Below are positions 1 to 61,147 of a stretch of 61,147 nt of DNA, one piece after another; position 1 is the stretch's first letter; each line of letters starts with the position of its first letter. A program made the position numbers and the translations under genes. Under the pieces are notes generated by a model. That model searched no databases, was not told where the DNA came from, and was given only the letters and a program-made list of their open reading frames with translations. This stretch comes from Patescibacteria group bacterium (GTDB lineage: Bacteria; Patescibacteriota; Minisyncoccia; Phycocordibacterales; UBA2100), in the NCBI GenBank assembly GCA_038064835.1, contig JBBTSD010000012.1, positions 1 to 61,147 of the forward strand. Reading direction: 5' to 3'.

Positions 1-55
1 AATGGGCGGCGGCGGATTGCGCCCTGCGGGCGCGAGCTAATTCGGAGGGCGGGCA
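1..55. repeat. Left arm of a 55-bp perfect inverted repeat flanking the recombinase (may extend beyond the window)
   Basis: 1-55 is the exact reverse complement of 1532-1586; weaker similarity continues (66-83 vs 1514-1531). Confidence 0.95.
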
Positions 56-115
56 GGATGCAAGAAATGAAATCGGAAATGGTACTTGTCGGTTTTGAAT
101 CCATAATCTATTTAT

Positions 116-1675
116 ATGTCGGCTCAACCAAAATATTTTCTCTACGCGCGCAAAAGCACCGAGGACGACGATAAGCAAGTGATGTCCATCGAGGCGCAAC
201 TTTTCGAGCTACGCGAGTATGCGCGCAGAGAAAATCTTGAAATTCTTGAGGAATTTCAAGAGTCGAAAAGCGCAAAGAGTCCGGGGCGGGATATTTTCGG
301 CAAGCTGATGATGCGCGTCGAGAGTATGCAGGGCGTCGGGATTTTGGCGTGGCATCCTGACCGTTTGGCGCGCAATTCGATTGACGGCGGGCGCATCATC
401 TACGCCGTGGACACCACGCGGATTGTCTCTTTGCGCTTTCCGACATTTTGGTTTGAGCCGACGCCGCAGGGGCTCTTTATGTTGCAAGTGGCGTTCGGCC
501 AGTCGAAATATTACAGCGATAATCTCAAACAGAACGTTGAGCGAGGGTTCCGCCAAAAACTGCGCCGTGGCGAGTGGCTGACCCGCGCGCCGTTCGGCTA
601 TGTGAATAATCCGCGCACGCGGAATATCGAGCCGGACGCGGTAAAATCGCGGGTCGTGGCGCGCGCGTACGAAGTGTATGCCAAAGGCGGATATACGCTG
701 GTATCGTTGGCGCAGTTTTTGGCGGAACACGGCGTTACTACACAGGCCGGAACGCCACTTGGCAAAGCTTCCGTGGCGCGACTTCTTTCCAATCGTGCGT
801 ATTTGGGGTTTACCAAACATCACGGCGAATTTTTCCCCGGAAGCTTTGCGCCAATTCTTTCTGCGCCACTGTTTGAAGCCGTCCAAAAGAAATTGCATGA
901 ACGAGCGCGTCCTCGCCACAGCCGCGTCCGCCATGATTTTCCATTTACGGGTTTGTTCCGATGCGGCGAGTGTGCGTCGATGATTACCGCACAGTGGGCA
1001 ATCGGACGACATGGCGGACGCTACCGCTACTACCGTTGCACCAAAAAGAACGGTAAGTGCGGTCAGGGATATTTGCAGGAGGACGCGCTCGTCATGCAGA
1101 CAAAGGAACGGCTTCAATCAGTGTCGCTCCCCGACGACTGGGCATCGTACATGCTTGGCAAAGTGGAGGAATGGGACACAGCCGAGAAGCAGTCGTCGGG
1201 GAGTCATGCCGAGCGGCTGAAATTCGAAACAAAAGAGATCGAGCGAAAGCTTGACGCCCTCGTTGATTTGCATTTGAACGGCGATATTGAGCGCGCGGGG
1301 TATCTCACGAAAAAAGACGAGTTTATGAGGCGCAAGCTTTCGCTCGATGCCAAATTGTCAGCCGCCCGACATGGCAGAAAGAATTGGGTCGAACCCCTGC
1401 GGCAGTGGATTTTGGATTCAAAACGCGCGGGGTTTCTGGCGAGCAGTACAAACTACGCGGAAATACGCGAGTTTGTCCGTTCCTTCGGAACGAACCCCGC
1501 GTTGTGCGACAAGACCATTTCGTTTTCATTTTGCCCGCCCTCCGAATTAGCTCGCGCCCGCAGGGCGCAATCCGCCGCCGCCCATTCCCGCGCCGCTTCG
1601 CGGCGCGGCTCCGCCGCACTCAATCCGGACGAAGTTCTAAATTGTGACCCTACCGGGAATCGAACCCGGGTTTAA
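116..1675 (+). CDS. Large serine recombinase (resolvase + recombinase + Zn-ribbon + coiled coil)
   Basis: YARKS catalytic Ser motif, DRLAR, PFGY, CGEC...YYRC zinc ribbon; 3' end overlaps tRNA-Glu. Confidence 0.92.
   Translation: MSAQPKYFLYARKSTEDDDKQVMSIEAQLFELREYARRENLEILEEFQESKSAKSPGRDIFGKLMMRVESMQGVGILAWHPDRLARNSIDGGRIIYAVDTTRIVSLRFPTFWFEPTPQGLFMLQVAFGQSKYYSDNLKQNVERGFRQKLRRGEWLTRAPFGYVNNPRTRNIEPDAVKSRVVARAYEVYAKGGYTLVSLAQFLAEHGVTTQAGTPLGKASVARLLSNRAYLGFTKHHGEFFPGSFAPILSAPLFEAVQKKLHERARPRHSRVRHDFPFTGLFRCGECASMITAQWAIGRHGGRYRYYRCTKKNGKCGQGYLQEDALVMQTKERLQSVSLPDDWASYMLGKVEEWDTAEKQSSGSHAERLKFETKEIERKLDALVDLHLNGDIERAGYLTKKDEFMRRKLSLDAKLSAARHGRKNWVEPLRQWILDSKRAGFLASSTNYAEIREFVRSFGTNPALCDKTISFSFCPPSELARARRAQSAAAHSRAASRRGSAALNPDEVLNCDPTGNRTRV
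1532..1586. repeat. Right arm of the 55-bp inverted repeat, inside the recombinase 3' end
   Basis: Exact reverse complement of 1-55; followed by a 9-bp GC hairpin at 1588-1608. Confidence 0.95.
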
Positions 1676-1716
1676 GCCTTGAGAAGGCTCCGTCCTAGCC
1701 GCTAGACGATAGGGCC
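1645..1716 (-). tRNA. tRNA-Glu(CTC), CCA not encoded
   Basis: Acceptor GGCCCTA/TAGGGTC, anticodon arm GAGCC-TT-CTC-AA-GGCTT, GGTTCGATTCC T-arm. Confidence 0.95.
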
Positions 1717-1787
1717 GCAACAGGAATATACCACAATTCTCTGCCCTGACCAGACCTTTTGAGTACAAATATTTGGAAAAAGGACTC

Positions 1788-2153
1788 TTAGAGCCCCATT
1801 GCGCGGCTAAATAAATATGCCATGACACCTACGATTGCCCATAGGGGGATGGAAAGCCAGCTGGTGTAGCCTTGAATAGCTAGGCGTTTATACTCCCACA
1901 ACCTCGTACCCAGTGCTTGATGATAGGCCCACCCCACCAGCCATTCCATCATCGTGCCCCCAATACCACTCACAGCTCCGACAACCAAAATTTTTGGCCC
2001 GAGTGTGTATGAAAACCAAACTGTAAGAAGCAGTGGCGCAAAAAAGAGCGCAACATATTCCGAAATACGGAAACCCTTGGTCTTTTTTCCGTAGGATGCG
2101 GCGACAAACAAACCAAGTACTGTTGTAAGTGAAAACTGAATGAGCTCAGTCAT
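1788..2153 (-). CDS. Small multi-pass membrane protein
   Basis: 121 aa, about 4 hydrophobic segments, RLWEY..SWLSIPLW. Confidence 0.7.
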   Translation of the reverse strand: MTELIQFSLTTVLGLFVAASYGKKTKGFRISEYVALFFAPLLLTVWFSYTLGPKILVVGAVSGIGGTMMEWLVGWAYHQALGTRLWEYKRLAIQGYTSWLSIPLWAIVGVMAYLFSRAMGL

Positions 2154-2184
2154 ATACCTGTAACATCAGTGTATCACTGGTACA

Positions 2185-3489
2185 TCACACAATGGCAATC
2201 CATTCCCTTTCTTGTCGGACAAGTACTTTTTTTGCTTCCGTCGGATCGGCCATCACTTCTTTTACAAACCGTTCCATACGGATCTTGTTTTGTGATCCTT
2301 TCACCAACACGATGTCGCCTTTTTTAAGGAGTGGTGCGAGTTCTTTACCGGCTTTTCCTGACTCGCCATACCCATAGCGCCGAATATGTTCCAGAGGCAT
2401 ACCTGCGGCAAGTGCAGATTCAGCAAGTGCACCGGACTCTTCGCCTACGGTGATGAGCTGGTCTGCAAGCGGAGCTACTTTCCTGCCCACGCGTGCATGC
2501 GCGTCTTTGCTATGCTCACCCAGCTCACGCATGTCGCCAAGCGCGACGAGTATCCGCCCCCCGTGCTTGCGCAATTCTGCAAGAGTCTCAAGTGCAACCA
2601 GAACTGCCGCAGGAGATGAATTGTATGAATCATCAATGATAGTAGAACCGTGAAGGCCACGCACGATGCGCATGCGGCCGGGTGGTGCAACATGCCGTGC
2701 ATATACTGCTTCAATGACACGCGGCTCAATCCCTTCGGAAAGTGCTACCGCGACACCGCCTAACACCGCATACACATGAGCCCGTCCCAAACATCCGGGA
2801 AGCATTATGGCGAATGAACTGCCTTTATAGGAAACGCAGAAACGAACGCCCGCTGGCACATTATTTTCCCACACAACTTCATAGTCAGTTGCGCGCACCA
2901 TCACCCCCTCAGTAAAACCATAGGTGAGTGTGCGTCCGCCGGCGCGATTTTTCATACTGCGCACTCGTTGATCGTCGCCGTTCAGTACGAGCGTCCCTTT
3001 TGATTTCAGCGCGGCAACGAGCGATTCTTTTTCCCGTACTACTGCCTCGACCGAGTCGTAAAAGGCAATGTGTGGCGGAACATCCGGCACTCCCGTCACT
3101 ACCGCACAATCAGGTACAAGGTAACGCATGATTCGCGCAATGTCCCCAGGATGGTCTGCGCCCACCTCGAGCACAAGCACACGAGCAAAATGATTCCGAA
3201 ACACAATCAGTTTAAGCCCTTCCCATAGTACAGAAAGCCATCCTGGTATACTTTCCCACGCATTGGTTGCGCCCAAAATTGCCAAAGGAACACCGATATC
3301 AGTGTTTAGGGTCTTTTCACTTTTTTGTACGAATTGCGATGAGCTGAGCGCCGTAAAAACGGCATCCTTGGTAGTGGTCTTTCCTACACTACCAGTGACC
3401 GCAATGACGCGTGGCTTGTATTTACGCAATACTATACGAGCTTCAAGGGTGACAAGAAATACAACAATACTGCGAAAGAGAGCTTTCAT
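2185..3489 (-). CDS. murF: UDP-MurNAc-tripeptide:D-Ala-D-Ala ligase
   Basis: VTGSVGKTTTK, IDDSYNSSP, LGDMRELG, VLVKGS. Confidence 0.92.
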   Translation of the reverse strand: MKALFRSIVVFLVTLEARIVLRKYKPRVIAVTGSVGKTTTKDAVFTALSSSQFVQKSEKTLNTDIGVPLAILGATNAWESIPGWLSVLWEGLKLIVFRNHFARVLVLEVGADHPGDIARIMRYLVPDCAVVTGVPDVPPHIAFYDSVEAVVREKESLVAALKSKGTLVLNGDDQRVRSMKNRAGGRTLTYGFTEGVMVRATDYEVVWENNVPAGVRFCVSYKGSSFAIMLPGCLGRAHVYAVLGGVAVALSEGIEPRVIEAVYARHVAPPGRMRIVRGLHGSTIIDDSYNSSPAAVLVALETLAELRKHGGRILVALGDMRELGEHSKDAHARVGRKVAPLADQLITVGEESGALAESALAAGMPLEHIRRYGYGESGKAGKELAPLLKKGDIVLVKGSQNKIRMERFVKEVMADPTEAKKVLVRQEREWIAIV

Positions 3490-3492
3490 AGA

Positions 3493-5202
3493 TTATCTAT
3501 CGGGGGGCACATCATAATAGCTAATTAAAAAGCGCGCGAGCTCACCAAATGGCTCGGCCAATGTTTGCGATGCATAGGTAACACCTTTAGGTTCGACGGT
3601 GAACAGGAAAATAAGAAAACGGGCATCATGTGCTGGAAAATAGCCAAAAAATGAATGGAGGTATCGATCTGGATAGTAGCCACCGCCTGCCACAGCGATC
3701 TGCGCCGTTCCTGTTTTTGCAGCTATTGAGTAGTGCTCCATCTTTAGCTTTCCTTGGAGCAGGGCATCGTCAACAACTTTTACTAACATTCGCGTCACCG
3801 TGTCAGCGCTCTCAGCACTCACAACACGACGATCCCCCTCTTGCCACGCTCGATGATGCACTCCGCTTGGGTAATAAAATTGATCAACAACATGCGGATT
3901 TACAATAACGCCATGATTGGCCAGTGCGCCAAGTGCGCGTGTCATTGCGATAGGCGTTACCGCGATTCCCTGACCAAACGACGCGGAAGCGAGGTCGAGT
4001 GCGCTTCCGCTTTGCAATGCCGACAACAACCCTGGAACTTCACCTGGCAAATCTATTCCGGTTTCTTCACCAAGACCAAACGAGGTGAAATATCGAGCAA
4101 ATGTTTCAATACCCATTTGTTCGGCGACAAAAGCTGCGCCTGTATTGAGCGATTGACTGAGCACTTCTTGCATGGGTACACGCCCACGCGCTCGTCCGTC
4201 GTAATTTGAAACGCGTGCACCATCGCGCACAATCACACCAGTATCAGTGTATTCGGTCGTAGAGGTCACAGCCTTACTATCGATTCCAGCGAGCATCGTC
4301 AATGGCTTCATGGTGGACCCAAATTCGTACAATCCTTCGACCATCGGATTTGAAAAAACACCGGGGTCGGTTACAGACCCATATGCATTCGGATCAAATG
4401 TGGGGTACGCTGCCATGGCAAGTACTGCGCCTGTTTTTGGATCCAAAATGACACCACCGACGATTTTCGGCGAATAGGTTTCTGCTACTGATGCAAGAAT
4501 TTCCTCCAAACGCTGTTCGACAGTTGGTTCAATTGCGGTGATCAGATCTGCTCCCTGTCCGTTTGCATCACCTCCACCAAGTGCCACTGCATTTACCAAT
4601 AGGTCCGCAAAGAAACTTTTGTTTGGGCCTTCGTTTTTCTTAGAAATCTTATCTTCCCAGTATCTTTCGAGTCCTGCCCGGCCAACCCGTCGATCGGCTT
4701 TGTACCCCACAAAACCTAGCACATGTGCCCCGTGTGTTCTCCCAGGATAAATGCGCAAGCGTTCTGGAGAGGTTGATACCCCGATTATTTTCAATGCGTT
4801 AATTTTTTCCACGACTTCACGGGACACATGCTTTGCCACCGTTTCGTGAGGATCGTTGATCTTTGCAACAGCACGCTTAAATAGTTCAGAATCTATCGGT
4901 GTAATTGCATTCAGCGCCGTGTACACTGTGTCGGCGTTTTTGAGAATTGTTAAATTGAGATTTACATTGTAGGCAGTTTGTACAAGTGCAGCGGCAGCTC
5001 GACTACCACTCTTTTCAGTAAAGAAAATATCTCCTCGTTCGAGCATTTCCTGTGTAGCGCCGCCTAGTTGATTCTCAGCCTTTGCCAAATAGGCATCGTG
5101 TTCGACTACCGAGATGTAGTACAATTTGGCAACCAGTATCAGCGCCACGGTAATAAGTACCGCAGCGATAATGCGCAATCTGACAATGAGGGTGCGCCTC
5201 AT
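3493..5202 (-). CDS. ftsI: Class B penicillin-binding protein (FtsI-like)
   Basis: N-terminal TM, GSTMKP (SxxK), SLN (SxN), KTGTAQ; dcw context. Confidence 0.88.
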   Translation of the reverse strand: MRRTLIVRLRIIAAVLITVALILVAKLYYISVVEHDAYLAKAENQLGGATQEMLERGDIFFTEKSGSRAAAALVQTAYNVNLNLTILKNADTVYTALNAITPIDSELFKRAVAKINDPHETVAKHVSREVVEKINALKIIGVSTSPERLRIYPGRTHGAHVLGFVGYKADRRVGRAGLERYWEDKISKKNEGPNKSFFADLLVNAVALGGGDANGQGADLITAIEPTVEQRLEEILASVAETYSPKIVGGVILDPKTGAVLAMAAYPTFDPNAYGSVTDPGVFSNPMVEGLYEFGSTMKPLTMLAGIDSKAVTSTTEYTDTGVIVRDGARVSNYDGRARGRVPMQEVLSQSLNTGAAFVAEQMGIETFARYFTSFGLGEETGIDLPGEVPGLLSALQSGSALDLASASFGQGIAVTPIAMTRALGALANHGVIVNPHVVDQFYYPSGVHHRAWQEGDRRVVSAESADTVTRMLVKVVDDALLQGKLKMEHYSIAAKTGTAQIAVAGGGYYPDRYLHSFFGYFPAHDARFLIFLFTVEPKGVTYASQTLAEPFGELARFLISYYDVPPDR

Positions 5203-5226
5203 AGATTCATTCTAACAGAACGCGCG

Positions 5227-5553
5227 TTAGCGTGTAGCCTGCCCAAGTGTAACGGTGCGGGAAGCGAATACTTTGTCGCTAGTGGCAACAAGTTGAAACT
5301 CCTCGGCTCGTTGTGTCGTAATCGAGCGGGCAATCTCAGCATAGTCTCGCTCCAAGACGGCAAGCACATTCTGCTTTTCGCTGATTTTTTCAGCAGTGTC
5401 TCGTTGCACAACAGCGTGTAGTACTGAAGAAACGGTTAGATAGCCGTAACCAGCCAGACAGAAAATCATCATGAAAAGTGCCAAACGACGAACAGACACC
5501 TCTCGAGGGTGTTCGTGGTATACCAAGCTTTGCGTTAGTGTGTGGTAAGTCAT
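5227..5553 (-). CDS. FtsL-like division protein (TM + coiled coil)
   Basis: Lies between rsmH and ftsI; single TM followed by coiled coil. Confidence 0.6.
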   Translation of the reverse strand: MTYHTLTQSLVYHEHPREVSVRRLALFMMIFCLAGYGYLTVSSVLHAVVQRDTAEKISEKQNVLAVLERDYAEIARSITTQRAEEFQLVATSDKVFASRTVTLGQATR

Positions 5554-6440
5554 ATTTTTGAAAAAACAAAAGTGCGAAGTTTCGCGCTGCGTGCGGCGGG
5601 GTTTTCATTCATCTCGTCTCTCGTCGGGACAACTGGCTTTTTGGTAAGTGGTAGACCCATTCCCCTTTTTTTCCATTCAAGAAATCGCCGTTTTACTATT
5701 CGGTCCTCTATGCTGTGAAAAGTGACAAATGAAACTCGTCCATCTGGTCTCATTCGTGCTGGTAGCTTGTCGAGCACTTCAGCCAGAGCACCCATCTCAT
5801 CATTTACCGCCATGCGCAATGCCTGAAAAGTGCGTGTGGCAGGATGTGTACGACCACGCTTAGGAAGTACTGATTCGATGATTCCCGCAAGCTGTGCGGA
5901 AGTTGTAATCGGTCCTTTAGTGCGTGCAGAAAGAATTGCCGACGCAATGCGCTTTGCCGCCCGCTCTTCTCCCCACCCTTCCAGAATCGCAATAATGCTT
6001 TCGGGCTCCCACTCGTTCACAATGTCACTCGCAGTCAGTAGTTGCTTTTCTGATGAAAATGTCATCAGAAGAGGCTCGTCTGCGCGGAAAGAAAATCCAC
6101 GCCCCGACGAAAGCTGTTCAGTGCGCCATCCTAAATCAAACAAAGCGCGGTCAATCTGCGGTATGTGCAGGTTGTCGAGCACTGATTCGAATGAGCGAAA
6201 GTTGGCGACAGACAGATGCACCTGTGGTGCAAGCCCTTTCGACTCCGCGGATACTTTTTTTATTGCGTCCGAGTCGGCGTCAATACCCACAAGTACCCCT
6301 TCACTACCGAGAAGAGCCCCTATGGCTTTGAAATGCCCACCCGATCCCACGGTCCCATCGAGCACATGATGCGTGCGCTCGATGTCCATGTGTGAGATTA
6401 CTTCGTGTAAAAGAACAGATCGATGCGTGTTTCGTAGCAT
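5550..6440 (-). CDS. rsmH: 16S rRNA m4C1402 methyltransferase
   Basis: HRSVLL, DGTVGSGGH, RGFSF, TRTFQALR, FHSIEDR, RSAKLR; start reassigned to ATG 6440. Confidence 0.95.
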   Translation of the reverse strand: MLRNTHRSVLLHEVISHMDIERTHHVLDGTVGSGGHFKAIGALLGSEGVLVGIDADSDAIKKVSAESKGLAPQVHLSVANFRSFESVLDNLHIPQIDRALFDLGWRTEQLSSGRGFSFRADEPLLMTFSSEKQLLTASDIVNEWEPESIIAILEGWGEERAAKRIASAILSARTKGPITTSAQLAGIIESVLPKRGRTHPATRTFQALRMAVNDEMGALAEVLDKLPARMRPDGRVSFVTFHSIEDRIVKRRFLEWKKRGMGLPLTKKPVVPTRDEMNENPAARSAKLRTFVFSKI

Positions 6441-6513
6441 CGAGTTGCTGGAGGATGTGAGTAGTCGCGTGCGCATGACGTATGCAAATCCCCCAGCAGC
6501 TCGAAGCCGCAAA

Positions 6514-6948
6514 TTAAAGAACCCCGATCTCGCCCAGCTTTTCAGCCATGGCGTCTGCCTGCTTCTCGATGCGAGTCTTGTATTCTTTCCAAGCCTCCGC
6601 ATCCCAGACCTCGACCCGATCTGATACTCCGGCAAACACCACCACCTTTTGCAAGTGGGCAAACTGCTTCTGGTGGTCCGGAATCAAGATGCGTCCGGTC
6701 TTGTCCGACTCCACTTCAGCGGCCCCAGCCAAGATAAAGCGGTTGAAACCGCGAGTATCTGCTTGCGCAAAAGAAAGGTTCTGTAGGCGTTCAGCAATCT
6801 TTTTCCATGCAGAAAGCGAATAGACGAAGAGGCAGTTATCGAGACCGCGAGTGATGACCATCTTCTTTCCTAGGCCGTTTTTAAAAGCCTTAGGAAGCAT
6901 CACGCGCTTTTTCTCGTCCAATGCATGCTCGTATTCACCGATAAACAT
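6514..6948 (-). CDS. mraZ: Division/cell wall cluster transcriptional repressor
   Basis: MFIGEYEHALDEKKRV, DKTGRILIP, RVEVW. Confidence 0.95.
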   Translation of the reverse strand: MFIGEYEHALDEKKRVMLPKAFKNGLGKKMVITRGLDNCLFVYSLSAWKKIAERLQNLSFAQADTRGFNRFILAGAAEVESDKTGRILIPDHQKQFAHLQKVVVFAGVSDRVEVWDAEAWKEYKTRIEKQADAMAEKLGEIGVL

Positions 6949-6977
6949 ATATGTTGTTTTGCCGAAAAAACTATTGA

Positions 6978-7034
6978 CCCACTTTTTACCACTCTGTGTG
7001 AATTATACGCCACTTCTTACCACCATCCTACCAT
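6978..7034 (-). promoter_or_regulatory. mraZ promoter with MraZ-type GTGG direct repeats
   Basis: GTGG (minus strand) at 6979, 6989, 7010, 7020 in ~10-bp phase around TATAAT at 7002-7007. Confidence 0.75.
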
Positions 7035-7066
7035 AGTTATCCACATGTCTCCAAAAATTGGGATAC

Positions 7067-7093
7067 AAAAAGCCCCGCACTAAGCGGGGCTTT
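7067..7093 (-). terminator. Intrinsic terminator after spoVR
   Basis: AAAGCCCCGC-N5-GCGGGGCTTT hairpin with U tract. Confidence 0.8.
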
Positions 7094-7095
7094 AT

Positions 7096-8640
7096 CTAGA
7101 TACGCTTTACGCCAGAGTCGGGAGTGGCACTGAAGCCATCCCTCACCTTGCCGTCTTCGTGAGCATATTCGAGCAGAATCGGGTAACGCCAGAGACGCGT
7201 CAGGTATTGCATCACCTTTTTGGCATCGTCATCGGCAAGCCTGCTACCATCCACGACATGATAGCGAAGCTTGAGTGTGCGATCACCACGCAGATCTGCA
7301 CCTACCACTTGAATATCGGGGTCACTGCGACCAGCATCATACATCCCCGCAAGTGTCCGGCGCACATGCCGGTAGCCGTGAGGATCATGAATGTGCTCCA
7401 CGGTGACATGCCGTTCACCCTCAACCCTCGAGAGCGAGAACAGACGCATATCGCGCATCAGCTTGGGACTCAAGTACTGAAGAATGAACGACTCATCCCG
7501 ATGTTCAGCCCACGCTTCGCGCAATGCCGCACGCCAGTCGGTTTTGCCGACCAAGGACGGCACATAGTGTAGGTCTTCTTCGGTAGGATTTTCGCACATG
7601 CGACGGATATCACACATCATTTCAAAACCAAGCTTGTACGGGTTGAACCCGGTAAAGCGCGGATCATCGAATTCAGGTTGCGTAATCACCATCGAGTGCA
7701 TGTCTGCAAATTCGAGCATGGCGCTCTCGGGCAGAAGTCCTTTTTCCCACAAGCGGTTCATGATGTAGTGATGCACAAAAGTTGCACATCCTTCATTCAT
7801 GACTTTGGTCTGCCGTTGTGGATGAAAATATTGCGCAATACTGCGGACAATTCGCAGAAGTTCTCGTTGCCATCCATCCAGAGACGGTGAATTCTTTTCC
7901 AGAAAGTACAGAATGTTTTCTTCTGGAAGTCGCAAAGGCATCGGCCGTTTGCCATCACTGAGCGAAGTGTATTCCTCTTCGTCGTCGCCGACGGGTGATT
8001 GAGGCACCGTGCGGTACCACAGCTCGTTGAAGCGCTCAGCCTCATAGTGCCGACGGGCTTTTGCCCGTTCGATCTGCTTGGAATATGACAGCGGCGGTGA
8101 TCGCTTTGCACGAAACACACCCTGCGGCATGAGTGCGTGCGCGGCGTCCAGAATATGCTCCACCGCTTCGATCCCATAACGGTCTTCACACTTGGCGACA
8201 TAGCCCTGCGCAAACTGCAGGTAATCAAGCACCGAACCCGCGTCTGTCCACTCTTTGAACAGATAGTTGTTCTTGAAAAAGTGGTTGTGACCGAATGCCG
8301 CATGTGCAGTGGTCAATGTTTGCATCGTTGCCGTCGAGTCTTCCAGGTAGAAGCTGATGCAGGGATTCGAGTTGATGACGAGTTCGTAGGCGAGTTCGCG
8401 CATGCCACGACGATACAATGCATCTTCTCGAGCAAATTTTTTGCCAAATGACCAGTGCTTGTACATACTCGGCATGCCCACTGATGCATACGCATCGAGC
8501 ATCTGCTCTGACGAGACGACCTGCCGCTGATTCGGGTAAACATCGAGTCCGAGCTCATCACGAGCAATAGGTTCGATTGCATCATAGACCCGCCGTAGCA
8601 AATCGGCGTCCCACGCTGCTCCTTCGTAGAGAAATGCCAT
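7096..8640 (-). CDS. spoVR: SpoVR/YcgB family protein
   Basis: YKHWSFGK, YELVINSNPC, AHAAFGHNHFFKNN, TKVMNEGCATF, NPYKLGF. Confidence 0.93.
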   Translation of the reverse strand: MAFLYEGAAWDADLLRRVYDAIEPIARDELGLDVYPNQRQVVSSEQMLDAYASVGMPSMYKHWSFGKKFAREDALYRRGMRELAYELVINSNPCISFYLEDSTATMQTLTTAHAAFGHNHFFKNNYLFKEWTDAGSVLDYLQFAQGYVAKCEDRYGIEAVEHILDAAHALMPQGVFRAKRSPPLSYSKQIERAKARRHYEAERFNELWYRTVPQSPVGDDEEEYTSLSDGKRPMPLRLPEENILYFLEKNSPSLDGWQRELLRIVRSIAQYFHPQRQTKVMNEGCATFVHHYIMNRLWEKGLLPESAMLEFADMHSMVITQPEFDDPRFTGFNPYKLGFEMMCDIRRMCENPTEEDLHYVPSLVGKTDWRAALREAWAEHRDESFILQYLSPKLMRDMRLFSLSRVEGERHVTVEHIHDPHGYRHVRRTLAGMYDAGRSDPDIQVVGADLRGDRTLKLRYHVVDGSRLADDDAKKVMQYLTRLWRYPILLEYAHEDGKVRDGFSATPDSGVKRI

Positions 8641-8692
8641 TGCTTTCTTCCTTTCATTCCTTGCAATACCCTGCCAGAAAAAGCGCGCCCAA

Positions 8693-10000
8693 TCAATGGG
8701 CGCGCTTGGCGAACAATTCGCGAAACACGGGGTAAATCTGCGTGGCCATATTTGCCACTTTCATGGCAAAGTTCTTTTTGTTGCCGACAGCTTGCTCATA
8801 GGTCGTCCACAAGCTGGTCTTTTGACGCGAAATCATCGATGTCTGCTCTTCGACCACTTCCAGATACGCGAAGTATTGGACCATGGGCAAGAGGACTTCA
8901 GACATCACTTGCGCACATTGCTCGTTGTCATCGGGTATATTGTCGCCGTCAGTCGACTGAGCAATATAGATATTCCAATCCGAGGAATTGTAGCGTTCCT
9001 TAATGATGCGCACTGTTTCGTTTAGCGCACTACTAATTACTGTGCCGCCGGTCTCAGTGCCACGAAAGAAGGTCTCTTCGTCGACTTCTTTTGCTGTCGA
9101 AGTGTGCCGAATGAAGACGACATCCACATCTTGGTAGTGTCGTGTCAAAAAGAGATGCAGGAGCATGAAGAACCGCTTTGATAGGTCCTTGAGGTGCTCG
9201 CTCATTGACGCCGACACATCCATCAAACAGAACATTACGGCCCTGGTTGCCGGTGCCGGTCGCAATTCAAAGCGTTTGTAACGCGGGTCAATCGAAGGAT
9301 CGATATACGGGACGACAATCTGTCTCCGTCGGAGCAAGTCGAGAAGGTCGCGAACAGTCGCGAGTTCGACAAGCTCTTCTTCGAGAATGATTTCGAGAGA
9401 CGCGAGCTCGTGTTCACGCTCCTCGAGAAGGAAGATTTCATCATCCGTTGGTCGATGCAAGGCAATGCGCCGACCAATGCTCATACGCATCGTTCGTGCA
9501 ATGTCGAGATTTGACGGTGTGCCCGAACGAGAAGTGCCCGCGCGCCGTGGCGCACCAAGCAGTACACTCGAAAGCGATGTCTTCACAAGATCGGGAAGTT
9601 CCAGATCCTGAAAGAAAATACTGAGGAACTCATCGCGTGTAAGGACGAACTTGAAATCGTCTTCTCCTTCGCCGTCGGGCGAAGCACCCTTGCCACGACC
9701 ACCCCCACCACCCTCTCCATCGGGGATCGGAATCTTGTCGCCAGACGAATAGGTCTTGTTGCCTGGGAGAACGAAATGTCGATTACCTTTTTTACGATCG
9801 TTATGGAATGTCGGTTCCTCAGTGTTCCCGATGGGGACACTGATGGATTTTCCGTCCGAGGCCTCTTTGAGGGTCCGTGAGCGGATTGCCTCATCTACCG
9901 ACTTTTTGACATCCTTGCGATGTCGGCGGATGAATCGTTGCCGATTCCCGAGGTTCTTGCCGTGCGGTGACTCCCGCCCGTCAACAATCAAGTCGCGCAT
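8693..10000 (-). CDS. yeaH: YeaH/YhbH (UPF0229) vWA-like protein
   Basis: NRQRFIRR, Gly-rich linker, AVMFCLMDVSASM, ETGGTVISSAL, WNIYIAQSTDGDN. Confidence 0.92.
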   Translation of the reverse strand: MRDLIVDGRESPHGKNLGNRQRFIRRHRKDVKKSVDEAIRSRTLKEASDGKSISVPIGNTEEPTFHNDRKKGNRHFVLPGNKTYSSGDKIPIPDGEGGGGGRGKGASPDGEGEDDFKFVLTRDEFLSIFFQDLELPDLVKTSLSSVLLGAPRRAGTSRSGTPSNLDIARTMRMSIGRRIALHRPTDDEIFLLEEREHELASLEIILEEELVELATVRDLLDLLRRRQIVVPYIDPSIDPRYKRFELRPAPATRAVMFCLMDVSASMSEHLKDLSKRFFMLLHLFLTRHYQDVDVVFIRHTSTAKEVDEETFFRGTETGGTVISSALNETVRIIKERYNSSDWNIYIAQSTDGDNIPDDNEQCAQVMSEVLLPMVQYFAYLEVVEEQTSMISRQKTSLWTTYEQAVGNKKNFAMKVANMATQIYPVFRELFAKRAH

Positions 10001-10100
10001 GCTTTCCTCCTGCGTCTCTTTCGCCCATGTCTGCGTTCAAGCCTGTATGGACTCTAGCAAAAAAGGCGACATTGTGAAATGCCGCCCCTTTTATACTGCG

Positions 10101-12047
10101 TTACGCAGCTTTCTTGATACGCACATACCACTCGACGACACGGCGAACTTGGCGGGGAGTATACCCGCGCGCAATCATCCGTGCGACGAAATCGTTGTGC
10201 TGTTTCTCGATTTTCGAGTCCTTCTTTTTGTCGAAGGAGATGACGGGGAGCAACTCTTCAGTCTGACTAAAGATTCGCTTTTCGATAACATCACGAATCT
10301 TCTCGTAACTCTTCCAATCCGGGTTCTTGCCACCCGATCCAGGCTTTGCTCGCTGACGAAGTGCGTATTTGACGACCTCGTTGCGGAAATCTTTCGGATT
10401 CGCAATACTTGCCGGCTTCTCGATCTTCGAGAGCTCTTGGTCGAGAATCTTGCGATCCATCAACTGCCCTGTATCGGGGTCTTTGTGGTCGGTATCTTCG
10501 ATCCACGAGTCAGCATAGGAAATGTATCGATCGAACAGATTCTGACCATATTCATCGTACGATTCCAGATACGCCTTCTGGATCTCGTTGCCAACCTCTT
10601 CCGCGTAGCGCGGCGTCAGCTGGTCCTTAATGAATTCGAGAAGTTTCTTTTCGATTTCCTCAGCGAACTGTTCGCGCTGAATCCTCTTTTCAAGGACCAG
10701 CAACAGGTGAGGTGGATCGGCTGCAATCTCATTCGGGTCATAGTTAAAGACTTCTGAGAGCGTCTTGTACGCAAAGCGCGTCGAGATGCCGCTCATTCCT
10801 TCGTTCTGACCGGCTTCGGTGATGTACTCGAGGAGCGACCGTGCCTTGGGATCCACACTCTTGGTCTCCTCGCCGTCATAGACGCGGAGCTTTGAGTAGA
10901 GCTTTGAGTTCTCTGGTTCCTTGAGACGGCTCATAACCGAGAACCGCGCGAGCATATCGAGTGTTCCCGGCGCACATGCCGCACTGACCAACTCACTGCC
11001 TCGGATGAGTTTCTCGTAGATTTTCTTCTCCTCAGAAACGCGGAGGCAGTACGGAACCTTGATGAGACAGATACGATCGATCATCGCCTCGTTTTTCCGG
11101 TCTCCTTTGAAGCTCGTCCACTCGGTTTCGTTTGAGTGAGCAAGAATCATGCCTTGATACGGCAATGCGCCGATGTTTTCAGTGCCCACATAGCTGCCGT
11201 CCTGCGTCGCAGTAAGCAGTGGATGGAGCATCTTGATAGGAGCCTTGAACATCTCGACGAATTCGAGAAGTCCTTGGGTTGTGCGGTTCAAGCCGCCCGA
11301 ATAACCATATGCGTCCGGATCATGCTGGCTGAATTTCTCCAACCGGCGAATGTCGATCTTTCCAACCAGGGTTGAAATATCCTGATTGTTTTCGTCGCCC
11401 GGTTCCGTCTTTGCTACGCAGACATTCTGCAGCTTAGACGGCTTCATCTTGGAGACACGGAATTTAGAAATGTCTCCCTCGAATTCGCGCAAGCGCTTGA
11501 CCGCCCAGGGCGACATGGTCGTCACGAGGCGGCGTCGTGGAATGTGGAATTTCTTTTCGATCCGCTCGCCTGCGCGATCACGGTCGAACATACCCAATGG
11601 CGATTCAAAGACGGGGCTAATCTGATCCCCTGCTTTGAGCACATAGATCGGCTCGATTTCGGCGAGCATCTTGAGGCGTTCGGCTAGTGACGATTTACCG
11701 CCGCCAACGGGGCCCAAGAGATACAAAATCTGCTTGCGCTCTTCGAGACCTTGCGACGCATGCTGGAAAAATCCAACCAGCCGTTCGATAACCTCTTCCA
11801 TGCCAAAGAAGTCGGCAAAGGCGGGGTACATACGGACGGTGCGGTTGAAGAAAATCCTCTGCAAACGCGGGTCCTTGCTGGTGTCGACAACCACCGGCTC
11901 GCCGATTGCGGTGAGCATGCGTTCGGCGACACTCGAATACATCCGTGCGTTCGTCTTGCATGCTTCGAGATACTCGTTAAGAGACATCTCGTCTTCGCGC
12001 GCAAAGTCGAACAGATCACGAAGATCGTTCAGAGGCTCTTCGTTCAT
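10101..12047 (-). CDS. prkA: PrkA/YeaG AAA+ serine kinase-like protein
   Basis: LLGPVGGGKSS, EPGDENNQDIS, EFVEMFK, LAHSNETEW. Confidence 0.95.
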   Translation of the reverse strand: MNEEPLNDLRDLFDFAREDEMSLNEYLEACKTNARMYSSVAERMLTAIGEPVVVDTSKDPRLQRIFFNRTVRMYPAFADFFGMEEVIERLVGFFQHASQGLEERKQILYLLGPVGGGKSSLAERLKMLAEIEPIYVLKAGDQISPVFESPLGMFDRDRAGERIEKKFHIPRRRLVTTMSPWAVKRLREFEGDISKFRVSKMKPSKLQNVCVAKTEPGDENNQDISTLVGKIDIRRLEKFSQHDPDAYGYSGGLNRTTQGLLEFVEMFKAPIKMLHPLLTATQDGSYVGTENIGALPYQGMILAHSNETEWTSFKGDRKNEAMIDRICLIKVPYCLRVSEEKKIYEKLIRGSELVSAACAPGTLDMLARFSVMSRLKEPENSKLYSKLRVYDGEETKSVDPKARSLLEYITEAGQNEGMSGISTRFAYKTLSEVFNYDPNEIAADPPHLLLVLEKRIQREQFAEEIEKKLLEFIKDQLTPRYAEEVGNEIQKAYLESYDEYGQNLFDRYISYADSWIEDTDHKDPDTGQLMDRKILDQELSKIEKPASIANPKDFRNEVVKYALRQRAKPGSGGKNPDWKSYEKIRDVIEKRIFSQTEELLPVISFDKKKDSKIEKQHNDFVARMIARGYTPRQVRRVVEWYVRIKKAA

Positions 12048-12175
12048 CGTGTTCCCTTTCTGCTTCCTTTGGTAAAGAGCAGTCTCTTCCTAGACTTCCT
12101 GTCGCAGACTAGCACAACAGATTCTGCCAAGTAACAAAAGTACAATCCACAGCACAGAGTTAGACACTGGGCAAA

Positions 12176-13234
12176 TCAATCCTCAAAATCATCGTGTGGC
12201 TTATCGATGGCAATAGGCTCAATCCCGCCACCTATACCGGAAATTTTGATTACATCTTTGTCGATTTTCCCCAACTCTTTGTAGCCTGCGTTGTAATGAC
12301 TCACGGATGTCGTGAGCGAAGTTCCCAATCGCTTGTAATAATCTTCGTATTTGGCGATATGTCGTCCCAGATTTTCGACATGCTTCCGAATTTCCTTTGC
12401 AGATTCTTCAATCTGCATACCCCGTAAACCCTGTAGCACTGTCTGCAGATAGGCCAAGAATGATGTAGGCGAGACGATGATGACTTTTTTTGTAAATGCA
12501 TATTCAACTAAATCTCGTGCCGAAATACCCGTTCCCACTGAACCCACCAGCACATCGTAGTAGAGGCCTTCAGAGGGAATAAACATAAATGCAAATTCAA
12601 GCGTGTTTTCATTCGGGCGTACATACTTGCTCGTCTCATCAATGCGGTTCTTCATATCCTGCTTGAATAGTTTTTCGAGGCGAGCGCGCTCGGCCTCGTC
12701 GCGAGTATCGAGAAGACGGTTGTAATTTTCCAGAGAGAATTTTGAGTCTATCGGGATAACTTTATCTTTGACAAAGACCACTGCATCAACAATCTCACCA
12801 TTTTCGAATGCGTACTGCATCGCAAAACTCCCTGGAGGGAGTGCGTTCTGCAAAACCGACTCAAGGTAGTATTCTCCCAAAATCCCGCGTTGTTTTGGAT
12901 TTTGTAAAATATCTTGGAGTCTTTGCAATTGTTCGGAATATGAAACAACCTGACGATTTGTCTCTTCGAGACGCGTTAGCTTCTCGGTCACTTCACCCAC
13001 AACGCGTTGAGACGCCCCCAGCTGGCTTCTCATTGAATCCTGCATGTCGCGAGAACTTTCGGTGATTTTTGAATCAATGACTCGGCGCAATTCCTGCATT
13101 TCGCTCTGGAGCATTAAGAATGGCTTGTCGTCGGTGGGAACGACTACTGCTTCTGATTTTCGCAAGAAAATGAAAGCAAGTGCTCCAGCCAAGAGAAACA
13201 CCAACATCGCAAGAATGCCTACAATAATTTCCAT
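12176..13234 (-). CDS. rmuC: DNA recombination protein RmuC
   Basis: PKQRGILGE, IDSKF, FAFMFIPSEG, VSPTS. Confidence 0.9.
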   Translation of the reverse strand: MEIIVGILAMLVFLLAGALAFIFLRKSEAVVVPTDDKPFLMLQSEMQELRRVIDSKITESSRDMQDSMRSQLGASQRVVGEVTEKLTRLEETNRQVVSYSEQLQRLQDILQNPKQRGILGEYYLESVLQNALPPGSFAMQYAFENGEIVDAVVFVKDKVIPIDSKFSLENYNRLLDTRDEAERARLEKLFKQDMKNRIDETSKYVRPNENTLEFAFMFIPSEGLYYDVLVGSVGTGISARDLVEYAFTKKVIIVSPTSFLAYLQTVLQGLRGMQIEESAKEIRKHVENLGRHIAKYEDYYKRLGTSLTTSVSHYNAGYKELGKIDKDVIKISGIGGGIEPIAIDKPHDDFED

Positions 13235-13273
13235 CAGGGTATTCTACCATGCAGTGTTTGCGGAGAGGTAACG

Positions 13274-13306
13274 AAAAACCCCCGCGAGCAGAGCTCAACG
13301 GGGGTT
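13274..13306 (-). terminator. Intrinsic terminator of the candidate large ncRNA
   Basis: AACCCCCG...CGGGGGTTTTT on the minus strand. Confidence 0.8.
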
Positions 13307-13689
13307 CTATGATGAGGGGTGGGCTAACCTTGCCCTTTTGTGTGCCGCCTCCGGTGTCCCCAAGTAAAAGCGGAGAACAACACGGCGACAAGGCCAGTCA
13401 CATTGGGTCCCCTCGACCCGAATTCTTTGGGATGGTGAAGCAGTCGACGGTTACCCGTTGGCTTGCTGCCGCACCTTGACCTACTTTCGGAACCAGTCCT
13501 CACACACCGCGCATTCCTGCACGCGGGTCGGTGGCTGTGGTGTAGGTGGGATCCCGGTCCCCTCCGCGCTCCTGCCAAGAGCTGTGCCATTGCCTTTCGG
13601 CGCTCTCCACAACCATTCCGAATGCCTCTCTCTGAGACACCCGAACAGTCGCTTCAACGAGCAAACGCAAGGGGCACTTCCTCACATCT
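13274..13689 (-). ncRNA. Candidate large structured ncRNA of unknown family (~400 nt)
   Basis: Own promoter and terminator, no credible ORF, many helices with minus-strand G-U pairs, GNRA tetraloops, 5'/3' end pairing. Confidence 0.7.
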
Positions 13690-13695
13690 ATGTAC

Positions 13696-13724
13696 AGTAT
13701 ACACCTGTAGGGTTTGCTTGTCAA
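13696..13724 (-). promoter_or_regulatory. Near-consensus sigma70 promoter
   Basis: TTGACA (13724-13719)-17 nt-TATACT (13701-13696). Confidence 0.85.
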
Positions 13725-13767
13725 GCCTTTTTGTGGTCCTATTTCTTTCCGCTTAAAGACCTTGCTT

Positions 13768-16416
13768 TCAGTGGCTTTTTGGTGCCTTGCGCGCCCACCA
13801 TTTTGCCGCTTCAGTACTGAGAAGGATCACGACACAGAATCCAGCAAGCATACCCATATCCGCAAGAGACAGGTAGGTTAGTGAAAGCAATTCCCGAGTG
13901 AATGGTAGCAAGATTGTACCCGCCAACATTCCCACGCTCCCGGCGAGAGAAAAAAGGAGCACGCGGTTGTTGAATGATTGCAAATGAAAGACCGAATGGT
14001 CTATGTCTTTAAATGCCACCGCAATGACCAAGGCCAATAGCGAGAGTGCCGCAAATATAACAGTGCGAGCATGGTCAAGATTGTCGTCGAACGCAAATAC
14101 AAATGCATACAGCGCAAGCAAAAGCACACTACCAAACAAACTCGTCCACAGTGTCAGCCGCATAAGTTGAGGTGAAAGGACATGTTCGGTGCGCCCGCGT
14201 GGACCACGGCGCATGACTGCCGGAGAGATAGGTTCGAATGCAAAAGGCAAACTCATGAATCCTTCGTGTATTAAATTTGTCCATAAAATTTGCAGTGGCA
14301 ACAGTGGCAACGGTGTAGCCGCAATAAGCGCGCCGAGAATCAACAACACTTCAATCACTCCTGTGGAAAGAAGATAGGCAATAACTTTTCCCAAGTTCGC
14401 AACAATGCGCCTCCCTTCGCGAATCGCGGCGGTAATGGTGCCTATTGAGTTCTCGATAAGGATAATGTCGGCAGATTCTTTGGCGACATCGGTGCCACTT
14501 CCCAGTGCAACGCCGATCGAGGCTGCAGCAAGCGCGGGCGCGTCGTTTACCCCATCGCCTGTCATCGCAACAACTTCCTCGTGTGCAGTCAACACTTCGG
14601 CAATGCGCAGTTTTTGATCCGGCGTCACGCGGGCAAAGACTTCAGTTTCATGAAGCGCGTCGAGTAGTTGCACATCGTCCATGTGGGACAACTCGGATCC
14701 AGTGATAATTTTCTCACCCACTGGGAGAATACCTGTTTCAGTAGCGATAGTACGCGCAGTCTCAGCATGATCGCCTGTCAGCATGATAACTCGGACACCT
14801 GCATCATGGATCGCAGTAATCTCCTCGCGGACACCTGCACGCACGGTATCTGAAAGAACTAGCACCCCTGCAAATACGAGGCCATGCAACGCGCTCCCGC
14901 CCATACGAATGTCTTCGGGGATATCGCCATCTACTACCCTATAGGCAACCCCGAGTAGTGCCTTGCCTTCGGCGCTGCGAACACTTTGTGCTTGTGCAAA
15001 CAAACTACGCATTTCTGCATCAAGCGGCCGCTTCCCAGATGCCACCGCAATAAATTGTGAGGCGGCAAGCAGGTGTTCGGGTGAACCGGTAAGATATACG
15101 CGCTCTCGGTCGCTAGAATGCGCATGCAACGATGCTGCATAACGCCGACTTGACTCGAATTGCAAAAATTGAATGCGCCGATGATCTTTCGAAAATAGTT
15201 CGGCCTGGACCACATGCGCATCCATCCCGGCAGAAACAATCGCTCGCTCGATAGGCCGACCCCGTACAACTATTCCGGCGTCGGTCTTGTCAATAAAAGC
15301 ATCGGACGCCAGCACTGCCATCTGAAGCAGTATTTTGTTGTCTGGATACTCCACGGTGGTCGCATGCTCTTGGAGTCCCCGCGGGCTCAAATATTCGTTG
15401 ATGGCCATTTCGCCCTTTGTCAGTGTCCCTGTTTTGTCGGTGAGAATGACAGTTGTCGACCCAAGTGTTTCTGCCGCAAGTAAACTTTTGACCAGGCCAC
15501 CGCTCTTGAGAATTTCTTTGACGCCTACTGCCAGCACAATCGACATCGCGGCAGGAAGTCCTTCAGGCATCGCGGCAACTGCAACTGCAACTGCGATCAG
15601 CAACATATCGAGCAGTGGCTCGCCGCGCAAAAATCCGACAAACGACACTACAAAAATGAGTACCCCCAACATACTGATGACCGCACGAGCAAGACGCCCC
15701 ACATCGCGCTGTAATGGTGTTTCGTCCAAACGCACCTTTTGCGCCTCGTGAGCGATATGCCCCAGCTCGGTCCCCTCTCCTGTGGCTACTACAACGCCAC
15801 TTGCAAAACCCGAAACGATAGTTGTCCCACTCCACAGCATGTTTGTCCTGTCAGAGACAGGAGTCTCTTCCGAGATGAGCGCTGATGATTTATTTACCGG
15901 CTTCCACTCGCCAGTAATTGGTGCCTCGTTTGTTTCAAGACCTTTTGCCTCAATCAAGCGCATGTCGGCGGGGACCATCTCACCTCCCTGTAAATGAACC
16001 AGGTCACCGGGCACAACTTCTCGTGCTGGAACGACATGTTTTTGGTTATCGCGAAATACTGTCGCTTTGTGTGCGTGTGATCGTTCCAGCGCCAGGTAAA
16101 TACGCGAGGCATGCCCTTCCTGCGCAACACCAATCGCCGCATTAATAATGAGCGCAACCATTAATACGACCGCATCAACAAACTCACCAAGCAAAAAGGT
16201 CACTGCACCAGTCGCGAGCAAAACGACAGCAAGCGGGCTTGTAAACTGTGCAACCGCTGATCGTAAAAAATGAAAGGATTGTCCTTGTGGGACCTCGTTA
16301 TAGCCGCGAACAGACAGGCGTGTTCGTGCCGCTTCCTCACTCAGACCCGCTGGCGATGATTCAAGCGCACTCAATGCGTCTTCAGGGGCCGCAGCATGCC
16401 AGGCAATTATATGCAT
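13768..16416 (-). CDS. Cation-transporting P-type ATPase (type II, Ca2+-like)
   Basis: TGE, PEGLP, DKTGTLT, MLTGD, MTGDGVNDAPAL. Confidence 0.93.
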   Translation of the reverse strand: MHIIAWHAAAPEDALSALESSPAGLSEEAARTRLSVRGYNEVPQGQSFHFLRSAVAQFTSPLAVVLLATGAVTFLLGEFVDAVVLMVALIINAAIGVAQEGHASRIYLALERSHAHKATVFRDNQKHVVPAREVVPGDLVHLQGGEMVPADMRLIEAKGLETNEAPITGEWKPVNKSSALISEETPVSDRTNMLWSGTTIVSGFASGVVVATGEGTELGHIAHEAQKVRLDETPLQRDVGRLARAVISMLGVLIFVVSFVGFLRGEPLLDMLLIAVAVAVAAMPEGLPAAMSIVLAVGVKEILKSGGLVKSLLAAETLGSTTVILTDKTGTLTKGEMAINEYLSPRGLQEHATTVEYPDNKILLQMAVLASDAFIDKTDAGIVVRGRPIERAIVSAGMDAHVVQAELFSKDHRRIQFLQFESSRRYAASLHAHSSDRERVYLTGSPEHLLAASQFIAVASGKRPLDAEMRSLFAQAQSVRSAEGKALLGVAYRVVDGDIPEDIRMGGSALHGLVFAGVLVLSDTVRAGVREEITAIHDAGVRVIMLTGDHAETARTIATETGILPVGEKIITGSELSHMDDVQLLDALHETEVFARVTPDQKLRIAEVLTAHEEVVAMTGDGVNDAPALAAASIGVALGSGTDVAKESADIILIENSIGTITAAIREGRRIVANLGKVIAYLLSTGVIEVLLILGALIAATPLPLLPLQILWTNLIHEGFMSLPFAFEPISPAVMRRGPRGRTEHVLSPQLMRLTLWTSLFGSVLLLALYAFVFAFDDNLDHARTVIFAALSLLALVIAVAFKDIDHSVFHLQSFNNRVLLFSLAGSVGMLAGTILLPFTRELLSLTYLSLADMGMLAGFCVVILLSTEAAKWWARKAPKSH

Positions 16417-16490
16417 AAAGAGTGGAGCAACTCCATCACACTCTATTGTACAGCTTGTGCGAGGCGACGACCCTGCTACACTGGATATCT

Positions 16491-16940
16491 ATGATTACGA
16501 AACTCCGTGAAGAGATGAAAGTCGCCCTGAAGGCGCATGAGGAATTAAAATTATCGGTCATTCGATCCTTAATTACCGCACTCACCAATGAATTAGTTGC
16601 AAAAGGACGCAAGCCAACCGACGCACTCACCGACGAAGAAGCTCTTGCTGTTTTCAAACGCGCCGCAAAACAACGCACCGAAGCGGCAGAACAATTCAAA
16701 AACGGCAATCGTCCAGAGCTTGCCGAGAAGGAGCTTGCCGAGCTCGCACTCATTTCCGCATATCTACCCGCGCGAGTGCCCGTTGCTGAAATCGAGCGAG
16801 TTGCCCGCGAAAAAATTGCCGAGCTTGGCATTACCGATGCATCTGGTATGGGCAAACTTATGGGTGCCGTCATTAAAGCATTTGGCGGCGCTGCCGACGG
16901 TGGTGATGTTAAAGATGTCGTCAGTCGTCTATTGTCATAG
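16491..16940 (+). CDS. GatB/YqeY domain protein
   Basis: KQRTEAAEQF..GNRPELAEKELAEL..ISAYLP, MGKLMG, ADGG. Confidence 0.9.
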   Translation: MITKLREEMKVALKAHEELKLSVIRSLITALTNELVAKGRKPTDALTDEEALAVFKRAAKQRTEAAEQFKNGNRPELAEKELAELALISAYLPARVPVAEIERVAREKIAELGITDASGMGKLMGAVIKAFGGAADGGDVKDVVSRLLS

Positions 16941-17039
16941 CCCACTGCCAAACACCTGTGCCTGAAAAAGCATCGTCCATTGCGCACTTCCCTGCTATTC
17001 GCTAGAGTGTTTTCAGAATATCGCGAGACAGAACCTGTC

Positions 17040-17252
17040 ATGCAAATAGTCTATGTCTGCCCCACACGAGCAGTGGTCGCCATTAGCCCAGGAGGCCCGC
17101 AAATTACCTTTGTGTGCAAAGTAACCGACAAACCTCTGGCAAAGGATTTAGTCATCAATCTGTGTGTCGGGTGTCGCCCATCAGACATCAAACCTATCGA
17201 GGAATCGCGTGCTCGCGAACTTGCCGCGACAGAGATTCGTCGGACCCGCTAA
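17040..17252 (+). CDS. Small hypothetical protein (70 aa, 4 Cys)
   Basis: ORF with upstream TTGCGC-17-TAGAGT and downstream terminator 17258-17286. Confidence 0.5.
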   Translation: MQIVYVCPTRAVVAISPGGPQITFVCKVTDKPLAKDLVINLCVGCRPSDIKPIEESRARELAATEIRRTR

Positions 17253-17293
17253 TCACAGCCCCATCATTTCGATGGGGCTTTATTTTCATCGCT

Positions 17294-18511
17294 TTACAAG
17301 CAGACGCGTTCATTCAAGCGTGCAGTGTATAAAGTAGCGATAGCGGCCACCAAAATCCCTGCCGCAAATCCTATGGGAATACCGCCCACATACGCGCCCA
17401 TCGCAACAACTAGCAAGCAGAAAGTTCGCCCCAGGTTGAGCCCTATTTCCTTGAGTGCCGTATATTCATCTATGTAGCGACCATTGTCTGCAGCTTGTTC
17501 GTAAGTCATCGCATCAATGGTCATACGGTTCACGCTTTGCCCAACACCGTGATAGGTATCGACGACAAAAATTCCCAATGGCGTCGCCACGAAGAGTCTC
17601 AAAAACCACCCGCTTGCAGAGAACACAGCACCCCACCACAGCACGCGCTTTTTGTGGCCAGAATCAAATAGATGTCCGACAGTAAATTGCAGGCACATAA
17701 CCGCAAGAAATGTAAGCGCAGTGATTGCCCCAAGTGCAACATACTCTTGGTCAAGAAGCAGAAATACAAAGAGCGGCCATACAATCACTTGTGCAGCGGA
17801 TTGCGCACCATCACCCACATACGCCGCAAACAGGGGGCGGTGCTTCGCGGAAAACAACTCACGAAATGATTGCATAAACCCCCATGAATACTCCTCGAAG
17901 TGATTTTGAATATACATAAGCGGAAGTAACGCCGCCATTGTCAGGAGGAGAGAAAGTATAAATAGCGCATCAAATCCGTATTGTGCCACGATAAGCCCAC
18001 CCCAGAATGGCATCACCACTACATTCACATCGGCAACACTCATCAGAAGAGCCACTTGAGAACCACGATGCCCCCTGTCGATCAGACGCGTCATATCCAC
18101 CTGATACGGTAACCAATAAAATGCCCGATACAATGCGGAGCAGACGACAAAGACTACCATCACCCATACCAATGGCTCACCACCCGGATTCACCGAAAGG
18201 TGGTACAGCGCAAGAACACCTACGGATGAAAATGGTAGGGCAAGTACTATCAGTGTGCGTAGGCCCAAATGCGAAAGAAGCTTCCCGGAAAGCGGCGTCA
18301 GTAGTGCGGTGAGAAAATACATTGACCCAAAAACAGTAAGTACCGCCCAAAGAGAATCGTGAAAATATTTGTATACGAACACGACAGTGAACACACCTGC
18401 CACCACAAACGCCGCGTGCATCAAAAGGCGGTGTATATAAAGAGCCATCAATTCGCCCGACATATGTCCGCTATAGGCAACGACTCTCTCTCGATACGAC
18501 TGGATAGACAT
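17294..18511 (-). CDS. MFS transporter
   Basis: About 12 hydrophobic segments, 405 aa. Confidence 0.8.
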   Translation of the reverse strand: MSIQSYRERVVAYSGHMSGELMALYIHRLLMHAAFVVAGVFTVVFVYKYFHDSLWAVLTVFGSMYFLTALLTPLSGKLLSHLGLRTLIVLALPFSSVGVLALYHLSVNPGGEPLVWVMVVFVVCSALYRAFYWLPYQVDMTRLIDRGHRGSQVALLMSVADVNVVVMPFWGGLIVAQYGFDALFILSLLLTMAALLPLMYIQNHFEEYSWGFMQSFRELFSAKHRPLFAAYVGDGAQSAAQVIVWPLFVFLLLDQEYVALGAITALTFLAVMCLQFTVGHLFDSGHKKRVLWWGAVFSASGWFLRLFVATPLGIFVVDTYHGVGQSVNRMTIDAMTYEQAADNGRYIDEYTALKEIGLNLGRTFCLLVVAMGAYVGGIPIGFAAGILVAAIATLYTARLNERVCL

Positions 18512-18557
18512 TGCTTCTATGCTAGCACGCGCTATATCACTTGTTGCTCATAGTGTG

Positions 18558-18581
18558 AAAAAGCCCCGCACATGCGGGGCT
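18558..18581 (-). terminator. Terminator hairpin GCCCCGCATGTGCGGGGC
   Basis: Hairpin plus U tract after the 18598 gene; identical to the hairpin at 20283-20300. Confidence 0.8.
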
Positions 18582-18597
18582 CCTTAGTACTTCTCGA

Positions 18598-19398
18598 TCA
18601 ACCGTTACCGCACAGGAGTCGCGAAACTTCTGCAGGATCAGGATGACCAGCAACAACTCGTTGCGCTCGCGACAGGTACGCCAGTACGCGAATCATGTCC
18701 ATGTCGTCATCAACTTCATCACGCAAACGACCTTCGGCGTCAATCGAAGTACCAGGGTACTTCTGCATAAGTGGGTGAAGTGCAAAGACACTTTCGGCAC
18801 AAAGGCCACCAGCAACTCCTATTTGGAAGTGAGGATTGTGTGCCTGAATGCTTTCCATATATGCTGAAAGTGTCAGGACATTGAGCGGTTTTCCATGTCC
18901 CCCACTCTGATCCAAGAGCACGCAGTGCGCAACATCACGATATGTTGCGACCCGCTGCGCAAGCTCGAGTGGCGAATGACCGACCTCATCGAGCGCCTTG
19001 CCCCCCACTTGCAACACAATGCGGTATTGTCCTGCAGTTGCATCGTGGAAGTCTTTAATCTGACCGATGTCGGGCCAGCACACATTGAGCTGGAAGCCGT
19101 GCAAATGTGGCCCTGCGACATCTGCCACAATATGCATCAAATCGCGACCCAGACGCCTTTTGTCGTCAGTCGCAAAGTGAATCACATTGAAGACCGCAGG
19201 GCTTTTCACAAACAAATCGTGAATCGCAGATACCCTGGGGTAGCGTCGCGGCCACTTATTGGTTTCTCCACGCAAGGTCTTTGAACTCATCAAGACGCCC
19301 ACCATCAGCTGATGTGTCGTGGCTCGCCCGAAAAAGCGAATCGCCGCTCGTATTTCTTGCGGCGTCGTAAACCCTGTAACTCCGATATATGGTCTCAT
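18598..19398 (-). CDS. TrpF/PRAI-like TIM-barrel hypothetical protein
   Basis: IGVTG, FQLN, LLDQSGGHG, GVAGGL, SIDAEGRLR resemble PRAI phosphate-binding motifs; SD-like GAGGA. Confidence 0.6.
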   Translation of the reverse strand: MRPYIGVTGFTTPQEIRAAIRFFGRATTHQLMVGVLMSSKTLRGETNKWPRRYPRVSAIHDLFVKSPAVFNVIHFATDDKRRLGRDLMHIVADVAGPHLHGFQLNVCWPDIGQIKDFHDATAGQYRIVLQVGGKALDEVGHSPLELAQRVATYRDVAHCVLLDQSGGHGKPLNVLTLSAYMESIQAHNPHFQIGVAGGLCAESVFALHPLMQKYPGTSIDAEGRLRDEVDDDMDMIRVLAYLSRAQRVVAGHPDPAEVSRLLCGNG

Positions 19399-19541
19399 CG
19401 TTCCTCTCTCTTCCGGCCAGCTCGTACTGAGCTGGCCGGACTGTACCACAAAAATTACCATCTCAGCAAGAGTTTCTTGACAGGGCCTGCAAGTACCGTA
19501 GAATCCTGAACGGACTAGAACGACCAAGGAACTGGCGAATC

Positions 19542-20270
19542 ATGCCTCAGAAATCAGAGACTGCGACTGGCCCCAATGGTGCAATCCATCATGCTCGTAA
19601 GCGTCCTGCACGGCGCGCAAAGCTCGACTGGGACACTGTCCAACTTGTTTTAGTGGACAAAATGGCGCACAAAGCATCGTTCGCTACCAAAGATGTTCAG
19701 CGCATGACGAGGCTAGCGAACAATTCCCTGTATGTGCTCGTCAGAAAGTTGCTTGCTAACGGGCTTATCGAAGAAATCACGACCACCGGCAAAGGCCGCC
19801 GATTCCGCGTGGTGGGTGCAACCCCGTCGGCCGAGCCGACTACTGGGACCCTCGTCACGATCACTGCGCCAAAGCGTGCACGCAAGGAGCGTGCGGCGTC
19901 TTCGCGGAAACCCAAGCCCATAGTAGGAAAGGTCAAAACTGCATCGGCATCAGACAAGATTCCGGTCAAAGAATTCGTCGCGAAGATGATTCGCGAGCTC
20001 CGTAAGCCACCGTATCTGGGTGTGCATGTTGTCTATAGCCAGTTCAACGACGCTTTCCGTGTCTACTACAGGAAAGACCCGCGAGCTGATATTGACATGC
20101 TGGTTGCTGAAGGGTTTCTGAAGCAAGAGCGTTCGCGTGGCGGTGTCGTCATCACGCTCATGAGCGACCTTATGGTCGCACAACCGAAGGGAAAATCCAG
20201 CAACAAATTGCCCGGCCTTTCTCCCAAGGTCGCCAAGGCGCTTGCAAAGGTCACCGGCACTTCACGCTAA
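19542..20270 (+). CDS. Basic DNA-binding-like protein (winged helix + Lys/Arg linker + second domain)
   Basis: LVRKLLANGLIEE..TGKGRRF wing; C-terminal RKPPYLGVHVVYSQFNDAF domain. Confidence 0.65.
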   Translation: MPQKSETATGPNGAIHHARKRPARRAKLDWDTVQLVLVDKMAHKASFATKDVQRMTRLANNSLYVLVRKLLANGLIEEITTTGKGRRFRVVGATPSAEPTTGTLVTITAPKRARKERAASSRKPKPIVGKVKTASASDKIPVKEFVAKMIRELRKPPYLGVHVVYSQFNDAFRVYYRKDPRADIDMLVAEGFLKQERSRGGVVITLMSDLMVAQPKGKSSNKLPGLSPKVAKALAKVTGTSR

Positions 20271-20278
20271 AGAGTATC

Positions 20279-20306
20279 AAAGGCCCCGCATGTGCGGGGC
20301 CTTCTT
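20279..20306 (+). terminator. Terminator hairpin
   Basis: AAGGCCCCGCATGTGCGGGGCCTT. Confidence 0.75.
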
Positions 20307-20335
20307 CATGCCTTTTCTACACACTCTTCATTCTA

Positions 20336-20363
20336 TTGACATGTACCTACTGGTGGGTATAAT
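20336..20363 (+). promoter_or_regulatory. Consensus sigma70 promoter
   Basis: TTGACA-16 nt-TATAAT. Confidence 0.8.
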
Positions 20364-20426
20364 ACAAATTAGGCATACCTGATTGTGCCGGGACTAAAGG
20401 TTAAACCCCTAGGAAAAGGAGCGCTT

Positions 20427-20654
20427 ATGCGCCACCTCGCCACCACTCCCCAGCCTGTCACCCTGAGCTCGGGTGAAACGCCGATGATCGGCTCGTTCGC
20501 CAGTGGCTTCCGCCCTGCGACGATTCCGGCTCGTCCGCTGACGACCGAGGCCGACATCAAGGCGCGTTGCATGTACATCCTGCGACACAGGAACGGCAGC
20601 GCCCTCGACGAGGTCTACGAGCTCATCGACGACTGGCACACGCGCAAGCGCTGA
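20427..20654 (+). CDS. Small hypothetical protein (75 aa)
   Basis: AAGGAG SD, consensus promoter, terminator 20674-20703, GC-rich codons. Confidence 0.7.
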   Translation: MRHLATTPQPVTLSSGETPMIGSFASGFRPATIPARPLTTEADIKARCMYILRHRNGSALDEVYELIDDWHTRKR

Positions 20655-20711
20655 CGCCAGCGCGAGCCTCGCTGCGCGCCCCATTCATCCGGGGCGCGCT
20701 TTTGTTAGGTA

Positions 20712-20975
20712 CTACTGTGGTGCAACAATCGGAATTGTAATTGGCCAACTACAATCGAGTACCAAAAGATACGGACATGCAATTTCAAAGATCGATGTAT
20801 CGACGGTATTCACAGTAACTGTTGCCGCTGCAACAAGTGCGTCCGGATTAGTATTCATAACCTGCGTAATACTTCCTGTACTGTAGCCACCGGCAAGCAC
20901 TGCACCCATTAGCGACAGCGCCACAAGAGCTTTAGTAGCTGGTAGCAAGAGTGCTGTGGTCGATTTCCCGGGCAT
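20712..20975 (-). CDS. Small secreted/membrane hypothetical protein
   Basis: Hydrophobic N-terminus; start uncertain. Confidence 0.45.
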   Translation of the reverse strand: MPGKSTTALLLPATKALVALSLMGAVLAGGYSTGSITQVMNTNPDALVAAATVTVNTVDTSIFEIACPYLLVLDCSWPITIPIVAPQ

Positions 20976-21121
20976 CAGAAAAATATCTGTGGGCACGCGA
21001 CATTTCGTCGCAAATGCGGACATGTCACAGCTAGCATCTTGTTTTGTGACAAGCATACGGTGATTTCCATACTCTATCACAAATGATTCGCTCTTTTTTT
21101 AGAATGCGCTAGTCTGTGTGA

Positions 21122-21718
21122 ATGCTCGATTTAGCAGGATTTGTGCAGGGGGCTGGTTATGCAGGACTCACGGGAATAGTGTTTGCAGAATCTGGTCTGT
21201 TGTTTGGTTTTTTCTTTCCTGGTGACAGCCTACTGTTTACTGCAGGCTTTCTGTCATCCCAGGGTTATTTTAACATCGCACTCCTCGTACCACTTCTTGT
21301 TGTCGCCGCAATCGCGGGCGATACAGTGGGATATTGGAGTGGCCGCAAAGCTGGTCCACTTATTTTTACTCGCCCCAACTCTCTTTTCTTTAGTCAACAA
21401 CGAGTCGAGCAAGCTCGCCTCTTTTTTGAGAAAAAGGGAGCTATGGCGATTATCTTGGCGCGGTTCATCCCTGCAGTGCGCACACTGACCCCCATTGTTG
21501 CAGGTGTCGCAGGCATGCAGTATCGCACTTTTGTTACCTACAATGTCATTGGCGGATTCTTGTGGGCCGGCGGCGTCACCCTGGCCGGCTACTTTTTAGG
21601 CTCGCTCATTCCTGATGTCGAGCGCTACCTACTCCCCATCGTTGGACTCATTATAGCGGTCTCATTTATTCCTCTCATTCGCGAATACCTCCATTCCCGC
21701 ACGCAAAAATCTGATTGA
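21122..21718 (+). CDS. dedA: DedA/VTT-domain membrane protein
   Basis: FAESGL..GFFFPGDSLLF, GD..GYW.G, ARFIPAVRT. Confidence 0.92.
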   Translation: MLDLAGFVQGAGYAGLTGIVFAESGLLFGFFFPGDSLLFTAGFLSSQGYFNIALLVPLLVVAAIAGDTVGYWSGRKAGPLIFTRPNSLFFSQQRVEQARLFFEKKGAMAIILARFIPAVRTLTPIVAGVAGMQYRTFVTYNVIGGFLWAGGVTLAGYFLGSLIPDVERYLLPIVGLIIAVSFIPLIREYLHSRTQKSD

Positions 21719-22001
21719 CTTATACCATCCTCAGTTGATCTCTGAGCACATGTCTTGAAAATGGTGGCTTCAGATTGGCGAAACTGGACTATCTCCTCGA
21801 GGGAACTGCTCTTGCGGCAGTTTGTGTATGTAGTGTCGAGGTCCTTGGATTTTGCATCAAATTCATTTGGGTGGACTCCAGCTTAACTTCTTTGAACTTT
21901 TTGATACGGGACTTGTTGAGATTGAAGGAGATTTTGGAACGAAGTGACCCCCGCCGGAATGTCCGTGCAGGGGTCGAGGTCTTTGGTGTCAAGGAGCCAC
22001 A

Positions 22002-22451
22002 CTAGAGCTTGTACAGCCTCGTCGTTGCGACGTGGTATCCAGCATTCAGCGCCTCGTGCTCCGCGTTCAGATCGCTCGCCGTCTGTGGGCTGTCCAGAAT
22101 CTCGAATGCGACGACGGAGTCGAGATGCTCTTTCGGAATCTGCGCCAATACTTCGGCTACCGATGGCTTGAAAAAACCATGGTAGGCGAAACCGTGGTAG
22201 GTCGTGATGTCGCAGACGGGCTTCAGGCCTTTCGCCCTCTCTGCCGGCTTGGGGTTCCACGTATAGGCGACGCCGAACAAGTCCACCGGCTTGATGTAGT
22301 GCGGGTGGCCTTCGTCGGAACGGAAGAGCCCCTTCGCACCCTTGGCGAACCGGATGACCGGTTTGATGCGCTCGCCAAGTTCACGGATGCGCTTCTCTGG
22401 CACCTTCGGAATCCACGTCTTCTCCAGCGTAGCGGTCGCAGTGCGTGCCAT
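22002..22451 (-). CDS. Hypothetical protein next to the tRNA-Ala 3' end
   Basis: SD AGAGG; TYHGFAYHGFFKPSVAEVLAQIP; GC-rich codons. Confidence 0.7.
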   Translation of the reverse strand: MARTATATLEKTWIPKVPEKRIRELGERIKPVIRFAKGAKGLFRSDEGHPHYIKPVDLFGVAYTWNPKPAERAKGLKPVCDITTYHGFAYHGFFKPSVAEVLAQIPKEHLDSVVAFEILDSPQTASDLNAEHEALNAGYHVATTRLYKL

Positions 22452-22549
22452 GTGTAGCCTCTCTTTCTTCCTCTTGCAAAAGGACAAGCCGCACAAGCGG
22501 CTTCACCGTCTGAAATGATTTTACCATCCAATCATGTGTGCGTCAAATG

Positions 22550-22622
22550 TGGACCCAAGGAGACTCGAACTCCTTGCCTCGTCCATGCCATGGACGCGCT
22601 CTACCAGATGAGCTATGGGCCC
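22550..22622 (-). tRNA. tRNA-Ala(GGC)
   Basis: G3-U70, anticodon arm CGTCC-AT-GGC-AT-GGACG. Confidence 0.95.
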
Positions 22623-22645
22623 CGCGGTGGCATTCTAGCAGATAG

Positions 22646-22717
22646 TGCCCTCGGCAGGAATCGAACCTACATCATCTCCTTCGGAGGGAGATATCCTATC
22701 CATTGAACGACGAGGGC
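22646..22717 (-). tRNA. tRNA-Arg(CCG)
   Basis: Anticodon arm TCTCC-CT-CCG-AA-GGAGA; GGTTCGATTCC. Confidence 0.95.
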
Positions 22718-22757
22718 GTGCGGTGAGTATACCGCTCACAATCACACTGCCAAGAAG

Positions 22758-23255
22758 CTACGGTTTTGGTGGTATTGGCGCAATGAATTTGCTTTTCAAG
22801 ATTTCAAAGGCAACAAAAAATACTATGGCAAATAGAATGTAGTATATCCAAAACATTCCATAGCTGGTGCTCGGGTCCACAAAACTTTCACTGACAAAGA
22901 AAATTGAATACCATGAAGCACCCGCAATAACTGGCCCTAGGCGCATCGGCATCAAACGCCGTGTCATGAGTATACCGTTGATCGTAATGATACTGAGCAG
23001 TGTCCAGAGCATGAAGTACGCAGCAAGCGGAAGTTCTTCGCGTGTCCACAAAAGACCGACAAGCCCGACAGCAATAAGCACCATACTGATACGCAATGCT
23101 GCATACACCACATGCATAAGCCCGCGTTCCGATTGATCAATAACACCGTCACTTAGTGCTTTGATAAAAAAAGCAAGTGCAAAGGTCGAAGACCCCGCAC
23201 CTAGTGTAGTGCCCATTTTAAAAATAAAAGGTGCAAGCGCTGCGAACAATTCCAT
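22758..23255 (-). CDS. Multi-pass membrane protein
   Basis: About 5 TM segments; -10 box TATTGT 6 nt before ATG. Confidence 0.7.
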   Translation of the reverse strand: MELFAALAPFIFKMGTTLGAGSSTFALAFFIKALSDGVIDQSERGLMHVVYAALRISMVLIAVGLVGLLWTREELPLAAYFMLWTLLSIITINGILMTRRLMPMRLGPVIAGASWYSIFFVSESFVDPSTSYGMFWIYYILFAIVFFVAFEILKSKFIAPIPPKP

Positions 23256-23327
23256 TTCATCACAATACCACTTAAAATAGACTGTCCGAGCAAGGATGTG
23301 AAAAACCTCGCATGACGCGAGGTTTTG

Positions 23328-24317
23328 TTAGTGTGCCAGATAGTTAGCGAGAAACGCGCTTACATATGCAAGCGCCATGCAAATGGGGAATGTAAGCATC
23401 CACCCCAGAGCAATCCACGAGAAGACTCTCCAGCGCACCCCTTTTGCGCCGTTCGAAGCACCTGCTCCCGCAATCGAGCTGGTAATCGTATGTGTCGTTG
23501 AAAGCGGGATGCCAAAAGATGACGCCACATAGATAATGCATGATGCAGTCCCTTGCGCGGCAAAACCTTGCCAGCTCGTGAGCCGTGTCATTTTTTTGCT
23601 GATGGTCCCGATTATGCGCCACCCGCCAAGTGCGGTACCAAGACCCATTGAGAGAGCGCAAATGAGCATCACCCAAAATGGTATGGTGAATTCAGGAAAG
23701 ACTCCTCCTTGCAGAAGCGCAAGGGCAAAGATGCCCATAAACTTCTGCCCATCGTTCATACCGTGCGTAAATGCCATCGCAGCAGCAGCGACAATTTGTA
23801 GCCGATCAAAAGTGCGTTTTGTCGGCGAAGGGCGTCTGCTTCGTGACACCCCACGAGCAAGCAAGGCAACGACAAGCGCTCCAAAGAATCCCGCGATGAC
23901 GGAGAGGACGATTCCGTAGCCAACCTTGACCCAACCACTCGCGATAAGCGCTTGCCAGCCACCACTTGCAAGACCTGCTCCGGTAATCGCGGCGATCAGT
24001 GCATGTGATTTGCTCACAGGCAATCCAAGCTTGCCAGCCATACCTCCCCACGCCACGATTGTTATCATGGCGGCGGCTATCGCAGGAAGCGTGACGACCG
24101 ATGACTGCACAATGCCTTTTCCGATTGTTATCGCAACAGCGGTTCCTGCCATCGCGCCAAGTGTATTGAGTATGACTGCCATCACAATGGCCGCCATTGG
24201 TGGCATAACACTTGTCGAGACTACTGTTGCGATTGCATTTGGTGCGTCTGTCCAACCATTTACAAATTCAGCGGCTAGAATCAGAAAAAGCACAGCTAGA
24301 AGCAATGTCATGATCAC
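23328..24317 (-). CDS. pit: Inorganic phosphate transporter (PiT)
   Basis: NGWTDAPNAIAT, HGMNDGQK, PLSTTH; terminator 23301-23326. Confidence 0.92.
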   Translation of the reverse strand: MIMTLLLAVLFLILAAEFVNGWTDAPNAIATVVSTSVMPPMAAIVMAVILNTLGAMAGTAVAITIGKGIVQSSVVTLPAIAAAMITIVAWGGMAGKLGLPVSKSHALIAAITGAGLASGGWQALIASGWVKVGYGIVLSVIAGFFGALVVALLARGVSRSRRPSPTKRTFDRLQIVAAAAMAFTHGMNDGQKFMGIFALALLQGGVFPEFTIPFWVMLICALSMGLGTALGGWRIIGTISKKMTRLTSWQGFAAQGTASCIIYVASSFGIPLSTTHTITSSIAGAGASNGAKGVRWRVFSWIALGWMLTFPICMALAYVSAFLANYLAH

Positions 24318-25021
24318 GCCTCCTGACGCGCCATAGATTTTACTCGTGAGCCACAGTGATTCGCCGAATCAGTGACCTGCTCAAGCATTTTGTAGAGCTC
24401 CTTCAGTGCAAGGTAGTCAACCATGCGATCTACACCGACATTTTTGTGTCCGCGATACTCATGAACCAGACCAGTTTCGCTTTCATGAAAAATGTGATCG
24501 GCTTCAGATTCAAGCTCTTGCAAGCCCAAGTCGACCGCCACAATTTCATCCAAGGCAAGTGGCGAGACTGAGAATAAAGCGATTTGCGTTTCTACCTTTC
24601 CCGTCATCTCAACAATGATGTCGAGCAAGCGAAGTGCTGGTTGCGGGAGGTGCGGTGTGTCGTCAAGTGTAAACACCGGACGGTGGATCGCCACATGCTC
24701 TGCAACCTTGCGCATGCGATCAATAACATCATCAAGCTCGTAGGCAAGCGCCGTGAGCTGAGCTTTGTCGTGGCGCAAGATAAATGCTCGGTCGAGCAGT
24801 TCTCCTAGTTGGGCTTCTACTGCATCACCACTGTGTTCGAAGGCAATAATGCGATCCTTGTCATGCGCAATAGTACGCCGCAGATGCGCCGCGCACGCAC
24901 AGGCAATTTGGGCTTGTTCGCGCAACAGCCGCGAGCACTCGCGATCGTCTTCGTGCGTCATGACTGTTTTCCAGGCCTTACTAAGGAGAGCCAGTACTCG
25001 ATGTGGCATGAGGGTTCTCAC
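24314..25021 (-). CDS. DUF47/PhoU-like phosphate transport regulator
   Basis: EHSGD, LDDVID, LESEAD, LEQVTD; coupled to pit. Confidence 0.85.
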   Translation of the reverse strand: MRTLMPHRVLALLSKAWKTVMTHEDDRECSRLLREQAQIACACAAHLRRTIAHDKDRIIAFEHSGDAVEAQLGELLDRAFILRHDKAQLTALAYELDDVIDRMRKVAEHVAIHRPVFTLDDTPHLPQPALRLLDIIVEMTGKVETQIALFSVSPLALDEIVAVDLGLQELESEADHIFHESETGLVHEYRGHKNVGVDRMVDYLALKELYKMLEQVTDSANHCGSRVKSMARQEA

Positions 25022-25077
25022 CTATACTATCTCATTTCCACCTATTTATAACACGCAAGAGTATCTATGTCTACATC

Positions 25078-25968
25078 TCATTCACATGTCTTTCTTGGTG
25101 ACATTTCTGCAAGGTTGGCAACACATTTTTTGCAATGCACGCCTTTATCTATTGGTGCACACATTATGCATATTAAAAAGTGCACATGGCAATCGAGATT
25201 GGCACAATTCACATAGCGTTCAGTGGCATCTTGGCACCAATCGCACTTCCCCACTATTTTTCTTTCACCCCCAAAATCCATCACGATGCGCTGGTCGAAT
25301 GTGTACAGGGTGCCTTCAAAATCTTCTCCGGGGAATTTTTCCATATACGCATGGATTCCGTCTTGCAATTGGTGTACATCAGAGAATCCTTTGTGTAGTA
25401 GATACGCTGACATCTTTTCACAGCGCACGCCACCAGTGCATACGGTCACCACTTTTTTGTCTTTCAGCGGTATAAGTTTATCTACAACACCCGAAAGATC
25501 GCGGGAGTTTTCGAGTCCTGGATCTATGGAATCCTTAAATCGACCTGCTGAAAATTCGTATGAATTGCGCATATCCACAACCACGAAATCATCGCCCGTA
25601 CGAAACCATTCGTGAAGTTCTTCCGCGCTCACGCGTGGTGCAGTGCGAACACGGGGATCAACATCCTTAGGGAAGCGCGTCCCGACAATTTCTGCACGCA
25701 CGCGCACAGAAAGCTTGGGAAAGGCACCCCCCTTCCCAGCACTTCTTTTAATTGACATATCTGCCAAGCGTTCGTCTGCAACAAGAATTCCTGCAAAAGC
25801 TTCAGTATTTTCGATGCTACCCTCTACTGTGCCGTTAATCCCCTCTTCGGCCACAATAATACGACCAAGGAGATTCAAGCGTTCGGCCTGGCCGCGCATA
25901 TGCGTAGCCAAAACAGCAGCATCGTCGATAGTCACATATTTATAGAAAAGAAGCACTTGTGTCTGCAT
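25078..25968 (-). CDS. trhO: Rhodanese-domain tRNA U34 hydroxylase (UPF0176/YceA)
   Basis: LFYKY, GRIIVAEEGINGT, DMRNSYE, CTGGVRCEK. Confidence 0.88.
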   Translation of the reverse strand: MQTQVLLFYKYVTIDDAAVLATHMRGQAERLNLLGRIIVAEEGINGTVEGSIENTEAFAGILVADERLADMSIKRSAGKGGAFPKLSVRVRAEIVGTRFPKDVDPRVRTAPRVSAEELHEWFRTGDDFVVVDMRNSYEFSAGRFKDSIDPGLENSRDLSGVVDKLIPLKDKKVVTVCTGGVRCEKMSAYLLHKGFSDVHQLQDGIHAYMEKFPGEDFEGTLYTFDQRIVMDFGGERKIVGKCDWCQDATERYVNCANLDCHVHFLICIMCAPIDKGVHCKKCVANLAEMSPRKTCE

Positions 25969-25985
25969 ACAAATACCCCGAAAGG

Positions 25986-26468
25986 CTAGAAAAGTTTCTT
26001 ACCTGCAGAGTTCCAGCGCCAGTACAGATACAACGCGGTAGTGATGTAAAGAATTGCCGTAAGACTGTATATAAGCTGAGCAGAGAAAATGGTCATACCA
26101 ATATTCTTGGCTGATAGACCAGTGATTCCCAAATTGAGTCCTGACACAGTACTGACAAGAAATGCAATGGTGTCTTTCATCTCTTCAGCACCAAAAATCT
26201 TCCTGCCACCAATGTACCAGCGATATCCCAGATATGCAGAGGCCACGCCAGAAATAATCCATGCGACGGTCAATATAAGGCCAGTAATACCGCTCAAGAA
26301 GCCAAACGGGATAACCAGACGCACTACAGGAATTCCCCCAGCAAGAAGCGCCACCGCACCAAGCGCCAGTCGGGCTTCCGACCAAAGGAACGCATAATAT
26401 TCCAGTTTGTCAGGGGTGGTATGGGCTTTTAACTCTTCAGCTGTCTTGGGGATTTTTGGTATTTCCAT
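25986..26468 (-). CDS. Membrane protein
   Basis: About 4 TM segments. Confidence 0.7.
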   Translation of the reverse strand: MEIPKIPKTAEELKAHTTPDKLEYYAFLWSEARLALGAVALLAGGIPVVRLVIPFGFLSGITGLILTVAWIISGVASAYLGYRWYIGGRKIFGAEEMKDTIAFLVSTVSGLNLGITGLSAKNIGMTIFSAQLIYSLTAILYITTALYLYWRWNSAGKKLF

Positions 26469-26519
26469 ATGTAGGCATGATACCAGACCTTCATTTTCTT
26501 GCCCAGAGAGCGTGGAGCA

Positions 26520-28217
26520 CTACATCGCTTGGACGCCTCGCTCTAGAAATTGCGGGACAGTCTCGTATCGCTCAATCGGTCCCACAATTTCCGCCGCTCG
26601 CTCGATGAGCGCCTGCTCTTTTGGCTTCATACCAATGGCACAAATACGCACGCCTCGTTTGCGCAAATTTGAAAAGTATTGACCAAGTTCTTCGAGACCA
26701 GTCAGGTCGATGTGATTTATTGATCCGAAATGGAGTGCCAGAATCTTAAAATTGCGGCTATGCGTCAAGAGATCAAGTTGCTCTACGACATATTCTGCAT
26801 TTGCATACAAAACAGAAAGATGAGGACGCACGCACACAACCGCTTCAAGCCTTTTGACACCCTCTTCGGTGAGTGGTCGCATCAATGGCTCTCCAGGTGC
26901 AAATCCCATCTCTTCTACTCGAGGCCACATAATGCGATGAATAAAAAGCACGAGTGCAAGAGCCATGCCACCGATGATTGCGCTGTCTGGTTTGATAACT
27001 AGCGCAATGCCGAGCGTTGCACACGCAAGCAGGCCATCGATACGCGAAATGCGTAAAGCACGCCCAATATCACGGATGCGCACCAATTGCACCACTGATG
27101 CGATAACAACTGCCGCAAGGATTGCTTTTGGCAGATACGCTAGGAACCATGTAAAGAAAAGGAGTGTCAGTAGTGTTGCAATCGAAAGCACGACACCTGT
27201 GACGGCAGTCTTTCCCCCCGATACTTCATTTACCGCGCTTGCTGAAAACGAGCCTGACACGGGATACCCGCCGACAAACGACGCGGCAATATTTGCCATG
27301 CCTTGCCCAACTAATTCTTGGTTTGCAGCGACATGTTCATCGTGCCTCTTTGCAAGCGCGCTGCCAATCGCATAGGTCTCCATGAATCCCACCAGGGCAA
27401 TGACGAATGCGCTCCCCAAAATACTAATCACTGCAGAAAGCGACAATGACGGTAGGAAGAACACTGGAATCCCTGCAGGAACAGCGCCTACTAAAGGCAC
27501 ACCGTACTCGCCCAGGGGCACTACCAGGCCAAGCAAGATGGAACCTGCCAAAACGAAAAGCGCAATCGGTGACCGTGGAAAAATTCGCCGCACAACCACA
27601 ATGACAATCAAAGCAGTAACGCCAATAAACGCAGTGAGCCAGTGTGTTTTGGGAATCGCAAGGACCAACCCCCACAATGTTTCAATGACGAACGGTTGTT
27701 GCTTGATTGAGAAGCCCAGTAAGTTTGGCAACTGCAAGAATGCAATAGTGATACCCGCAGCAACTGAAAATCCGGTGAGTACTGGATGTGGTATTAGGCG
27801 AGAAAGAAAGCCGAGATGGAAAAAGCCCGCGAGCAACTGTATCAGACCCACAAGAAACGCAAGCACTACCGCAAGCGCAATATATTCAGGTGAACCAGGT
27901 TCAGCATGAGGAAGCAGTGCGGTAAGCGTCAAAAGGCTCACCACCGCGACCGGTGCGGTGACCACAAATCGTGATGACCCCCACAGTGCGCCAAAAAACG
28001 AAGCGACGAGAAGTGCGTAGAGACCGTACACTGGTGGGATTCCTACCAAAAGCGCCTGCGCCATGGCTTGGGGAATGATGATGCCTGCGACTGTAAGACC
28101 TGCGACCACATCAAAGCGAAACGAATCGCTCGAATACCCGTGCAAACTCTGCCGCCACGGGGTAAGTGTCGCGACTGCATATTTGGCAACTTTCTGTGCT
28201 GCCTCAAGTGGTGTCAT
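26520..28217 (-). CDS. SulP anion transporter with STAS domain
   Basis: DVVAGLTV..IPQAMA, YGLY, NQELVGQG, HIDLTG (STAS). Confidence 0.92.
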   Translation of the reverse strand: MTPLEAAQKVAKYAVATLTPWRQSLHGYSSDSFRFDVVAGLTVAGIIIPQAMAQALLVGIPPVYGLYALLVASFFGALWGSSRFVVTAPVAVVSLLTLTALLPHAEPGSPEYIALAVVLAFLVGLIQLLAGFFHLGFLSRLIPHPVLTGFSVAAGITIAFLQLPNLLGFSIKQQPFVIETLWGLVLAIPKTHWLTAFIGVTALIVIVVVRRIFPRSPIALFVLAGSILLGLVVPLGEYGVPLVGAVPAGIPVFFLPSLSLSAVISILGSAFVIALVGFMETYAIGSALAKRHDEHVAANQELVGQGMANIAASFVGGYPVSGSFSASAVNEVSGGKTAVTGVVLSIATLLTLLFFTWFLAYLPKAILAAVVIASVVQLVRIRDIGRALRISRIDGLLACATLGIALVIKPDSAIIGGMALALVLFIHRIMWPRVEEMGFAPGEPLMRPLTEEGVKRLEAVVCVRPHLSVLYANAEYVVEQLDLLTHSRNFKILALHFGSINHIDLTGLEELGQYFSNLRKRGVRICAIGMKPKEQALIERAAEIVGPIERYETVPQFLERGVQAM

Positions 28218-28362
28218 TTTAGTATTGTATGCGAAATTTCAAGTATGTGTACTGATCGAGCGGAAGACTTACTCTTCTTATTTTTTCAAGTCGTTCTAGT
28301 AACGGCTTGAGGAGGACGGACACATCTCTTTCCGCTGTGAGTTTTTCTATGCGCGATTCCAA

Positions 28363-29448
28363 CTACTTGGCGTCTCCTCTTTTGAAATCGAGCTGTTCGT
28401 CCGGGATGCCAATAGATTTTCCATAGGCCACTGCATCGCTCCAAGTTTCCTTGTCTGAAGATTTAATCGTAAATATCTTATCTTTGAAAATTACCTTCAT
28501 AGCATCGTTGCCGTCCTGCCAAAAATGCATATACCAAGGACCGTACTTTAAATGTCTTCCGAGTTCGGGAAATTGTCGCTCGCGCACAGCTACATTATGT
28601 AGCGTCCAACCGTCCGCTTGGTATACCTTCTCTTTCTTAAGTGATTCGAGAATCTGTGTGTCATGCAAACTTTCCTGCACAATTGTTCCTTTGTACGGAG
28701 CAGACTTGTCGAAATCCAGCATGCATTCCTCATGCAGTTTTTTGAGTCTGCCATACTCTTTCTCGGCTACTTCTATAAGAGCAAGTGTATCTCCCATCAC
28801 CGTACCCCGAAGCCGATCCCGGACTTCGGCACGCACAGTGTCTTGCATTCGCCCCTCTATTTGTCCGCGCAGATCTGTCAGCTCATTCAATTTCGCATCT
28901 AGTAGCTTTTTAAGATCCCCACAGTGCGAATCATCCTCGGTGTCCACCGTTTCGTTACTCTTGCAGATTATGCGTACTGCAAAGTAGCCGACCGGTAATG
29001 CTACAAGCAAAGCGAGCAGTGCCCACAGTATCGATAGTGATTTGACATCGTCTTCTGTAGAAACAACTTCGGGACTGGTGCTCGCAAGCACTATCGCATT
29101 CTCCGGAGTATTCGACTCTGGCATGACAGTAGGTGAAATTGGCTTTGCCACGACTGGTTTGAGAGATGGAGTGACTGTCGGTTTTACTCCCATTTCCACA
29201 TCTGCAGGTACCGGCGCTTCGACCGGCATAGGAGCCCAAGATTCTGTGACCATTTCACCAACAGACTCGTCCGTTGGGGCTGGACGCACTTCGCTCGCAG
29301 GTACTTCGCTTTGCGGGGGCGCACTACCACCTTGCCCGTCGGACTGAGCGCTAGTTATAGCGGGTATAAACAAAAAGTAAAAGGTGACCGAAAAAGCAAC
29401 GGCAAGTAGATTCTTCCCGAGTTTGCCCTTACAAATACTGGCACACAT
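28363..29448 (-). CDS. Membrane-anchored hypothetical protein (Pro-rich, TM, coiled coil, C-terminal domain)
   Basis: 361-aa ORF; start uncertain. Confidence 0.65.
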   Translation of the reverse strand: MCASICKGKLGKNLLAVAFSVTFYFLFIPAITSAQSDGQGGSAPPQSEVPASEVRPAPTDESVGEMVTESWAPMPVEAPVPADVEMGVKPTVTPSLKPVVAKPISPTVMPESNTPENAIVLASTSPEVVSTEDDVKSLSILWALLALLVALPVGYFAVRIICKSNETVDTEDDSHCGDLKKLLDAKLNELTDLRGQIEGRMQDTVRAEVRDRLRGTVMGDTLALIEVAEKEYGRLKKLHEECMLDFDKSAPYKGTIVQESLHDTQILESLKKEKVYQADGWTLHNVAVRERQFPELGRHLKYGPWYMHFWQDGNDAMKVIFKDKIFTIKSSDKETWSDAVAYGKSIGIPDEQLDFKRGDAK

Positions 29449-29485
29449 ACGCCTGTAATTTCCATCTTTTGAAAGTTACTGTAGG

Positions 29486-29791
29486 TTAGTTTTTGATTTG
29501 CTGCGAAGCTCGCATACGAACAGCGCGTACAATTGCAACTATAAAAATCGGTAGATAAATTATGCTCGTAAAGAAAAGATATACGGTTACAAACAGCTGA
29601 TAGGCGTGAGGGAACAACAAAAACTCATACAGCGGAATGGTGCACTCCAAGACCGTATCAATGTAGCCCCCTATACAACCCGAGAGGTAGTACAGACATA
29701 GTGTGGCCATGACTCCCGTAGCCGGAACAATCCAACCCCATAAAACAATCTTCCCGGGCCTATTCCTAAAAATTGAAAATATAAATTGCAT
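29486..29791 (-). CDS. Small membrane protein
   Basis: 2-3 TM segments, AT-rich, directly after tRNA-Ala. Confidence 0.55.
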   Translation of the reverse strand: MQFIFSIFRNRPGKIVLWGWIVPATGVMATLCLYYLSGCIGGYIDTVLECTIPLYEFLLFPHAYQLFVTVYLFFTSIIYLPIFIVAIVRAVRMRASQQIKN

Positions 29792-29813
29792 AGTACGACA
29801 GTGTTTCGATTTG

Positions 29814-29886
29814 TGGACCCATGGAGACTCGAACTCCAGACCCCCTCATTGCAAATGAGGTGCTCTACCAACTGAGCTATGGGCCC
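29814..29886 (-). tRNA. tRNA-Ala(TGC)
   Basis: G3-U70; CCTCA-TT-TGC-AA-TGAGG. Confidence 0.95.
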
Positions 29887-29957
29887 ATGGTTACGGAGGG
29901 CATCCGGCTACACTGATTGCATAGCGAACGCACTATACCACACCCACTTTTTGCGCA

Positions 29958-30317
29958 CTAGAGGGTTCCTGTAGAAACAAGAATCTTTGCGCTCACAAAT
30001 GTAGCAATAGCAGTAATCCCTAAAATGTAGCCTGTCTTTCTGAGAACAACACTTCGCGGTACCTTCTTACCTGCCCAGCGCCATTCGGGTTTCTCGCCCG
30101 TAAGCGCACTCACGACGGCAAGCAATGCAGTGAGTAATGCAACGAATGGGACAAAGCTTCCCAAGGTGTCACTTGCGGAATACGATTCCCCATCAAACCA
30201 GTAAAATGCTCCTGCAATGGCACATGCCCACAAAAACACGATACTCCACCCCTGCCAGGTGACAGGCTGCCATCCCCATCCATACTCTTTTGCTTTAAAC
30301 CAGCGCTGTTTTTTCAT
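29958..30317 (-). CDS. Membrane protein
   Basis: WFKAKEYGWGWQPVTWQGW...GEKPEWRW. Confidence 0.75.
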   Translation of the reverse strand: MKKQRWFKAKEYGWGWQPVTWQGWSIVFLWACAIAGAFYWFDGESYSASDTLGSFVPFVALLTALLAVVSALTGEKPEWRWAGKKVPRSVVLRKTGYILGITAIATFVSAKILVSTGTL

Positions 30318-30373
30318 CAAAAAAGAGTACCATAGAATGAACCCGCGAGGCGTCTTTTCCACATCTAGTGCCA

Positions 30374-30520
30374 CATTCATAAAATTTTGTCCTGAGAAAA
30401 CCGAAGAATCGTGAGCGAGGCGACGGCAAAAATACCGCGGCAATGCAGTGGCATTGGCAAGGAATTTTTGCCGAGCCGCAGCCGCGATTATGCGGTTTTA
30501 TGGACAAAATTTTATGAATG
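30374..30520. repeat. ~147-bp imperfect palindrome (REP/MITE-like)
   Basis: 19-bp perfect outer arms CATTCATAAAATTTTGTCC/GGACAAAATTTTATGAATG plus inner stems. Confidence 0.85.
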
Positions 30521-30526
30521 GGGTAC

Positions 30527-31345
30527 TTAGCTCAACTTTGCCAATTCAGCAACGATAGCCGACCCAAAAAAACGACTTCCCAGCTCGTCGAATTGAAGAG
30601 AGGGTTTTGTAGAAAGAAATTGCCGTGCGCCGTTTTGTATAAGTGACGCTTCGATATCGGGATGCCTCACCAAATAATCCGCAAGCTTGCGTGGGACAAC
30701 ATTCTTTTGATTAACCACAGCAATCGAGAGGCCTAGTACTTCACGAATTAGAGGCTCGAGAATGCCGTAATGTGTACATCCAAGAATAAGTGTATCGATA
30801 TCGTATCGTCCCAACGGTTTCAGACATCCCACAACAGTCGCCTTGGCAATAATTGATCTATCAAGACCTCGTTCGACAAGAGGCACCAAAAAAGGACATG
30901 CTTGCTCATACACCTCAACCCCTGGATTTAATTTGTGTACTTCGCGTGTAAAAGCACTTGAACGCACTGTTGCTTCAGTAGCAATCACGCCCACGCGTTT
31001 CTTTTGTGTGCGTATCACTGCCTCCTCAGCAGAAGGAATCAGCACGCCCAAAACCCGCTTACTCGAATTCGCCGGTATATCTTCGCGTTGAATAACATGC
31101 AACGCTTCACTAGAGGCACTGTTACATGCCAGTATCACCAAGTCGCAATCATGTTTAAAAAGATATTTCACTGCCTGTCTCGTGAAGGAGTAGATTTCTT
31201 TTTGAGAACGAGGGCCATACGGCACACGAGCACTGTCTCCTAAATACACATAGCTATACTCGGGCAACTCTGCAACGATACCAGATAGCACATCAAGCCC
31301 GCCAAACCCGGAGTCGAACACGCCGATTCGTTTTGTACGAGTCAT
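30527..31345 (-). CDS. murI: Glutamate racemase
   Basis: IGVFDSGFGG, PYG, ACNSAS, LGCTHY. Confidence 0.95.
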   Translation of the reverse strand: MTRTKRIGVFDSGFGGLDVLSGIVAELPEYSYVYLGDSARVPYGPRSQKEIYSFTRQAVKYLFKHDCDLVILACNSASSEALHVIQREDIPANSSKRVLGVLIPSAEEAVIRTQKKRVGVIATEATVRSSAFTREVHKLNPGVEVYEQACPFLVPLVERGLDRSIIAKATVVGCLKPLGRYDIDTLILGCTHYGILEPLIREVLGLSIAVVNQKNVVPRKLADYLVRHPDIEASLIQNGARQFLSTKPSLQFDELGSRFFGSAIVAELAKLS

Positions 31346-31349
31346 ACCA

Positions 31350-31420
31350 TCGGGATACCCGGAATCGAACCGAGCCTACATGCCCCCCAGGCATGCGTAC
31401 TGCCGATATACTATATCCCG
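31350..31420 (-). tRNA. tRNA-Pro(GGG)
   Basis: C1-G72; CATGC-CT-GGG-GG-GCATG. Confidence 0.93.
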
Positions 31421-31452
31421 TACCGACGAGTATACCGTTTCCTAGTGTTTTT

Positions 31453-32463
31453 TCATCTTGTTCGAGCGGTCTCGATTATTTTGTTCAAAAGCTGAGGGAA
31501 TGTGATACCAACTGCAGCAGCGGCCTGTGGGTACAAACTGGTTTCGGTCATGCCTGGGATAGTATTAGTTTCGAGCATATAGATTTTTCCTGCACGCACC
31601 AACATATCAGTACGCGATATACCCCGGCACCCCAACAGATGATGTGCAACTAATGCAGATTCTTGAATTTTGTCGATTACTTTTGCAGGCAACTGTGGTG
31701 GTGTTATTTCCTGTGTCGCCCCTTTAGTATATTTTGCATGATAATCGAAAAATGCACTGGACTGCGGAATGATATGTGTTGGTGGTAGCGCAATTGCGCC
31801 CTCGTGCTCGTCAAGAACTGCACAAGTCACTTCATCGCCTTGAATGTATTCCTGCACAATAATGCGCGAGCTAGACTCTTGTGCTTTTACAAGCGCTGGA
31901 GCAATTTCATCTAGTGATTTAACTATCGATACGCCGACACTTGAACCGGAATCAGCCGGCTTCACGACACATGGCATACCAAAAGCCTTGGCTTCCTCAA
32001 CAGCCTCCTGTGAGTGACTTAGGCTATGGGGTGAAAGCAATATAGTCTTTGGCACTCGCAAACCTGCATACTTGTACAACGCAAGCGACGCGCATTTGTC
32101 CATTGCAAGTGTGCTCGCAAGGACACCAGACCCGGTATAACGAATGCCCACACTATCAAACAAAGTCTGAATCGTACCATCCTCGCCAAAAGTGCCGTGC
32201 AGCGCGATAAAAGCAATGTCGGGACACACTTTTTTCTTAAGGTAGGTAACCGCGTCCAGATGATCAAATTTTTTTGCACTATCGGGGAACTTCCATACTC
32301 CTGTTTTACTGATGAAAATTCGAGTGAGTGAGTACCGATTTTTATCAAGATTTTTAGCAATGACTCTTGCTGTACGAACAGACACTTCGTGCTCGCGAGA
32401 GGGCCCACCACTGATCAGTGAGATATGTATTTTCTTTTTGACTTTCACGGATTTCTTTTTCAT
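31453..32463 (-). CDS. ddl: D-alanine-D-alanine ligase
   Basis: GGPSREHEVS, HGTFGEDG, GSSVG, ETNTIPGMTETS. Confidence 0.95.
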   Translation of the reverse strand: MKKKSVKVKKKIHISLISGGPSREHEVSVRTARVIAKNLDKNRYSLTRIFISKTGVWKFPDSAKKFDHLDAVTYLKKKVCPDIAFIALHGTFGEDGTIQTLFDSVGIRYTGSGVLASTLAMDKCASLALYKYAGLRVPKTILLSPHSLSHSQEAVEEAKAFGMPCVVKPADSGSSVGVSIVKSLDEIAPALVKAQESSSRIIVQEYIQGDEVTCAVLDEHEGAIALPPTHIIPQSSAFFDYHAKYTKGATQEITPPQLPAKVIDKIQESALVAHHLLGCRGISRTDMLVRAGKIYMLETNTIPGMTETSLYPQAAAAVGITFPQLLNKIIETARTR

Positions 32464-32469
32464 ACGGTG

Positions 32470-32543
32470 TGCACCCTTCAGGATTCGAACCTGAGACCTT
32501 TCGAATGTGAATCGAACGCTCTAACCAGCTGAGCTAAGGGTGC
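32470..32543 (-). tRNA. tRNA-Val(CAC)
   Basis: TTCGA-TT-CAC-AT-TCGAA; GGTTCGAATCC. Confidence 0.95.
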
Positions 32544-32586
32544 ATCCTGGCATTATGCGCAAACCCCCAGTTTTCTCAAGCAAACG

Positions 32587-32613
32587 AAAAGCACCCCCTG
32601 CTGGGGGTGCTTT
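32587..32613 (-). terminator. Intrinsic terminator
   Basis: AAAGCACCCCC/GGGGGTGCTTT. Confidence 0.75.
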
Positions 32614-32627
32614 CTGGCCAGTATCAC

Positions 32628-33110
32628 TTAGCTACAAACACCAGGCTGGTGCGTGTGAGGCGCGGCCGCACCCACTCGCTTTGACACCACCTGCATAAAG
32701 CTTCCAAGCGCGGAAATTGCAAGCACCACTACGAAGAAGCGTCCGATCGGCAAGCTGACATACAGACCTGTTGCCATCAAGGCAGCCCACACGCCAGTAC
32801 ACCACAAACATTCGATAAGCTCTGCAGCCGCTCGTCGAAATCCCTTGTCCGGCCTTATCTCACTACCGTCCGGCAAGGTGTTCATAAAGGCCGCGCGAAA
32901 GAAGCTAAAGATTTTGTCGAGAGTCACCAGGCGAATCAGACGAAATGTTGCCAATCCAAGAATGAGTAAGTCCAATACAGTCAGACCCATCAGCTGATCC
33001 ATGCCAGTACCTCGATTAAGTACCCCATACAACAGCACGACTGCTATGGGAAACGCGCTAAAAAATAGTGCGTTCCACACATGGCGGTCCGGTGCAAGAT
33101 TATTGTCCAT
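32628..33110 (-). CDS. DUF1360-like membrane protein
   Basis: LATFRLIRLVTLDKI, ELIECLWCTGVW. Confidence 0.8.
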   Translation of the reverse strand: MDNNLAPDRHVWNALFFSAFPIAVVLLYGVLNRGTGMDQLMGLTVLDLLILGLATFRLIRLVTLDKIFSFFRAAFMNTLPDGSEIRPDKGFRRAAAELIECLWCTGVWAALMATGLYVSLPIGRFFVVVLAISALGSFMQVVSKRVGAAAPHTHQPGVCS

Positions 33111-33564
33111 GATTTTGGTCGGTCCCGCATGCGCCGTCACAGACATGGCAGTTGCCACATCCGGAACACTTCGCGCACCAACACTTCATGCTTTTCGGGC
33201 CAGGACCATTCACGGCGAGAAGGAGAAGTCCGCCAGTAATAGAGAGATTTTTGAGAGCCATCATCAACTGCATTTGGTCAGCAAAGTTGTTGTGGAACAG
33301 TGCTGTTGCGATAAGCGTGAACACAACCAGCATCCATGACGCAAGGCGCGCCATAAAGCCTGCAATGAGCATAAGTCCTCCACCAAGTTCGATAATGATT
33401 GCCAAGACCGTGAGAACGGACGGCATCGGTAAACCGACTGATGCTATGTAACCGGCAGTGGCAGTAAAGCCTACAATCTTGCCCCATCCGGCAAACACAA
33501 ACAGACCTCCTAAAAGAATACGAGCAATGAGCGGGACCCACTGCTTGATCATACTACTGTGCAT
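33100..33564 (-). CDS. DoxX family protein with Cys-rich C-terminal tail
   Basis: ARILLG..F...GWGK, ELGGG, KNLSITGGLL; tail CWCAKCSGCGNCHVCDGAC. Confidence 0.85.
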   Translation of the reverse strand: MHSSMIKQWVPLIARILLGGLFVFAGWGKIVGFTATAGYIASVGLPMPSVLTVLAIIIELGGGLMLIAGFMARLASWMLVVFTLIATALFHNNFADQMQLMMALKNLSITGGLLLLAVNGPGPKSMKCWCAKCSGCGNCHVCDGACGTDQNHGQ

Positions 33565-33668
33565 AAAACCCATATATTGTACGCGCACGCGTGTTACTGA
33601 TATACCACAATCGTAAGGCCAAATTGCCAGGGCGCAAGTGCTTTTGCACAGGGAGCTTCCTACGCCGA

Positions 33669-34793
33669 TTACCCAAAGGTGAAAGTGAACACCTCAGGCA
33701 TCCCGTCTTCGATGATGACTTCCAGTACATGCTCACCTGGTTTCATCATCTCAATGACTTTATACAGGCGGTCTTCGTCAACCCGCAGTAGGCTACTAGC
33801 ATCCACATCGCTCCCCGCAGCCCCTGCAACAGAGGCGGGATTGCCGTCAATAAACACTCGCAGTGAAGCTCCCTCGTCTGAACGCGCAACCATGTAAACC
33901 TTGCTTCCAGTAAAACGCATCTTGATCGACCCATTACTATCCCCTTTCGCATATTCAGACTGAATATCCCATGTACCGGAAAGATATGCGGTGTCTTTTT
34001 TTAAGGTGATGTTTTCTGGCAATGAAAGCCTTTGTACACCAATTGCTCCTGCGGGTACATTTCCCAGTCGACTGTTTCGTCGCGCCCCAAAATAAGTTTC
34101 GGGTGAGCGATTTGGCCGCTTAGCAAAAACTTCGGCACCCGCCGGTGTAGCCAAACCAGTAGAAACAGGTGCGCTCTCGCCAAGCTTCGCATTTCGCTCA
34201 TGCAAAAGTCGCTGGATAGTCTTTTCGGTATCCTCATACCCACCTTCACCAATGCGGTCGTACACAATATAGCCATCGATGTCTATAAGATACTTCCGGG
34301 GCCAGTATCGATTTTGATATGCGCGCCAGGTCCCATAGTCGTTATCAAGCACGACGGGATACTTGATACCAAATTCTTTTGTCGCATTCACCACATTTTC
34401 GTACTCTTCTTCAAACGCAAACTCGGGCGTGTGTACACCAATAATTAAAAGTCCTTCGTCTTCGTATTTTTCGTGCCATGCATTCAGGTATGGCTGAACG
34501 CGATGGCAGTTAATGCAGCTATATGTCCAAAAATCGACTAGAATGACTTTTTTACCAATCTGCTCCCGGATAGTAATTGGTAGATTATCGGTATTTATGA
34601 ATCCGGCAGGGGCAACAAGCTCGCGGGCCTTTGAGAAACGGCGTTCTTTTTCGGCGACAGGTATCACCGTAAGTGGTTGTGCGGAAACGCTCGATACGGC
34701 TGGTTTATCTTGAAGAAAGTATATTGCTCCTCCAATCAACACAAAGACACTCGCAAGGAGCAAGTAGCGCCGTATGTCTATCGTCGCCGACAT
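33669..34793 (-). CDS. DipZ-like membrane-anchored thioredoxin
   Basis: DFWTYSCINC, GVHTPEF, NRYWP, SPETYFG, FTFG. Confidence 0.88.
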   Translation of the reverse strand: MSATIDIRRYLLLASVFVLIGGAIYFLQDKPAVSSVSAQPLTVIPVAEKERRFSKARELVAPAGFINTDNLPITIREQIGKKVILVDFWTYSCINCHRVQPYLNAWHEKYEDEGLLIIGVHTPEFAFEEEYENVVNATKEFGIKYPVVLDNDYGTWRAYQNRYWPRKYLIDIDGYIVYDRIGEGGYEDTEKTIQRLLHERNAKLGESAPVSTGLATPAGAEVFAKRPNRSPETYFGARRNSRLGNVPAGAIGVQRLSLPENITLKKDTAYLSGTWDIQSEYAKGDSNGSIKMRFTGSKVYMVARSDEGASLRVFIDGNPASVAGAAGSDVDASSLLRVDEDRLYKVIEMMKPGEHVLEVIIEDGMPEVFTFTFG

Positions 34794-34797
34794 AGTA

Positions 34798-35508
34798 TTA
34801 CACCCCCAGAAGTCGCTCGACCAACCCAAAACTTGCAAGGAGCGCGAGTTTTTGTGTGAAAATCAAGATACCCAAGCCAATCAAAATCACGCCAAATCCG
34901 CGTGTAATATATCCGGCAACATTGGCAAATCTAGTCATAGCCACCCCTGCTTCGCCGGCAAAAAGACCGACTACAAGAAATGGCATGCCGAGACCAAGGG
35001 CATACGCCATCAGCAGCGAAAATGCTGTACCTGGCTCAGACGCCGCGAGTCCCAGTATTGCACCCAGGGCTGCGCCTACACACGGTGTCCATCCGGCAGC
35101 AAACGCGGCGCCGAATATAAATGAGGTGAGCTCTCGTGATGAAAATTTTGTTTTGACTGAAAATTTGTGTGCGCGTTCTAGAAAACGCACACGAATAAGC
35201 CCCGTGAGATACAGCCCAAAGAAAATAATGATGGCTCCGCCGATCCGCGCAAGCCATACCTGGGCATCATAGGCCACGCGCTCAAGCAGGGTGTTAAGGA
35301 GAACGCCAAGTACAGCAAAAACTAGGGAAAAACCCAGGACAAAAAAGGCGCTGTTAAGAAATATTTTGAAGCGACTAGGTTGTTCACCCACCGCAGTCCC
35401 GCCAGCAAGATAGGCGAGGAACCCCGGCACGATGGGGAGCACGCAAGGTGAAAGAAACGACACAACACCCGCACTAAACGCTACTACAAATGAAAGCTCA
35501 GTAATCAT
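34798..35508 (-). CDS. ccdA: CcdA/DsbD transmembrane electron carrier
   Basis: SFLSPCVLP, GWTPCVG. Confidence 0.9.
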   Translation of the reverse strand: MITELSFVVAFSAGVVSFLSPCVLPIVPGFLAYLAGGTAVGEQPSRFKIFLNSAFFVLGFSLVFAVLGVLLNTLLERVAYDAQVWLARIGGAIIIFFGLYLTGLIRVRFLERAHKFSVKTKFSSRELTSFIFGAAFAAGWTPCVGAALGAILGLAASEPGTAFSLLMAYALGLGMPFLVVGLFAGEAGVAMTRFANVAGYITRGFGVILIGLGILIFTQKLALLASFGLVERLLGV

Positions 35509-35512
35509 ATGT

Positions 35513-36118
35513 CTATTGTAGCGCTTCTTTTATCGCCTCGAGATAGTTGTTCTTATCCCACGAAGTCGGGGACTTGCCGAGACGATTTCCTCCCCTTAGC
35601 AAGACCTTGGTGTGCTGATAGCCCACACCAAATTCACGCGCAAGCGCCTGTTCGTCCGAATCAGTGTCGGGATCGTTGTAGTTAACACGAAAGCCGACAA
35701 TTCGATCATCAGTGAGAGCATTAAACGCGGCTTGAGCCTCAGGAAGCTCCGCCTGACAGTAGGGGCACCAGGTGGCGTAAAAGAATAAGACAATCAGCCT
35801 ACCTTCTTCAGTGGCAAGGTTGTAGTCTGCTTTGTTAAAATCAAGAAGCGGTGCTGTGGTGCCAGCGAGCACCTTACCCGTGTAAGTCTTTTTTGTGGAG
35901 GTATCTTTGATTTCCATTTTTCCTTCGTTCTTCATCATTACATTTTCATCCGTTTCCCTCTCCTCGCCATCTTTCAGCATCACATCTCCTTTTACTTCCA
36001 TTACATCGTCAGACTTTTCCGCCATGCTAACGGAAGTTGCGGGCATATAAAAGTACCAAGCCAGGCCACCCAATGCTAGTACACCTGCAAGTATGGCAGT
36101 CAATTTTTGATGCGTCAT
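35513..36118 (-). CDS. Membrane-anchored thioredoxin-like protein
   Basis: FFYATWCPYC. Confidence 0.85.
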   Translation of the reverse strand: MTHQKLTAILAGVLALGGLAWYFYMPATSVSMAEKSDDVMEVKGDVMLKDGEERETDENVMMKNEGKMEIKDTSTKKTYTGKVLAGTTAPLLDFNKADYNLATEEGRLIVLFFYATWCPYCQAELPEAQAAFNALTDDRIVGFRVNYNDPDTDSDEQALAREFGVGYQHTKVLLRGGNRLGKSPTSWDKNNYLEAIKEALQ

Positions 36119-36119
36119 A

Positions 36120-36497
36120 TCAATTATAGAAACGAGTATATAAACTACTGATAATTTTAGCGATCACCATCGTACCAAGCGCAATAAGAAGCGTAGGCTC
36201 GATACTGTGCTGGAGAGCACTGATAATGATTCCAATACAGAGCACGCTTGCACCGGCCAAATACGCCATCCGGCCGGCTGTTGCTTGATGTGCTGAATCT
36301 CGCTCGTCGGTATATGAACCTTCTCTCCATACAAGTGTTGCGAAAACAACGAAAGCAATGAAGAGAAGAAGTACAATGAGCATGGCGGCCCGTGAAAGCA
36401 TCACCACATCAAATGGATTCAAAAGCAGAACCAGCAGCAGCATCACGATAAATGCCATCGACAGTTCTTTTTTGCTTTCACGCAAGAGGTTACTCAT
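36120..36497 (-). CDS. Membrane protein (DUF2178-like)
   Basis: DER motif between TMs; coupled to the XRE gene. Confidence 0.65.
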   Translation of the reverse strand: MSNLLRESKKELSMAFIVMLLLVLLLNPFDVVMLSRAAMLIVLLLFIAFVVFATLVWREGSYTDERDSAHQATAGRMAYLAGASVLCIGIIISALQHSIEPTLLIALGTMVIAKIISSLYTRFYN

Positions 36498-36694
36498 AGA
36501 AAAAATAAGTCATCGACTTTGCATTTAAAAAATCGCCCCAGTTTTAAAGCAAGAAACACTGAGGGTGTGTAGTTCCCCCTCTCGATTGCAATGATAGTTT
36601 GCCGAGAAACATCGACGGCTTCGGCGAGCACTTCTTGAGTGACCTGAGCCCTTGTGCGGAATACGGAAACTCGGTTTTGTGGCATGCCTTTCAT
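36494..36694 (-). CDS. XRE-family HTH regulator
   Basis: TQEVLAEAVDVSRQTIIAIERGNYTPS. Confidence 0.9.
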   Translation of the reverse strand: MKGMPQNRVSVFRTRAQVTQEVLAEAVDVSRQTIIAIERGNYTPSVFLALKLGRFFKCKVDDLFFL

Positions 36695-36726
36695 ACATCT
36701 AGGCATCCTATACTCTCCTTTTGTAG

Positions 36727-36744
36727 TGTCAAGTTAACTTTACA
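36727..36744. promoter_or_regulatory. Palindromic operator overlapping the -35 of the XRE operon
   Basis: TGTCAAGTTAACTTTACA near-palindrome containing TTGACA on the minus strand. Confidence 0.6.
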
Positions 36745-36785
36745 TCATTCTGTGGAAAAACTCCGGCATAGGCCGGAGTACATTG

Positions 36786-37046
36786 TTACAGCGAATGGTT
36801 CTTGGTATCCGCACGCATCGCAAGTCGGACACCGACAATTCCACCTATTAGAATACCCATACTCGTCCAGATCCATGGGGCTGACTCCTGATGGCCAAGA
36901 AACAGGAACGCCGGCAGGCCAAGCAATAAAGCGCCAGATATCATACCTCCAATTCCCAGCATTATTAGTAGGAAACCGGGGTTATCCATGATTTCGTGGC
37001 CCTCGTGTTTAACCCTTTCAGACTCAGGTCTGTGTACATTTTTCAT
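36786..37046 (-). CDS. Small 2-TM membrane protein
   Basis: SD GGAG; terminator 36756-36780. Confidence 0.6.
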   Translation of the reverse strand: MKNVHRPESERVKHEGHEIMDNPGFLLIMLGIGGMISGALLLGLPAFLFLGHQESAPWIWTSMGILIGGIVGVRLAMRADTKNHSL

Positions 37047-37102
37047 TCATCTCTCCACCGAGACTGCCACTTCTATAGCACAGAAATGGCACCCGAGCCA
37101 CA

Positions 37103-38680
37103 TTAGACTATGGCCTCTTGCAATCGCTTAATGAGAAACGAGCGGTCTAGTGTAGACAGAAACCAACCAGCCTGTGGCCCAGAGTCACGACCGAGAAATA
37201 TTAGATAGATAGCGCTAAAGAAAAGCTTCGGATCAATTCCTGTAGTTTTTCGAATTTCATGAATAGCAGTGTGTAGCACCTGACCTTCAAGGTCTTTGTG
37301 CATATCAACAAAAGCGAGCAGCTGCTTGAGGGCTGTTTTTTGATCATGAGAAAGTGTGCGTGCACTTTCAGGAATGGTATCGAGATGCAGGGTAAAGCGA
37401 TAACGCTCGGGAGCATGTTCTTTGAGCCACTGCACCGCATACTTCGCGCGCTCAGACAGAGTCGCGCTTTCTTCGGCGGTCAGCGGACCACCTTTCATCT
37501 TTTCAAACTCCATATGAATGTTGAGGTGTTGCATCTGTACCACAAACGCCACTGATGAAAATCTTGGAAGGAACTGCTTCAATGGTGGCTGATGATGGTA
37601 GATAAGTTCGAAAAGTCGCGCATCGTCATCACCGACAGTATCCCAGTACTTTTCAGCAATCTTGTCATGCCAGTCAAACCAAGTGGGCACAGTCTCTCCT
37701 GCGGGATCAAAGTTGATGGCACGATGCGGTAATGTACCTAACAAAGCAAGGCGGATAATCGAGGGTGGCACTAGCGCCGCAACTTCAGCGGCAGACGATC
37801 CTTTTCCTTTTGAAGACGACATTTTTTCGCCACCTACCAAGAAGAATTCGTAAGGGATATCGTGCGGAGTGTCGACAGAGAAAACTTCACGCGCAATATG
37901 ATTTGCTACATCCCGTGCACCACCTTTTGTGGAATGATCTTTGCCAGCACCTTCTACCTGCACACCCACCACTTTCCACTTGGCAGGCCATTCGACTTTC
38001 CACGGAAGCTTGGCATTTCCATCGAATGGCGAGCGCTTCCCCTCATGACCACACCCCTCTGCCCCACCGGGGCCTTTGGTGCACCGATATTCAACCTGTT
38101 CGCCGTTCCATCGAAATGCCTGTGTCGTTCCAATTTTTCCACAGTCGCTACATATAATCGAAATTGGCAACCACACTTCCGGCTTTTGTGATCCTGATAC
38201 TTCCAAGTAAATCCGCCGGATGGCATCCGCGCGATCTAATGCAAGGCGAATTACTTCGTTCATGTTTCCGCTTTCATACAATTCGCTCGCGCGATAAAAT
38301 TCCGGTGTGAATCCGCTCTCGGTAATGATGCGCATGAATTCTGCCGCATAGTATTCAGCGAAATTCTTGGCGCCTGGCGCAGGCGACGGGACTTTATTTA
38401 AAGGGAGGCCCAGATACTGTTTCCATTCGGACTCAGGCAAGTTTGCAGGAATGCCATCCATTGGGTCGAAGTCATTAATTTCATAGAGAAATTTTAAATC
38501 AACTCCATGTGATTTAAGAATGTCAGCGACGATACCATGCACCGCAACGCCACGCATTGACCCAATATGGACACGCCCCGATGCAGTCTTTTCGTCTCGC
38601 ACTATGAGTGGCATTTTACCCTTGAGCGCCTCTCTGTAGCGTTCAAGTATTTCTGCAGCGATGGAGTCCGCCCAGAACAT
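37103..38680 (-). CDS. lysS: Class I lysyl-tRNA synthetase
   Basis: MFWAD, SGRVHIGS, KLPWKVEWPAKW, GKDH, KMSSSKG. Confidence 0.93.
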   Translation of the reverse strand: MFWADSIAAEILERYREALKGKMPLIVRDEKTASGRVHIGSMRGVAVHGIVADILKSHGVDLKFLYEINDFDPMDGIPANLPESEWKQYLGLPLNKVPSPAPGAKNFAEYYAAEFMRIITESGFTPEFYRASELYESGNMNEVIRLALDRADAIRRIYLEVSGSQKPEVWLPISIICSDCGKIGTTQAFRWNGEQVEYRCTKGPGGAEGCGHEGKRSPFDGNAKLPWKVEWPAKWKVVGVQVEGAGKDHSTKGGARDVANHIAREVFSVDTPHDIPYEFFLVGGEKMSSSKGKGSSAAEVAALVPPSIIRLALLGTLPHRAINFDPAGETVPTWFDWHDKIAEKYWDTVGDDDARLFELIYHHQPPLKQFLPRFSSVAFVVQMQHLNIHMEFEKMKGGPLTAEESATLSERAKYAVQWLKEHAPERYRFTLHLDTIPESARTLSHDQKTALKQLLAFVDMHKDLEGQVLHTAIHEIRKTTGIDPKLFFSAIYLIFLGRDSGPQAGWFLSTLDRSFLIKRLQEAIV

Positions 38681-38692
38681 AGCATTCGCAAA

Positions 38693-39163
38693 TTACTTTA
38701 CTGTAATAATTTTATACTTCTGCCGGCCGCGCGGAGTTTCGAATTCGAACGATTCGCCTTTTTTCTTTCCCATGAGTGCGGCGCCCATTGGCGAGATGTG
38801 AGAGATTTTTCGTTCTTGGATATTTGCCTCTGCGGAACCAACTATTTCGTAGTCGTGCTCTTCATCATCATCGGCCTTCTTGATGGTCACCAAACTTCCA
38901 AGTGTAACTTTGTTTGTTTTGTTGTGAGAAATGATTTGCGCGTGTGCAAGCATATCTTCGATTTGCCGAATACGCTCCTCGGTTGCGGCTTGAAAATCGC
39001 GAGCCTCTTGATACTCGGCGTTTTCAGAAAGATCGCCCAATGAGCGAGCGAATTCAAGCTGTTCAGCAATCTCTCGCCGACGCACAGTCTTGAGATGCTC
39101 TAGTTCCTTGGTAAGCTCGTCAAACTTCTCTTGGGTCAGATAATTTTGATCTGGTGTTGTCAT
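38693..39163 (-). CDS. greA: Transcription elongation factor GreA
   Basis: GDLSENAEY, ISHISPMGAAL. Confidence 0.95.
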   Translation of the reverse strand: MTTPDQNYLTQEKFDELTKELEHLKTVRRREIAEQLEFARSLGDLSENAEYQEARDFQAATEERIRQIEDMLAHAQIISHNKTNKVTLGSLVTIKKADDDEEHDYEIVGSAEANIQERKISHISPMGAALMGKKKGESFEFETPRGRQKYKIITVK

Positions 39164-39240
39164 TGGCTGAGAGTATAGCATATGGGAAGGAAAGACATAG
39201 TCATACAGACGAGCCCCTAGCAAGGGCTCTTTACACGATT

Positions 39241-39480
39241 CTAGCGGATCAATTCGTCCTTTGAGTCAACCTTCCGGCCATTCCGAAAGATGTGGACGAG
39301 TTGGGGATTCCCCTCGAGACATTCGTCACATACATGGAGAACCATGCGGGCATCTTCGCTTACGGGGTCGAAAACAGTCGAGCCGTAATTGCCATGTGAA
39401 CTGCAGACAATGCCATAGCGAGGCTGCAGAGGATCGTCTGTGGCCTTGTGCAAATGCTTTTCGCACTTGATACACTGCAT
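39241..39480 (-). CDS. Small Zn-binding hypothetical protein (79 aa)
   Basis: CIKC...GNYGSTVFDP...CDEC; SD GGGGAG. Confidence 0.7.
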   Translation of the reverse strand: MQCIKCEKHLHKATDDPLQPRYGIVCSSHGNYGSTVFDPVSEDARMVLHVCDECLEGNPQLVHIFRNGRKVDSKDELIR

Positions 39481-39541
39481 TTCTTTCGCTCCCCCAGATT
39501 CTCTGGTACTTTTTATACCACACCCAGCATAATATTGCAAG

Positions 39542-41257
39542 CTACTCCGGAGAACCGATGTCGATACCTTCAGAGACGACAGGTTCGGCTGTCTGATCAT
39601 CTCGGTGAATAAGCCACTCGAAGAATCCACGCATAGCAGGCGCTGCGCCCGACAGTGTACCGGCCGGCGCTCGTTCAAGCACTACCGCAAAGGCGTACTG
39701 CGGATTCTCGGCAGGCCAAAATCCAATGACCCACGAATTCATATATTGTTTTCTCGCGCCCACTTCAGCAGTTCCTGTCTTTGCTGCAATGTCGATGCCC
39801 GAGATATTCAGTGAGCGCGCCGTCCCTTTGTCAGAGGTCACCGCCTTTCTCATCCCTTCACGCACAACAGACAAAAACTCAGAGTTAATTCCTATGTCGG
39901 TGCTTTCCGGAGTCGAGCTGGCGCGCAATGAAGGGATAAGTCGCTTACCACCATTCGCAAGCGCGGCAGTTGCAACTACAGCCTGCAGAGGAGTCACTTG
40001 GAATCCATATTGTCCAATCGATGTATTGTATGTATCACCCAGACGCCACTCTTCTCCGTTGAAGGTGTCTTTTTTCCATTCGGGTGTTGGAATAAGTCCG
40101 GTAACTTCTCCAGGCAATGCAATCCCTGTTTCCTTGCCAAAACCAAAACGAGCTGCGTAGGTTTCCAGACGCGAAATCCCCAAGCCTTTTTGGTCTTCGT
40201 AGCCACCTCCCACGGCAAAAAAGTACACATCAGACGAAACCGCAATCGCATCGCGCATCGCTGTCCAGCCGTGCGCACGCCAGTCTTTGATTATGGTTGG
40301 CTTGTCGGGATTGTACTGATTGGGAATGGTAATAAAACCCGGGCTGAAAATTTCTTTGAGTGGTGAGATAATTTGTTCGTTGAGTGCCGCCACGGCAAAA
40401 AAAGGTTTTACGATTGAACCTGGTGCATACACACCGGCAATAGCGCGATTTAAAAACGGCTTCAGCTCTCCGGTAGCCAGCTCGCGCACAACCGCAGGAT
40501 TTGCATCAACAACATCCTGAGACTTGAACTCGGGAGCACTTGCGAGGGCAATGATTTCTCCAGTCTTTACATCAATAATCACTCCTGCACCCCCCTGAAA
40601 TCCATTTCTAGTTGCATGATTCTGAATCGTGGTATGCAGTTTGCTTTGCATTTCTGAGTCAATCGACAAGACCATGCTTCTCCCGTCGCGCGGTGGGTCA
40701 ATAATAGAGCGACGATGCACAACACGATTTGCATCAATTTCCGCCATTGCTTTGCCATTCACACCTGCAAGCTCTCCATCAAAAATGAGTTCAGCCCCAG
40801 CCACTCCACTCGCTTCAGTGCGCCACCATACACCAGCATTGTCTGCGCGCGGATAGCGCACATAACCTACGACATGTGCAAGTCCTGGCACATCACGATA
40901 TCGCCGTAAAAGGTGCTCGGCTTCGCCCACCTCATTCCACGCCAGTTCAATATGTTTCCTATCAGAAATAACACCTCGCTGTGCAAATACAATAGTATGG
41001 GTGAGGCGATTGGCTTCGGCCAATGCTGTCAACTCTTCGCCTTTTACGAGTTGTAAATCGACTGACTCCCATGAATAGGTACCTGCTACCAAAAGGAAAA
41101 CGACGCCGATTGCCCAAAGCGCAAGAGGTGATACGGGTTTTTCAACACGCCCTTCAAATTGCTCGACAGAAAGACTAGGTAGGTTTGAGGAATCAAGAAA
41201 AATATCGTCAGGAGTTATTTCGCCAGATGATTTTCTTCGTGATCTAAACCAACGCAT
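39542..41257 (-). CDS. mrdA: Penicillin-binding protein 2
   Basis: PGSIVKP, SSD, KTGTAE; mreBC context. Confidence 0.88.
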   Translation of the reverse strand: MRWFRSRRKSSGEITPDDIFLDSSNLPSLSVEQFEGRVEKPVSPLALWAIGVVFLLVAGTYSWESVDLQLVKGEELTALAEANRLTHTIVFAQRGVISDRKHIELAWNEVGEAEHLLRRYRDVPGLAHVVGYVRYPRADNAGVWWRTEASGVAGAELIFDGELAGVNGKAMAEIDANRVVHRRSIIDPPRDGRSMVLSIDSEMQSKLHTTIQNHATRNGFQGGAGVIIDVKTGEIIALASAPEFKSQDVVDANPAVVRELATGELKPFLNRAIAGVYAPGSIVKPFFAVAALNEQIISPLKEIFSPGFITIPNQYNPDKPTIIKDWRAHGWTAMRDAIAVSSDVYFFAVGGGYEDQKGLGISRLETYAARFGFGKETGIALPGEVTGLIPTPEWKKDTFNGEEWRLGDTYNTSIGQYGFQVTPLQAVVATAALANGGKRLIPSLRASSTPESTDIGINSEFLSVVREGMRKAVTSDKGTARSLNISGIDIAAKTGTAEVGARKQYMNSWVIGFWPAENPQYAFAVVLERAPAGTLSGAAPAMRGFFEWLIHRDDQTAEPVVSEGIDIGSPE

Positions 41258-41272
41258 TCCGGAGAGTATACC

Positions 41273-41521
41273 TCAAGTCATGATATTGCGACGAAACGGC
41301 TCAAACCCGATCAAAATAGCGGTTGCGCATATGGTCGCGGGAATTGGAATCATGTAAAAACCACCGGGGGGCAGGTAGAGAAGGTCGACGCACACCCCCA
41401 TTATCAGAATCTCCCACGCACGAAAGCGCAGAGAGAGTACTCCCATCAGAATGAGCGGTGCCCATGGTGGAGCGAACAGGACACTGGCAAACGAGAGCCC
41501 GCTGATAAAAGGGCGTATCAT
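41273..41521 (-). CDS. Small membrane protein at the mreD position
   Basis: 82 aa, hydrophobic, between mreC and mrdA. Confidence 0.6.
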   Translation of the reverse strand: MIRPFISGLSFASVLFAPPWAPLILMGVLSLRFRAWEILIMGVCVDLLYLPPGGFYMIPIPATICATAILIGFEPFRRNIMT

Positions 41522-41522
41522 A

Positions 41523-42302
41523 CTATTCGCCGAACGGTGGAATTATCTCAACAAAAGAAAGTGTCGGAATACTCATCGGTGTTCGCGCCAAGATGAGTGC
41601 AAGCGGGTCTTGGGGATCTCGCTTGATGAAACCAACAACGCCAATCGCAAGCGGTGTGCCAGGCAAATGTACGGCATCACCCACTTCCACACTCACCCCG
41701 CGTGGCGCTTCTATGAGCCCATTGCCATCCCCGCGGCCAGTGTAAGTAGTTTTTACATCTTTCACTATCACTTCAACTGTTTTTCCTGGAGCAGAAAAAA
41801 GCTCTACCAACGAATGACCGTAGTGCACTTCGACCACTTTACCAATCGCGACACGCGGTGCTACAACAACCACACTACCCACAGCCACCCCATCCTTTTC
41901 CCCTGCACCAACAACAAAAGTGCCATAAGGGGACACCGAAGGGCTGGAGAGTACGGGTGCCGCAACTCCGAGCGGGTAGTCTTTGGCAAGCCCAACCAAT
42001 TCGCGCAGCGTAGCATTTTCGCCACGAAGCACATCGTTTGTAAGTGAGAGGAATTGTGTGCGTTCAAGCTCTTTGCGCAATGCGAGATTCTCTGCGGCCA
42101 AACTCCGACGCGAAGCGAACCCTGCGCGCTCGTCTATATAAGTGCGTGCATGGTGCGCGACTTCCCAGACATTCGCACCAAGCGACCGCGCCCCACCGCG
42201 GAGAAATGCACCTGCATTCCCTCCACTTTGCATTACTAACCCGAAGGCCGTAATACCAAGCAAAAGAATGACTCCCCATTTATTCTGTCGGAACCAGTTC
42301 AT
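41523..42302 (-). CDS. mreC: Rod shape-determining protein MreC
   Basis: TM, ENATLRELVG coiled coil, GEKDGV. Confidence 0.85.
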   Translation of the reverse strand: MNWFRQNKWGVILLLGITAFGLVMQSGGNAGAFLRGGARSLGANVWEVAHHARTYIDERAGFASRRSLAAENLALRKELERTQFLSLTNDVLRGENATLRELVGLAKDYPLGVAAPVLSSPSVSPYGTFVVGAGEKDGVAVGSVVVVAPRVAIGKVVEVHYGHSLVELFSAPGKTVEVIVKDVKTTYTGRGDGNGLIEAPRGVSVEVGDAVHLPGTPLAIGVVGFIKRDPQDPLALILARTPMSIPTLSFVEIIPPFGE

Positions 42303-43362
42303 TGTCGGAATTCAATAATGCTTCTTTGTATTTGTCCAAATCCTCAAGCACCATACCTGTACCTCGCACTACTGCCGTGAGTGGGTCTGCAGCGATTTTG
42401 ACTGGTATACCTATGGCTTCTTCGATCAAATCATCAAGGCCGCGAATAAGCGCGCCTCCACCTGCCAAGTACACGCCTCGTTGCATCACATCAGAAAGCA
42501 CTTCAGGTGGTGTCGTTTCAAGAATCCCTTTGATAGCGTCTACCAGTTCTTCTATTGAATGCGCAATCGCGTTCCTCACATCGGAATCAGTCACGCTCAC
42601 TTCGCGCGGAAGACCAGTAATCAAATCGCGTCCGCGCACGACGAATCGCAAAGTCTCTTTTGCAGGCGCCACAGAGCCCACTGCGATTTTCAACTCTTCG
42701 GCACTCTTTTCACCGATGAGGATTTTAAATTCGTTGCGGATGTATGCGACAATGTCGCTGTTGAGACGGTCCCCGGCAATGCGCACATTTTTTGAGTTCA
42801 CCAATCCCCCCAAGGATACGACGCCAATATCGGTCGTGCCACCGCCAATGTCGATAATCATGCTCCCGCGTGCATCATGCACCGGAAGCCCAATACCGAT
42901 TGCAGCCGCCATAGGCTCTTCTATGATATGCACTTCGCGAGCACCCGCCTCCAAGGTTGCGTCGCGTACGGCTCGCACTTCGACACTGGTGATACCTGAA
43001 GGTACGCCCACAACCACACGCGGACCCAACAATTTCGGGCTCTTTGCTTGCGCTTTGCTTATCAGATATGCAAGCATTTGTTCGGTAACTTCGTAATCAG
43101 AGATGACTCCGTCAATCAACGGTTTTACTGCTTTAATGTGCGCTGGTGTTCGCCCAAGCATTTCTTTTGCCTGTGTTCCCACTGCTACCACCTGCCCTGT
43201 TTTCTCGTTCATCGAAACCATTGACGGCTCGTTGATGACGATGCCTCGTCCGCGTACATACACCAGTGTATTAGCAGTACCTAAATCAATACCGATCTCG
43301 TTTGAGAAAAAGCCGAGTCCCTTCGCGTAGAGCGCACGAGCAGTCTGAAAAATCTGAGGCAT
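42280..43362 (-). CDS. mreB: Actin-like rod shape protein
   Basis: IDLGTANT, EEPMAAAIG, DIGGGTT, GGGAL. Confidence 0.95.
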   Translation of the reverse strand: MPQIFQTARALYAKGLGFFSNEIGIDLGTANTLVYVRGRGIVINEPSMVSMNEKTGQVVAVGTQAKEMLGRTPAHIKAVKPLIDGVISDYEVTEQMLAYLISKAQAKSPKLLGPRVVVGVPSGITSVEVRAVRDATLEAGAREVHIIEEPMAAAIGIGLPVHDARGSMIIDIGGGTTDIGVVSLGGLVNSKNVRIAGDRLNSDIVAYIRNEFKILIGEKSAEELKIAVGSVAPAKETLRFVVRGRDLITGLPREVSVTDSDVRNAIAHSIEELVDAIKGILETTPPEVLSDVMQRGVYLAGGGALIRGLDDLIEEAIGIPVKIAADPLTAVVRGTGMVLEDLDKYKEALLNSDNELVPTE

Positions 43363-43373
43363 AGCAAGGAAAA

Positions 43374-44645
43374 TCAGGAAGTAAGGCGCGTGATGATACC
43401 GCTTTCAGGAACTAATTCGGTGGCACCAGTGGATCGGTGTGTCATTTCGACAACGCCCGCCGCCATTGTTTTCTCGCTGACAACCATGCGATACGGGATA
43501 CCAAACATATCTGCATCAGCAAACTTTTCTCCTGCGCGCACATCACGATCGTCAAACAGCACTTCGATGCCATGATCGAGGAGGAGTTCGTACATATGTT
43601 GCGCCTCGCGCGCAACATCTTCTTTAGACCCAGCAAGCGAAATCAGATGTACTCGGAACGGCGCAATCTCTTCTGGCCACACCATTCCCTTCTCGTCGGA
43701 AAGCACTTCGACTACCGTGCCCATCAGACGCCCAAGGCCAATTCCATAGCACCCCATATACGGATAATGTTTCTCTCCCTTCTCGTCGGCAAATTGCAAT
43801 CCAGCGGCCTCGCAGAAACGGGTAGCCAGTGGGAAAATATTTCCCACTTCAATCGCGCGCTCTTCGCGCATTTCAGATTTAGTCAGGCCCAGGTCTGCGA
43901 GCACATCGTCGTGGTACACCTCTTTGTTTACCGCAATATGCTTTTCATCATTAATATAAATAGTGTCTTCCCCAGCAGGAGTGACTGTTTGAAATTCGTC
44001 GCTAAAACGCGAGAACGATCCGCCGCTTGCAAAGGTGCGATAAGTCATGGCGCCAATTCCCATGCGCATAAAAATGCGCATGTATGCTTCGGCGCACTGT
44101 TCGTAAAATTCACGGAACCCCTGCTCATCGGTGTTAAACGAATACAAATCTTTCATTTGAAATTCGCGGGTGCGCATAATGCCAGACTTCGCGCGTATTT
44201 CGTTTCTGAATTTGGTTTGAATCTGATAGATGTAACGAGGCAAATCACGATGCGAAGCAAGGTGGTCGCGAAGCAAGGTGGTGAGCGCTTCTTCGTGTGT
44301 GTTTGCAATGCCCAATTCTGCTCCCTGATGTGGCGCGTCGCCTTTGTGCAGATGTGTCTTGAACCACACATCGACAGCGCTATCATCCCAACGACCCGTG
44401 TGCTTCCAAATCTCGGGGTCTTGGAGTGTGGTCATCAGCATTTCTTGTCCTCCGATTGCATTCATCTCTTCGCGAATGACGCGCGCGATTTTGTTGATAA
44501 CACGCAAGCCCATCGGCAAAAGCGTATAGACACCCGCCATTTCTTTGTGTATAAAACCCGCGCGAATTAAGAGTTGTGCATTCTTAGAAACCTCGTCTTT
44601 TGGCGCATCTTTACGCGAGTGGGTGAACAAATGAGTTTGCCGCAT
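43374..44645 (-). CDS. proS: Prolyl-tRNA synthetase (no INS editing domain)
   Basis: QTKFRNEIR, REFQMKDLYSF, EVGNIF, MGCYGIG; 423 aa. Confidence 0.93.
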   Translation of the reverse strand: MRQTHLFTHSRKDAPKDEVSKNAQLLIRAGFIHKEMAGVYTLLPMGLRVINKIARVIREEMNAIGGQEMLMTTLQDPEIWKHTGRWDDSAVDVWFKTHLHKGDAPHQGAELGIANTHEEALTTLLRDHLASHRDLPRYIYQIQTKFRNEIRAKSGIMRTREFQMKDLYSFNTDEQGFREFYEQCAEAYMRIFMRMGIGAMTYRTFASGGSFSRFSDEFQTVTPAGEDTIYINDEKHIAVNKEVYHDDVLADLGLTKSEMREERAIEVGNIFPLATRFCEAAGLQFADEKGEKHYPYMGCYGIGLGRLMGTVVEVLSDEKGMVWPEEIAPFRVHLISLAGSKEDVAREAQHMYELLLDHGIEVLFDDRDVRAGEKFADADMFGIPYRMVVSEKTMAAGVVEMTHRSTGATELVPESGIITRLTS

Positions 44646-44774
44646 GAGAGAACTATAACCGCAAACCGGGATAAAACGAAATAATGCCTTTCACCTTCGC
44701 TCATGCTCGATATATTGCATATTTTTTGACCTGTTGTATAGTGAATAGTGGAAAAGCCAAGGAACCTGGCCATC

Positions 44775-45119
44775 ATGTCGACCATAGTCAAGAAGCGTCG
44801 CTTCGTCGAGCCTCCTGCAGCAACTCTTCAGGAGCTTCCGTTGACAATCAGGCGTCTCCTCGCCATTAAGCCCGGCGAGACAATCGTCTACTACACCGGC
44901 AATTTTGACGCCGACATTCAGCGGTGTGTGCCGCGTTCTCCTCAGGACGACGGCGCCCCGCGCTATCGCCATGTCCTGCAGAGCATCCGATCCTGCGCCA
45001 ATCGACTGGCAAGTAATAAGCGAGTAACGCTCGATACCGAGACCATCAAGCATGGTGGTCTTGTCGAAGGAATCTCGTACGAGGTCATCGCCTACCGGGC
45101 AACCGGCCTCGCATCCTAG
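44775..45119 (+). CDS. Hypothetical protein
   Basis: AAGGA SD; PGETIVYYTG...YEVIAYRATG. Confidence 0.65.
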   Translation: MSTIVKKRRFVEPPAATLQELPLTIRRLLAIKPGETIVYYTGNFDADIQRCVPRSPQDDGAPRYRHVLQSIRSCANRLASNKRVTLDTETIKHGGLVEGISYEVIAYRATGLAS

Positions 45120-45142
45120 CGTTTTTGCAATAACACCGCCTT

Positions 45143-45490
45143 CTAGGCGGTGCTTTCTTTTTTCATAGCAAACACACCGTCATATAATTTTTCAAGCGCT
45201 TCGCGTGTCAGAGGAGTAGCGCGTTCGTCTTCACCAACTCGTTGCGCATAATGGGATGCGGGCGAATCAACAACGCTTTCGCTCCATATTCTCGCCGCTT
45301 CTTCGTACCCCCACAATGGCAGTTTCTGTTGAGCTCGTTCCTCATTTTTCTTCTCTGTCCACAGAGCTATGGCAAGTGCCTGAAGACGCACATCGTTCGC
45401 CGGAAGTACGCCTGCCGGAATGCGCTCGAGTAGCTTTTTTAGTAGTCCGTCAAAAGTGCGCTCTGATGCTGTTGTGCTTCTTTCCATCAT
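45143..45490 (-). CDS. Hypothetical protein
   Basis: 115-aa ORF directly after rseP. Confidence 0.6.
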   Translation of the reverse strand: MMERSTTASERTFDGLLKKLLERIPAGVLPANDVRLQALAIALWTEKKNEERAQQKLPLWGYEEAARIWSESVVDSPASHYAQRVGEDERATPLTREALEKLYDGVFAMKKESTA

Positions 45491-45493
45491 ACA

Positions 45494-46579
45494 TCACGCG
45501 GCCAGGCGGATTATATCACCATAGGTTACCAGCACCATCAAGACTAGGATAAGGGTGAAGCCCACGGCATTTGCCACATGCGCAATACGCATCGGTATCT
45601 TTTTGCGCATCACCGCCTCGATCCCCACAAAGAAAAGGCGACCCCCATCGAGCGCAGGAATCGGGATTAGATTGATAACCGCGAGATTGATTGAAACAAG
45701 GGCCGCGAGCGCAAATAGTTGGCCCAGTCCGTGCGCGGCTGCGTCTCCTACTGCACTTGCAAGACCCACAGGTCCCACCAATGCGGTGATATTTGCGTTA
45801 CCAAACACTGCATCTTTTACCAGAGACCCTAGACGAGACACGACAATGCTGAATGCGTACCATGTGTGTGAAAACGATTCTTTTGCAGCCGCAAAAAACG
45901 GGAGTCGCTTCTCAGCAATAAGAAGCAAGCCGGCGCCAAGCGCGGGATCACCCGGAGCGTTTGCAAGCACTGCGTGCACCGGAATTGCTGTTGTTTGCGT
46001 CTCGGTCCCATCACGCACATAGACAATCGACAGTTCTTGGCCGGCGCGCTCTCGCACAAATGCCACCACTGATTGTGGCGTCAGTTCCGCAGGACCGCGT
46101 GCATCGGTCATTGATTTTATTTCATCCCCTGGTGCAAGGCCCGAACGATATGCCGGAGACCCAGGCAATATCTCGCTCACAATCAGTCGAGCACCTTCGG
46201 TAGCATCCGACACTTCGACAGGCATTCCTGTCATAAATCCGCCAGTGTACAACACCCATCCAAAGAAAGCGTTCGCCACCACACCCGCGATTAGAATAAG
46301 TGCTTGTCGCCAGCGTGACGCCTGCGCAAAGCTTCCAATTCGTCGGCCAGCGTCTTCTTCTGTGCCGTTCTCGTCACGCAAACGAACAAAACCGCCAAAA
46401 GGCATCCAATTCAGTGTGTACTCTGTGCCTCCGCGCACCCCAAAGGTGAATGCCCGTGGCGGGTAGCCAACGCCAAATTCTTCCACCGTGACCCCCAGCA
46501 ATCGTGCGGCGAGAAAATGACCAAATTCGTGCACAACAATCAACACAATAAGTATGATGATGAGCAAAAGTGCAGACAT
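45494..46579 (-). CDS. rseP: Site-2 M50 metalloprotease with PDZ domain
   Basis: HEFGH, PFGGFV, NLIPIPALDGG. Confidence 0.92.
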   Translation of the reverse strand: MSALLLIIILIVLIVVHEFGHFLAARLLGVTVEEFGVGYPPRAFTFGVRGGTEYTLNWMPFGGFVRLRDENGTEEDAGRRIGSFAQASRWRQALILIAGVVANAFFGWVLYTGGFMTGMPVEVSDATEGARLIVSEILPGSPAYRSGLAPGDEIKSMTDARGPAELTPQSVVAFVRERAGQELSIVYVRDGTETQTTAIPVHAVLANAPGDPALGAGLLLIAEKRLPFFAAAKESFSHTWYAFSIVVSRLGSLVKDAVFGNANITALVGPVGLASAVGDAAAHGLGQLFALAALVSINLAVINLIPIPALDGGRLFFVGIEAVMRKKIPMRIAHVANAVGFTLILVLMVLVTYGDIIRLAA

Positions 46580-46593
46580 AAATCGTAAACGAA

Positions 46594-47145
46594 CTACTCG
46601 AGCATCTCCTTTTCTTTTCTATCGAACATGGTTTCAAGGTCTTTGTTTGCAGAATCTATCTTTTTTTGCAATTCATCTTTGAGGCGAAATTTATCATCTT
46701 CGCTCAGTGTCCCCTCTCGTTCCTGCTCTTGGATCTCGCTCCAGCTTTCATCGCGAACACCGCGTACACCCACACGCGCCTCTTCGAGTTTTTGTTTGGC
46801 GACTTTCACCAACTGTTCGCGTCGCTCGGAAGTAAGCTCGGGGAAACTCACACGCACGGTCGTACCGGATACGGAAGTACTCACTCCCAAATTTGCCACT
46901 GCGATTCCTCGTTCTATTTCCTTGGTAAGAGAAGTGTCGTACGGAGCAACCAAGAGCGAGCGCGCCCCTTCAAGGCCGACATTGGCGACTTGTTTGAGCG
47001 GTGTGCGCGAGCCATATGCTTCGACTTGAACCCCATCAAGAAGCGCAGGCGACGCTCGGCCCGTGCGCAGTGCCTGATATTCCTTGACGAGCCAATCTTT
47101 CTTTTCAGAAAGCCCCAATTCAACCATCGAAAAATCGTATGCCAT
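46594..47145 (-). CDS. frr: Ribosome recycling factor
   Basis: RTGRASPALLD, PELTSERR. Confidence 0.95.
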   Translation of the reverse strand: MAYDFSMVELGLSEKKDWLVKEYQALRTGRASPALLDGVQVEAYGSRTPLKQVANVGLEGARSLLVAPYDTSLTKEIERGIAVANLGVSTSVSGTTVRVSFPELTSERREQLVKVAKQKLEEARVGVRGVRDESWSEIQEQEREGTLSEDDKFRLKDELQKKIDSANKDLETMFDRKEKEMLE

Positions 47146-47198
47146 GTCCCTACTATAACACGAAAGATGCACCGAGATGAGTTTTCTTAGACAGCTTC

Positions 47199-47843
47199 TT
47201 AAAGCTTGGGCACCAAAATAGCGACCTGCTCGAGCAGGTGTTTTATCGAGGCACCATTGTCGGCGAGATAGCGTTCAGCAAGATAGACCGAGCGTAGAGC
47301 CTGTATCTTTTTCGGCGAGTATGGGAGTGACGCGAGCGCGTATTCCATATCGCGCAAAATTGTAAGCGGCTCGCCAATGGTGCGATCTTCTTTTTCCTTA
47401 GTCATCTTTTTTATAATGTCCATACGCGTATCGACATGTGCGGAAAGGAACAAGTGTGGCGCTGTGCGTGCGGCTATTCCACCAATCATTTCTACGCGCG
47501 ATCGCAATGTTGCAAGCAACTGATATGGCCGTGGCGTGAGCAAGAAAAAAGTTGCCTGAATCGTTGGCTCTTCAAGTGACTTTAACAAGGCATTTTGTGC
47601 GTCCGTGGTTGCTCCTACAAATTCGATAATAAAAATCCGCCGCGCGAGCTCGACAGGTCGCGTCTGTGCACGCATGCGAATATCTCGCGCGTCATCAATT
47701 TTGAGAACATCGGTTACGATACGAAATACATCCGGGCTTGCCGACATTACGCCGCGTGACGCTAGCTCAGCGAGAATCTCTGTGGTAGTGGCTCGCGCAC
47801 TATACGCATGATGAAAGTCTTGTAATTTTTTCGGAAAATTCAT
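47199..47843 (-). CDS. holB: DNA polymerase III delta-prime-like protein (short)
   Basis: HHAY, AQNALLKSLEEP, TLRSR. Confidence 0.75.
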   Translation of the reverse strand: MNFPKKLQDFHHAYSARATTTEILAELASRGVMSASPDVFRIVTDVLKIDDARDIRMRAQTRPVELARRIFIIEFVGATTDAQNALLKSLEEPTIQATFFLLTPRPYQLLATLRSRVEMIGGIAARTAPHLFLSAHVDTRMDIIKKMTKEKEDRTIGEPLTILRDMEYALASLPYSPKKIQALRSVYLAERYLADNGASIKHLLEQVAILVPKL

Positions 47844-47884
47844 GCATATAGTGTAACAGAAAGCCCCCTTACAGGGGGCGACTA

Positions 47885-48040
47885 TCACTCAAGGGCCACG
47901 ACCATTGTCGCAAGCATTCCAAAGATTGGCCCAATGATAGCCATTGCTACCGCCGCTTGTGGCGCACTGCCAAATGCGGCACCAGTGATGCCGATTCCGA
48001 TACCAAGCCAAATGCCGACGATTGCTACACCTTTCCACAT
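47885..48040 (-). CDS. 51-aa hydrophobic hairpin protein (below the ORF-track cutoff)
   Basis: GGAG SD; MWKGVAIVGIWLGIGIGITGAAFGSAPQAAVAMAIIGPIFGMLATMVVALE. Confidence 0.65.
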   Translation of the reverse strand: MWKGVAIVGIWLGIGIGITGAAFGSAPQAAVAMAIIGPIFGMLATMVVALE

Positions 48041-48054
48041 GGATTTTTCTCCAA

Positions 48055-48264
48055 TTAGCTCGCTAGACGCGAACGGAATCTATCATGCCGAACCAGCTGT
48101 AGCTGATTGAAATTGACAAGAATGTGGGTGGCGCACACCGAGCCAAGCGGCCCAGCCAGAACGGCCGAGACGGCACCGATATCACCTCCGCCACTGACAC
48201 CATAGCTAACCATAGTAATCGCAAGCGCCCATGCGCTCGCGAGGAGCACGAATTTCAACTCCAC
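48055..48264 (-). CDS. 69-aa 2-TM protein, possible paralog of 47885-48040
   Basis: GGGAG SD plus GTG; shared K-V-W-G-GP-AT pattern. Confidence 0.55.
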   Translation of the reverse strand: MELKFVLLASAWALAITMVSYGVSGGGDIGAVSAVLAGPLGSVCATHILVNFNQLQLVRHDRFRSRLAS

Positions 48265-48325
48265 TACTCCCTCTCTTTCTCTGCCGGTAAAACTATATGT
48301 ATATTCGATGAATCTGTCAACTTTC

Positions 48326-49342
48326 CTAGCGCTTTGAAATAATTGCCTTTTTGTAAGTAGCCAGGTGCTTAATGACTTCACCTGTCCCCTTTGCCACGCA
48401 GTATTGTGCGTCTTTGGCCACGCGAGCCTTCACCCCAGTGCGACGGAATACTAGTTCGGCAAGATTACGAAGTTGCGATGAGCCACCCGTGAGCGTGATG
48501 CCATGATCGATGATATCTGCTGCAAGTTCGGGCGGTGTTTCCTGAAGCACATCACGAATAGCGCCAATCATAATGCGTAGCTCGCGCGATATGGCACGCA
48601 CAATTTCGTTTGTGCCTACATCTACCGAACGCGGCAGTCCTGTGACATAGTCGCGCCCTTTGACGGGCATGACAAGCTCTTCTTCAAGTGGTACAGCAGA
48701 CCCAATCTGTATTTTTATATCTTCAGCCATTTTGTCGCCAATGGCCAAATTGTGTGTGCGTTTTGTGTAATCAATGATTGCTTGATCGATGCGATTGCCC
48801 GCACATTTTACCGAAGTAGATGCAACTATGCCGCCCAGAGAAATCACTGCGACATCAGTGGTGCCGCCTCCGATATCGACAATCATGTGTCCGCGCGCCT
48901 CCTGGATAGGAATACCCGCACCAATCGCCGCAAGGATTGGTTCTTTCACCACATAGGCTTCGCGCGCACCAGCTTTTGTTGCCGCTTCGATTACAGCACG
49001 GCGTTCGGTCGAAGTCACACCAGCAGGAACAGAAATCATCACTTCCGGTTTGAACATATTAAAGCGCCCAAGTGCTTTTTTGATGTAGTAGCGCAACATT
49101 GCTTCGGTGACACGATAGTCGGCAATGACGCCATCTTTCATCGGGCGATAGGCAATGATGTCGTCAGGTGTGCGCCCCACCATTTCTTTCGCCTCGTTTC
49201 CTACGGCAAGGATTTTGTTGTCGCGTGTCGATACCGCAACCACCGACGGCTCGTTGAGTACGATGCCTCGGCCGGGGGCGAACACCAAAACCGTTGTGGT
49301 TCCCAAGTCGATACCTAATTTTGGATTAAAGAAAGCGAACAT
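48326..49342 (-). CDS. mreB: Second MreB/Mbl paralog
   Basis: IDLGTTT, KEPILAAIG, DIGGGTT. Confidence 0.92.
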   Translation of the reverse strand: MFAFFNPKLGIDLGTTTVLVFAPGRGIVLNEPSVVAVSTRDNKILAVGNEAKEMVGRTPDDIIAYRPMKDGVIADYRVTEAMLRYYIKKALGRFNMFKPEVMISVPAGVTSTERRAVIEAATKAGAREAYVVKEPILAAIGAGIPIQEARGHMIVDIGGGTTDVAVISLGGIVASTSVKCAGNRIDQAIIDYTKRTHNLAIGDKMAEDIKIQIGSAVPLEEELVMPVKGRDYVTGLPRSVDVGTNEIVRAISRELRIMIGAIRDVLQETPPELAADIIDHGITLTGGSSQLRNLAELVFRRTGVKARVAKDAQYCVAKGTGEVIKHLATYKKAIISKR

Positions 49343-49609
49343 GGGCGCATTCTATGCTAGTGTGCCCCCCTTTACAAACAGAACACGAAAAGGACCCCCT
49401 GCTCGCGGAGAGTATCTATACGGGAATGGGTCCTTTCTGTTTGTACAGAAATGCTTCACAGTGGCGCACTTTGCGGAGACGGTACCGGACTGGTGCCAGT
49501 ATAGAAGAAAAATCCTGTCTAAACGCATTTGCCCGCCACATCGGCACCAACTAAAGTCCGAAGCAATCTTCTAACGATGTGCGTTTCGATTTCAGATAAC
49601 TCCTGTTCT

Positions 49610-50554
49610 CTAGACGGCAGGCTTCCAATACTTCTCCGAGATGCGTTTGTTCGAAAGGTCTTCCCAGTAGCCGTCTGTAAAGCGTCTATCCATATTTTTT
49701 AGTTTGTTTTTGACATATTTTATTTTATTTCCGAGAACTTCATCGTTGGTCGATTCCACTCTGCGCAATAAATCTTTGTAATCCACCATCATTGCTTCAA
49801 ATACCGTCGCCATATCCTCATGGTGACTCATTTGTCCATATCCTCGAGCGAACCCGAGAGGCTTCGAGTTAAGGTCATCTAATCCGGGCGCGGGATATGT
49901 AAAGCCAGGCGGATTCAGAGCTATCCAGTCACGGTAGTCATCGGCGTCATTCATTAATAAAAGATGTCCAATCTCGTGATGTGTTGTGCTTTCTCTCAGG
50001 GTTTTTCCCAAAGCCACGAAATAAGGCCTGAGAATATTCGTCGGCACTTGCGCGGTCATTGCGAGGCTATGTATTGTCGTTATCAGTTGGTGCCCACCGT
50101 TTCGTTTATGCCTCTCGGCGATGCCTCCGATCGGTAGCGGAAATAACCATTCTTGAGTAAGGCCGGCACCAACGCCTATGCGATGTACATTTTGTTGAAT
50201 AACTTCTGGTGGATATTGGCTGAGTACATGCGAGAGGTTCTGCAATGTCACCAATTCGGCCATTGCTGAATTTATGTGCGTCACCATAACATCACCACCT
50301 TTGAAGTTTTCCTCTCGTGTCTGTAGATCAGGTGCGCGCACATCGATTCGTATTTTAGGCCCATCCTTCTTTGAATATCTTTGCTGTAAGTGCTCAATGA
50401 GAAGTTGCTTTTGTTGTTCAATCGTTTCTCCTGCAAGTAGATTTATCGCTTGCTCAGCTAGCGGAGGGGCGGTGGCGACTGAAAGGCCTGCGGCACTGAC
50501 ACTGCGCATGAACGCTCGCCTAGTAATTCCTTTTTTCGGAAGCTCTTCTTTCAC
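49610..50554 (-). CDS. Putative exported zinc metallopeptidase
   Basis: TRRAF N-terminus, HHEIGH, GFARGYG...EDMATVF. Confidence 0.7.
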   Translation of the reverse strand: MKEELPKKGITRRAFMRSVSAAGLSVATAPPLAEQAINLLAGETIEQQKQLLIEHLQQRYSKKDGPKIRIDVRAPDLQTREENFKGGDVMVTHINSAMAELVTLQNLSHVLSQYPPEVIQQNVHRIGVGAGLTQEWLFPLPIGGIAERHKRNGGHQLITTIHSLAMTAQVPTNILRPYFVALGKTLRESTTHHEIGHLLLMNDADDYRDWIALNPPGFTYPAPGLDDLNSKPLGFARGYGQMSHHEDMATVFEAMMVDYKDLLRRVESTNDEVLGNKIKYVKNKLKNMDRRFTDGYWEDLSNKRISEKYWKPAV

Positions 50555-50740
50555 TACTGAATCATAGCATGTGTCTCAAGAGTGGTGGCCGTACTCTCTG
50601 GAAAGTGGGATCACAGGCCTTCGTACAAACGGGGGAGTCTTGCAAAAAAAATCACTCTTGCCCGCTATCAAACAGGTTCCCATGTCGTCTAGTCCTGTCC
50701 TGAGGCAAATTTGGTAACCCAACACCTGTGCGTTCGTGCG

Positions 50741-50767
50741 AAAACCCCCGCACGAATGCGGGGGTCC
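50741..50767 (-). terminator. Intrinsic terminator
   Basis: ACCCCCGCA-N4-TGCGGGGGT plus U tract. Confidence 0.75.
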
Positions 50768-50790
50768 TTGAACTGATGTAGCCTCCTGGC

Positions 50791-50997
50791 CTACTGCAGG
50801 CGACGATGCTCGCGCGCCTCGGCCTCGGCCCGATACTGCTGGGCAAGGTCGTGGAGATCGGCACCTTCGCGGGGATTGAAGGCAAAGGTCATCGCGACCC
50901 TTGCCTTCTGCGCGGCTTCGTCAGCGAGTTGTCGCAGGTCGGCGGGGGTCAAGGTGGCGAAATCCGTGGGGTCGATGTATCCGCTGTGTGCGAACAT
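50791..50997 (-). CDS. Small helical hypothetical protein (68 aa)
   Basis: Perfect promoter upstream, GAAGGGA SD-like, GC-rich codons, terminator. Confidence 0.7.
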   Translation of the reverse strand: MFAHSGYIDPTDFATLTPADLRQLADEAAQKARVAMTFAFNPREGADLHDLAQQYRAEAEAREHRRLQ

Positions 50998-51051
50998 GGC
51001 GGGCGGTTCCCTTCCGTTCAAGCTGATGGGCTCACCTGCCCACCTGGTTCC

Positions 51052-51080
51052 ATTATAGCATTGTATACCAGTATTGTCAA
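51052..51080 (-). promoter_or_regulatory. Perfect consensus sigma70 promoter with extended -10
   Basis: TTGACA-17 nt (ending TGC)-TATAAT. Confidence 0.85.
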
Positions 51081-51090
51081 TTAATCGCAA

Positions 51091-51129
51091 AAACCCGATG
51101 TGGGACTTACGAAGTCCCACATCGGGTTT
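51091..51129. repeat. REP-like palindrome, 18-bp arms, ACG loop
   Basis: AAACCCGATGTGGGACTT-ACG-AAGTCCCACATCGGGTTT. Confidence 0.85.
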
Positions 51130-51215
51130 GAATATATAGAGACGCCGAGCGAAATGCTCGGGGTCCTTGTACAGGGTCTCCCGCAACTGCGGGAAGCTTT
51201 TGTTATGATGTGCGT

Positions 51216-53084
51216 ATGTTCGTCGTACATGTCTACCCTGTCCTCCGCGGCACTCCGCTCGAACGTCTCAGTTACTTTTCGCGTGAAGCATATGCCCGTG
51301 GTTCGCTTATCGAAATCCCTATTCGGAAAAAAATAGTCACTGGTATTGTGGCACGAAGTGAGCCTGTAGCACACGCACGAGGCATGGTACGCACCAGCGA
51401 TTTTGCTTTTGCAAAGTTACCGCCGGGAATTGCCCGTCATCTCTGCGGAGAATTATTTGTAGATGCCATTGAACAAGTGTCGGCAAAAGGTACTGGTACA
51501 CCCGGTGCACTCCTTGCCTCACTACTTCCCCAAGCACTCCTTGCCGAAGAAATAATGCTCGCGCCGTGCGAAAAACGCGAGCTTGGTTTTGAAGAACAAC
51601 TGTTACAACGAGGCCGCACTGAACGCTTCGACATCTATCGCACGCTTGCCCGCGAAGCAATGGCGCGATCATCTTCGCTTGTGGTCATAGTGCCCACCGC
51701 ACAGGATGTCGAAGCGTTAAGCCTCGTACTTTCTACGGGGTTGCCTGAAAGTGCGCTCGTCAAACTCCATGCCGCTCTCCCCAAAAAAATTCTACGAGAA
51801 ACAATGCAGAAAACCGCACGAAGCGCAGAGCCTCTCCTTATGGTGGCCACGCCATCGTTTGTCTGGCTTACGCCCCCAAAAACCGCCGCAGTCGTAATCG
51901 AGCGAGAAGCAAGTGATCACTATCACCGCGACGAACGACCCTATGCCGACATGCGAGACATCGTACGAGCGTACGCGCGTACGCGCGGCGTCACTCTCAT
52001 TTGCGCAGACTCGGTACTGAGTATCGCCACGCGCCACTCACTCGAGCAAGGCACTGTCGCCGAACACCAGCCACTTACTCATTCCATTCGCACAACGCCA
52101 CACACATCACTAGTAGATATGCGCGAATACAAAACAAACGGGCGCGGCGAATTTATTGCGGTCTCACGCGAGCTTGCGCAAGTAGTAAAAGATATTGGAC
52201 ACGAGCAATCTCGGTTGTTTATTCTCTCAGGAAGACGAGGACTTGCGTCGTCAGTTATTTGTGGCGACTGTGGCTTGGGAATCTTGTGTAAGCGCTGTGG
52301 TGCATCCATGACACTGCACACCGCTGCGGGGAAAAAAGATACTCCAACAAAATTTCTCTGCCACCATTGCCGATTTTTTGACGACAGTGAGGCTTTGTGT
52401 ACTGCATGTACTTCATGGAATCTGAAAGCACTCGGTGCAGGCAGTGAGCTGGTCGAAAAACAAATCCGGGCCATAACGACACTCCCTGTTTTTCGCCTTG
52501 ATAGCGATACTGCCAAGACTCCAAAATCTGCGCAAAAAATCACTCATGACTTTTTATCACAGCCATCAATCATGGTGGGCACTGCTCAGGCACTCGCGTT
52601 TCTTCCCGAACGGATTCCCCATAGTGCCGTGGTCGCTATCGATTCACTTCTATCTGTCCCCGACTACTCAATAGAAGAGAAACTTTTTGGCCTTATCACT
52701 TCTCTCATCGAACGCACGGAAAAAAGCCTGCTGGTGCAGACACGCTCGCCAGACCAAGCAACCATTCGTGATGCGCTCGGTGGGCGCATCACCGAATTTC
52801 ATACTCGTGAACGCGCGCAACGAGAACAATTTGGCTTTCCACCATTCGCTGCTCTAGTAACCATCGGCCGGTTTGGCAACCGTCAGACAGTGACCCGCGA
52901 CATGGCGCTTATCATGCAAAGATTTTCTCCCTTCTCACCAGTTCTTTTACCTGCCCGTTTAGGCAAGGATCGCGGTACCGAGGCTTTCATAAGCATTCCG
53001 AAAAAGGCATGGCCGCATACTGAGCTCCTCGCGCAAGTGCGCTCGCTTCCCCCTTCGTTCCGTGTGCAAATTCGTTTGTCCTAG
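51216..53084 (+). CDS. priA: Primosomal protein N' (degenerate helicase motifs)
   Basis: RRG, four CxxC, G(S)E, RLDSD, VQT, PPF; no Walker A or DEEH. Confidence 0.85.
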   Translation: MFVVHVYPVLRGTPLERLSYFSREAYARGSLIEIPIRKKIVTGIVARSEPVAHARGMVRTSDFAFAKLPPGIARHLCGELFVDAIEQVSAKGTGTPGALLASLLPQALLAEEIMLAPCEKRELGFEEQLLQRGRTERFDIYRTLAREAMARSSSLVVIVPTAQDVEALSLVLSTGLPESALVKLHAALPKKILRETMQKTARSAEPLLMVATPSFVWLTPPKTAAVVIEREASDHYHRDERPYADMRDIVRAYARTRGVTLICADSVLSIATRHSLEQGTVAEHQPLTHSIRTTPHTSLVDMREYKTNGRGEFIAVSRELAQVVKDIGHEQSRLFILSGRRGLASSVICGDCGLGILCKRCGASMTLHTAAGKKDTPTKFLCHHCRFFDDSEALCTACTSWNLKALGAGSELVEKQIRAITTLPVFRLDSDTAKTPKSAQKITHDFLSQPSIMVGTAQALAFLPERIPHSAVVAIDSLLSVPDYSIEEKLFGLITSLIERTEKSLLVQTRSPDQATIRDALGGRITEFHTRERAQREQFGFPPFAALVTIGRFGNRQTVTRDMALIMQRFSPFSPVLLPARLGKDRGTEAFISIPKKAWPHTELLAQVRSLPPSFRVQIRLS

Positions 53085-53097
53085 GTATAGTAGCACT

Positions 53098-53634
53098 ATG
53101 TCCGATATCGTCATCGCTGAAAATCCCATACTGAAGCAAATTGCCACTGAGGTACCCCTTGCTGATATCCCCGGTGAGCACATCCGGGGAATAATCGCTC
53201 ATATGAAAAAGACACTGAGTCGTGAGCCGTTGGGTGTCGCAATCGCCGCGCCTCAAATCGGTGAATCTTTGCGCATATTTGTCGTGGCCGGAAAAGTCTT
53301 TATGGCGCGCAAGGGTGAAGACGCCCCAGCCGAGCCCGACCGCGTCTATATCAATCCAGAAGTGCTGAAAATGTCCCGCAAAAAAGAACCCATGCACGAG
53401 GGATGTCTTTCGGTTCGAGGAAGCGGTCCCGACATGCTCTTGTGGGGTACTGTCGAACGCGCGCAGAAAATGCGCATCCGTGCCTACGACGAGCATGGTG
53501 TGCAGGCCGAACACAAAGCATCCGGATTCCTCTCACAAATCTTCCAGCACGAAATAGACCATCTCGAAGGAATTCTGTACACCGAACGCGCAGTGCATGT
53601 GCAAGAAGAAAAGGATCCATCATATGGCACCTAA
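53098..53634 (+). CDS. def: Peptide deformylase
   Basis: GVAIAAPQIG, EGCLSV, QHEIDHLEG. Confidence 0.95.
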   Translation: MSDIVIAENPILKQIATEVPLADIPGEHIRGIIAHMKKTLSREPLGVAIAAPQIGESLRIFVVAGKVFMARKGEDAPAEPDRVYINPEVLKMSRKKEPMHEGCLSVRGSGPDMLLWGTVERAQKMRIRAYDEHGVQAEHKASGFLSQIFQHEIDHLEGILYTERAVHVQEEKDPSYGT

Positions 53635-54514
53635 CATTCGTTTTTGTTTTTTTGGCACACCAGAGATTTCGGTCGCTATTCTTGATGCGCTTTATGGCGC
53701 GGGTCTCACTCCTGCACGCATCGTTACTCGGGCAGATGCACCTGCCGGGCGAGGAAAAGTGCTCACTGCCCCACCCGCCAAGGAGTGGGCGCTTGCGCAT
53801 GGTGTGCCCGTGTCACAACCGCACAAAGTAACTCCCGATGTTGTGGCTGAAATTGCACAGGACGGCCCATGGGATGTGTTTGTGGTCGCGGCCTACGGAA
53901 AAATCCTGCCACAAGCGCTTTTGGATATTCCGAAGCACGGCACACTTAATGTGCACCCCTCGCTCCTTCCTCGCCTGCGTGGTCCATCACCGATTCGCTC
54001 GGCTATTCTTCAAGATGAAAGAGAAACAGGGGTTTCAGTAATGCTCCTCGATGCGGAAATGGACCACGGCCCAGTTCTGGCACAAGAAAAAATCGCGCTC
54101 GACGAATGGCCACCCCGAGCACAGATACTCGAAAACCTACTCGCAAAAAAAGGCGGCGATATGCTTGCGACTATCCTTCCTCAATGGATCGCGGGCACTA
54201 TTACTGCACGCGAGCAAGACCACTCACAGGCAACAATCTGTAAGATGATCCGTAAAGAAATGGGTCTTATCGACCTCTCTGCCGATCCGTACCAAAATCT
54301 TTTAAAAATTCGTGGTCTCGAAGGCTGGCCTGGCGCGTACGCATTTTTCGAACGCGGTGGTCAAAAAATTCGCGTGCACATTCTCACAGCACACCTCGAC
54401 GCTGGCGCGCTGATTATCGACACGGTGCGCCCCGAAGGAAAGCGTGATATGCCGTATGCTGATTTTCTGCGATCGGGCGCTCAACCAATCCCTACCTTCG
54501 CAGCATCTTCTTGA
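53624..54514 (+). CDS. fmt: Methionyl-tRNA formyltransferase
   Basis: FFGTPE, VAAYGKILP, NVHPSLLPRLRG, MDHG. Confidence 0.95.
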   Translation: MAPNIRFCFFGTPEISVAILDALYGAGLTPARIVTRADAPAGRGKVLTAPPAKEWALAHGVPVSQPHKVTPDVVAEIAQDGPWDVFVVAAYGKILPQALLDIPKHGTLNVHPSLLPRLRGPSPIRSAILQDERETGVSVMLLDAEMDHGPVLAQEKIALDEWPPRAQILENLLAKKGGDMLATILPQWIAGTITAREQDHSQATICKMIRKEMGLIDLSADPYQNLLKIRGLEGWPGAYAFFERGGQKIRVHILTAHLDAGALIIDTVRPEGKRDMPYADFLRSGAQPIPTFAASS

Positions 54515-54842
54515 TTGCCGCACCTCCTTTGCGCACGGCACTCATGCGTTTATTTTTTCCTGTGCGCAACTGTCGCATGATTTCGTCCTTCACTGCGTCA
54601 ATTGCAGCATTGATAGTAGTGTCGGATTGCTCGACACGAAATTTCTGACCTCCTGCAGAGAGTGTTATTTCTGCGCGCCACGACTCACCATGTTTTGATG
54701 ATTCATGCGCCAGCTCCACACGACACAGTGCCTCGGACTCAGATTCGTCGATCAATTTTTCAACCGCTTTCATCCGTTCGTCGAGATACGATTCCACCTG
54801 CGCATTCGCTGTGGCATTGGTCCATTTTACGGTGGTGTTCAT
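54492..54842 (-). CDS. hpf: Ribosome hibernation factor (HPF/RaiA)
   Basis: RAEITL...AAIDAVKDEIMRQLR. Confidence 0.8.
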   Translation of the reverse strand: MNTTVKWTNATANAQVESYLDERMKAVEKLIDESESEALCRVELAHESSKHGESWRAEITLSAGGQKFRVEQSDTTINAAIDAVKDEIMRQLRTGKNKRMSAVRKGGAAIKKMLRR

Positions 54843-55099
54843 AAGATTTTTTTCTTAACACTGATTGCTAATGTCTTTCTTTCTGCCCGATGTCCCGCAA
54901 TGATGCGTACATCACTTCGTGCCACTTGGTATATACGCGCAACAAGCAGACATATCCGCTCGTTAGCTCGATTATCGCGCGCCGGCTCCTTGGTGTAAAT
55001 GAGTAACACCCCTTTGACATCGTGTATCACTTTTTCCTTTCGCGCGTCCGCATGGACCACTACACGAATTCGTTTTATATCACGGGCGCTTTGTGGCAT
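54839..55099 (-). CDS. DUF167 (YggU-like) protein
   Basis: V.VHADARKE, EPARDNRAN, VRIIAGH. Confidence 0.8.
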   Translation of the reverse strand: MPQSARDIKRIRVVVHADARKEKVIHDVKGVLLIYTKEPARDNRANERICLLVARIYQVARSDVRIIAGHRAERKTLAISVKKKIL

Positions 55100-55322
55100 A
55101 TTCCTTGGTCAAATACGCAACGATGTCGACAGATTCGTACATTTCAATGCCTTTTGCTTCGTCAACAAGAAAAGGCACTTGGTGCATGCCGCCACGGGCA
55201 ACCAAATCTGCATCATGGTGCGGGTCGGCGATATCTTTTATGTCGAGGATAATGCCAAACTGATTGGCAATCGAGAGAACACGCTGGCAATACTGACATC
55301 CTTGCCTTACATACAGCGTCAT
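55080..55322 (-). CDS. Glutaredoxin/GST-N domain protein
   Basis: CQYC, QVPFLVD, MYESVDIVAYL. Confidence 0.85.
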   Translation of the reverse strand: MTLYVRQGCQYCQRVLSIANQFGIILDIKDIADPHHDADLVARGGMHQVPFLVDEAKGIEMYESVDIVAYLTKEYATKRP

Positions 55323-55362
55323 GTATTTAACATGATACCACACTTATGCTAGTATCGGCATA

Positions 55363-56973
55363 ATGTTTGCTCGTCTTGCATCGAAGCCAGTGTTGTTTGC
55401 GGTACTTGCCGTTCTCTTGGTGATTGTCGGTACACTTGTGTGGGGAGGAAGCGCCGAAGAAACGACCGGATACACCGTCAAACGCCGTAATCTCGAGCGA
55501 TTTGTGACCTTTTCCGGAACCGTTGTCCCACGAGAGCGCGTTGAGCTTGCCTTTGAACGCTCGGGGCGCATTTCGCGTATTAATGTCAGCGTAGGTGACA
55601 CCGTCAAACGCGGCGCTAGCATCGCAACACTTGTCGCCGACAATGCCTACGCAGCACTCCAACAGCAAGAAGCCGTGATTCGCACCAAAGAAGCCGACCT
55701 CGCCGCACTTCGTCGCGGTTCTCGTCCTGAGGAAGTTGCTGTAAAATCTGCAGAATACGAGAATGCAGTACAGTCCTCTGCCGAAACTGAAAAAGCACTG
55801 CGCGATGAACTCAACGATGCATTCGCCACTGCCGATACCGAACTGCACCACACCATCGATCAACTTTTCGACTCCCCACGCACACTTCCCCACTTGAAAT
55901 ATCCAGGACCGGACAGCAATCTTGATGCGCGTATCCGTAGTGAACGCCTCGAGCTTGAGGACCTGATGAAGTCGTGGCGAGCAGATGTGCAGGCAATCCA
56001 ATCCAACGCACTTTTTTCACAAACATTTAATCGCACCGCATCTGTTGCAGCACTTGCGGTTGTTGCGACGGAACCGAGTCTTGAGGAAATGACCGACAAA
56101 ACACGCGATCGACTCGCGCGGTTGTTTGAATTCACTAATGTTCTGTCTACCTATATACACTCAGTTACTGAAAATGCCGCGCTCACCGAACAAGCACTCG
56201 AGGACCACCGCACAGGGATTGCAGCCGCCCGCGCCGCCATTACCACGGCAACATCCGCACTCAACACCGCACGCAAAAATAATGCTGATGCGCGAGCGCT
56301 CGTTGTGGTGCGGAAAGCCAGTCTGCGTGTCGCTGAAGTTGGCGCATCTGCCGAAGACATCCGCGCTCAGGAAGCTCGTATCGACGCCGAACGCGCTCGT
56401 GCGCGCGAGCTAGCCGGCGAGCTGCGCAAATACACTATCTCGGCACCATTCGAGAGTGTCGTTATTGAGCGCCTTGTCGAGCAGGGGGAAATTAGCACTG
56501 CGGGCGCGCACGCATTCACCCTCGATAGCACTGGCCACCTAGAAATCGAAGCCCGTGTTTCCGAACTTGATATCATTTCAATCAAACCGGATGCGACTGC
56601 CGAGGTAACCATCGATGCCTTTGGTGACGATGTTGCTTTTTCGGCGCATGTGTCCCATGTCGACCCGGCCGAAGTCGATGTTGATGGTGTCCGTGGATAC
56701 GGTGTCTCGCTTATCCTTGACCCCGTCAAGGATACTGTTGTACGCGCTGGTATGACCGCCAATGTCCTCATTCATACAATCGAGCGCGAGCAAGTGCTTG
56801 CAGTTCCCTCTGGGTATATTCGCCGTGAAGCAGGAAAGGCGTTTGTGCAGATTGAAGGCCGAGACACCGAAACTGAAGTCTTCCTATCTGCAAGCGTCCC
56901 GGGCGAATTAATCGAGATTACCTCTGGTGTCTCCGAGGGAGATGTACTTACTCTGTATACCATCTATCGCTAA
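55363..56973 (+). CDS. Membrane fusion/periplasmic adaptor of an ABC exporter
   Basis: SGRISRINVSVGD, long coiled coil, GMTANV. Confidence 0.85.
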   Translation: MFARLASKPVLFAVLAVLLVIVGTLVWGGSAEETTGYTVKRRNLERFVTFSGTVVPRERVELAFERSGRISRINVSVGDTVKRGASIATLVADNAYAALQQQEAVIRTKEADLAALRRGSRPEEVAVKSAEYENAVQSSAETEKALRDELNDAFATADTELHHTIDQLFDSPRTLPHLKYPGPDSNLDARIRSERLELEDLMKSWRADVQAIQSNALFSQTFNRTASVAALAVVATEPSLEEMTDKTRDRLARLFEFTNVLSTYIHSVTENAALTEQALEDHRTGIAAARAAITTATSALNTARKNNADARALVVVRKASLRVAEVGASAEDIRAQEARIDAERARARELAGELRKYTISAPFESVVIERLVEQGEISTAGAHAFTLDSTGHLEIEARVSELDIISIKPDATAEVTIDAFGDDVAFSAHVSHVDPAEVDVDGVRGYGVSLILDPVKDTVVRAGMTANVLIHTIEREQVLAVPSGYIRREAGKAFVQIEGRDTETEVFLSASVPGELIEITSGVSEGDVLTLYTIYR

Positions 56974-57082
56974 TTTTTCACGAAATGTAATATGATAGGA
57001 CTTGTACAATTGGATGTAGTTCGAGGCGCGCGAGGAAAACAGTGTGAGACATATTGCATAATATGATGAACAATATTTTACG

Positions 57083-58393
57083 ATGCGCAACGACGAAATA
57101 CGCCGATTGTGGAAGTCCTGTATGAAAGAACACGGCCGTAACGGATGGCGCATTGTGCGCGTTGCATTCTTCCTTGCGAGCCGCTACATCGCTCGCACCA
57201 GCATGTGGCAAACAGGCCTCGTGGTCTTTGTCATGTCGCTTACCTTTCTCAACTTGGTAGTGGTGAATGGAATTCTGGTGGGCCTTATCGACGGAGCCAT
57301 GTACGGATTCCAGCAAAACTATGCGGGCGACCTCCTCATTTCGAAACTTCCAGAGAAAGAAAGTATTGAACGCGCTTCAACTATTCGCGGCATCGTCGAA
57401 CAAAACGACGATATTGTTGCATACTCGGCCCGCATCGTAGAGCCCGCCACCATCGAAGCAAACTATCTTGCCAGTGTCTCGCATCCGAATATCGTACCTG
57501 ACCGTGTCGCTGCATCGGTTGCTGGTATCAACATCGCCCAGGAAGAATCGGTGACAGGGGTTGCAAAAAAACTCATTGAAGGATCATTTCTCACCGAGAC
57601 CGACGACGATTCGGTAGTTTTGGGGGCAAATCTCATTGACCGCTACTTCCCCGCCGTAATAGGCCTGCAGACCCTAAGCGAGGTATATCCCGGCGACAAA
57701 ATACGGATTACCATTGGCAAAGCCACTCGTGAGTTTTTCATAAAGGGAATCGTCAAAACAAAAGCTGATGCGACAGATCTGCGCGTGTTTATGCTCGAGA
57801 ACCAGCTTAAAAAAATGCGTGGGGGCCTGGGTACAGCAAACACCGATGAATTTGCCCTACGCATACGACCAGGAAAATCAATTAGCGAAGTGCAGAACGA
57901 TCTCTTTGCCTACGGAATCGGCTCGTTGGCCTTGGTGCGCACCACCGAGGAGGCGATTGGTGAATTTTTGGGCGAGATAAAAGATACCTTCTCGCTCCTC
58001 GGCAACATTATCGGCGGTATTTCAGTGATTGTTGCTTCTATTACAATTTTCATCATCATTTTTATCACCGCAATTACACGCCAAAAATATATTGGTATCC
58101 TCAAAGGTATTGGTTTGTCCGGCATTACTATCGAGCTCTCGTATGTAATACTTTCCATTTTCTATTCAGGACTTGGTATTCTGATTGGAGTTTCCTTGTT
58201 GTATGGCGTGATGCTCCCCTACTTCAAGGCGCACCCCATCAACTTCCCCTTCAGCGATGGAATCCTCAGTGTCACCACCGTTGGCGTAATCGTGCGTTCG
58301 CTGATTCTGATTGTAACCACCATCATCGCCGGGTACCTCCCTGCCAGATTGATTGTGCAGAAAAATACGCTGGATGCCATCCTTGGCCGCTAG
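57083..58393 (+). CDS. MacB/FtsX-like ABC permease
   Basis: 4-TM layout, IGILKGIG, YLPAR; start uncertain. Confidence 0.85.
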   Translation: MRNDEIRRLWKSCMKEHGRNGWRIVRVAFFLASRYIARTSMWQTGLVVFVMSLTFLNLVVVNGILVGLIDGAMYGFQQNYAGDLLISKLPEKESIERASTIRGIVEQNDDIVAYSARIVEPATIEANYLASVSHPNIVPDRVAASVAGINIAQEESVTGVAKKLIEGSFLTETDDDSVVLGANLIDRYFPAVIGLQTLSEVYPGDKIRITIGKATREFFIKGIVKTKADATDLRVFMLENQLKKMRGGLGTANTDEFALRIRPGKSISEVQNDLFAYGIGSLALVRTTEEAIGEFLGEIKDTFSLLGNIIGGISVIVASITIFIIIFITAITRQKYIGILKGIGLSGITIELSYVILSIFYSGLGILIGVSLLYGVMLPYFKAHPINFPFSDGILSVTTVGVIVRSLILIVTTIIAGYLPARLIVQKNTLDAILGR

Positions 58394-58409
58394 TTAGTGT
58401 GACTTTAAT

Positions 58410-59120
58410 ATGATTTCAGGACAAAAACTTTCACGCACTTTCGTCATCGGACAGAACGAAACGCATGCTCTTTCGAATGTCGACTTTTCTGCAAAAGACG
58501 GCGAGTTTGTCGCCATCATCGGCAAATCCGGTGCCGGGAAAAGCACCCTAATGTATCAGCTCTCGCTCCTCGATACTCCTACCCATGGGTCGGTCACTAT
58601 TAACGGTATCAATACCAGCACACTTTCGCCAAACGAGCGCACTAAATTCCGCCTCGCATACTTGGGCTATGTGTTCCAAGATTATGCGCTCGTGCCCGAA
58701 CTCACCGCCGAAGAAAATGTGCTACTCCCTTTATTAATGCGCGGCGAGCAGTACGGTTATGCCCTCAAAAAGTCACGGGCAACACTCGAGAGCCTCGGTC
58801 TCGGCCACCGCCTCGATCGCCGGCCAGGTCGCCTTTCTGGCGGCGAGCAACAACGCGTATCAATTGCTCGTGCAATCACCCACGAGCCACTGATTTTGTT
58901 TGCCGACGAGCCAACCGCAAATCTCGATACTGAATCATCCAAACAACTCCTGAGCCACCTCGAAGATATGCACAAGCGCGGACAAACCATCATCATGGTG
59001 ACACACGAACTCGACTATGCGGCTCGCGCCCAGCGCGTTCTCGAGCTTTCAGACGGCAAAGTGACCCGTGAAGGGACGCCACAAGAGCTCAATCTGCTCT
59101 CGGGTGCCGTGGTACGCTAG
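58410..59120 (+). CDS. ABC transporter ATP-binding protein (LolD/MacB-like)
   Basis: GKSGAGKST, LSGGEQQRV, ADEPTANLD. Confidence 0.93.
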   Translation: MISGQKLSRTFVIGQNETHALSNVDFSAKDGEFVAIIGKSGAGKSTLMYQLSLLDTPTHGSVTINGINTSTLSPNERTKFRLAYLGYVFQDYALVPELTAEENVLLPLLMRGEQYGYALKKSRATLESLGLGHRLDRRPGRLSGGEQQRVSIARAITHEPLILFADEPTANLDTESSKQLLSHLEDMHKRGQTIIMVTHELDYAARAQRVLELSDGKVTREGTPQELNLLSGAVVR

Positions 59121-59261
59121 CTAGACCATACGCACGATCGCGCGGACCGTCTGCGTGGCGGTGTCGTGGTATCCCGGATCGTCTGTGGCAAACAGCAATA
59201 CCCCTCCAGCAATAATTCCGGCCGCCAGAATCAGGCCAGTAACGCGTGCAAGCGAACTCAT
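59121..59261 (-). CDS. 46-aa single-TM protein (below the ORF-track cutoff)
   Basis: MSSLARVTGLILAAGIIAGGVLLFATDD...; TGG-TATATT 6 nt before ATG. Confidence 0.5.
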   Translation of the reverse strand: MSSLARVTGLILAAGIIAGGVLLFATDDPGYHDTATQTVRAIVRMV

Positions 59262-59307
59262 GCGCTCAATATACCATTTTTAGTGAATTTACGTATACTG
59301 CCCGGGC

Positions 59308-59931
59308 ATGCCCAAGAACATCTTTTTTCACTTTCTACCCCACCCCCACCTTGAATCCGCTCTGCGGGTGGGTGCCTTTGCAATCATTATCTTTGCCTGT
59401 CTTGCTTATGGGATTGAAATTGATACCAAACTTTCCGCAGTAGTCGCGGTGCTGTTTCCCATTACTTACAATCTCTATTACCGCCCGCGGGAAATATCCA
59501 TCCGTATCGCAATTGCCCTAGTGTTTGCCCTGACTGTTACGAATGTAAATCATTATGTATACGACACACCCAATATCTATATCGGAAACAGCAATCTGTT
59601 CCCTTTGGTCATGTGGGTAGCCGGATTGCTCTTGATGCGTGAAATTTATGATTTAATACAGGGTCGCTATCGTTATCTGATGACCATACTTTCCTATTGG
59701 TCTCTTCTCTTTGCACTTGAATATGTTGCGTACTACTGGATGGGCGTCCGCACCAACCAAGGCAACCCCAGCTTCCTGGGTTCAGGCGTATTGCATGGCA
59801 CCGTCTTTATGCACTTCTTCTATCCGCTTTCTGGCCCTACCTATCTACTGATTCTTGATGTGATGCAAAAGCTCGCATCCAGATACACCGTCGGGTATAG
59901 TGTCATCGGAAAGAAATGGAGCCAATCGTGA
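59308..59931 (+). CDS. Multi-pass membrane protein
   Basis: About 6 hydrophobic segments; TATACT 8 nt before ATG. Confidence 0.7.
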   Translation: MPKNIFFHFLPHPHLESALRVGAFAIIIFACLAYGIEIDTKLSAVVAVLFPITYNLYYRPREISIRIAIALVFALTVTNVNHYVYDTPNIYIGNSNLFPLVMWVAGLLLMREIYDLIQGRYRYLMTILSYWSLLFALEYVAYYWMGVRTNQGNPSFLGSGVLHGTVFMHFFYPLSGPTYLLILDVMQKLASRYTVGYSVIGKKWSQS

Positions 59932-60332
59932 AGAAACGCCACTTTCTCAATACTGATATTCCCGAGCCGGTACTTGAGCGCGTAGCACCTGGATCAAAAC
60001 TGCGCATTCGTCCGCGAGACATCACTGTTCGTCCCCGTTGCTCTGCAGGGCGATTCGGAAAGTGCGAAACAGAAATCGCCGCAGGGCGCCTTGTGTTGTT
60101 TTTCAAACAACGAGGCTACTGGAGCGCGTTTACCACTGCAGAGCTCCGCGCATTCTCTGTTGAGAAGGGGCTACTCGGCGAAAAGGAGGATCTCCTTTTC
60201 GGGCTCACTGGTTTCTGGCTGGATGACGGCGTCCTTAGCTTTCGTTATGTCGGAGACACCTACATCGTCCTTTTGCCCGACGGCACCTGTGCCATCACAG
60301 AAAAATTCATCGAGCAATGCGCAAAAGCATAA
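59916..60332 (+). CDS. Hypothetical protein
   Basis: 138-aa ORF overlapping the previous stop. Confidence 0.6.
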   Translation: MEPIVKKRHFLNTDIPEPVLERVAPGSKLRIRPRDITVRPRCSAGRFGKCETEIAAGRLVLFFKQRGYWSAFTTAELRAFSVEKGLLGEKEDLLFGLTGFWLDDGVLSFRYVGDTYIVLLPDGTCAITEKFIEQCAKA

Positions 60333-60387
60333 TCTGATGACAAATTTGATTACTGTGATATAGTATTTCTGGTCAAGGAGGTACATC

Positions 60388-60804
60388 GTGAATCTTGCCC
60401 TGGATGCCGATCAGGTGGCCAAATTTCACCACGCGGCAAAGATCATCCAAACCGACGGCAGTGAGGGAATCCGCACTGCGGCAGGCATAGTCGGTCCCGA
60501 AATCGCGATGGCGATGCTGGTGATGTTTATGCGTCAACAAGCATGCCCTGATGGCTCGTTCCCTGTGTGCCCGTGTGTAACTGAAGAAGTCAATCGCGCT
60601 CTGCGCGGTGAACACCTCATCGCTGAACCCGACACAACAGTCAAACCATCCGCAGTGTGGGCGCGCGAGAGTCAGCTCTTTGTCCATGATCCTATCGGAT
60701 GGCGCAAAGCTGATGTCCCCTGGGAAAAGCCGATAACGAAAAAACAATTTGATCGGCTGCTCCTAGAATCCCGTTTTGGACCCCCACTCACAGCCAGTCA
60801 ATGA
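60388..60804 (+). CDS. Hypothetical protein
   Basis: Strong SD AAGGAGG before GTG. Confidence 0.65.
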   Translation: MNLALDADQVAKFHHAAKIIQTDGSEGIRTAAGIVGPEIAMAMLVMFMRQQACPDGSFPVCPCVTEEVNRALRGEHLIAEPDTTVKPSAVWARESQLFVHDPIGWRKADVPWEKPITKKQFDRLLLESRFGPPLTASQ

Positions 60805-60926
60805 AATACAGCCCGCTCCAGCGGGTTGTTTGCTTGCTCCCACAGACAATTTCAAAAACCCCTTTCAATTTAAGTAACTGCTCACACCCTATATAGGGAG
60901 CCACTGTGGAACTTTCCCCGCAAGAT

Positions 60927-60959
60927 CGCCCATGAGAAGGTCTGACCTTCTCATGGGCG
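60927..60959. repeat. REP-like palindrome, 16-bp arms
   Basis: CGCCCATGAGAAGGTC-T-GACCTTCTCATGGGCG. Confidence 0.85.
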
Positions 60960-60976
60960 CAACTTCTAGTCCCAAA

Positions 60977-61011
60977 ACTCCATGTTGGACTTACGAAGTC
61001 CAACATGGAGT
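60977..61011. repeat. REP-like palindrome, same family as 51091-51129
   Basis: ACTCCATGTTGGACTT-ACG-AAGTCCAACATGGAGT. Confidence 0.85.
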
Positions 61012-61118
61012 ACTCTGTGTACCACAGAGACCTGACGCTCTACATGCGAAGGTATATGGAGATGCGGAGGGTGATTCCAAGCTATTGAACCACGTTAACT
61101 AATCAAGACCTTGTACTC

Positions 61119-61144
61119 ACCCCCAGCATCTGACTGGGGGTTTT
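61119..61144 (+). terminator. Intrinsic terminator
   Basis: ACCCCCAG-N7-CTGGGGGTTTT. Confidence 0.7.
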
Positions 61145-61147
61145 GTA

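What the first reader, a model, noticed from the sequence alone, without database searches (positions are those of the whole stretch)
13274..13724. Candidate novel ~400-nt highly structured ncRNA with its own strong promoter and terminator
Seen: between the P-type ATPase and rmuC, a minus-strand TTGACA-17-TATACT promoter (13724-13696) and a GC terminator with U tract (13306-13274) enclose ~400 nt with no credible ORF. The RNA folds densely. A 12-bp helix (13645-13634 with 13628-13617) contains four G-U pairs that work only on the minus strand. A 9-bp helix UGGUUGUGG/CCACAGCCA (13615-13607 with 13540-13532) closes a multibranch. There are GNRA-capped hairpins GCC-GAAA-GGC, GCA-GGAA-UGC and ACGG-GUAA-CCGU, further G-U-rich stems (UGUCGCC/GGCGGCA, UGUUCUC/GGGGACA), and 5'/3' end pairing (AUGUGAGG with CCUCAUCAU). 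Established: it lacks tmRNA tRNA-like ends, the SRP helix-8 motif, group II intron domain V and the canonical RNase P layout. Only GAGGAAGUGCCC near the 5' end and ACAAAAGGGC near the 3' end loosely echo RNase P CR-I/CR-V. Inference: an abundant large RNA of unknown function (ribozyme or OLE/ROOL-like scaffold) retained in a reduced genome.
Basis: partly seen in the sequence, partly recalled or inferred. Interest (0 to 1): 0.88.

Follow-up and report, generated by a model that had tools for sequence, protein, structure and literature searches.

The report
Orphan promoter-to-terminator RNA gene insertion
A roughly 416-base stretch with its own strong promoter and terminator and no protein-coding frame sits as a species-specific insertion between two normally adjacent genes of a tiny groundwater bacterium; it is probably a newly gained non-coding RNA gene, not an ancient ribozyme.

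Summary
The promoter (TTGACA-17-TATACT, 11 of 12), the intrinsic terminator and the listed helices are at the stated coordinates. No ORF is credible and nothing in Rfam 15 matches.

First, the body of the RNA does not fold better than shuffles: z = -0.72 without the terminator, against -4.2 for this genome's own rnpB and tmRNA. Only the 5' ~125 nt is strand-specifically stable (z = -2.6).

Second, it is gained, not retained. In 13 of 14 relatives that keep the ATPase-rmuC pair the two genes lie -15 to 88 nt apart. G000 carries a ~530-nt insert there. No homolog turned up by DNA search in 150 family, 400 order and 400 phylum genomes, or by a covariance model in 150 family and 150 order genomes.

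Canonical rnpB and tmRNA lie elsewhere in the genome.

One diverged copy (~90% identity) appears as two short contigs in a drinking-water metagenome. It keeps the -10 box, breaks every ORF by indels, keeps the long hairpin through one-base deletions in both arms, and shows two compensatory pairs in the 9-bp helix. That last reading rests on my hand alignment.

Verdict: a plausible lineage-specific accessory ncRNA gene of unknown function, with thin evidence.

The parts
13235..13767 (-). The whole ~530-nt insertion between the ATPase stop codon (13770-13768) and the rmuC start codon (13234). G+C is 0.56-0.61, against 0.44-0.53 in the flanks and 0.503 for the genome.
   Evidence: In 13 of 14 relatives with ATPase directly upstream of rmuC the spacer is -15 to 88 nt. 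Composition.
13696..13724 (-). Sigma-70-type promoter TTGACA-17-TATACT. The inferred transcription start is near 13689.
   Evidence: 11 of 12. Genome-wide enrichment of such sites, 50 against 9-13 in shuffles. The -10 box is retained in the diverged X9 copy (loose end at 13684). The start site is inferred, not measured.
13680..13687 (-). 5' strand of the closing helix. It pairs with 13317-13309, with one bulged U.
   Evidence: MFE folds. Pair probabilities are 0.64-0.95. The partner strand is not covered by X9, so conservation is untested.
13617..13645 (-). Hairpin H1: 12 bp with four G-U pairs and loop AGAGA.
   Evidence: pair list. Pair probabilities reach 1.0. In X9 it carries 7 differences, including one deleted base in each arm, yet by my hand reading it still forms 10 bp plus one bulge.
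13607..13615 (-). 5' strand of helix H2 (9 bp with 13540-13532). It can alternatively extend H1 by pairing with 13652-13646.
   Evidence: H2 is in the MFE of the local domain 13652-13528 but has probability ~0 in the full-length ensemble. X9 changes U13612-G13535 to A-U and U13611-A13536 to C-G (using my hand alignment of a loose end). The U13615-A13532 pair becomes C-A.
13532..13540 (-). 3' strand of helix H2.
13447..13458 (-). Hairpin ACGG-GUAA-CCGU (GNRA loop).
   Evidence: Sequence. In X9 the loop changes at 13453 from GUAA to GAAA, so it is still GNRA (table 3).
13309..13317 (-). 3' strand of the closing helix.
13274..13306 (-). Intrinsic terminator: G+C-rich two-part stem, then UUUUU.
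   Evidence: The only sub-threshold Rfam matches here are to terminator hairpins of unrelated sRNAs.
13232..13246 (-). rmuC's own -10 box TAGAAT (13246-13241), 6 nt before its ATG (13234-13232), so the mRNA is leaderless. This is not part of the element. It shows that rmuC does not need the element's promoter.
   Evidence: The same arrangement occurs in 5 of 5 relatives inspected (L007, L008, L009, L010, L014).

Best explanation
This is a lineage-specific, recently inserted gene for a non-coding RNA of about 416 nt.

How it is made. RNA polymerase starts at a near-consensus sigma-70 promoter (13724-13696) and stops at an intrinsic terminator (13306-13274). The ends pair with each other. The 5' third forms a long G-U-rich hairpin, followed by a helix that closes a multibranch. 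The 3' two thirds have no fold that stands out from chance.

How it acts. I think it acts as an RNA in trans, as an accessory regulatory or protein-binding RNA. I do not think it is a housekeeping ribozyme or a leader for rmuC.

Shown: the signals, the absence of a conserved frame, the insertion, and the existence of one diverged copy whose changes spare two helices.

Inferred: that it is transcribed, that the RNA is stable, and any function.
For: - Promoter and terminator are present, and near-consensus promoters are about 4.5-fold enriched in this genome.
- It is non-coding. There are no Pfam hits and only Arg-rich, low-quality ORFs. None is in the protein collection.
- In the X9 copy the indels are +1 after 13582 and -1 at 13627, 13629 and 13640. 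My reading of the loose ends adds further indels. These put the 88-aa and 61-aa frames out of register.
- It is an insertion, and rmuC keeps its own conserved leaderless promoter downstream of the terminator. The unit is therefore autonomous.
- A second study's run (X9, drinking water) holds two pieces at about 88-92% identity with the -10 box retained.
- In the 5' domain model of 39 pairs, 27 are unchanged, 1 is kept by a one-sided change, 2 are kept by two-sided changes, 2 are broken, 2 touch deletions and 5 are not covered.
- The deletions remove one base from each arm of H1, so a 10-bp stem remains (hand reading).
- The GUAA loop changes to GAAA.
- The 5' 125 nt fold better than shuffles only on the minus strand: z = -2.57 against -0.10.
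- Two independent studies' contigs carry the identical locus in one piece, so it is not a binning or assembly join.
Against: - The body folds no better than shuffles: z = -0.72, 28 of 100.
- The middle and 3' windows are at or above the shuffle mean.
- In a local fold of 13530-13400 (34 pairs) the X9 changes break 3 pairs, 1 more touches a deletion, and none is compensated.
- H2 has about zero probability in the full-length ensemble.
- The two compensatory pairs rest on my hand alignment of a 14-letter loose end from a single 151-nt contig at depth 2. Five of X9's 18 substitutions are not located by the tool.
- There is no expression evidence.
- No homolog was found: 0 of 60 relatives, 0 of 150 family, 0 of 400 order and 0 of 400 phylum genomes by DNA beyond short chance or terminator matches; 0 of 150 family and 0 of 150 order genomes by covariance model.
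- No partner protein or target is known.
Confidence: 0.45

Rival explanations
1. Non-functional insertion. This would be a decaying remnant of foreign or mobile DNA, such as a dead gene cassette, that happens to keep a promoter and a terminator. Any transcript would be a by-product.
For: - It is an orphan in every collection searched.
- Its G+C is 0.56-0.61 against a genome value of 0.50.
- The body folds at shuffle level.
- The same junction accepted an unrelated 112-aa ORF in another genus (L035), so the site tolerates insertions.
Against: - An 11-of-12 promoter and a clean terminator bracket it exactly.
- The diverged X9 copy keeps the -10 box and keeps H1 and H2 pairing despite 10 or more changes there.
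- No translated similarity to anything was found.
- There are no terminal inverted repeats or target duplications at the borders.
- These genomes are small, so 530 nt of junk is costly. This last point is inference.
Confidence: 0.25
2. Cis-acting leader or insulator for rmuC. A strong upstream promoter, a long sensing leader and a terminator 40 nt before rmuC would tune rmuC by regulated read-through. Alternatively the terminator simply insulates rmuC from ATPase transcription.
For: - It is on the same strand and directly upstream of rmuC, with the terminator ending 40 nt before the ATG.
- The segment 13615-13607 has two mutually exclusive partners, 13652-13646 or 13540-13532. X9's changes are tolerated by both.
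Against: - rmuC keeps its own -10 box 6 nt before the ATG, as in 5 of 5 relatives inspected that lack the element.
- A read-through transcript would present rmuC's AUG with no Shine-Dalgarno sequence.
- No known riboswitch or T-box matches even at E<=10.
- The element is absent upstream of rmuC in all 29 relatives' rmuC loci (nhmmer).
Confidence: 0.1
3. mRNA for a very small protein, for instance a type I toxin-like peptide. The candidate is a 25-codon GTG frame at 13401-13324: a hydrophobic N-terminal half, an Arg/His/Lys-rich tail, and GAGGGG 7 nt upstream. The 5'/3' fold-back would resemble hok-type mRNAs (resemblance recalled from memory).
For: - The small ORF and its Shine-Dalgarno-like motif are.
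- 5'/3' end pairing is present.
- A lineage-specific intergenic insertion is typical of such loci (recalled).
Against: - The hydrophobic run is only about 14 residues.
- No antisense promoter was found; there is only one promoter-like site in 12800-14200.
- There is a single copy in the genome.
- X9 does not cover the ORF, so conservation is untested.
- A 25-codon frame in 60% G+C sequence is expected by chance.
Confidence: 0.07
4. A divergent copy of a known housekeeping RNA: RNase P RNA, tmRNA, SRP RNA or 6S RNA.
For: - Its length is similar to rnpB and tmRNA.
- It has a closing helix.
- It contains motifs GAGGAAGUGCCC and ACAAAAGGGC that loosely recall CR-I and CR-V.
- No SRP RNA or 6S RNA is detectable elsewhere in the genome.
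Against: - There is no Rfam match to any of them at E<=10.
- Canonical rnpB and tmRNA are elsewhere.
- ARAGORN finds nothing.
- The element is absent from all relatives, which also lack detectable SRP RNA (0 of 21). It therefore cannot be the clade's housekeeping RNA.
- It has no significant similarity to the genome's own rnpB or tmRNA.
Confidence: 0.02

Closest known systems
Lineage-specific ('orphan') bacterial non-coding RNA genes with a sigma-70 promoter and an intrinsic terminator
   Same: It is an autonomous intergenic unit with no conserved frame. Its distribution is restricted to one species-level lineage plus one near relative seen only as reads.
   Different: At about 416 nt it is several times longer than typical base-pairing sRNAs. 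No target, chaperone or expression data exist.
Bacterial RNase P RNA (Rfam RF00010)
   Same: Similar length, a terminal closing helix, GNRA-capped hairpins, and a GAGGAAG... motif near the 5' end.
   Different: No model match at E<=10. The candidate P4-like pairing is only 5 bp by hand reading. The genome has a full-length canonical rnpB. The element is missing in relatives.
Large structured RNAs of unknown function (OLE, ROOL, GOLLD, raiA; names recalled, all said to be in Rfam)
   Same: It is a long non-coding RNA with its own promoter and terminator and several GNRA loops.
   Different: Those families are widespread and show strong covariation (recalled). Here no Rfam 15 family matches, folding of the body is at chance level, and no family could be assembled.
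hok-type type I toxin mRNAs (recalled)
   Same: About 400 nt, 5'/3' fold-back pairing, a strong promoter, and lineage-specific insertion.
   Different: No convincing toxin ORF, no antisense promoter, and a single copy.
CsrB/RsmZ-type protein-sponge RNAs
   Same: Similar length, a strong promoter plus terminator, and poor sequence conservation between lineages (recalled).
   Different: GGA motifs are not enriched: 12 observed against 9.0 expected, reached by 323 of 2000 shuffles, with no A-N-GGA motif. No CsrA is found in the genome above the cut-off; the best match is 19 bits inside a 393-aa frame.

Membership tests
RNase P RNA (bacterial) | Match to the covariance model (RF00010/RF00011) | tested here: not met
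   There is no RNase P row among the 7 matches at E<=10 in 13200-13800, and none at gathering in the window.
RNase P RNA (bacterial) | It is the genome's rnpB (one essential copy, conserved in relatives) | tested here: not met
   Canonical rnpB is at C9:34633-34993, 109.6 bits, model positions 1-367. The element is absent from 150 of 150 family genomes.
RNase P RNA (bacterial) | P4 helix formed by CR-I and CR-V with a bulged U | tested here: inconclusive
   By hand only 5 contiguous pairs (UGCCC with GGGCA) can form between the two motifs. The layout of P4 is recalled, not computed.
tmRNA | tRNA-like ends and a tag reading frame | tested here: not met
   ARAGORN finds 0 genes in 13000-14000. 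There is no Rfam match. tmRNA is at C1:154060-154450.
SRP RNA | Match to RF00169 or RF01854 (helix 8 motif) | tested here: not met
   No match in the window or in the genome.
6S RNA | Match to RF00013; rod with a central bubble | tested here: not met
   No match. The predicted fold is branched.
Known large structured RNAs and self-cleaving ribozymes in Rfam 15 | Match to any of 4227 models | tested here: not met
   The best of 7 matches is 16.2 bits at E 3.3, to a microRNA model. All are far below gathering.
Riboswitch or leader of rmuC | Association with the downstream gene conserved across species | tested here: not met
   No similarity in the 29 relatives' rmuC loci (nhmmer). In 13 of 14 loci with ATPase upstream the junction is only -15 to 88 nt.
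Type I toxin-antitoxin mRNA | Small hydrophobic toxin ORF plus an antisense RNA gene | tested here: inconclusive
   A 25-codon ORF with a ~14-residue hydrophobic run exists. No antisense promoter-like site was found. Conservation could not be tested.
Structured ncRNA in general | Base pairs kept by compensatory change across homologs | tested here: inconclusive
   There is one partial homolog only (X9). In the a-priori helix H2 there are 2 two-sided kept pairs, and H1 is kept after indels. Elsewhere 3 pairs break. This relies on hand alignment and is too few sequences for a statistical test.
Structured ncRNA in general | Folding energy below shuffles | tested here: not met
   The body gives z = -0.72. 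Only the 5' 125 nt reaches -2.57.

The most novel reading that the evidence does not exclude
This is a new class of mid-sized structured RNA that entered a groundwater ultra-small bacterium by horizontal transfer as a bare RNA gene: promoter, RNA and terminator, with no protein gene. Its 5' domain toggles between two mutually exclusive pairings of 13615-13607, either extending hairpin H1 or closing the multibranch as H2. Both pairings stay possible in the diverged copy, which would make it a trans-acting RNA switch or scaffold.
Probability: 0.12. Interest if true: 0.65.

Novelty: new member of a known kind. Interest (0 to 1): 0.33.

Why it matters
Non-coding RNAs of ultra-small groundwater bacteria are almost unstudied. 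A 416-nt RNA gene gained as a bare cassette at a conserved gene junction would be a clean example of how accessory RNA genes arise and move in streamlined genomes.

As it stands it cannot support more than that. There is one genome, one partial relative, no expression data, and a fold that is unremarkable outside the 5' third. The practical value of this check is to remove the RNase P-like, ancient-ribozyme and OLE/ROOL-like reading, and to show that the element is young.

Tried and rejected
- **Rfam.** The whole window at gathering gave only 6 tRNAs. The region 13200-13800 at E<=10 gave 7 chance-level rows.
- **DNA homolog searches.** Relatives gave 0 real hits of 60. The family gave 0 of 150. 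The order gave 0 of 400, with one terminator-only match. The phylum gave 0 of 400, with three 24-34-nt matches at E 0.005-0.007. Phage and plasmid collections gave no match.
- **Covariance model R1** of 13652-13528. It matched 0 of 150 family genomes and 0 of 150 order genomes, and only itself in G000.
- **Exact-pattern scans.**
  - The metagenome 19-mer gave 3 contigs and the viral scan gave 1. All lie in unrelated coding DNA, and only the 19-mer aligns.
  - The genome contigs 20-mer gave 0 hits.
  - The genome contigs 18-mer gave 12 hits, about what I estimate by chance. None aligns beyond 18-27 nt.
  - Six viral scans in all gave 1, 0, 1, 0, 0 and 0 hits.
- **nhmmer** against 29 relatives' rmuC loci found nothing.
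- **Promoter as a duplicate of the rmuC promoter.** Rejected: the alignment score is reached by 88 of 500 shuffles.
- **Transposon-like ends.** No inverted or direct repeats lie at the borders.
- **Paralogy to the genome's own rnpB or tmRNA.** Rejected.
- **Remnant of the 112-aa ORF that sits at the same junction in L035.** Rejected: tblastn E 0.31 on the wrong strand.
- **CsrB-like sponge.** Rejected.
- **Another high-G+C gap with a strong promoter (C2:18262-18592).** It proved to be an ordinary 166-aa gene.
- **Expression.** No RNA holder is listed among the 9 runs.
- **Literature.** Four searches gave listings only. I read passages of PMC10768705 and PMC8321541, and neither bears on the element. 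I found no paper describing this RNA in those searches.
- **Tools.** Supplementary files were not consulted.

Full report
**What is there.** On the minus strand, the stop codon of an 882-aa P-type ATPase (13768-16416) is followed by a gap of 533 nt before the start of a 352-aa RmuC protein (12176-13234) (Pfam).
- The gap holds a TTGACA-17-TATACT promoter at 13724-13696. It scores 11 of 12 and is the only promoter-like site in 12800-14200.
- It also holds an intrinsic terminator at 13306-13274.
- In this 1.12-Mb genome, sites with >=11 of 12 matches occur 50 times, against 9-13 in five shuffled genomes. The motif is therefore used by this organism, and this is one of its best instances.
- A start near 13689 and an end at 13274 give an RNA of about 416 nt. 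Both ends are inferred.

**Is it coding?** Probably not.
- The frames of 20 codons or more on both strands are Arg-rich and low in quality.
- Six ORFs gave no Pfam match.
- None of eight translations exists in a 15-billion-protein collection. Only the ATG-started ones are a fair test there.
- In the one diverged copy available (below), the indels do not come in threes over the 61-aa and 88-aa frames.

**Is it a known RNA?** No.
- Rfam 15 at gathering finds only six tRNAs in the window.
- At E<=10 over 13200-13800 there are seven rows, the best at 16.2 bits and E 3.3. None belongs to RNase P, tmRNA, SRP, 6S, a riboswitch, a ribozyme or a large-RNA family.
- ARAGORN finds nothing.
- The genome has a full-length canonical rnpB at C9:34633-34993 (109.6 bits) and a tmRNA at C1:154060-154450 (128.3 bits).
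- The element has no significant similarity to either.
- The 'CR-I/CR-V echo' is a resemblance of two short motifs only.

**Is it densely folded?** Less than it looks.
- With the terminator the MFE is -174 kcal/mol, z = -2.23.
- Without it (13689-13310) z = -0.72, and 28 of 100 dinucleotide shuffles fold as well.
- The genome's own rnpB gives z = -4.22 and its tmRNA -4.18.
- In ~125-nt windows only the 5' end stands out, and only on the minus strand. For 13689-13565 z = -2.57 (2 of 200) against +strand -0.10. For 13652-13528 z = -1.91.
- The middle and 3' windows range from +0.80 to -1.17.
In 60% G+C sequence most of them are what chance gives.
- The 9-bp helix H2 (13615-13607 with 13540-13532) is part of the MFE of the isolated 5' domain. 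It has about zero probability in the full-length ensemble, where 13615-13609 instead extends hairpin H1.

**It is an insertion, not a relic.**
- RmuC was found in 40 of 41 genomes searched, G000 included.
- Of the 29 relatives' rmuC loci fetched, 14 have the ATPase directly upstream on the same strand.
- In 13 of those 14 the estimated distance from ATPase stop to rmuC start is -15 to 88 nt.
- The 14th (L035) has about 590 nt, holding an unrelated 112-aa ORF.
- The five closest junctions were read base by base. Each has a -10-like box 6-8 nt before the rmuC ATG, as in G000 (TAGAAT at 13246-13241). So rmuC is leaderless with its own promoter, which in G000 lies downstream of the element's terminator.
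- The same-genus genome G001 has the ATPase stop about 37 nt before the rmuC ATG (locus L009).
- The element is therefore a gain in the G000 lineage and a self-contained unit.
- Its G+C is 0.56-0.61, against 0.44-0.53 in the flanks and 0.503 for the genome.
- No inverted or direct repeats mark its borders.

**Homologs.** I could fetch none. The Tried and rejected section gives the full list of DNA, model and exact-pattern searches.

Public runs: 8 of 9 listed rows hold half or more of the sampled words, and all 8 are groundwater or unlabelled DNA from two studies. X1 and X5 carry the whole 1001-nt stretch in single contigs with no difference. They may be the source of the window.

The ninth run, X9, is drinking water from a third study. 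It holds two 151-nt contigs at depth 2.
- One covers 13404-13534 with 10 substitutions and 5 gaps.
- The other covers 13563-13684 with 8 substitutions and 4 gaps.
- Thirteen substitutions and nine indels are located by the tool. Five substitutions near contig ends are not.

**What the diverged copy says.** This is my hand reading, with pairs scored.
- The loose end beyond 13684 still carries the -10 box.
- Hairpin H1 takes 7 differences, including one deleted base in each arm (13640 and 13627) and one in the loop. It still forms 10 pairs with one bulged G.
- In H2 there are changes on both strands. U13612-G13535 becomes A-U and U13611-A13536 becomes C-G. The terminal U13615-A13532 becomes C-A.
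- These two compensations use my alignment of a 14-letter loose end that includes a 3-nt insertion. The complementarity of the two five-base strands holds however the gap is placed.
- The GUAA loop at 13454-13451 becomes GAAA.
- A13467-U13442 becomes G-U.
- The remaining 5'-domain differences fall in predicted loops or bulges.

Tallies:

| Model | Pairs | Unchanged | One-sided kept | Two-sided kept | Broken | Touch deletions | Not covered |
|---|---|---|---|---|---|---|---|
| 5' domain | 39 | 27 | 1 | 2 | 2 | 2 | 5 |
| Full-length MFE | 124 | 72 | 4 | 1 | 3 | 2 | 42 |
| Local fold 13530-13400 | 34 | 29 | 1 | 0 | 3 | 1 | 0 |

The 5' hairpin-plus-H2 domain looks constrained as RNA. The middle does not. 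The 3' third is unseen. One partial sequence cannot carry a statistical test.

**Mechanism.** My best reading, at about 0.45, is an autonomously transcribed accessory non-coding RNA that acts in trans.
- Its ends are closed by a helix, with pair probabilities 0.64-0.95.
- Its functional core is in the 5' third.
- Transcription, stability, partner and function are all inferred.

The rivals are these:
- A decaying, functionless insertion (0.25).
- A cis leader or insulator for rmuC (0.10). This is weakened by rmuC's own conserved leaderless promoter and by the element's absence upstream of rmuC elsewhere.
- An mRNA for a tiny peptide such as the 25-codon frame 13401-13324 (0.07).
- A divergent housekeeping RNA (0.02). 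This is tested and failed.

A CsrB-like sponge was rejected: GGA is not enriched and no CsrA is present.

**Novelty and score.** It belongs to no described family, but orphan promoter-to-terminator RNA genes are a known kind. Interest is modest (0.33). It would rise if a full-length diverged copy confirmed the helices or if transcripts were seen.

**Limits.**
- The taxon was not named by any tool. Small genomes (relatives of 0.4-1.3 Mb), no uL30 and a groundwater origin fit the candidate phyla radiation, but I recall that link rather than having tested it.
- Scans of metagenome contigs and genome contigs are exhausted.

Noticed in passing
whole genome G000 and its phylum (no window coordinates): No signal recognition particle is detectable.
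- G000 has no SRP RNA (RF00169 and RF01854).
- It has no Ffh M domain (PF02978).
- It has no SRP54-type GTPase above the cut-off; the best is 18.2 bits.
- It has no TIGR00959 match.
- No co-located G1/G3/G4 SRP-GTPase motifs occur in six frames (motifs recalled from memory).
- SecY is found at 1e-103, so the search method works on this genome.
- PF02978 matches 0 of 31 genomes among relatives, G000 included, and 0 of 151 sampled across the phylum, G000 included.
- RF00169 matches 0 of 21.
- Controls ring in 14 of 14 for the protein models.

Three literature searches showed no paper stating this in their listings. It could be a real clade-wide loss or a blind spot of the tool's first-look filter.
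   Followed up: partly
window 13232-13246 and loci L007-L010, L014: rmuC appears to be leaderless. A -10-like box (TAGAAT, TACAAT, TACACT or TATAAT) ends 6-8 nt before the ATG in G000 and in 5 of 5 relatives inspected. It often overlaps the end of the upstream ATPase gene.
   Followed up: partly
L035 2551-3140 (genome G023): The same ATPase-rmuC junction holds a different insertion in another genus: a 112-aa ORF (2684-3022) with no similarity to the element or to anything in G000. The junction seems to tolerate insertions.
   Followed up: partly
whole genome G000: Ribosomal protein uL30 (PF00327) was not found, and 6S RNA (RF00013) was not found. The first fits what I recall of the candidate phyla radiation. 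6S models ring in only 5 of 14 control genomes, so the second says little.
   Followed up: no
whole genome G000: Near-consensus sigma-70 promoters (>=11 of 12) are about 4.5-fold enriched, 50 sites against 9-13 in shuffles. Three other sites lie in the window, at 19477 (+), 20336 (+) and 51080 (-), plus one at 48320 (-). Their downstream genes were not examined.
   Followed up: no
window 1645-1716, 22550-22717, 29814-29886, 31350-31420, 32470-32543: Six tRNA genes, all on the minus strand, are the only Rfam matches in the window.
   Followed up: no
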